Positions 1 to 31,831 of a stretch of DNA of 31,831 bases are shown piece after piece. Every line of letters starts with the position of its first letter. Within the stretch, counting starts at the first letter, position 1. A program made the translations under genes and the position numbers. The notes beneath the pieces are model-generated. The model saw only the letters and a program-made list of their open reading frames with translations. It did no database searches and was not told where the DNA came from. The DNA comes from Vitrella brassicaformis CCMP3155 (lineage: Eukaryota; Protista; Chromerida): positions 1 to 31,831 of the forward strand of contig CDMY01000676.1 of assembly GCA_001179505.1 (NCBI GenBank), given 5' to 3'.

Positions 1-359
1 GAGTCCACGCACACCCCAAACCGCGCAAGTGAGTGACTTAGCTAGCCGTAGTCGAGTGCCTAAGGGGGGTTCACGGCGCTAGAAACAATAACAAAACTGC
101 TCGCCGAAAGCCACCGCTCGCGAACAATACGCACAGGCAAAGCAACATGGGCACGCAGTCAGCCAACCGACTCAAATCTCATGGTGTTTGAATGAGCAGG
201 CGTCCCGGGCTCATCATCCAACATGCTCGTGGTACAGACGCAAGGTGGGTGGCTGCAGCATGCGTGTCGGACTTTACTGTCATGCATTCACTCACAGTCT
301 GTGCATGAGGGGGCTGTCATGTTTGCGTGTTTCAGTCGGTCCTTCATGCTCTCACTGAC

Positions 360-1290
360 TCGTTCGTCTGTCTGTGTCGGTCTGTCTGTCTGTCTGTCTG
401 TCTGTCGTCTGTGTCTGTTGCGATAACATGATCAAAGCTGAGTCTCTCACGCCACACACACGCCACGCATGCCTGTCTGGCTCTCACTGTCAGTCAGTCT
501 GTCTGCCTGTCACTTGAGCATCGGCAGTGTGCGGCGCGGCCGCTTCCTGACACACACACAGACACACACACAGACACACACACAGAGACATCCAGCCATC
601 CATCCATCCATTTGTGTGTGTTGTGGTGTGGTTACGAGAGTCCGTCTGCCCTCTGTCTGATGGCTGGGCTGCTGATCGACTGGCGGCCCTTCTTGTCGTT
701 CTCACTGTGCGACGACTTGTCGTCGTCCACCGCCGCACGACCACGCTTGCGCGACACTGACGGACGAGTGAGATGAGAGAGAGAAACACACACACACACG
801 TGGCGCCTGTGGTGTGTGTCTGTCTTTTGTACCTTGTTGTTGCTGCGAGTCGTTGTATTTGTGTCGCCGCACACTGAAGCCCTTGCCCATGTAGTCACGG
901 GTGCTCAGCAAACCGCTCTCCTGCAGCCTGACAGAGAATGACATGTGCGTGTGTGTGTGGGTGTGTGTGTGGGTGTGTGGCAGCGACTTACTGTTCGATT
1001 ATGCACTGTGCGATTTCCTCGTCCTGCCCGATCATCGCAGCCAAACTCACACACGTCACCTGCACACACACACACATACACAGAGAGAGAGATGGATGGC
1101 TGGACGGTGTGTCTGTGTGCTCACATAGCGGACGTCGCTGTCGAGGAGCCTCTTGGTGGCCGTCGTCAGAAGCGCCTCAGCCTCGTAATCAAGCTGAGTA
1201 CACACACACAGACAGACAGACAAGGGCATGGATGTGTGTGTATGCTGGTGTGGTGGGTGTGTGGGCGACCGATGGGTCATCGTCGTTGTT
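360..1290. repeat. Direct-repeat partner of about 30940-31831 (3' exons, introns and 3' flank of HOP1)
   Basis: Exon sequences are nearly identical between the two locations, e.g. cacttgagcatcggcagtgtgcggcgcggccg and gacgacttgtcgtcgtccaccgccgcacgaccacgcttgcgcgacactgacggac. Microsatellite introns differ in length. Confidence 0.95.
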
Positions 1291-3273
1291 GGGCTGCGGG
1301 GCCGGCTGGTCGTCTCTTTGCTCTGCGTCTGCCTGTGCGTGTGCGTCTGTGTGTGGCTGCTGTTGCTGTGCGGTCGTCTGCGGCGCCTCGTTGGGATTGT
1401 CGGTGCTCGTGCGGGGATTGGAGAGGTAGTAGCGGGAGTTGCCGCGCTTGACGAGGAAGTCCGCACAGACCAACTCACCCAAATACTCTGGGGACACACA
1501 CAGAGAGAGGGAGAGAGGAATGTGTGTGAGTGGTGTGGGTGTGCGTGTGTGCCGTTGCGGACGGTCCATCTGTGTGCGTGTGATGGTCGGGAAGGCCTTC
1601 AACAGATTCTTCTTGACTGGACTCACTCACACACACGTCAAGTCAATGGCGGTCTCCGGCTTTCTGTGTCTGTGTGGACTCGCTGCGCTGCGCTCACCGC
1701 ACTCGTTGTGTCGCTCGCAGAAGGCGCGAATCTCACCCAACACCGACAACTGAAACATCACGCCACACACATCCATCCATCCATCCGTCGTCTGCACCTG
1801 TTGGCCGTCGTCGAGCGCATCGACCGGCGCCATCGCAGCGTCGTCGTCTAAGTGACACACACACACATCCAATGACACACGTGGGTGTGGTGTGCGCCAG
1901 ATCTCTCTCTGTCTCGTCTGGCACACATACCTGCGGCCGGCTGCTGCTGTCCGTGGTCATTGGCTTCCTCGTGCTGCCCCTGCTGGTCGTTGTGGTCGCC
2001 ATGGATGTCGCCATGGTGGCTGGCGTGTGGGTGCGGCTGCTGGATGGCGTGGATGCCGTCGTCACACGCCGTCTTGACCTTGAGTGTCATCTGGTGGTGC
2101 TGTGTGTCGATGCCGCCACAGGCGCACTCGAGCGGAATCTCGTTGTAGTGAGCCGACGGGTTCGATGGGTCGGTGGGGATGAAGGGGCGGAAGTGCTTCG
2201 GCTCGTAAGTGGCAGACATCCGCTCGTCGTAGTACCTGCACTCAGAGCAGCCAACATGCCATGCCAGGGAGACAGACAGTGAAGGGGATGGTCAGTGGCC
2301 ATTCAGTCTGTCAATGACCTTTATCTGCTTACATCATCTTCATGGTCAGATAGCGGTCATCTGCACACACACACACACACACACACAGAGGGAGAGACAG
2401 GAAGGATGTGTGTGTGTGTGGATGGGCCTGGCCTGCCTGGCAGCGGGCTGAGCTCCTCTAAAGACAGACAGAAAGACAGACAGACAGACAGACAGAGAGA
2501 GGGGATGGAGGTCGGTGTGTGTTGTGGGTGTTGAGTGGCTGCCTTGACTGACTCACGAGTGAGGAAGATGAGGTTCTGCAGCATCGACGTGGTCTGTTTC
2601 TTGGCCTCCTCCTTGGACACTCCCCCACTGTGTGCCCCCGTCGCCTGCTGCCTCACCACACTCGCACTCGCACTCGGCTGTGCCTGTGGGTGGCCGTTGT
2701 CGCGCTCCACGTCCACACTCACACCGTTGTCGTACGCAAACTGCACAAACAACACACAGAGAGAGATGGGCGTGGTGTGGTTTGGTCAGTGTCTCTCTCT
2801 GTGTGTGTGTGCCTTGAAGTGGTAGGACTCGAGCAGCGCGTCCGTCAACGAGTCATGGATGCCGAAGATCAACATACTGATTGCACCACCACATCCATCC
2901 ATCCATCCACAAGACACAGCACAAGACACACACAAGAGTGCATCCCTCCCTCCCTGCCTGTGTGTGTGGCTGACCGGAGGCACTTCTTGTCGATGGCGTC
3001 GAACACGCCCTCCTCGAGCCACGCGTGCAGCTTCGCCGCCTCGCTGTGCTCGTCCTTGGGCCGCAAAATCTTCAACGGCAACTCACCTGCACAACACAGA
3101 CAACACGCAGCCACAACACAAACAGAGAGAGACATGCACTTCCTGGCCAGGCCATGTATGTGTCGCCTCTCTCGGTGACTCAATGATGGTCTTCTCCTCG
3201 AAGCAGTCCTCGGGGAAGAGATTGCGGATGTAGGCGATGCTCGAGAGGCTCGTGCGGACAGCATTGCGGATCA
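510..3273 (-). CDS. HOP1: Meiotic HORMA-domain protein (Hop1/ASY1/HORMAD-like), copy 1. About 14-15 exons; HORMA domain, two winged-helix-like segments and a C-terminal closure-motif-like peptide. 5' exon not found and one donor apparently mutated, so possibly a decaying copy.
   Basis: Spliced exons give VIRNAVRTSLSSIAYIRNLFPEDCFEEKTI / ELPLKILRPK..AAKLHAWLEEGVFDAIDKKCLR / MLIFGI..LLESYHFK / FAY..KKQTTSMLQNLIFLT / QELSPLP / DDRYLTMKMM / YYDERMSATYEPKHF, the canonical meiotic HORMA motif series. Intron phases are consistent at nearly all junctions. The C-terminus KKGRQSISSPAIRQ..RPRRTLPMLK* ends at a stop at 510-512; the alternative unspliced stop is at 632-634. Confidence 0.85.
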
Positions 3274-3988
3274 CTGAACGAAAGACAAACATTAGACAAC
3301 ACAGGTACAGGCGGGAGTGACGACACGTGCAGCCACAACACAAACAGAGAGGGAAAGCTGTGCACTGTGGTGTTGGCTGCACGTGGGTGCATCCTAGTGG
3401 AAAGGACGACTGGGGAAGGTGTGTGTTGGCAGATAGAAGTCATTGAGATCAAGTCTAATTAAATCTCGGGATTCAGATCAACAGGTCCCAGGACAGCACC
3501 CGCCCCCCTTATCACGCACACACAGAGGGAGGGAGGGAGGGAGGGAGGGAGGGGGCAAGAGAAGCGAAGCGGAAGGGAACCAACGAAACAGAACAAACAA
3601 ACAGAACACACCCACACACACAGATGCGTCACGCCATGAATTCAGGTAGCCATTCCATCGGTCCAGAACAACATCACATGTATGTCGACGAGCCCCCCGC
3701 AAGAAAACTCAGCAGCTAAAAGGCATGGAGCCATCTTTAACTGTCCACACCCACGACACACCTCACCCCACGGCGGGCATGAACACTTCTACCGACATCA
3801 CTTGGGTCCCTCCCTGTCCGATTAGGTGGAAAACAGCGAGCCACTTGTCAGTCGATGCCACTAGCAGGAAACACCACATTGCCCCCAGTAATATGCCACC
3901 CATCAGACGACCGTGACTCTCACTGCCATAACACACCCATCAATAACATGACCAAGGAGTTCCTCGCTCGTCCTTCCTCCGTTCACCC

Positions 3989-5283
3989 TCACTCACCTCG
4001 TGTGTGTTGCTCGCGGCCGCCCCGGCTTTTCGCCGCACATAGATGCTCCACACAAAAGAATAGAACCGCCACAAGCGCGACAAAGGCAGACACGATAAAG
4101 AGTGGGAGATTGATATCCTTCCTTGCCCACATAATCGTCAGCACCAAGATGGGCACTTCCAGCAGGGCAAAAGTAGTAGTCCACAGGTGTTGGCTGAATG
4201 AGGGAGAGCCGCGGATGGCATAGTGAATAGACAACGACACAAAGTCAGCCATCGACAAGCCCACGATGATGACGCCGGCAGCTCGGATGCCTTGACCTTC
4301 TCTTTCCAAGCCATGCGCTTCTCGATGACTTGGAAAGTCAGACCAGAAGAGTAATTCCACGCCCACCGCCACATCAGTAAGGAAGTCGATGGCCATCCCG
4401 ACAACGGCCAGCATCTTGTACAATCGGATGAACGTGAGATAATCCACCCGCTTGAGCCACCGCTTGGTCACGGATCGGTACAGGAAGGGCTCTGTTTGCC
4501 GAGCCTTGGCTATGCGCTCGGCCTTCGCCGATGGTCTCCAGCCTGCCCGACGGCCGCAGCATGATAGCCGGTCCTGATCGACGTCGAGGTCCCTTCCACC
4601 CGTCGGACTGGTCGATGCACGGACGACGCGCGGTTCCGATAAGACAACGAAGAGGGTGAACTGCACAAGAACCGCGCCAACCACCCACGCAAGTATGCCG
4701 AGACGCGAGAATTCTTGAAGTGACACGGCGCTCTCAGCGGCGGACATAGAAAAGAAGTACCCGGATCCCACGATGGTCAGAACGATAGAGAAGCAGATGA
4801 TGCATCGAATGCAACACGAGAGAGGCGGTGCGCACAGACTTCCCAATGCACAATGAGGACCATCACCAACAACAGTAGCAAAGTCGTGATCCCCAGCGGT
4901 AGCGCATCCTGTCGATATCCCCCGCCCGGGCTAGATAAATATGCACCATGTGGGAAGAAGAAATAGATAATGCCACCACACCAGCAGAGTGTATAGAGCA
5001 GGACCAGGCCGATGATGAGAAGGAAATGCCTCAGAGGGTAGTCCGTCAGCCAAAAGGTCACACAGCCAATCTGCAGCACCAGAAAGCCCCACAGATCAGC
5101 CCGGCCCTCCGCTGCAGGGGTGGAGACCGATGTCGAGACGGTGGTGGGAATATCTGAGAGCCGAGCGCTGCCTTTGCCCTCGCCCCCTGTAGCCTCCTCT
5201 GGCGAAACATCCACTTCAGAAGCCGATTCTTTGAGGACGTCTGGGAGATCTGCCGTGGCAGTGACCAACGTGGGCTGCTTCAT
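3989..5283 (-). pseudogene. Intronless multi-pass membrane protein of unknown family (about 430 aa if one frameshift near 4849 is corrected)
   Basis: Two overlapping ORFs (4777-5334, first ATG at 5283; and 3989-4846), each with several long hydrophobic helices. Adding one G to GTGCATTGG gives GTG GCA TTG GGA (..VLIVALGSLCAP..) and joins them. No microsatellite introns in 1.3 kb. Confidence 0.55.
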
Positions 5284-5381
5284 GGCTTTCAACCTTAAGT
5301 CTTGCGTGAGTATCTGCCCCTTTTGAGCTCGCAAGTGAAGGGATCGGTGGCCGAGGCAGGTTTGGGTGGTGATCTCCGCAG
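5284..5381. promoter_or_regulatory. Very short divergent intergenic spacer (putative bidirectional promoter/UTR overlap) between the TM gene and AP3M
   Basis: Candidate ATGs at 5283 (-) and 5382 (+) are only 98 bp apart, head to head. Confidence 0.3.
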
Positions 5382-5992
5382 ATGGATGCGCTCTTCATAC
5401 TCAACGACGCTGGGTGAGTGAGTGACAGGATAGATCTCACTCATTGCACACACACACGCCGTCTGCCTTGTGTATCCGTGCAGGAGTTTCATCGTCGAGA
5501 AGCACTTCCGAGGCCGCATTGGCCGCGCCGTCTGTGATCCTTTCCTGGACCTGTTGCAGACCCATGCCGAGAGGGGCTGGCGGGCGGGGGACGCCATTCC
5601 CGCGGTGTTCAGCCACGACAGGCGCCACACGCTCTTCCACATCCGCAAACACCGACTCTTCTACCTCGGCGTCACCAGAGTCGATGTACGCTTGCGATCA
5701 CTGACAGACAGGCTGACAGTCAGGCAGACAGGCAGAGATCGGTGGGGGTGGCAATGTGTGTGTGTGTGCAGGTATCTCCCTTGACGATGCTGGAGCTGTT
5801 GGAGCGCATCCACAGTGTGCTGGTGACCTACTTTGGCGAGGTGACGGAGGACACGCTGCGGTCCCACTTCTCCACCCTCTACCTGGTCCTCGACGAAATG
5901 GTCGACAGCGGCCTCCCCGCCATCACTGAACCAAACCTGCTAGAGGTCAGTGGCCACCATTCCACTCTATCGAAGCATCTCCCTCCCTCCCT

Positions 5993-6029
<37 letters not shown>

Positions 6030-7778
6030 CTCTCTCTGTGCCATGCAGATGCTAATCAGCCCCCCCTCAGTGCTGAACAAGGTGGTGCAGGTGGTGAGTG
6101 GGTCATCCAAGGTCCTCAGCGAGCTGGCGTGGGGGTCATCAGGGACCAACCAGCCGCCGCAGGCCAACATGGGTGAGCCGGCGGGCCCGTTCGGCAGTGG
6201 CGGGGGCATCACTGGGTGCGGGAGCGACATCTGGTGGCGGCGTGCGGATGTGGTGTATGCCGGGAACGAGGTGTATGTCGATATCAATGAGACCATGGAC
6301 TGCATCATCGACAGGTGGGTGTGCTGGGGTGGGTGGGCAGGGAGAAGAAGAGAATGATGGATGCGGTCATGTGTTGTGGTGTGTTGTGTTGTGTTGTGTT
6401 GTCTGTCTGGGTGCAGTCATGGTCAGACGGTCGCTGCCTCCATTGCGGGCGAGGTTGTCGTCAACTCGAAGGTGCGTCGGTGGATGTGGAACACGCCCAC
6501 GCAGATGGGCCAGTGGTGCCATATTCCCTCCTTGTTGTGTTGCTGAGCAGCTATCAGGCCTGCCCGATTTGACTCTGACAGTCAAGAACCCCTCACTGCT
6601 CGACAACTCATCATTCCACCCATGTGTCAGGTACGCCACACGACCCACCACCTGCCCAGCTGCCAGCCAGTCCGCTTTCTACCAACCACGAAATGCGTGT
6701 AGGTTACATCGATACGAGCGTGACAAGGTCCTGTCGTTTGTGCCGCCCGATGGGGAGTTCACCGTGTGTCGGTACTGGCTGTCCGACCCCACCCTGCAGC
6801 CGCCCATCAACCTCCAGCCGTCCCTCACGCTCATGCAGGTCAGTAAGTTGGATCACCTGACTGACTGACTGACTGACATGCCTCGCGAGCCACTCACTGC
6901 ACCGCTGTGTTTGTCTGTGGATGGTGCAGACGAGTGGTCGTCTTGAGCTGCGTGTGGGTCCGAAGCTGTCGGTCGGTATGGTGGGCGGCACTGGGGGCGG
7001 CACCGCGCACACGCAGGCCGTCCTGGAGAAGGTCTCCATCACCATACCCATGCCAGAGTGAGCGAAAGACACACACACAAAGCAGACAAAGACGAGAGGG
7101 CGGCGTGCACGTGTGTGTGGGGTGGGGTGCGGTCAGGTTTGTGTCTGGCGCCACTCTGACGGCCACTGCCGGCACCATCAAATACAAGAGCGACACCAGA
7201 GTTAGCGACCCCGTCTACTGTGTGTTTTTCTGCGGTGCTTGACATTGGCCGGGTCGTTGTCTGTTTGTGTGTGCAGGCGATAGTGTGGAGCATCCCCAAG
7301 CTGAGTTCCGACCAGCAGCCGCCGTCCCACTATGCTGAGGGAACGGTAGGTAAACCGGGACACACATCCACCGCCGATTAATGCATGGCATGGCATGTAT
7401 GTCCATCCATCCATCCATCAGCTGACCTATGACGGCGCTAAGGAGGGCAGCTACGGCCGCGTCGCGCCCCAGGAGCTCAAGTAACTAAGCCAACCATCCC
7501 CCCAATGTGTTTGTGTCATAAATTGTCCTCAATGTGTTTGTGTCATGCGTGTGTGCAGGTGTGTGGCGGATGTGTCGTTTTTGGTCAAGGGCTGGGCCAT
7601 ATCAGGCGTCAAGGTAAGTAGGGTCGGCCACCCCAGTGACCCACACACAGAGCGTCATCCATTGTGTGCTTATTCGTGTGCGCAGTTGGACACTTTGGAG
7701 GTGTCGTCAGTGAGCTACCAGCCCTACAAGGGCTGCCGATACAGCACACAGGCCGGCCATATCGAGTATCGACTCTGA
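5382..7778 (+). CDS. AP3M: Adaptor protein complex medium (mu) subunit, AP-3 mu type; 13 exons, intact
   Basis: MDALFILNDAGSFIVEKHFRG longin N-terminus; LELLERIHSVLVTYFGEVTEDTLRSHFSTLYLVLDEMVDSGLPAITEPNLLE; WWRRADVVYAGNEVYVDINE; LSGLPDLTL..SFHPCVR..YERDKVLSFVPPDGEF; C-terminal ISGVKLDTLEV..YQPYKGCRYSTQAGHIEYRL*. All 12 GT-AG introns are phase-compatible. Confidence 0.93.
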
Positions 7779-8671
7779 TTGCATTGATTGAGCCAAGGCA
7801 GGCAGCAACGAAGGACCCTCCCTCCCCTGTCTGTGTGTTATTTATTCGTGTGTAAGAACTGCTGCCGGATCGGTACGACACGTCAGACGCCGTGTGTGTG
7901 TGTGTGGCCGACTTTGTTTATGGGCATGGCCATCGATTGTCTTAACGAAAAAGTCCTCTAGAGAGAAAGATCGAGTCTGAGTCTGATGATCGTTGTCACT
8001 CTGCATCATTCTGACTCTCTGTGTGACAACGATGGAAACTCTGTGTGTGGCGAAGATCGCTCGCACTCTGACTCACTGTGCTGGCCTTCGTTTCCATCTC
8101 ACCTTCCTGATGGCCGACAGATGCTCGCACAGGAGAGAGCAACTCTGACTAGACAGACAGACAGACAAGACAGACAGGCGAAAAGACCGGCAGGCCGGTA
8201 GTCGACCGAAAAACAGAGAGGACCTAGCTATGGAGAACAGCACACCACATTCATTCTCACGCACACCCAAGACTGTCTGTACTTATCGAATGAATCGATC
8301 CATCCATCCATCCATCCACACGCGCGAACGGAGAGGCTCACAGCAAGCAACCGATGGCTCGCCTCAGCTCTCTCGCACTCGCTCACTCACCCCCTCAAAA
8401 ACTGCAGACTGACATATTCGTTGGCTGATTCGTTGATGGAATAGACCGTTGATGGGTCGTGCCTATCTCTTGAGCTAAAACGCCATTACACACCAACTGA
8501 CAATACCATCACACCACACTCCAACGGCTCAGCATAGCACGGCACGGCACGGCACGCCAGCCGACCAACCAACCACACACATTCAGCCACCATATCGATC
8601 ACACAGGCAGGCAGGCAGGCAGCCAGAGGGAAAAAGATTCGTTCGTGCCGGCCATTCTTGCCATTCTTGAC

Positions 8672-10440
8672 TCACTTGTGGCCCGATCCAAACAGCCACA
8701 TGCCCAGCCCCCCCTCCAACTGGCTGGGGCCGCGTTTCACCCCCTGGCCGCCGGTGGTGGTGGTGGTCGTCGTCGTCGTCGAGGAAGCGGCAGCAGCAGC
8801 GGCAGGTCCCTCCTGGGGGGCCCCCGCGGCAGCAGCAGCAGTGGTAGTCGACGCCAGACGGGTGCCCTTGGTGGCGGCGGTGGAGTTGGTGGTGTTGGGT
8901 GTTGTGGTGATTTCGGCGGGCGTCTTGGGCGTGGCGATGGGCAGTGCCGGAGTTGGCATGACGGGGGGTGTCTTCAGGATGGCCGCGATGCACTTCGAAA
9001 CCTCGTCACTGAGCTTCTTCAGATCTGAAGGCGAAGGGGAAAGCGTGAAGGCGTGATGTGATCAGATTTTCTTTGTGCCGTCTCGTCTGCGCTGCGAGTC
9101 ACTCACTCTCGATGTCAGCCTTGTTGACGTACTGCTTCTCATCGTCTTCCTCCTTGATGACCTCCTTCACGACTTCTTTGACGATGGGCTCGCTCTCGAC
9201 GGCGTCCGTCTGCGTGTCCTTGGACTCGGCGACCGGCTTCTCCTTCTCTTGCTTGACGTTGTCGATTCGGTCGAGGGAGGGCTCGACAGGGCGCATCACG
9301 GGCGTGGTCTTGTTGGAGCGGGGCGTGGTCAAACCCGACGACAGAGAGTTGTTGTACCTATCAGTCCATCCATCCATCCATCACAGAAACAAAGCCACAT
9401 GCAGATCCAAGGCGTGTGTGTGACGGCAGGGGGGAGGGGGAGGATTCTGCCTTACGTGTCAGTGCTGCGCTCGTACTGGGGGTTCATCATCTCCATGAGT
9501 CCCTGTTGGTAGTCCACTTCTCGAATGAGCGCCTCATTCATCGCCTTCTCCGTCTCGAACGCAAACACGAGCTTGGGCACATCTGGCGAGACCAAGAGAA
9601 ACGAGTGGCACTGGCCCTCCTTGCCTGCCTGGTGAAACAAGTGGCCTACTGGGTGCGCTGGTGAAGGCCAGGCAGTATGATTGACCTGTTGAGGGAGGGG
9701 GAGGGCGGGGGGGGGGGGGGGGNNNNNNNNNNNNNNNNNNNNNNNNNNNNNNNNNNNNNNNNNNNNNNNNNNNNNNNNNNNNNNNNNNNNNNNNNNNNNN
9801 NNNNNNNNNNNNNNNNNNNNNNNNNNNNNNNNNNNNNNNNNNNNNNNNNNNNNNNNNNNNNNNNNNNNNNNNNNNNNNNNNNNNNNNNNNNNNNNNNNNN
9901 NNNNNNNNNNNNNNNNNNNNNNNNNNNNNNNNNNNNNNNNNNNNNNNNNNNNNNNNNNNNNNNNNNNNNNNNNNNNNNNNNNNNNNNNNNNNNNNNNNNN
10001 NNNNNNNNNNNNNNNNNNNNNNGGGGGGGAAGACAACGAACCAAAGCAGTGGTTGTGTGTTTGTGTGTGGGAGGGGAGGGGAGGGGGTCTGCCAGTGGCC
10101 AGTCTATCTATCTATCTAGCCCTTCCCTCCCACCTTTGAACGAGTGAAGGACCTCGACCTTGGAACTGTACGCGCGCTGCCTCATGGCATTGGGGCGCCC
10201 CTGGGCAGTCGCCGCCTGCATGTCTGGGTACGTCAGCCATCCGCCATGGAAAAGCTGCACACACTCCCTGGCCCATCTCCCCCCTTCGAAAGTACCTGAA
10301 CACCAACCCCCCCTCACACAGACAGGCTCACACAGGCGGGGGGTTGGCTGTCCGTTCATGCCCTCTCGTGTGTTACCGTCATACGAGCTGTCATAGACCA
10401 GCACGTTTCTCTTCCGCCACGCCTGGCTGTGGAATCCCAT
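8672..10440 (-). CDS. Hypothetical protein with an N-terminal PH-like domain and an acidic, Thr/Ala-rich low-complexity C-terminus; interrupted by an assembly gap
   Basis: Phase-compatible exons MGFHSQAWRKRNVLVYDSSYD / GTFEGGRWARECVQLFHGGWLTY.. /gap/ ..QCHSFLLVSPDVPKLVFAFETEKAMNEALIREV / YNNSLSS..ADIE / LKKLSDEVSKCIAAILKTPP..GHK*. W-x-R-x-x-V-x-L and F-x-F-E-(T)-E-K-x-M resemble PH beta-2 and the C-terminal helix. Start and stop positions are tentative. Confidence 0.6.
9723..10022. other. Assembly gap (300 N) flanked by poly-G runs
   Basis: Seen directly. Confidence 0.99.
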
Positions 10441-10883
10441 GGTGGTCAGGTGGTTGTGGTTGTCCTTGGTCAAACACAGACCGTTCGTTGAGAAACCTTG
10501 TTTGTTTGTTTGCTTTCAAAGAAACAGGTGGGCAAATGTTGAAGAAACCGTCCGACGGATATCTGGGCAACAGAGCGAAGAGCGAAGATCTCACCTTCGC
10601 TATTAAGCTCGCAGAGCTGACAGAGCGGCTTCACGGAATGTCCTAAGCCTGACGATTTCTTCGGGTTACGATTGCACCATGGCAGCTTTCGTACGGTTTC
10701 TGGCGCTCATGAAGGTCCGTCGAGCGCTCATCTAGGTGGGAAATGGGCGCAGTGACGGTCAAGAGTGCAAGCAGACAGCATGGAGCCCTCCGCTGTGTTC
10801 CTTTTCCTCATTTCGTCCGCAGACAGAAGAAGCCGCCTTTGAGCAGTGGAGGCGGGCGACTCGGAGGAGAACTCCGAGGCAAG

Positions 10884-12380
10884 ATGGGCCGCGCAGATGA
10901 CCATCCGGACATCAACAACCAGCAGGGCTTCTACATGCCACCGCCCAGGTGAATGAGTGCAGTGCCGACACACACCTGACAGATCCATCCATCCATCCAT
11001 CCATCCGTCAGGTTCCCTCAGGCGTTCGGCCCCTTCCCTCCCCGCCCCAGGCCTTCCCGGCCTTCCCCTCCGTCAGCCCCGCCGTGCAGACGCTCCTCGA
11101 CCAGCTCCCCGTCGACGACCGACCCGACTACCTGCCCATCAGTCCCATCCTGCAGGACATCCCCCGACAGCCCCTCGTCACCATCCACGGCGACAACCAC
11201 AGCGGCTTCCAGCTGGGTCACACCTACGAGCGGCCGTGTCTGATGCAGTGGCTCAACAGCAAGGGCTTCTCGCCCATGAGCAAGCGGACGCTGACGGGGA
11301 GCCGTGTGGCGAGCAACCATGAGGTCTTGTCGCGGATTGAGGATTGGGGGCGGGAGCAGAGCAGCTGCGTCTTCGGCATGGGTGTGTGGGTGTGGGTGAA
11401 GATGGAGAGGCAGCGGGAAAGGGAGGGGGCAATGAGGGTGAGAGGGATAGCTCTGCTGCTGCGGCGGCGGCGGCGGCGGCAGGTGGTGGTGGTGGTGGTG
11501 TTGCAGCCGGCCACGGCAACAAGATTGAGATAGGTACCGTCACAAAGGGTCGGGGCTGAGGTGTCTGTGATGCATTGTGTTGTGTTGTTTGTGGGGCGGG
11601 GTCAGATTTGACTCTGTCGCCGGCGCCGAACGTCCTTCGGCCTGGTCCAGCAGCAGCTGCTGCTGCGGCTGCTGCAGCCTACAACACACCGGTACCCACA
11701 ACACATTGATATGTTGTCCTGTGGGTGGGTGTCCATTCCATTCACTGGTCCTGCCTCGGTGTGTGTGTTGCGTCTGTTGCGTCTGTCTGGCAGGTTGACG
11801 ACTCGTCTGACGACCTGTTGGCGTCGCTGCCGCAGGAGGAGGAGCTCAATGGCGAGGCCATGAATCCTCCCCCACACCATCAAGCTGCTGCTGCTGGGGT
11901 ATATCTAGATTACGTCGATTTCCATCCATTGAGTCATGATCATGTTTGCGCATCCATCGATGGCTCATGCCTGCCTGCTGTTGGACTGTCAGCGCCTGTT
12001 GGATGAGCGCCCGCTGGGTCCGGCGTGGCTTCGCCAGCTCTTCAGGCACTTCCGCCCCTTCGGGTTCAGGGGGCGACCACCGCTCTTCGTACGCAATGCA
12101 CCCACGCCAAACTCGAACGCACTGGACGCCCTCTTGTGCAACGCTGTTCTCTCTTTGGTGTGGTGTGGCATGTGTGCGTGTGTGTGAACAGCGCCCTCGT
12201 CCCGCCATCCCCCCCTGGGCGCAGCGCAGGCAGCAGACGTATGGTGAGGCCGCTGGGGCTGCCGGCGGTGATGGTGGGGGTGGTGTTGGTGTTGGTGTGG
12301 GTGCGGGCAATGGGCAGCGCAATGTGCGGCCGCGATTCATGATTGAAATTGAAGTGGAAGGGGGGCACTGTAGCGAATGG
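10884..12380 (+). CDS. U-box (RING-like E3 ubiquitin ligase domain) protein with Pro/Ala/Gly-rich linkers; two apparent single-base frameshifts (about 11045 and 11356); 3' end undefined
   Basis: U-box motif PDYLPISPILQDIPRQPLV..GHTYERPCLMQWLNSKGFSPMSKRTL..VASNHEVLSRIEDW at about 11120-11350. Exon 1 is MGRADDHPDINNQQGFYMPPP. Downstream exons DLTLSPAPNV.., VDDSSDDLL.., RLLDERPLGPAW.., RPRPAIPPW.. join with matching phases. Confidence 0.7.
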
Positions 12381-12605
12381 GTGAGTGCTTGCGTGAGTGG
12401 ATGGTTGTGTATAGCTGCCATGGTGTATATAGCTGGATGGATGGGTGGCGTCACCGGCGTGTTGTTAATCCATACCTTGCTACGTACCCACACGCCAACC
12501 ATCCGTGATTTCCCCGAACGCCCAACCACTCAGCCGACAAAAGGGCAAAAGTCAATCCCACACACCGAGGAAAGAGATGGAGAAACGGACCACACGACGC
12601 CGGGA

Positions 12606-12639
12606 GGCGAGAATTCGAATTCTCGCCGTCTCGAGACGG
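12606..12639. promoter_or_regulatory. Two overlapping perfect palindromes (22 bp GGCGAGAATTCGAATTCTCGCC; 14 bp CCGTCTCGAGACGG)
   Basis: The palindromes at 12606-12627 and 12626-12639 are seen directly. A regulatory role is only inferred from their position upstream of the Josephin-like A exons. Confidence 0.35.
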
Positions 12640-12770
12640 TTTTCAATTTTTCCGCGCCAGCTCTCCTCATTTCTCACTGTCCGCCTCGTAATTCCTTCGT
12701 TTCTTCTCATTTTTCGGCGGGAGTGGTCGGGCGCCATCGGCCCGCAGCCCCCCCGGCCCGCCGCCGGCGG

Positions 12771-13955
12771 GAGGGCGACCACATCGTCCTCACCGTCGGC
12801 GAGAGGGAGGTGCGCTACTTCTTCCAGGAGCAGCGCAAGAAGGGCGGCTTCTACGACTTCTCGTGCGGCTTCAAGGCCATGAACATGGCCATGGGGAGCC
12901 TCACGCTGCCCAATCACCTGTTCCGCAAGAAGGACCTCCAGCTGCCGTTTGAAGAGCACCTGCAAGGACCGGTAGGTAGGCAGTGAGAGAGACCACACAC
13001 TCACACACACATCCATCCATCCATCCATCTCTTGTGCTGTCTGTCTGTCAGATATCCGCTGCCGAGGCCGGAGACTACCTGAACAAGTACACAGAGCTGA
13101 CGGCCGTGGTCCTCTCCGACGTAAGTGCGACGCACACACACCACAACAAACACAGCCCATCCGTCCGCTCATTGTCTTTGGATCGATGGACGCACCAGGT
13201 GTATGGTAAGGACCTGTCGCAGAGGATTGCCCACCTGGGCGGCACGAGCTCGAGTGACGTCACAGGCGTCATCATGACCACAGAGGCGAGGCCCTTTCCC
13301 GGCGATAACCAGACGGTGGACCCATATGCAGTACATCCGGCTGCTGGGCGAGGGCCTGTGGCTCGACCAGGACTCGATTACGGAGCTGCCCGACGGCGGG
13401 AGGGGCGACAGGGTGCTGCTGACCAACGAGCGGCTGACCAACCTCATCGCCAGGGACCAACACTTCGGGTTCCTCAAGACGGGCTTCGAGGACATCGACA
13501 TGTATCAGCAGTACTCGGCCATCGCACTCGTCAGCTCGCCGGTCGCCCGACACCGAGCCATGAACCCCCCTTCCCCTCCCCCACAGGCACCCCCCCAGGC
13601 ACCCCCACAGGCACCCCCTGCCCATCCCCTTCCCCCTGCAGACGGCGACCAGGCCATGGCGGGCGGGGCGGCTGCTGCCGCCGACGAGGCCTTACAGCCG
13701 CCCTTCTTGCGCTGTAAGGGCAGCTATATTACGAGCTCTCGTGCGGGTTCAATACGAGGGACACCAGGAGACACCAGGAGACGCCAGCAACGGTGTAGTG
13801 CCATCAGTTGCCCTCTTCAAGCCGCCGCCTCAGCCGAAGGCCCCGCAAAACGGTCAGAGGCGCACGCAGGCGCCCAATGGAGTAATGGCGGGGGCCGGAG
13901 GACCTGCAGCCCCACCAGATTCAGCCATTATTGCCCAACACATCACACGGGATAA
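12771..13955 (+). pseudogene. Josephin-like (papain-fold) cysteine peptidase / putative deubiquitinase A; +1 frameshift near 13295, no clear own ATG, tail truncated relative to paralog B
   Basis: YFFQEQRKKGGFYDFSCGFKAMNMAMG (Cys 12864-12866) and WTHMQYIRLLGEGLWLDQDS (His 13323-13325, Asp 13371-13373) mirror the Josephin motifs F-HE-x-Q..C-x-x-H-x-x-N and H-W-x-x-I-R..W-x-N-L-D-S. Introns 12972-13051 and 13121-13198 are phase 0. Confidence 0.6.
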
Positions 13956-14119
13956 TAACCTGCTACACGTGAGAGAGATTATGCACAGAGACTCCCATGT
14001 GTACCAAAGCACATGACGGGATCCATCACGTCGCGCGTATCTCTGTCCGTCTCTCTGTGCAGCAGAGGCTTGGGAATCGCGAGGTCAGAGCTGACCTGAC
14101 GGCCCAGAGTGTGGGAGTC

Positions 14120-15990
14120 CACCGCCGCCAGAGTACATACGAACCACAAGGAGGACGCAAGCCTGGACAATTTTCCACTCCAAATACGGTGTGTTTGCAT
14201 GTCAGACGAAGTGTTGAGAGATCCGACCGGAATTGCGGTTCAGGGAGAATAGGGGTCGGAGCATGCCCATCACGGTAAGACCAGAAGCACTCACTGTCTG
14301 ATAGACGCCAAGTAGCCGGAGTGGTTGGTGCAGCGAGTGAGCGAAGCCATCACACACACACACACACACGCATCCCTCCCTCCCTCCCTCCCTCCCTCCT
14401 GCTTTTGTCTCTGTCTGCGCCTCGGTCAGGCTGAGGGCCTTTTGCAGAGGACACTCTCAAAAATCGCTACCTACATTTTATATCTGGACGAGCCTCTCCC
14501 AGCAAATGCATCATGTCCCACTCACTTCTCGAGACACTGCGCCAGACACCAGGCAACAATCATGGTAATTGGAGAACACACAGAGCTGACAAATACTTAC
14601 TTAGTCAATTGTGTGTTTGCATGACAGACCGAGTTGGGGGAGATCCAACCAGGGCTTCGCTTCAAAGAGAATGGGGGCCGCAGCATGCCCATCAGTATAA
14701 TTAAGACCAGAAAGACTGTTTGTGTGTGTGTGTGTGTGTGTGAGCAGTACTCTGGTGAGGTTGAAAGGCTGCGTAGTGAGCTGAGCAAGTCGGCCGAGGA
14801 GTACACCAGCGAGTTGACCAAGGTGAGTTGGAATGGTGCAGGGAGGGAGTCAGTGAAGGAATTGGTGGGTGGATGGGACGGTGGGTGCACTGATTGCTCT
14901 GGAGAGAGAGGATGGATGGATGGATTGTGTGTGTCTGTGTGTGTGTGTTGGTTCAGGTCAAGTCCAGTTTGGAGGCCGTGCAGAGTGACAAGGACCGTCA
15001 GCTGGACCAACGCCAAGCCAACGTCGACCAGATGAGTGAGTGGATCATGAGACGAGCGAGGCGGGCACACCCACAAACTAACAGACATCCATACATCCAC
15101 ACACAAATCCCTCCCTCTCTCCGGGAGACTCTCCCTAGCCAACACACACACACACGTACGCAACACACCACAGCAACTCTGTCTGTGTGTGTGTGTGTGT
15201 GTCTATGTGTGCTTTAGAGGCGCCGCCCACAGATTCGCCCTGCTTTCGAGCCCTACAGCCCGCCGCGCCACACAGAAGTGTCGATGCCCCCCCAAACACA
15301 CGCCGTCGCCCCTCCACCTACCCCTTTCCAGGTACAGCAATCCAGGTATGCATTGGACAAACACACAGCTGACGAATAAAAATATTTGTTGTGCATTTGC
15401 ATGTCAGACTGAGTTGGGGACCATCCACCCTGAGCTGCGCTTTAGGGAGAATGGGGGCTGCAGCATGCCCATCCGGGTAGTTAAGACCAGAAAGACTGTG
15501 TGATAATAGACCTCCGCTCATGCGTTGTGGCTTTTATCAATCAGGGTGCATGACTGACGTGCTGACTGACTGACGGGATGGGACGATGCTGACTGACGGT
15601 GGGTGCGTGTGTGCAGCTGTGATGACTGACGTGGTTTGCTTTTCGGACATACATGCAGGAAGGGTGCGTGCATGAGGCACATACTTCCTTGTGTTGTGCG
15701 CTTTGTCCTGGTCCTGGGCGAGAGAGGGAGGGAGAGGACTGACCGATCCGATTCATACACCACACCCTGATGACCGATTGGTGTGCGCCAGACACACAAT
15801 GCGTGGGCTTCGCTTTCATCTGTAGAATGGCTGCCTACTTTTTATATCTGAATGAGCCGTGTCTCTCTGTTGCGCGTGTCTGTCTTGATGCTGACGGTGT
15901 GTGTATGTGTGTATGCCGTGTGCAGCTGTGATGACTGACTGACGTGCTTGGCTTCTCGGACATACATGTCGGTAGGATGCAGAAGGTCCG
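14120..15990 (+). pseudogene. Patchwork of decayed, internally duplicated exons of an unidentified gene (includes coiled-coil exons at 14746-15060)
   Basis: Three copies of a 69-nt exon with flanking intron (14206-14274, 14628-14696, 15408-15476). Two copies of ATYILYLDEP / AAYFLYLNEP (about 14465 and 15830). Two copies of gtgcagctgtgatgactgac..cggacatacatg (about 15612 and 15920). Coiled-coil exons YSGEVERLRSELSKSAEEYTSELTK / VKSSLEAVQSDKDRQLDQRQ. Confidence 0.5.
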
Positions 15991-16276
15991 ATTATTCTAG
16001 TTACTAGTCAGGTGTCTGAACACTGCAACCACTGCGAGCGGTAATGCCGCCCGACCATCCCCGACTTACCGAACCCTCCTCCCTCAGCCACATCCCCCAG
16101 CCAGCCCAACGATAAGAGAGAGAAAAGGCAATTACCTTTGCACATACACACACATACACACACATATTCACAACGAGTGATAAACCCGCCAACCCGTCTG
16201 TCCGTCATGATCAACCTGTCCCTCCCCCATCCATCCATCCATCCATCCGTGAACCCATCCCTCACTGTCGGTTGAA

Positions 16277-16930
16277 TCATGCCATCATGCACAGCGGAAA
16301 CCTAGCCGCCCCACACACGGCCCCGAACGGCGGGCAGCATGAAGCCTTCCCCGGCCTGGCCCGCCGACACCGCCGCCCACACCCCCGATGCCCACACTGC
16401 GCCGGGCAGCACGCAGCTGTGCCCGACTTCTCATCCTCAGCGAATATGCCGCCCAGGTACCTCACGCACACCTCTTCTGCCTCATGTGGGGTCGGCAGTG
16501 CCTGTGTCTGGTTGCTGGCTGTTGATGTTGACGTTGATGTGATGGCGCTGTCTGGTAGTGCTGGCAGCTGCTGCGGCTCTTTGGGCTGTTTGCTTGGTGG
16601 TGGTGGGCGTGAGGCGGTCCAGTAGAGGGCCCACGACCGAGATAAACCGGTGTCTAGCTGCCGGGGACGGTAGACCTGAGATAAACCGGTGTCTAGGTAC
16701 TCGTAGTGTGAGGCCCTCACGAAGGTGGTCGTGTTCATGGTTGTGTGGTTGCCCGTGTCCAGGTGCGGGCAGGGACGAGGCGGACATGATGGATGACGGT
16801 GTCCCCGCAGCAGCAGCAGCAGCAGCAGCAGCTGCAGCAGTACCAGCTGATCACGCTGATGTCCGCATGGATGACGATGAATTGCGGGAAGAATTGATGG
16901 ATGACTGATGAGTGAGGCCGGATGGATCAA
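16277..16930. other. GC-rich coding-like segment, strand unresolved (217-aa minus ORF with Cys-rich end, or a plus-strand terminal exon GAGRDEADMMDDGVP(A)nVPADHADVRMDDDELREELMDD*)
   Basis: Both readings are visible. There is a (GCA)n tract at about 16806-16840 and a 19-bp direct repeat gagataaaccggtgtctag at about 16649 and 16678. Confidence 0.3.
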
Positions 16931-18323
16931 CAGACACTTTTTTCTGTGACACTGTATGCTTTGTGAGCCATGCGCACTCTTGGATTTTACGCAACCTCAT
17001 AGTCAGTCAGTAAAGGATCTTGTGAGCGTCATCAACCGTAACAGCAATCGACAGGGGGCGCACGGACCTCAGCACCTTGTAGGCATCGACCCTGCATAAT
17101 CACACACACGCGCAACACACACACAGAAACACACACACATTGATGGCCGTGGGTGGCGGGCGACGACACGCGACACGAGTGGACGTTGTCCATGTAAATG
17201 TTTACTTTCGCGCGGGAGGGGCGCTATGCTGCTCAGCAGAAAAGGAAGATCGGCGTGTCGGCTGTGTTTTTGAGAGCATCATGAAGGAATCTGCAATGGA
17301 GATCTCCCGAGATCTCCCGTGGGGTAGCTGCGTGGCGATGCCGGCCCGGTCTTTCTGGCGTGATTGTCAACACCGTTGGGGCCGTGGACCGTCGCAGAAC
17401 GACAGGGAGTCATCAGAACGAAGAGGCCGCACAACAACAACCATCAGCAATGGCTTGAAGCTTCAGCGGGCCACCCCACTGCGGGGAGGGGGTGGGGGTG
17501 GATGGACCGGGATGGACTTTTTGGAGGGAGGGTACCGACCCGGTCCATCGTTGATATCGATGCGATTTCGTTGGTCTCAGTGATGATTGTGGTGTCTCTC
17601 ATGTCTCGGCATCAGCGCAAAGGACGGCAGCTGGGCCCAAACAGCGAATGCCTCCGTTTCCCCCCGCTGCCCCGGTGAATCCTCGCCGCCTTCCGACCGC
17701 CTTGGCGCCTCCAGCATTCCTGTCGTCCAAGGCGGAACAAGCGCGGACAAAGGGAGCAGCCATGGGAGAGCAGAGAGGATGTAGCTATAGGGCCAGCCGT
17801 CTTTTGAGTGACTGTGTGACTTTTGCTTGCATGTCGTGCAATTTGTTGTCGTGTCTCTTTTGGAGAGTCTACGCAAAGACATACTACAGTGCAAGCATGA
17901 TGTCATGGCTTTCGAATAAATGTCTCAATCCCTCACCTCTCTCTCTCCCCCTCAAAAAACGAAGAAAACCACACGCAAAGCAAACAAGGACCCGACTACT
18001 CTCGGAAACGCTCGACGCACTCTTAAAGTTCTCACACCTCGAGCTTCAAGCAAAAGCTGCCCTTTTCTCAGCCACACACTTCACATGCGAAGCACTCACA
18101 CACTCAACACGAACTCTCATGACCAGCTGCTCTTGCTTAGCCCTTGCCTCCCTGAGGCTCTCTTTTTGCCTCACTCGGCTCGCCTGACACATGAGAGCGG
18201 CTTGGGCCACTCATTCAACGCAGAGCCTCGGTTGCTGCCTTCTTGGTCTTCGTCATTGCTCTCTTGATGCTCTTCGCAGCGGGGGGGGGCTGAGAATCAA
18301 CCACGGGAACCCACTCTGCATCC

Positions 18324-18774
18324 GGAATCACACAGTGATCATATAGAAATCGGCTCTGATTTCTATTGTGCAGCACCTGGAATCACGGAATCAGAAATCG
18401 AAATCGTTAACCCCCACTGGCGAAGTGATTTTGGTTCTGATTTGACCTCTAGGGTTTAAGAGAGCGGTTTCACGAAATAAGACCCTAAGTCCTAACCCTA
18501 AACCCCAGAGAGAAATCATTGAATCAGAATCAGAAATTGAAATCGTTAACCCCGTCTGAGAGAGGTGATTCCGGCCATCGGGTGATTCCATGATTTAGGG
18601 TCATGCACTGATTCATATCTCGACAACCAGTGATTCCAGAGAGTCAATCGGGGGCGCAAAAACACGGCCAAAGGCCACTCTTTACGTGTGCCAAACGACG
18701 TCCTCTCACTCTCAATGGTCAGCGCGCTGTGACGACAACAAGGTCTGATTTCTATGCTGTGATTTCGTGATTCC
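18324..18774. repeat. About 450-bp element with imperfect 30-bp terminal inverted repeats, GAATCA/GAAATC-rich internal repeats and telomere-like CCCTAA(A) units (MITE-like or subtelomeric remnant)
   Basis: 18324-18353 matches the reverse complement of 18745-18774 at 21/30 positions (GGAATCAC..ATAGAAATC). A 27-bp direct repeat at 18388 and 18527 has one mismatch. ccctaagtcctaaccctaaacccc lies at 18483-18506. No target-site duplication seen. Confidence 0.5.
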
Positions 18775-19214
18775 AAAAAGAGTGAGTTCCCGTGGAGAAT
18801 CAAGAGACGCGGCATTTGAAGAGAAGGGATGGCGATCGTCGTGGTACTATGCGGCCAGAACAGTTCGGGGCGCTCCAAACGCCGAACCTGACAGGTGATC
18901 TATTCCTTGACGCCGGCACAACGGCCTCTCACTTCTCTTGACTCGCTTGAAGCTCCACATCTGCGAGCTCAGCCGAAAGGGGAAGGCTGCATTTTCCCTC
19001 TGTGCACTCTTCTCTCGCTGAAGCCATCAGCAGCAGCAGCAGCTCAAGCAGCAGAGCCGCAGAGCAACAGAGCAGCAGAGCCCACTGGGAGATCCCGTCG
19101 AGAGAAACTCGCCACAGGCAAAGGTGAGCAGCACGCGGACGTGCACTGCCTCGAGGAGTCATGTGCAATTCACACGATGTATTGATTGTTGTACGCAGTT
19201 CAGGTGTTGGCGTG

Positions 19215-20989
19215 ATGACCTTGCCGCAGTCGGCTCGCCATCAGCCCCGATCCCGCCTGCCTGAGCCACAGGCACCAGCGGCCGCAGCAGCAGCAGCAGG
19301 AGGGGCGCAAGACCCACGTCAGTCTGAGGAGCCATCGTCATTCCCAGGGCTGTTCGACAAGAGCCGCCACACAGGAGCGAAGGACCACTTCTTCGAATGC
19401 GTTGGTGGTGAGGAGCGGCTGCACTTCGGCATGGGGAGGGTGTCCCTCGGCTCGACGTATTTCAGCCATCAGCCCCCGCAGCCAGGGGCGGCCATCCCCT
19501 GGTACAAGGCGGACTGTGGCAAACACGCCACCAACATCGCCATGGGGCACCAGGTCGTCGGGTTTGAGGGCGATGGCTTCGAGAGGGTCGAGAGGGCCAA
19601 GCGGAAGGCCACTGAGGACTACGAGTGGCTCGACATGGCCGACATCGCGCAGCACTTTGAGAAGCTCGAGAAGCCGTGCACCGAGTTGGGAGGGGTAAGT
19701 AAGCAGACACACGAGGGGAAGGAGTGCGACCAGTGACGTTATCTTCTTGTCTGTTTCTCTGTGTATGTGCCATGGTCTCTGCGTGTAGATTAAGGGGAAG
19801 TCGGTGGCCGAGAAGATCGAACTTCTAACGGCACACTGGGAGCGGGAGCGGGGGGCGGTGGTGGCCATGTTGCTGCGGGAGAGGGCGGTGTTCGAAGCCG
19901 GTCAGCAGGCGATGGACCACTTTGTGGCCATCAAGCCCCAGGCTGACCGGCTTTGGGCCGACTGCGATAGCATTAAGGAGCGCCAGCAGCCACACAAGCT
20001 CATGGACGCCGGGGAACTGGTCGCGAGGGTGGAGAAAGTAAGCGTGCACCACCTGTCAAACACACATGCACTCACTCGGTTCATCCCTGTGTGTGTGTGT
20101 GTGTGTGTTCCCTCCCTCCGTCCCTCCCTCCCGCCCTTCTGCTCAGGCGGACGGCAATCGGGTCATTTCCCGTGACCCCCAGGCATTCGCCCCCGTGAAG
20201 AGAGACCACGACGCGATCGTCATGAACCTCGATGACGACGATAACGCGCAACCAGCCCAGCACAAGTCTGTAGCGCACACACGCACACACACACGCAACA
20301 CACACAGACACACGAATACTCAATCACTGTGTTCACTTCTTTTGTGTTGGTCTCGGTTTCAGCCCTGGTGCAGCGGCCGCGGCTGCAGCCGTGCCGATCG
20401 CCATCGATGACGCCCCTGCCCGTCCCACTCCCCCTCCCCCTCCCCCTGCAGACGGCGACCAGGGCATGGCGAGCGAGGTGGCAGCTGCTGTCGACGAGGG
20501 AGACGACGTGCAGATGGGCGATGGAGAGGACGGTGGTGCGGGCGATGGTGCGGGCGATGGTGCAGGCGATGGTGCGGGCGATGGTGTGCGTGTGGGTGGC
20601 GCTGGCAAGGTTGAGGGGAGCGGCAAACGGAAGCGGCCGGCTGACGGTGACGACGAGGAGCCGCTCGACCAGGCCCTCCGCCGCAAGCGGCGAGTCCTGC
20701 GCGCCAACCAGGACAGCCAGGAACCCCAGGACACCCAGGACAACCACGAGGGCGGGTGAGTCAGCACACCGACACACAGACGCAGAGAGGAGGGGACGAT
20801 GGACATATCAACCTTATGTGTATGTGTGTGTGTGTGTGTGTCATGGTGGTGTGATACCTGCGATGCAGCGACGGTGCTGAACCCCCCCCTCATGTGCCGT
20901 ACTGGGAGCGGCCGATGGAGATTGACGAGAAGTACGCCACCCACAGGTACCCCTTCAGGCGGCGTGCCAACCACCGGCGGCGCCGCTGA
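19215..20989 (+). CDS. Josephin-like (papain-fold) cysteine peptidase / putative deubiquitinase B; intact reading frame, at least 5 exons (an additional upstream exon ending at 19123 is likely)
   Basis: Exons 19204-19694, 19789-20037, 20147-20265, 20363-20755 and 20869-20989 join in phase. YFSHQ..ADCGKHATNIAMG (Cys 19515-19517) and MDHFVAIKPQADRLWADCDSIK (His 19918-19920, Asp 19966-19968). The acidic Pro/Gly tail contains a KRKR and RRKRR NLS-like patch. Confidence 0.7.
20535..20582 (+). repeat. Coding minisatellite (GGTGCGGGCGAT)x4 encoding (GAGD)4
   Basis: Seen directly; one unit has GCA instead of GCG. Confidence 0.9.
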
Positions 20990-22584
20990 GCGGGTGGGGT
21001 GCCCGCCAACACCCATAAACACAACACCCACACACACACACGCACACACACACATATCAGTAGGTGGGTGGATGTAAGTGCTTAGCGTGGTCGAGTTGAA
21101 GAGAGCTGTCCGCCCGTCTGCTGTCCGTCTGTGTGCGCCGTGGCTGCGTTGACTTGTGGGCGTCAGTCACATCAAAGGGGCCGGCTGTTTTTCACTCGAC
21201 TGACCGTATCCGTTGGAGAGCAATACCGGCCTTTTTTGGCCAAGTCAGGCTTACTCCTTACTCTGACTGATGCTTTGATTGATGACACTGTCGGAGTGGC
21301 CCCGTGTGTTCATTTGTCGGTCTGTGTGCGGGAGGGCGGGCAGGCTATTTGTCTGTCTGCCTGTGGGTTAAGTGCACCTTGCTCACTTTGATGCTGTGGG
21401 AGAACAGGCTATTTGTTTGTCTGGCTGTCGATCCACAGAGAGAGAGAGAGAGAGAGAAGAGGCGTCATAACCACACAGGCAATCCATCAGAGAGAGAGGA
21501 GACCGTGTGCCGACTGTGCCACAGTACAGTCACTCACTTCTATGTGTACGAGCGAAGCTCACTCACTGTTGTCGTCTGCCGCAGTACCCAACACATCTGA
21601 ACGTGCCTGCATGGGACGCACCACGTGTCGTCAAAGGGGAAGCCAAGCAAGATCTCAATTAGTCAAGGCTCCCTTTGTGCCATGTCTCTGTGTGTGTGTG
21701 TGTGCTGGCTGTGTGGCATGGGTGGGTGGATGGATCGCGTGTGTGCTAGTGGTGTCGGTTTGTGTGCTAATGTGTCGCCTTTGTGCTGTGTTTGCTAAAG
21801 CGATGGATCCGCCCTTTGCGTGGCCCCTTGATTTGTCGGATGGCCGGTTTGCCAAGAGATAGGAAGAGGCCGTCTGTGGACTGTGTGCTGCTTTGGCTGC
21901 TTGCTTTACACACTGTGCTCTCAGGCACACTGACACAGACACGTGTGTGTGTGTGCGTGTGTGTGTGTCTGTCTGAGACGGTCTGATGTGTCTGTGTGGT
22001 CGCACATTTGGCGTGCGTGAGCATTTGTCTGGCTGCCGTGATTTGTCATGGCGTGTTGTGAGTGCACTGGGAGAGACGGAGGGAGGGAGGGAGGGCAGGA
22101 GAGACCCACACCGCACACACATTGCGTGTACCATATCATCACACGGGCGATCGTACCGCACCGCAGCTAGTCACTTAGTCGCACTCAATGATGCCGTCAC
22201 GGTGCCTGGTGCGATGCAGCGGACGGATGGCTGGCTGCCCGTCTGTGTGGATGGCTGTGTGTCTGCCACCGGAATGAATTGCCTCCCCCTTTTTCTCGGC
22301 TTCTTCTACTTAATAATTACATCGTCGTTTTACGTCTGTTTGCTGTTATGGGGTGCCCGCCATGGGTTCTTGGGTGATGGACAGACAGTGCAGAGGAAGG
22401 AACGACACAGAGAGACAAAGAAAGGCCCATAAGAAGGCCACACTTACAGCTCGAGATGGGGCACGACTAACTGCGGAAACTTCCCAACAGACAGGTCAGC
22501 ATGACACAGCACTCCTTCGTTTCGTCCACACCAGAACCACCCTCCCTCCCTCTCTGTGTTTGTGTTGTGTGTGTTGTGCTGCAG

Positions 22585-23352
22585 GTCGGTGGATTACCCG
22601 GCCTATCGGCATCGCCGATCTGTGTGTGGTCGCTCTCGTGTGCTCTGACTTCCCACCTGACGTCCATACCAGCGGTGAGTGATCGGGTAGGCCGTCCGGA
22701 GAGGGGGCGACCTGATCCATGGCAGCCACATCAGCCATGGTTCCGTGTGTGTGTGTGTCTTGTGTGTTCAGCCAGGTGTGTGCCATCGATGCTGCTGCCA
22801 AGGAAGCGACACCAACGAAATGCTTTCCTTGACCCCCACCGCACCCAGCCACCTCCAAGCCAACCGGTGAGTGAGCGGAGATCAGATGCACTGGTGGTGG
22901 ACGGGATGGATGGATGGATGGATCATCTCCTGCTGGCTGCATGTGTGTGGGTCGATCAGGTGTGGCAGCGTCATCTGTCTCCAGCGGATCGTCATTCTCA
23001 ACTCGGGGCGGCATGTCTGGCGGTGCGACCTTCGGGCAGCAACGACCCGGCAGCGCCGCACAGAGCAGCCCCTCCCCCATCCACACGGCAGCCCTTCACC
23101 AGCAGACACACATCGCCATCGACTGCAGCACCCATGCCGACCGTCACTTCTGGAAGAGCCTGACGCCTGAGGAGGCCTTCCATCTCGGCAGGCGACTCAT
23201 TAACCTCACGGCCCTCACCCTCGTGCAGCCACACAGCGACCGGTTGTGGTGTCTGAACACCATGATATACGTCGTGGAGGGCCATGCAGCCGGGCGGCCG
23301 GGCGGCGGGAGGCGTGTGAGAAGGAGGGGCAGCAACACACGGCTGAGGGCCG
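22585..23352 (+). pseudogene. Fragment of a probable lineage-expanded gene family (QQTHIAIDCST..FWKSLTPEEAFHLGRRLINLTALTLVQP..WCLNTMIYVVEGHAAGR), frameshifted by an 8-bp duplication and 3'-truncated
   Basis: The GC3-rich coding-like exon at about 22970-23352 has a tandem CCGGGCGG at 23290-23305. Removing one copy restores AAGRREACEKEGQQHTAEG. The family assignment is from recollection of Vitrella-type expanded proteins, not a search. Confidence 0.45.
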
Positions 23353-24106
23353 GGTATGTTTACCAACAAGGTTCTTATCGAGATGGGCGTCCGGGATGAG
23401 ACAGAATGTGAGGGGGATGCATGCAGAGGGCCGGCAGGATGAAGTGGCCCACAACGCGTATGTGTGTGTGTGTTTTAACGCTCCTCCGAGGAGCTCCACA
23501 ACTCCGTCTGTCTGCCTTTGCTTGTCGGTCGGTGTCAGACGGCTCAGTCGTGCACTCACTGTGTTTGTGTGGACGGACGGACTGCTGGTTCACTCATGAC
23601 TGACACCTTCATGTGATGCGAGCGGACCAAGTGAAGGTGTCATGCACATGTTCATGTGATTGCGGTGAAGAGTAGGTGGATCCGCACTCTTAGAGGCGAC
23701 CGACATGGACTGACTTGTTTGTGCAGAATCGGTGAGTGCCAAACGGATCCATCCGCCCACACACACAAGCCGAACAGCGAGACGGTCGTGGACTTCCTGT
23801 GTGTGCGCCTCTCTGTTGCCTTCTCCTTTTGGGTGCGCATGCGCCGAGGGGAGGGTGAATATCTGTCTATGGTCCTTATGTGTCGGAAAAAACGAAAGCA
23901 CTTCAATGAATATTAATCGCTGAAGGCACAGTTGACGCACCGCGTCAGGTCCGCCCGAATGAGTCCATCCGTCCATCCAGACACACACAATGCATCGCAT
24001 CAAACAAGTCACAATCAGCAAGAGATGGCCTCGGCCGTGCGGCAGCTGGGGAGCTACTGCCCCACCTCCATGGGCATCTTCTCGGTCGTTTCTCTGCTCA
24101 CTTACT

Positions 24107-24829
24107 AGCGAGATACTGAGTATGGGCTTCTGTCTGTCAGACCTCTTGTCGGGGATCGCATTCGTTCCAGGTTCGGTGCTGCGGGGGGGTGGGAAGATGG
24201 CCGACACCTCGCGAGGGGTCATGAAGCTACAGAGCGACGCCAGGATGTCTTCGCCGAAGCGTTCAGGTGCCTGAAGCAGACACATGACCGAAGGAAACAA
24301 GGCGGCATGAGAGTGGCTGACATCGTCTGGGTGGTGTATAGCTGCCTGTGTACCTTCTTCTTAACATCCCAAACCTTCGCGGAGGCAGCAAGTCAGACGG
24401 ACACGCACCAAAGACAAGCATCGAGCAGTGGTTCGGGGATCTTTCTGTTGAGGTGTTCGCCTACCACGGGTGGCTGTCCGTTCGGGTTTGTGTGCGTTAT
24501 TGTCTCGTTGTGCGGCACTACCTGCTTGAACTCCTCCCCCCTTCCGCCGACCTACCTCATGAACAGCGCCGTTCCCTCGTGCAGAGTGCCCGCCTTCTTG
24601 TAGAAGACGTGTGGGTCGATGCGATATACTCTGGCCGTGTCCCACAAGTAGTCGTCGGTCGGAGCCCTCTTGGTGCTCGACAGCAACACAACACGGGTGC
24701 CCTCCTGGTAACGGCCGCTTGCAGAGTGCTCCATCACCTGACGAAACAAACGAACGAACGAAGGAATGAATCGTCCATTTGCGCATCTGCCTGAGGCGGA
24801 TCAGCAGATGAAGATGAAGCTGCTGCCAT
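24107..24829 (-). CDS. Hypothetical protein with an F-box-like segment; 3' part degenerate or unresolved (fragments down to about 23750)
   Basis: Phase-compatible exons VMEHSASGRYQEGTRVVLLSST..LFMR / RTPQQKDPRTTARCLSL / APERFGEDILASLCSFMTPREVSAIFPP..LSISL. FGEDILASLCSFMTPREV (about 24205-24258) weakly fits the F-box consensus LPxEILxxIFSYLxxxDL. Candidate ATG is at 24829, but the first junction is not resolved. Confidence 0.4.
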
Positions 24830-25329
24830 CGCTCAGTCAACCCGGCTGACGAGAAGAGCACAGAGGTGTGCACCACTCTCGGCGTGTATTCTCGTCATGC
24901 ATGTGCTGCCTACCAGCGAGATTTGCCAAGGAGAATCCTATGGACGATGGCCTCTCTGTCCGTGGAGGCTTCTATTGAGGCCGATCTCCGTCTCAGCCGC
25001 GCCTCTGTGTCTGACAAGCAACAACGGCAACAACAACAACACAATCACAGCCAGTCAGTGTGCCGCTGCAACCAAATTGTTTCACCCGATTGCCCTGCGA
25101 TTCCAGGGCGATGAATATCAAAGTACTCTGTGACACCAGATGAGTCGACTGATGATGCCTCAAGCCGTTGGAGTAGAGGGGAGAGGAGAGAGAGCGCGAA
25201 TTCGACGAGAAATTTGAGCTCGCATGTGTAAAAGAGGGAAGGAAAGAGGATGTGATCTGCAACGCGAGAGTGCTTTGTGTTGCCAGCACACACGAGATCG
25301 TCTGGTGATTCATCTGCTTCTCCGATCGC

Positions 25330-25622
25330 ATGAAAGCGTCATCATCGACGAGCAGCAAGGCCACAGGAGGCAGCATGAGCGGCGGCGTGACGCAGATCAA
25401 TGTCGGCGGCTATATCATGGTGTTCCCAAGTGGCGTGCTGCTGCGTGAGGGGCTGCGTGGCACGTGTGTGGCGGTGCTGCTTCACCGGTTCGACCAGTGG
25501 ATGCTCAAGGATGCCGACGGGACTCTGTTCATCGACACAGACCCCGTCTACTTCATCTGGTGAGGGACGAGGGGAGCATGCAGCCAATGACACTCATTTA
25601 CTCACTCATTGACTCACTGCCC

Positions 25623-25653
<31 letters not shown>

Positions 25654-27816
25654 GTTGTGTGTGTGTGTGTCAGGTTGTGTGAGAAGCTGACCCGTTTGAA
25701 GCATGGGTGGGTCGACGAGATCAAGATCTTCGACGCCGTGCAGCCCATCCCCTTCTACCACGACATATTCTTCGCCAACTCGCCGATCGCCATCGACAGA
25801 CCGCATAAGGACAGCGAGAGCCAACCGGCATTCCGCAGCTTCATTGCCATGATGGGCGCCTTCATCAAGTCGTCCATAGAGGGAGGCAGGGGAGGGGCGG
25901 AGGTGCTGAGTGTGACTGTGGACGGCCGCACAGTGGCGACCACCGATGCCACACTGGCCGACTTCGACACACTCAACGACCGATTCACCAAGTGAGAAGA
26001 CAGGCACACACAGGGTGAAATGGGGAAGCTGTGAAATGATTGACTTGCCTTCTCCTCTGTGTCACGTGTGCAGGTATGGCGCCACTCCCATCGTCGATGT
26101 GTCTGCAAACCACGTCGACCTGTGAGCACCCAGACAACCACCAGAGGCAGCAATAGACCGCATCTATTCGTCTGTTGGTTTGTTCAGGATCGTCGACTTC
26201 GCTCGTCGGTGTCGCCTGGCCCCCGAAGGCGCCGTCGTCCCGCCGCCCTCGTGTACGGACCAGGATGAGCTGGTGCGTGTGAGTGAGATGTACGGCGTCC
26301 TGGAGGCCATGTACCCCAACATCCTCGCCAACGACGTCATGCAGACCCTCCTCATCATGATCGGCAAGAAACAACCTAACACAACCTGCCTCTGCAAGTG
26401 AGAAACGGCAAGGAGAGGCCATAGCGCCACGTTCTATTCATCTGTGTGTCATGTGTGTGTGTGTCAGGAGTTCGCTGCACGGTTCGTCGTATGCTAGTCT
26501 GGCGCAGCGAGTGATGGGCCGCCGCGGCCTCCTCTTCGTCATCAAGTACGACGACACCAACACCATCGCAGTCTTCGCCGACACCAGGCTGCACATCCAG
26601 CCGACCCCACATCTCAGCTGCTGTTCTGCTGCCCCGTGTCGCTGTTTTCGGTGTGCGGTGCATTCGGGGAGGGCATCACCAAGATCGACGTGCCGCAGAA
26701 CGGGCAGTGTGTGGCGGTGGCGGGCACAGAGGGGGCGGCAACGGACAAGGACGGTGAGCCATTCGGCGAGGTAGCCATCGCTGGCGGCCGCCTGTGGCTG
26801 GGGTGTGGCAATCGCGGCCCGACTGACGACATTCTCCGCTGCCAGCAGTGGGTGTGCAAGAAGGAGCAGCCGGCCAACAGGAAATTTGTGGGCAAGACCA
26901 TCAACAGCAAGGCCGCGAGCCTCTGTGGTGTTGAGACCTACAACTTCGCCGCCCGGCGTGTGGAGGTCTTCCAGGTCCGTCAGCCAGGCATCAACCAGAG
27001 AGCACACAAGTGGGTGTGGACATCATGACCCCTTTCTCTCTGTGCAGGTGTGGAGTGCTGTGCCGGCCGACCCCATCCTGACTGAGTCTGACCTGCGAAC
27101 ACTCGTCGACCTGACCGGCATGACGGATGCGACCCCACAACTTCTCTAAAAGTGAGCAACCGATGACAGGCAGGCTGCTCGTGATTCGTTGATGATATCG
27201 TTTTGCTGCTTTCGTGTGTGTGTTTGTCAGGGCTGAGCGTGACGGCTGGGAGTCCGAGGCCATGTTCAAGAATGTGGGCGACGCCACCGACCTCCTGCTG
27301 CTCCTCACAGACCTCACAGACCCCAGCGGCCCCATCATCGCCTCGCACATCGAGGGCGGACTCACCCCGCCCGCCGACCCCACTGCAGTGGCGACGACCC
27401 CCTGTGCTGTGTCGCTGTTTTCGGTGTGCGGTGCGTTTGGGGATGATGGCATCATCAAGGTCGAGGTGCCAAGGACAAGCAGGACGTGTGGGTGGCGGGC
27501 ACACAAAGGGACGGTGACGGACAAGGACGGTGAGCCAGGCGGCAAGGTGCCATCGCCAAGGGCCGCCTATGGCTGGGGTTTGGCAATCGCCGCCCGACAG
27601 GCGACCTTCGCAGCTGCCAGGTGTGGGTGTGGAAGGAGGAGCTGCCGGACGACAAGAAGTACGTCGGGACCATCAACAACAATGGCACAGCCATCTTGGG
27701 GTCCGGCATCACCTTCACGGCTGCCGATTTGGAGATCTACACACTGCAGGTCAGAAAGACGGGAAAGTGGGAAAGAAGGACATACACACACCATGAACGG
27801 TACGTCCTTTTCTCCC

Positions 27817-27847
<31 letters not shown>

Positions 27848-27920
27848 TGTGCAGCCGTCTGCTGGGTGGCAGTGGGTGAGTGCCGTCGCCTCCGTCGTGA
27901 TGAACTCACGACCGACATGA
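25330..27920 (+). pseudogene. KCTD-type BTB/POZ (T1) protein with a second degenerate BTB-like segment and two tandem TLDc-like domains; multiple disabling lesions
   Basis: VTQINVGGYIMVFP..LLHRFDQWMLKDADGTLFIDTDPVYF (BTB). LSVTVDGRTVATT..IVDFARR (second BTB-like). Two homologous C-terminal units share VSLFSVCGAF..I.K..VP..V.VAG..G...DKDGEP.G.VAIA.GRLWLG.GN..P..D...CQ.WV.K.E. Frameshifts at about 26600, 27473/27500 and 27549, plus an in-frame TAA at 27147-27149. Confidence 0.8.
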
Positions 27921-29174
27921 TGGCTGTGGAGGGAGGCAGACAGACGATAATGTGGGGGTGTATGACGTCTGCGCTGCATTGACATGTCGCATGGCCAAGT
28001 GCTTATCGCCGACGATGCACACACATTCACATGGAGGCGGCGACTCGTTTTTGGCTGTCGGTACGGGGGTGGCGGGGCGGGTGCATTTAAGCCATCGATC
28101 GCAGAGGATTCTTTCTATCGATGTGTAGGTATTCATTCATATGTCTAGAGCCAGCAAGTGGGACCCCTTCCTTTATCGACGGACTTCCGTGCAGTCTGTG
28201 CCGAGACACTCTCATCTCGATGCATTTGACGTACACAGACAGTCCATCACGCAAAGGCATGTGACGACCCTCGATAGTCGTGACCCACGCACGTACTCAC
28301 CCAGCCGGTCTGCCTGCCGCTCAGTCATGGATGTCCATCTGACTGGGTGTGTGTGCGTTGGAGAGAGAAGGGAGGGAGGGAGGGAGGGAGAGAGAGGGAG
28401 CAAGGAAGGGTCCTGTGTTCTGTGGGTGTCGTCTGCCTTTCGTTCTCGGTATGACTACGGCTGGCTAAGTCATTCACTTGCGCGGTTTGGGGTGGACCGC
28501 TGGCTCGCATGAGATGAAATGTGCGTCGCTGAAATGTGCGTCGCGTCCATTGGTCAGTCACTTCAGAGGCGGACACATGGAGCCACACTCGTTAACACGT
28601 CTGTCCATCCCTCCACTCATACCGTCTCAGCCAGGCCAACACACACAGAGGGGAGAGAGGGGAGTAGACCCGCCACGCACCCATGCGCCGCGCCCATCCA
28701 CCCACCAGAGGCATGGGAACATTCGCCTCACACCCAGCCATTGTGTCGACATCAGCAGCTCATCTACACGACACACGAAAAGTGACAGCGGAACTATATC
28801 TTGCTCTCACCGCCCAGGGCTCACGATTTGCCACCAGCACAATCCACCAATCCTCATCATCGTCCCGTGTGTTGATGGTGAAGCCGCCCACTGGAGTGTC
28901 GTTAGAGGCGAGAGAGGGGAGGGCTTCAGATAGATGGATGGAACCCCCCGCGAACGTCAACGAACGTGGTGATGATGCAGAGGTGTCACATGGTTGCATA
29001 GTGGATGTTTCCTTGGTCGAAACCATCGATTCAATCCCCATCATCTGCGAGCTTGCAAGGGGAAGGGGTGATGCATTTTTGGCTTCTGCTGGGGTCACTG
29101 CTCGGCCATGCTCGTGCAGGCATAGATCTCTGAGGCATTACGTATTATTGCCTCGGGATCAGAGCTGATCCCAT

Positions 29175-30722
29175 ATGGACCGGGACGACCACAGCAATGC
29201 AGCACCATCAGCACCATCGGCACCAGCAGCACCACCCGCATCGGCAGCACCATCATCGACTGACGACAGCAAGCCCGCCACCACTCCCCAGCAGCTGGAT
29301 CTCTTCGCGGGCGTCACCGGCGGCGGTCTGTTTGAGGATGAGGAGGAGAGAAGGAGGAAGAAGAAGCAGAAGAGGGCCGTGTCGGAGGAGAAGCTCTTCG
29401 CCTTCACTCTCCTGGGCTACGGGGGAGCCGCCGCCGCATCCAGGGTCCTGACGGCACCGCTCGACAGGGTCAAGGTCATCCTCCAGTGCCAGGCGTGCTT
29501 CAGAGGCACCACCGTCACATTCAACGGCCTCACTGATGCTGCCACACGTGAGCAATGCACGCAGACACGCACGGCATGGCACCCTCATCGACATGCTATG
29601 TTGGTCGTGTGTGTGTGTGTGTGTCTGCCTGTGTGTGCATCCGCCATGGATCAGACATATGGCGCCACCAGGGCTGGCGCGCCTTTTGGTGGGGCTTCAG
29701 CCCGCACATGTGGAACGTGTTCGTCGGCACGGGTGTGCGGCTGCTGACCTACCAGAAGCTCCGGCTGTTTTTCTTGCCCGGCGGCGAAGATGCGCACCAC
29801 GGCGCGGAGCTGGTTGTGCGCGAGACTGGCTGCTTCATCGGCTCGAGCTCTGTCGCCCTGCTTGTGTCTTATCCGTTCGACGTGCTCTTCACGCGTCTGG
29901 CCACTGACGGCGGGCGGCCCGGTGCGATGCACAAGCGGACCTTCAAGGGCCTCTGGCACTGCATCTGGACCACTGTACAGACGCAAGGTGGGTGTGGTAC
30001 TTGAGTGGGTGGATGCTTCCCTGCTGGATGGATGTATGGGTTTCACTCGTTCAGGCTTCTCGCCCTTCTATCGAGGGTGTGGGTTCTGCATGGCGTCGAG
30101 CGTGCCCTTCCTGTTCGTCGCACTGGGTGCCGCCCGTCTGTATGAGGACCACATCCTCACCCGCATCCAGCCAGCACGCACCACGCCATCGCGCCCATCT
30201 ACGTCGACATCAGGGGATTTCCCCCCGACCGATCAGAAGATGGTGGAGCGGTCGAGCGTCGAGCCGCTGCGGTGGTACCCGTGGAACCTGCTGGGCGGCA
30301 TGGCCTCAGGACTGCTCGCACAGACCGCAACCTACCCTTTAGACACCATCAGGTAAATACGTACGCATGTCAGCCGCGTTGCGTTACAAGGAGAGGGGAG
30401 TGCTGTGCTGGTCATGTTGCGTGTCGTGCGTGTAGGCGTCGTTATCAGTATGACGGGTCCAGTCCGTGGAGCGATCCGCCGTGGACGCGACAGTTCGCAT
30501 CGATAGCCGAGTGCGCACGGGTCAGCCACCCATCAATCCACCCACCACTCACTCACTCAAGAGAAGAGGTGTGCATGTTGTGTGTCCAATTGTCAGCATT
30601 CGTGTCGGCGCGGGTTGGGTGATTTGTACAGGGGCGCGGGTGTGAATGCGCTCAAGGTGGTGCCCGAGGCCATGGTCATCTGCTGCCTCTACTGGATCAT
30701 CAAGACCAAAATACCTCCATAA
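29175..30722 (+). CDS. Mitochondrial carrier family (SLC25) protein, 5 exons, intact; substrate not assignable
   Basis: Three carrier repeats with signature motifs APLDRVK, YPFDVLFTRLATD and YPLDTIRRRYQ, and matrix-loop motifs QGWRAFWWG, QGFSPFYRG and GLGDLYRG. The four introns are phase-compatible; stop at 30720-30722. Confidence 0.92.
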
Positions 30723-31070
30723 TGATCAACTGGATGATCAAGATGGCTCATTTAGTTGTTGGATGATCAATTCACGTAGATGAATGAAATGGACAGAGAA
30801 AGATGGATGGATGGATGGATGGATGAGAAATGGATGGAAGGTACACTTGTACAGTACTTTCGTGTGTGTAGAGGTAGGTTCGTGTCTGTCGTTCACACAC
30901 GTCATGACATTGATTCCATGGATCAACACGCTTCATCGCCACTCGTCTGTCTGTCTGTATGTATGTCTGTTGCGATAGCATCATCAAAATTGTCTCTCAC
31001 GCCACGCACACGCCACGCACATCATGACTGTCTGCCTGCCTCTCAGTCTGTCAGTCTGTGTGTGCGCCGG

Positions 31071-31831
31071 TCACTTGAGCATCGGCAGTGTGCGGCGCGG
31101 CCGTTTCCTGACACACACAGACACACACACACAGAGACATCCATCCATCCATCGATCCATTTGTGTGTGTTGTGGTGTGGTTACGAGAGTCCGTCTGCCC
31201 TCTGTCTGATGGCCGGGCTGCTGATCGACTGGCGCCCCTTCTTGTTGTCGTTCTCACTGTGCGACGACTTGTCGTCGTCCACCGCCGCACGACCACGCTT
31301 GCGCGACACTGACGGACCAGTGAGATGGCATCAGACGAGAGAAACACACACATTTGGTGTGCCTGTGTCTGTGTGTCTGTCTCTTGTACCTTGTTGTTGC
31401 TGCGAGTTGTTGTGTGTGTGTCGCCGCACACTGCAGCCCTTGCCCATGTAGTCACGGGTACTCAGCAGTCCGCTCTCCTGCGGCCTGACAGAGAATGACA
31501 TGTGTGTCTGTGTGTGTGTGTGTGTGTGGCAGCGACTTACTGTTCGGTTATGCACTGTGCGATTTCCTCGTCCTGCCCGATCATCGCAGCCAAACTCACA
31601 CACGTCACCTGCACACACACACACACACACAGATGGATGGCTGGACGGTGTGTCTGTGTGCTCACATAGCGGATGTCGCTGTCGAGGAGCCTCTTGGTGG
31701 CCGTCGTCAGAAGCGCCTCAGCCTCGTTGTCAAGCTGACCAGACAGACAGACAGACAGACAGACAAGGGCATGGATGTGTGTGTATGCTGGTGTGGTGGG
31801 TGTGTGGGCGACCGATGGGTCATCGTCGTTG
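31071..31831 (-). CDS. HOP1: Meiotic HORMA-domain protein (Hop1-like), copy 2; only the 3' exons are in the window
   Basis: Near-identical to copy-1 exons: LDNEAEALLTTATKRLLDSDIRY / VTCVSLAAMIGQDEEIAQCITEQ / PQESGLLSTRDYMGKGCSVRR / SRKRGRAAVDDDKSSHSENDNKKGRQSISSPAIRQ / RPRRTLPMLK*, with the stop at 31071-31073. Confidence 0.85.

What the first reader, a model, noticed from the sequence alone, without database searches (positions are those of the whole stretch)
10884..13955. Possible U-box E3 + Josephin DUB fusion (ubiquitin-editing architecture)
Seen: U-box gene exons join in phase up to 12191-12380, and that frame stays open without a stop from 12191 to 12971, straight into the Josephin-like A catalytic-Cys exon. 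A phase-0 donor (12381) and a phase-0 candidate acceptor (ccactcag, about 12533) would also keep the frame. Gene A has no own ATG and the U-box gene has no own stop. Established: proteins combining ligase and DUB activity (A20: OTU + ZnF) edit ubiquitin chains; I do not recall a U-box + Josephin combination. Inference: either a real or ancestral fusion, or two decayed neighbours. The pyrimidine-rich, palindrome-bearing spacer at 12500-12720 looks promoter-like, which argues for caution.
Basis: partly seen in the sequence, partly recalled or inferred. Interest (0 to 1): 0.75.

Follow-up and report, generated by a model that had tools for sequence, protein, structure and literature searches.

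The report
Accidental open frame, not a fusion
The reading frame joining a ubiquitin-ligase gene to a protease-like gene in this alga is real, but it crosses non-coding DNA at a rearranged junction and ends in a truncated, frame-broken gene fragment, so it is very unlikely to be a working two-enzyme protein.

Summary
One frame is stop-free from 11940 to 12983. U-box exons 2-7 join in phase, and a U-box domain is confirmed by Pfam.

The fusion reading does not hold. The genome is Vitrella brassicaformis-like.
- Window 10808-12677 is an 82.5% duplicate of contig C887:160029-161993. That copy has a complete ATG-to-TGA U-box gene with nothing Josephin-like after it.
- The window has two extra bases at 12336-12337. 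They push the paralog's stop (12344-12346) out of frame.
- The "spacer" is the U-box gene's 3' flank (12381-12605) plus the first ~157 bp of a dispersed repeat (12606-12762). It shows no codon periodicity (GC3 0.56, against 0.8-0.93 in exons).
- "Gene A" homology starts exactly where the repeat stops. It is an internal fragment (12761 to about 13690) of a Vitrella-only family with at least 8 loci. It lacks the family's 5' exons and its 3' end.
- Its frame breaks just before the catalytic His codon (13323-13325).
- No other family locus examined has this U-box gene's exons nearby.

Stop-free stretches this long are common here: 7.5-10% of all such windows.

The Josephin assignment is only a lead. 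Pfam and a PDB profile search were blank, and AlphaFold models were poor.

Transcript data could not be reached.

The parts
10884..10948 (+). U-box gene exon 1 (ATG 10884, donor GT at 10949)
   Evidence: Conserved with the C887 paralog's exon 1, with an in-frame 3-nt difference.
11012..11381 (+). U-box gene exon 2. The U-box domain lies at about 11126-11362. There is a 1-nt deletion at 11055 relative to the paralog. An alternative in-phase acceptor gives an exon start at 11077.
   Evidence: Pfam PF04564 E=1.8e-5, above the cut-off. The domain is 98.2% identical to the paralog, against about 90% in introns.
11507..12088 (+). U-box gene exons 3-6 (11507-11533, 11606-11691, 11794-11898, 11993-12088) with their introns
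   Evidence: GT/AG borders, all in phase, and the same structure in the paralog.
12192..12380 (+). U-box gene exon 7. Two extra bases at 12336-12337 put the paralog's stop codon position (TGA 12344-12346) out of frame.
   Evidence: Pairwise alignment with L026. The C887 model ends ...RPRHD-TGA.
12381..12605 (+). 3' flank of the U-box gene, shared with the paralog and non-coding
   Evidence: Indels of 4, 4, 16, 1 and 21 nt against the paralog. GC1/2/3 = 0.53/0.55/0.56.
12606..12762 (+). First ~157 bp of a dispersed repeat. Perfect palindromes lie at 12606-12627 and 12626-12639.
   Evidence: 12 genome hits to the palindrome motif against 0 for the reversed control. At least 15 loci match 12678-12762. 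Full copies run on for 500 bp or more.
12761..12971 (+). Gene A remnant of the Cys exon (Cys codon 12864-12866, donor 12972). The conserved 5' part of this exon is missing.
   Evidence: 90% DNA identity to C887:104311-104142, starting abruptly at 12761. Paralogs carry about 20 further conserved residues plus upstream exons.
13052..13120 (+). Gene A middle exon
   Evidence: Aligns with family members. GT/AG borders, phase 0. GC3 0.83.
13199..13690 (+). Gene A exon with the His block. The frame breaks between 13278 and 13322. The His codon 13323-13325 lies in a different frame from the exon's first part. Family homology ends at about 13690.
   Evidence: Alignment A3. Paralogs C405, C501 and C581 are continuous here. 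A-B DNA homology ends at 13689. The C-terminal family blocks are absent from 10-19 kb.
13800..14104 (+). Resumption of collinearity with the C887 U-box locus, downstream of the gene A fragment
   Evidence: 88.8% identity to C887:162723-163035.

Best explanation
The long open frame is an accident at a rearranged junction, not a ligase-protease fusion gene.

Shown:
- A duplicated copy of a seven-exon U-box gene has two extra bases just before the position where its paralog carries the stop codon. Its frame therefore runs on.
- It runs through the gene's own non-coding 3' flank and then through the first ~157 bp of a dispersed repeat.
- It then enters an internal fragment of a lineage-specific, Josephin-like cysteine-protease family gene. 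That fragment begins exactly where the repeat is cut off.
- The fragment lacks the family's own 5' exons with their start codon and lacks its 3' end. It carries a frame break just before the catalytic His.

Inferred:
- The fragment is a pseudogene.
- The window's U-box copy is either decaying or makes a protein with a meaningless tail.
- No ubiquitin-editing E3-DUB enzyme is made here.
For: 1. Paralog comparison. Window 10808-12677 matches C887:160029-161993 at 82.5%, and homology resumes at 13800. The C887 copy has a complete in-phase model from ATG to TGA, 299 or 350 aa. It has 729 bp of unrelated sequence where gene A sits.
2. The stop loss is explained by a 2-nt indel at 12336-12337.
3. 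The spacer is non-coding. Its indels against the paralog are not multiples of three. It has no codon periodicity: GC3 is 0.56, against 0.79-0.93 in the conserved exons.
4. 12606-12762 is a repeat fragment. At C887 160 kb and 222 kb this repeat precedes another gene.
5. Gene A homology starts at 12761. Family members P0001, P0002 and P0004 have their own MEGG/MEF-type first exons. Nothing like these is found in the window. The C-terminal blocks are also absent.
6. There is a frame break before the His codon, while three paralogs are continuous there.
7. None of the seven other family loci fetched has this U-box gene's exons within about 4-6 kb, and the only other copy of this U-box gene in the genome lies 56 kb from the family locus on C887.
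8. Searches of 5.8 and 1.84 billion proteins found no protein containing exon 7 or the junction. They returned only four Vitrella paralog models.
9. Stop-free runs of this length are common in this genome.
Against: - Gene A's exons keep a strong coding signature (GC3 0.8-0.93) and intact in-phase splice sites, so any decay is recent.
- The U-box domain is much better conserved between the two copies than the introns are (98.2% against about 90%). The window's U-box copy may therefore still be in use.
- That copy has no in-frame stop before 12984, so if it is expressed it must read into the gene A fragment.
- A phase-0 donor (12381) and a phase-0 cag acceptor (exon start 12534) exist.
- The dinucleotide-shuffle probability of an open spacer is only 3%.
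- No transcript data could be consulted. Records of this genome are withheld from the contig look-up.
- The three small indels could be assembly errors.
Confidence: 0.8

Rival explanations
1. This is a young chimeric gene. Stop loss and rearrangement created a transcribed U-box protein. Its new C-terminal extension is the repeat-derived linker plus the Cys half of a Josephin-like domain. It arises either by read-through of 12381-12761 or by splicing from 12381 to 12534. Without the His block the protease part would be inactive, perhaps serving as a ubiquitin-binding module.
For: The frame is open from 12192 to 12983. A phase-0 donor and acceptor exist. The U-box domain is under constraint in both copies. 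The window's copy has no earlier stop. Gene A's splice sites are intact and in phase (and direct reading).
Against: The spacer has no coding signature. The best-looking cag acceptors (exon starts 12661 and 12748) are out of phase. Exon 1 is out of phase with the normal acceptor. No protein with this junction exists in the libraries searched. The architecture is unique to this locus.
Confidence: 0.08
2. These are two separate live genes. The U-box gene ends near 12400, and gene A is transcribed on its own from a promoter in the palindrome-bearing repeat.
For: At two other loci the same repeat lies upstream of a different gene. Gene A's exons look coding.
Against: The gene A homology region has no ATG before the catalytic Cys. 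The family's own first exons are missing. There is a frame break before the His codon. The 3' end is missing. The U-box frame has no stop before 12984.
Confidence: 0.05
3. Assembly errors create the apparent lesions at 11055, 12336-12337 and 13278-13322. In reality the U-box gene has its stop, as in the paralog, and gene A has an intact catalytic core. The open frame would then not exist.
For: Two of the three indels sit in or next to short homopolymer runs (and direct reading). The contig is a short scaffold (31.8 kb) with N gaps. The coding signature on both sides of the gene A break is strong.
Against: No read data were available. Other family copies (C206, C460) also carry frame breaks, so decay is common in this family. 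Even without the small indels, gene A would still lack its 5' exons and 3' end.
Confidence: 0.07

Closest known systems
U-box E3 ubiquitin ligases (Pfam PF04564; CHIP and E4B type domain)
   Same: Exon 2 matches the U-box profile above Pfam's cut-off. The domain is strongly conserved between the two Vitrella copies.
   Different: Only profile positions 23-72 match. The rest of the protein is low-complexity with no recognised domain. No relatives were found outside this genome in the searches run.
Josephin / MJD deubiquitinases (Pfam PF02099; ataxin-3, JOSD1/2)
   Same: The family has a Cys followed by a small-residue/Asn motif: SCGFKAMNMAMG here and SCPYKALNNLLG in the C501 paralog. It also has a His block of the type H-x4-[RK]-x-L-G-x-G-[LV]-W-x-D-x-[DE]-[ST]. 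By my recollection these resemble the Josephin Cys and His motifs. The three best named clusters in the ESM Atlas feature search are Josephin, at 0.89.
   Different: The Josephin HMM matches no exon or paralog, and it finds only the canonical gene on C366. A profile search of PDB is blank. The fold could not be tested (pLDDT 41-44). In this copy the His block is out of frame.
Ubiquitin-editing enzymes and E3-DUB pairs (A20; CHIP with ataxin-3)
   Same: A U-box ligase and a Josephin DUB do work as a pair in animals. Ataxin-3 edits the chains made by CHIP (review PMC4017836). A fusion would therefore have been a plausible Rosetta-stone case.
   Different: Here there is no evidence of one polypeptide, no intact protease core, and no conservation of the arrangement.
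Chimeric or decaying loci made by segmental duplication and repeat-mediated rearrangement
   Same: The segment is duplicated (82.5% identity). A gene fragment abuts a truncated dispersed repeat with a few bases of microhomology. Small frame-shifting indels are present.
   Different: Whether the junction is transcribed is unknown.

Membership tests
U-box domain (PF04564) | Profile HMM match above the curated cut-off | tested here: met
   25.3 bits against 21.4, E=1.8e-5, on window:11012-11392.
Josephin (PF02099) | Profile HMM match above the curated cut-off | tested here: not met
   No match on any gene A exon, on P0001 or P0004, or on the C501, C581 or gene B translations, even at E<=10. A six-frame genome search with the HMM finds only C366:253690-254412 and a weak C911 hit.
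Josephin (PF02099) | Catalytic Cys, His and Asn/Asp in one reading frame | tested here: not met
   The Cys codon is 12864-12866. The His codon 13323-13325 lies in another frame than the first part of its exon. Paralogs C405, C501 and C581 have both in frame.
Josephin (PF02099) | Papain-like Josephin fold | tested here: inconclusive
   Two AlphaFold2 runs on the family alignment gave mean pLDDT 41.5 and 43.6, so no fold search was made. The ESM Atlas feature search puts Josephin clusters first, at 0.89. That is a lead only.
E3-DUB fusion (ubiquitin-editing enzyme) | Both domains encoded in one transcript and polypeptide | not testable with these tools
   No transcript data were available. Records of this genome are left out of the contig look-up. 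No protein with the junction was found in 5.8 or 1.84 billion sequences.
E3-DUB fusion (ubiquitin-editing enzyme) | Architecture conserved in paralogs or orthologs | tested here: not met
   The paralogous U-box gene ends with TGA and has no gene A after it. None of the seven other family loci fetched has this U-box gene's exons within about 4-6 kb, and the genome holds only one other copy of this U-box gene, 56 kb from the family locus on C887.
E3-DUB fusion (ubiquitin-editing enzyme) | Linker between the domains is coding or a clean intron | tested here: not met
   The spacer has no codon periodicity. Its indels against the paralog are not multiples of three. It is half made of a dispersed repeat. 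Only one weak cag acceptor (exon start 12534) is in phase.

The most novel reading that the evidence does not exclude
A very young chimeric gene caught at birth. Loss of the stop codon in a duplicated U-box ligase gene, plus a repeat-mediated rearrangement, appended the Cys half of a Josephin-like domain to the ligase. This would give a transcribed U-box protein with a catalytically dead, possibly ubiquitin-binding, protease remnant.
Probability: 0.07. Interest if true: 0.5.

Novelty: not a real feature. Interest (0 to 1): 0.15.

Why it matters
A true U-box plus Josephin fusion would have been a Rosetta-stone link for the CHIP/ataxin-3 type ligase-deubiquitinase partnership (PMC4017836). It would also have been a new ubiquitin-editing architecture in an alveolate. 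The evidence shows the apparent fusion is a by-product of duplication, a 2-nt indel, a repeat fragment and a truncated gene copy. It should not be carried forward as a domain architecture. The locus does show two things of use. In this GC-rich genome, long open frames across gene junctions arise easily. And the lineage-specific Josephin-like family is turning over fast, with several broken copies.

Tried and rejected
1. Annotated gene models.
- A word search with the 348-aa open frame returned only the C887 paralog model P0001.
- The U-box exon returned nothing at 115-367 aa.
- A full HMMER scan of 1.84 billion representatives returned only four Vitrella paralog models.
- I found a neighbouring annotated protein (P0005) in order to read the annotated gene map. 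The contig look-up leaves this genome out.

2. Josephin membership.
- Pfam on exons and paralogs, PDB by sequence and by profile, and two AlphaFold2 runs were all blank or low-confidence.
- I did not run a fold search, because the models were too poor to give meaningful matches.

3. RNA families. Rfam on 10500-14500 gave no match, so the palindromes are not a known RNA.

4. Orthologs. A metagenome scan for the U-box gene found none.

5. Family N-terminal and C-terminal exons. I searched the window for them and found only proline-rich noise.

6. Joined spliced models. I neither searched nor folded any joined spliced model. Exons were handled one by one by reference, and phases were checked by arithmetic only.

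Full report
**Organism and setting.**
The window is a whole 31,831-bp contig (C676) of a 72.7-Mb, 1064-contig assembly. Its proteins are named Vitrella brassicaformis CCMP3155 by NCBI and UniProt. It is a GC-rich, intron-rich eukaryotic genome.

**The observation.**
- The frame with codon starts at 11940+3n is stop-free from 11940 to 12983. At 348 codons it is the longest such run in the window.
- The exon translated from 11012-11392 matches the U-box profile above Pfam's cut-off (E=1.8e-5).
- Exons 11077-11381, 11507-11533, 11606-11691, 11794-11898, 11993-12088 and 12192-12380 have GT/AG borders and join in phase.
- The donor at 12381 is phase 0. A cag acceptor giving an exon start at 12534 is also phase 0.
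- One correction: exon 1 (ATG 10884) does not join the ordinary acceptor (exon start 11012) in phase. It joins only an alternative one, at 11077.
- A second correction: in-frame ATGs do exist at 12420 and 12441, but they lie in U-box-gene flank.

**Is it more than chance?**
A dinucleotide shuffle of the 127-codon spacer is stop-free in 3% of trials. In the real window, 7.5-10% of all 113-127-codon windows over the six frames are stop-free. There are 100 stop-free runs of at least 127 codons. Open frames of this size are ordinary here.

**The paralog comparison is decisive.**
- Window 10808-12677 aligns at 82.5% with C887:160029-161993, and homology resumes at 13800-14104 and beyond.
- The C887 copy has a complete, in-phase gene from ATG to TGA. 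It is 299 aa with intron 2 spliced, or 350 aa without.
- Its last exon ends ...RPRHD-TGA. In the window two extra bases at 12336-12337 shift that TGA (12344-12346) out of frame. This is why 'the U-box gene has no own stop'.
- The window copy also has a 1-nt deletion at 11055, inside exon 2.
- Codon differences between the copies are 9 synonymous to 33 non-synonymous.
- The U-box domain itself is 98.2% identical, against about 90% in introns. The domain has therefore been constrained in both copies, while the tail evolves freely.

**The spacer.**
- 12381-12605 is the U-box gene's 3' flank. It is shared with the paralog but carries indels of 4, 4, 16, 1 and 21 nt.
- 12606-12762 is the first ~157 bp of a dispersed repeat.
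  - The palindrome motif occurs 12 times in the genome, against 0 for the reversed control.
  - At least 15 loci match 12678-12762.
  - Full copies continue for 500 bp or more past the point where the window's copy stops.
- The spacer has GC1/2/3 of about 0.55/0.57/0.56. The conserved exons on either side have GC3 of 0.79-0.93.
- No Rfam family matches.
- At C887 160 kb and 222 kb the same repeat subfamily is followed by another gene with repeated coiled-coil exons. In the window the gene A fragment takes the place of that gene's first 729 bp.

**Gene A.**
- It belongs to a family found only in Vitrella. The 1.84-billion-protein scan returned four hits, all Vitrella paralog models.
- The family has loci on C887 (104 kb), C624, C206, C405, C581, C501 and C460, plus gene B of this window.
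- Annotated members begin with their own MEGG/MEF first exon and a proline-rich exon. Their Cys exon starts about 20 conserved residues earlier than the window's homology.
- In the window, DNA homology to the nearest relative starts abruptly at 12761. That is exactly where the repeat ends.
- No N-terminal family exons are found anywhere in the window.
- Homology ends at about 13690. The family's C-terminal KRKR...EPLDQ block and last exon are absent.
- Inside the fragment, the first part of the third exon (...VIMTTEARPFPGDNQT) and the His block (THMQYIRLLGEGLWLDQDS) are in different frames. The break lies between 13278 and 13322.
- Paralogs on C405, C501 and C581 are continuous at this point.
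- Other copies are also broken. C206 has a frame break, C460 has a broken Cys exon, and C887:104 kb is an A/B hybrid that the annotation merged into P0001.

**Fusion test.**
- None of the seven other family loci fetched has this U-box gene's exons within about 4-6 kb.
- The only other copy of this U-box gene lies 56 kb away from the family locus on C887, on the other strand, and ends with its own stop.
- No protein containing exon 7 or the junction exists in the libraries searched.
- If the junction were read through or spliced, the product would carry the Cys block but not the His block of the protease-like domain.

**Josephin or not.**
- Pfam's Josephin model matches none of the family. In a six-frame search of the genome it finds only a canonical gene on C366.
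- PDB sequence and profile searches are blank.
- Two AlphaFold2 runs gave pLDDT 41-44.
- The motif resemblance is from my own recollection of ataxin-3 and the JOSD proteins. With the ESM Atlas feature search (three best named clusters are Josephin at 0.89), it makes 'Josephin-like' a reasonable lead. It is not an established membership.

**Verdict.**
The open frame is real, but the fusion is not a real feature. It is most likely an accidental continuity across a stop-loss indel, non-coding flank, a repeat fragment and a truncated, frame-broken gene copy (confidence 0.8). A young chimeric transcript cannot be excluded without RNA data (about 0.07-0.08).

**Limits.**
Joined spliced models were not searched or folded. 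Exons were treated one by one by reference. Transcript evidence and read-level checks of the indels were out of reach.

Noticed in passing
window 12606-12762; also L033-L046 (e.g. C284:15247, C334:31472, C62:1670, C178:623): A dispersed repeat of 700 bp or more begins with two overlapping perfect palindromes (22 nt around GAATTCGAATTC, and 14 nt around CTCGAG). At least 15 copies exist. Its nature (transposon end, promoter module) is unknown, and no obvious transposase ORF lies downstream in two copies.
   Followed up: partly
L010 = C887:98000-107999 (A/B hybrid at C887:102844-104311, minus strand): The annotated protein P0001 (386 aa) merges an A-type Cys exon with a B-type gene and so carries two Cys motifs 79 bp apart. 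It looks like an unequal-recombination product of a tandem A-B pair. The locus also holds an N gap.
   Followed up: partly
window 14716-16556; C887:163727-166999 and about 224 kb: A downstream gene is built from repeated short exons encoding a coiled-coil-like unit (QYSGEVERLRSELSKSAEEY... type), present in several tandem copies at three loci. In the window its 5' part is replaced by the gene A fragment.
   Followed up: no
L012 (C206:6500-16499) about 5355-5402; L016 (C460) about 6300-6120: Further broken copies of the Josephin-like family. C206 has a frame break between ...LCVN and ESIV..., and C460 has a Cys exon disrupted right after CPYK. The family seems to decay fast.
   Followed up: partly
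L015 (C501:1264-2424): This is the most Josephin-like member by eye (SCPYKALNNLLG; THIQAIRLLGNGVWADMET). It reads as one 387-codon open frame, because a 78-nt intron happens to be in frame and stop-free.
   Followed up: partly
C366:253690-254412 (L047-L050): A canonical Josephin gene of Vitrella in four exons. It is the only locus that the Pfam Josephin model finds above its cut-off.
   Followed up: no
window 3992-4846 (minus strand): A multi-pass membrane protein (annotated as P0005, 256 aa). It has several Vitrella paralogs and 58-62% identical proteins on JGI metagenome contigs. No Pfam domain is on record.
   Followed up: no
window about 9700-10030: An N gap in the scaffold lies just upstream of the U-box gene.
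   Followed up: no

What the first reader, a model, noticed from the sequence alone, without database searches (positions are those of the whole stretch)
12771..20989. Two highly divergent Josephin-like deubiquitinase genes forming an apparently lineage-specific family
Seen: two genes 6.5 kb apart share a Cys motif (SCGFKAMNMAMG vs DCGKHATNIAMG) preceded by an F/Y-F-x-x-Q. Both have a His followed exactly 16 residues later by Asp in W-x-D-x-D-S (THMQYIRLLGEGLWLDQDS vs DHFVAIKPQADRLWADCDS). Established: Josephin DUBs (ataxin-3, JOSD1/2) use a Gln oxyanion residue, C-x-x-H-x-x-N and H-W-x-x-(I/V)-R..W/Y-x-N-L-(D/N)-S with about 15 residues from His to Asp/Asn. Inference: these are atypical Josephin-fold proteases with an enlarged Gln-to-Cys loop (11 and 15 residues versus about 5 in ataxin-3) and no UIMs. 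They may form an uncharacterised expanded DUB/ULP clade with altered substrate or linkage specificity. Outside the motifs the two share little similarity, implying old or fast divergence.
Basis: partly seen in the sequence, partly recalled or inferred. Interest (0 to 1): 0.8.

Follow-up and report, generated by a model that had tools for sequence, protein, structure and literature searches.

The report
Orphan protease-like genes in Vitrella
The alga Vitrella brassicaformis has one intact gene and several decaying copies of a family found nowhere else; its conserved Cys, His and Asp look like a ubiquitin-removing protease, but no test run here could confirm that.

Summary
They are more alike than chance (BLASTP E 4e-4 and 3e-4; shuffle p about 0.001 each), colinear, and share a phase-0 intron position, so A and B are old paralogues.

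They are not two equivalent genes:
- **Gene B** (19215-20756, four exons, 414 codons) is intact, has strong coding composition, and is probably transcribed (indirect evidence).
- **Gene A** looks like a decaying copy. It has a real +1 frameshift one base before its His codon, confirmed by contigs of two DNA runs. It has no start codon or coding signal upstream, and no RNA contig.
- Two more decayed copies lie on other Vitrella scaffolds.

**Josephin membership is not shown.** Pfam, NCBIfam, and PDB sequence and profile searches found no Josephin or any other peptidase family. The only trace was a sub-threshold C39-like hit (E 0.12). Two AlphaFold runs failed (pLDDT 38 and 42). The Gln five residues before the Cys is missing.

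Motif spacing fits a papain-like Cys-His-Asp isopeptidase. Gene B has Cys to His 103 and His to Asp 16; human Josephin-2 has 101 and 15.

An exhaustive search of 1.84 billion representative proteins found only Vitrella copies.

First readers of this scan noted similar "Josephin-like" domains on other pieces of this genome. None has been followed up.

The parts
12768..12971 (+). Gene A, Cys-motif exon (frame 0). Cys codon at 12864-12866. Coding composition begins abruptly at 12768, with no in-frame ATG or coding signal upstream.
   Evidence: (GC3 0.93 against GC2 0.31). 90% nt identity to L001:10551-10720 from 12761 onwards.
13052..13120 (+). Gene A, small exon 2 (frame 2), between introns of 80 nt and 78 nt with GT..AG ends.
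   Evidence: Sequence read. GC3 0.83.
13199..13321 (+). Gene A, exon 3, first part (frame 2). It aligns end to end with the start of gene B exon 2. The intron position before it is shared with B.
   Evidence: p about 0.06; coding signal in frame 2.
13322..13322 (+). Site of the +1 frameshift in gene A (one extra base in GAC-C-CAT), one base before the His codon.
   Evidence: Frames. Coding signal switches from frame 2 to frame 0 here. DNA contigs of X3 (13037-13832) and X5 (13037-13558) match with 0 differences and 0 gaps.
13323..13550 (+). Gene A, exon 3, second part (frame 0). His at 13323-13325. LWLDQDS with Asp at 13371-13373. The coding signal ends at about 13550.
13614..13689 (+). 76-nt stretch in gene A's tail, 86% identical to 20424-20499 in gene B's tail.
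19215..19694 (+). Gene B, exon 1 (160 codons from the ATG). Low-complexity N-terminus, then the Cys motif with Cys codon at 19515-19517.
   Evidence: Donor GT at 19695. The junction ELGG|IKGK is the same as in database protein P0001. GC3 0.88.
19789..20037 (+). Gene B, exon 2 (83 codons). His at 19918-19920. LWADCDS with Asp at 19966-19968.
20147..20265 (+). Gene B, exon 3 (ends in phase 2).
   Evidence: Its junction with exon 2 matches P0001.
20363..20759 (+). Gene B, exon 4. Pro-rich then acidic Gly/Asp-repeat tail with basic KRKR and RRKRR patches. TGA at 20757-20759, overlapping a consensus donor GTGAGT at 20756-20761.
   Evidence: (no Pfam domain).
20869..20946 (+). Possible further exon of gene B, used only if the donor at 20756 is spliced instead of reading the stop. 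Coding-like composition.
   Evidence: GC3 0.9. Not verified by RNA.

Best explanation
This is a small gene family restricted to Vitrella. Its core of about 200 residues most likely forms a papain-like (clan CA) cysteine isopeptidase.

Inferred mechanism (nothing here was tested biochemically):
- A nucleophilic Cys sits at the start of a helix (C-G-x-x-A-x-N-x-A-M-G).
- About 100 residues later, a His lies on a beta-strand (H-x-x-x-I-K/R).
- An Asp on the return strand of the hairpin, 16 residues after the His (L-W-x-D-x-D-S), orients that His.
- The enzyme would cut after the C-terminal Gly of ubiquitin or a ubiquitin-like protein. Josephin (C86) and UCH (C12) are the nearest look-alikes by motif.

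Status of the copies:
- Gene B (four exons, 414 codons) is the only intact copy seen. It is probably transcribed and is apparently missing from the public Vitrella protein set. Its acidic tail with basic patches suggests a nuclear or cytosolic protein.
- Gene A is an old tandem paralogue that is decaying: a verified frameshift next to its His codon, no start codon, no RNA contig.
- Two other scaffolds carry broken copies. One of them was recently gene-converted by B.

Shown here: the paralogy, the state of each copy, the past purifying selection, and the lack of detectable relatives.
Inferred: the fold, the catalytic role of Cys/His/Asp, and the substrate.
For: - **Paralogy and motif conservation at about 30% identity.**, plus the shared phase-0 intron position.
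- **Spacing in gene B.** Cys101 to His204 is 103 residues and His to Asp is 16. Human Josephin-2 has Cys24, His125 and Asp140, that is 101 and 15 (PMC7337049).
- **Coding composition.** GC3 is 0.8-0.93 against GC2 0.3-0.48 in all domain exons, like the RNA-verified U-box exon.
- **Purifying selection in the copies' history.** dN/dS is 0.2-0.4, and 29 of 54 differences fall at third codon positions.
- **Gene B is intact.** It is open over four exons with GT..AG introns of 94-109 nt.
- **Gene B is probably transcribed.** RNA-like runs X1 and X2 hold 8-9% of the sampled words of 12500-21000. None of these lies in 12500-16799. B is the only gene-like region in 16800-21000, apart from one small coding-like patch at about 16795-16908.
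- **Weak papain-type hints.** Sub-threshold Pfam hit of the A Cys exon to a C39-like peptidase family (E 0.12). A helix starts exactly at the Cys in the second, low-confidence AF2 model.
Against: - No peptidase family reaches significance. This holds for Pfam, NCBIfam, and PDB sequence or profile searches.
- Both AlphaFold2 models and the ESM Atlas model are unusable: pLDDT 38, 42 and 0.37. Clustering of Cys, His and Asp in space is therefore untested.
- No Gln or Asn sits at the usual oxyanion position 5-6 residues before the Cys.
- Three of the four copies seen are broken, which fits a family that is being lost.
- Transcription of B is inferred by subtraction, not seen directly.
Confidence: 0.5

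Rival explanations
1. One reading: these are true, very divergent members of the Josephin (MJD, peptidase C86) family, with an enlarged loop before the catalytic Cys.
For: - Gene B has C-G-K-H-A-T-N, against the Josephin signature C-x-x-H-A/C-x-N-N (signature recalled from memory).
- H-F-V-A-I-K ... L-W-x-D-x-D-S resembles H-W-F-x-I/V-R ... W/Y-x-N-L-D/N-S (also from memory).
- Cys to His is 103 and His to Asp is 16, against 101 and 15 in Josephin-2.
- The order of predicted helix-like and strand-like segments can be threaded on the Josephin topology by eye.
Against: - Pfam Josephin does not match any piece or P0001, even at E up to 10.
- No Josephin or ataxin-3 chain appears in eight PDB sequence and profile searches.
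- The Gln five residues before the Cys is absent.
- Gene A lacks the His of C-x-x-H.
- The His-hairpin motif fits UCH (H-F-I/V-A-L/F ... L-Y-E-L-D, from memory) about as well. The His-to-Asp spacing of 15-16 is common to many clan CA enzymes.
Confidence: 0.25
2. An orphan, fast-evolving protein family that is not a protease. The conserved Cys, His and Asp would be structural or metal-binding, or a short conserved interaction motif. The resemblance to deubiquitinases would then be coincidence.
For: - No family, structure or fold support of any kind.
- No relatives outside Vitrella.
- Most copies are decaying.
- No oxyanion Gln.
Against: - Exactly the residues expected of a papain-type triad are invariant between paralogues that are otherwise about 30% identical. 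They lie in the canonical order and spacing, with small residues after the Cys.
- dN/dS well below 1 shows a constrained protein.
Confidence: 0.3
3. The domain is cargo of, or derived from, a mobile element. That would explain the scattered, chimeric and broken copies.
For: - Copies on at least three scaffolds are fragmentary.
- L001 joins an A-type Cys exon to a B-type copy.
- An unchecked first-reader note reports a hAT-like transposase next to a 'Josephin' domain elsewhere in this genome (s1-212128).
Against: - No transposase or other mobile-element domain was found in ten ORFs of 110 aa or more scanned between 14600 and 24300.
- L001 and L002 lie among ordinary genes: superoxide dismutase, a light-harvesting protein, DnaJ, Band 7.
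- The copies keep their introns.
- Copy boundaries do not coincide, and no terminal repeats were seen.
Confidence: 0.1

Closest known systems
Josephin / Machado-Joseph deubiquitinases (peptidase family C86; ataxin-3, JOSD1, JOSD2)
   Same: - Order Cys, His, Asp.
- Cys-to-His and His-to-Asp spacing: 103 and 16 in gene B, against 101 and 15 in Josephin-2 (PMC7337049).
- C-x-x-H-A-x-N after the Cys in gene B.
- Aromatic-x-D/N-x-D-S after the His hairpin.
- Asp rather than Asn as the third residue, as in Josephin-2.
   Different: - No Pfam or PDB sequence match.
- No Gln five residues before the Cys.
- Gene A lacks the His of C-x-x-H.
- The hairpin is one residue longer.
- No UIMs.
- A long Pro-rich and acidic tail.
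- Fold untested.
Ubiquitin C-terminal hydrolases (peptidase family C12)
   Same: C-G directly at the nucleophile. H-F-V/I-A-I/L followed 11-12 residues later by L-aromatic and an Asp (motif recalled from memory).
   Different: - Cys-to-His distance is about 71-78 in UCH enzymes (from memory), against 103 here.
- No Gln six residues before the Cys.
- No Pfam Peptidase_C12 match.
C39-like papain-fold peptidases (Pfam DUF3335, Peptidase_C39-like)
   Same: The only family that gave any signal. The gene A Cys exon matches the N-terminal Cys motif of the model (E 0.12, 12.3 bits). The C-G-x-x-A motif and His-to-Asp spacing of 16 also fit.
   Different: - The score is far below the curated cut-off (25 bits).
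- Gene B gives no hit.
- Cys-to-His distance in C39 enzymes is about 80 (from memory).
- C39 enzymes are bacterial leader-peptide proteases.

Membership tests
Josephin (Pfam PF02099, MEROPS C86) | Significant match to the family profile | tested here: not met
hmmscan against Pfam-A at E up to 10 gave no Josephin hit. Scanned: exon pieces of A and B, short motif blocks, and the 386-aa paralogue P0001.
Josephin (Pfam PF02099, MEROPS C86) | Sequence similarity to solved Josephin domains (ataxin-3, JOSD2) | tested here: not met
   Eight phmmer or profile searches of all PDB chain sequences at E up to 10 returned no Josephin chain.
Josephin (Pfam PF02099, MEROPS C86) | Oxyanion-hole Gln about five residues before the catalytic Cys | tested here: not met
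   Position -5 is Trp in B and Phe in A. The nearest Gln is 12-15 residues before the Cys in B and 11-13 in A, and it is not in an invariant column.
Josephin (Pfam PF02099, MEROPS C86) | Cys, His, Asp/Asn triad in this order, with about 101-105 residues Cys to His and 15 His to Asp/Asn | tested here: met
   Gene B: Cys101, His204, Asp220, giving 103 and 16. Gene A: about 100 and 16 if read across its frameshift. Josephin-2: 24, 125, 140. The His-to-Asp spacing is not specific to Josephin.
Josephin (Pfam PF02099, MEROPS C86) | Josephin fold with the triad clustered in space | tested here: inconclusive
   AlphaFold2 on P0001:160-350 with family rows gave mean pLDDT 38.3 and 41.9. The ESM Atlas model has pLDDT 0.37. 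No fold search was run on such models.
Josephin (Pfam PF02099, MEROPS C86) | Deubiquitinase activity | not testable with these tools
   Needs recombinant protein and ubiquitin probes.
UCH (Pfam PF01088, MEROPS C12) | Significant match to the family profile | tested here: not met
   No Peptidase_C12 hit.
Peptidase C39-like (Pfam PF11814 DUF3335) | Match above the curated cut-off (25 bits) | tested here: not met
   12.3 bits, E 0.12, for the gene A Cys exon only.
Clan CA papain-like cysteine peptidases (general) | Invariant Cys followed by a small residue, then His, then Asp/Asn 15-17 residues after the His on a hairpin | tested here: met
   Invariant columns between A-type and B-type sequences:
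- Cys block: C, G, A, N, A, M, G.
- His block: H, I, L, W, D, D, S.
This is motif-level evidence only.

The most novel reading that the evidence does not exclude
Gene B founds a new chromerid-specific family of clan CA deubiquitinase or UBL-protease. It is so diverged that no profile recognises it. Its oxyanion-hole residue has moved and it carries a nuclear-type acidic tail. In this reading it is caught in a birth-and-death process of duplication, gene conversion and decay.
Probability: 0.3. Interest if true: 0.6.

Novelty: new variant of a known kind. Interest (0 to 1): 0.35.

Why it matters
Chromerids are the free-living photosynthetic relatives of apicomplexan parasites, and new deubiquitinase families are still being found mainly through structure.

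If gene B proves to be an active isopeptidase, it would show two things. First, lineage-restricted enzymes of the ubiquitin system can escape all profile searches. Second, it would give a small, expressible test case for how a papain-type active site works without the usual oxyanion Gln.

As it stands, the practical result is more modest:
- One intact and apparently unannotated gene.
- A corrected picture of its neighbour, gene A, as a likely pseudogene.
- No RNA support for a fusion of the upstream U-box gene to gene A.

Tried and rejected
**Family and structure searches**
- Pfam on exon pieces, short motif blocks and P0001: no peptidase family. NCBIfam: nothing.
- PDB sequence searches with single exons, P0001, and profiles of B-type rows, the A+B Cys block, the A+B His block and a combined alignment: only chance hits with E above 0.1.
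- AlphaFold2 twice on P0001:160-350, with 4-row and 5-row alignments: pLDDT 38 and 42, unusable. No fold search was run on these models.
- ESM Atlas by features, for B exon 1 and for P0001:165-345: no usable hit.

**Homologue searches**
- Word-index searches with the B exon-1 ORF, with P0001 and with the A Cys exon: only P0001.
- Exhaustive phmmer with B exon 1: P0001 and P0003 only. The other four hits are low-complexity or RCC1-type repeat proteins.
- Scans with the motif blocks: the His block on metagenome, prokaryote-genome and viral contigs, and the Cys block on metagenome contigs. No confirmed relative.

**Alignments**
- MAFFT misplaced gene A's weakly similar exon fragments (alignments A1 and A6), and in A6 also gene B's exon 3. 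Those alignments were not used.

**Ideas rejected**
- U-box plus protease fusion. RNA contigs of X1 cover the U-box gene's exons and stop at 12414, with no joint into gene A. Their loose ends do not map in the window.
- Rescue of gene A by a 73-nt cryptic intron (13259-13331). It is possible on paper, but it would delete the His and has no RNA support.
- A 'third copy' at about 23100-23290 (D-C-S-T-H-A ... P-H-S-D-R-L-W). tblastn gives nothing there, so it is taken as chance.
- Mobile-element linkage in this window. No such domain was found.

**Literature**
- No paper joins Vitrella with Josephin. Papers on Vitrella and deubiquitinases are unrelated to this family.

Full report
**Setting**

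The window is eukaryotic. It has short GT..AG introns, GT/CA microsatellites and about 58% G+C. Earlier notes of this scan name the genome as Vitrella brassicaformis. This fits: the only database relatives come from V. brassicaformis CCMP3155, assembly GCA_001179505.1, and they match the window at 84-97% nucleotide identity.

**The observation**

Both Cys motifs and both His...Asp motifs are at the stated places.

| Residue | Gene A | Gene B |
|---|---|---|
| Cys codon | 12864-12866 | 19515-19517 |
| His codon | 13323-13325 | 19918-19920 |
| Asp codon (His+16) | 13371-13373 | 19966-19968 |

The two blocks are more alike than chance:
- Cys block: BLASTP E 4e-4 and shuffle p about 0.001.
- His block: E 0.007 and 3e-4 and shuffle p 0.0015.
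- The stretch between the preceding intron and the His aligns end to end with one 2-residue gap, p about 0.06.
- Both genes have a phase-0 intron two codons before a conserved G-K.

Columns invariant between A-type and B-type sequences are G, Y, C, G, A, N, A, M, G in the Cys block and H, I, L, W, D, D, S, I, E in the His block. A and B are therefore old paralogues that kept a Cys...His...Asp arrangement.

**Gene models**

*Gene B* reads cleanly as four exons (19215-19694, 19789-20037, 20147-20265, 20363-20756) followed by TGA. That gives 414 codons with canonical introns of 94, 109 and 97 nt. The first two junctions are the same as in database protein P0001. Third-position G+C is 0.77-0.88 in the three domain exons, against 0.36-0.42 at second positions. 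This resembles the RNA-verified U-box exon nearby. The stop codon overlaps a consensus GTGAGT donor, and a coding-like exon at 20869-20946 could follow. The 3' end is therefore open.

*Gene A* has a Cys exon (12768-12971), a 23-codon exon (13052-13120) and a third exon from 13199.
- In the third exon, the B-homologous reading frame changes from frame 2 to frame 0 at about 13322, one base before the His codon.
- The coding composition switches frame at the same place.
- Contigs of two DNA runs from different studies cover the site without any difference or gap, so the frameshift is real DNA.
- Coding composition starts abruptly at 12768, with no in-frame ATG and no coding signal upstream.

**RNA evidence (contigs only)**

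Run X1 covers the upstream U-box gene. Three introns are removed (11691-11792, 11898-11991, 12089-12191), and coverage stops at 12414.
- No X1 or X2 contig lies on 12415-15100.
- No joint leads into gene A.
- The loose ends of the U-box contigs do not map anywhere in the window.

Gene A is thus unsupported by RNA, and a U-box-protease fusion (note s1-248720) is not supported.

X1 and X2 nevertheless hold 8-9% of the sampled words of 12500-21000. None of these is in 12500-16799, so they must lie in 16800-21000. The only gene-like region there is gene B, apart from one small coding-like patch at about 16795-16908. This is indirect evidence that B is transcribed.

**Other copies**

The exhaustive phmmer search with B exon 1 against 1.84 billion representatives found two real hits, both from Vitrella.
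- **P0001** (386 aa, locus L001) joins an A-type Cys exon (90% nt identity) to a B-type copy. The B-type part has two compensating frameshifts and a roughly 300-nt insertion inside exon 2.
- **P0003** (103 aa, locus L002) is a B-type fragment. It has an in-frame stop just before the Cys motif, and it ends before the LW-x-D-x-D-S motif.

L001 is 97-100% identical to B over 19439-19906, intron included, but only 84-87% beyond. That points to recent gene conversion.

Differences between copies favour third codon positions (29 of 54), with dN/dS 0.2-0.4. So the family was under purifying selection for much of its history.

Neither A nor B appears among public predicted proteins of compatible length.

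**Is it a Josephin?**

Every tool test was negative or inconclusive.
- Pfam gave no Josephin, UCH or other peptidase hit for any exon piece, motif block or P0001. The only trace is a sub-threshold C39-like hit for the gene A Cys exon (E 0.12).
- NCBIfam gave nothing.
- Eight PDB sequence and profile searches returned no Josephin chain.
- AlphaFold2 on the only joined family protein available (P0001:160-350, itself defective) gave pLDDT 38 and 42. The ESM Atlas model of P0001 is equally poor.
The most informative fold and profile test therefore remains undone.

What remains is motif-level resemblance.
- Gene B has C-G-K-H-A-T-N. Its His hairpin is H-F-V-A-I-K ... L-W-A-D-C-D-S.
- Cys to His is 103 and His to Asp is 16, against 101 and 15 in Josephin-2 (Cys24, His125, Asp140; PMC7337049).

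Against membership:
- The Gln five residues before the Cys is missing in both genes.
- Gene A lacks the His of C-x-x-H.
- From memory, the His hairpin fits UCH enzymes about as well, and the His-to-Asp spacing is general to papain-like enzymes.

My reading is a clan CA-type Cys-His-Asp isopeptidase of unresolved family (confidence 0.5). Josephin proper is a narrower possibility (0.25). A non-catalytic orphan protein is the main rival (0.3).

**Lineage restriction**

Nothing outside Vitrella was found by any of these:
- the exhaustive search;
- three word-index searches;
- two metagenome scans;
- a scan of 185,579 prokaryotic genomes;
- a viral scan.

The exhaustive search used only B exon 1. 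The His exon and the A-type sequences were not searched exhaustively.

First readers of this scan flagged further 'Josephin-like' domains on other pieces of this genome (s1-221743, s1-227087, s1-212128). I could not reach those sequences. One note links such a domain to a hAT-like transposase. In this window, ten ORFs of 110 aa or more between 14600 and 24300 show no Pfam domain.

**Verdict**

There is one intact, probably expressed, unannotated gene, plus a decaying neighbour and broken copies elsewhere. The protease-like triad is unproven and the Josephin label is unsupported by any test run here.

Noticed in passing
window 10884-12414 (+): A separate U-box gene (Pfam U-box, E 3e-5). It is transcribed and spliced in run X1: introns 11691-11792, 11898-11991 and 12089-12191 are removed. 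RNA contigs end at 12414, with no link to gene A.
   Followed up: partly
window 13614-13689 and 20424-20499: A 76-nt stretch is 86% identical between the tails of genes A and B: a C-rich tract, then CTGCAG, then ACGGCGACCAGG(C/G)CATGGCG. The domains themselves share no DNA similarity. Gene conversion or a shared element; unexplained.
   Followed up: no
L001:10480-12020 (CDMY01000887.1): A chimeric, decayed locus. An A-type Cys exon sits 80 nt before a B-type copy. The copy is a mosaic, 97-100% identical to gene B (intron included) in one part and 84-87% in the rest, which suggests recent ectopic gene conversion.
   Followed up: partly
window 20756-20946: Gene B's stop codon (TGA, 20757-20759) overlaps a consensus donor GTGAGT. 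Splicing to the acceptor at 20868 would add a coding-like exon (20869-20946). The 3' end of B is unresolved.
   Followed up: no
window 392-1288 and 30945-31831: A direct repeat of about 900 nt, 88.6% identical, at the two ends of the window, 30.5 kb apart.
   Followed up: no
window 26636-26910 and 27409-27682: A tandem duplicated coding-like segment (79.6% nt identity). The ORFs on both copies share a similar peptide.
   Followed up: no
window 14187-14300, 14549-14722, 15328-15502: Three copies of a 110-180-nt repeat (75-82% identity) in the A-B intergenic region. Contigs of all runs break at 15142-15162 and 15897-15915, so a dispersed repeat lies there.
   Followed up: no
window 16795-16908 (+): An isolated patch with strong coding composition (GC3 0.93). 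It encodes an Ala-run and an acidic peptide, in the style of gene B's tail. It is not assigned to any gene.
   Followed up: no
window about 9700-10010: A run of N (assembly gap) inside the window.
   Followed up: no
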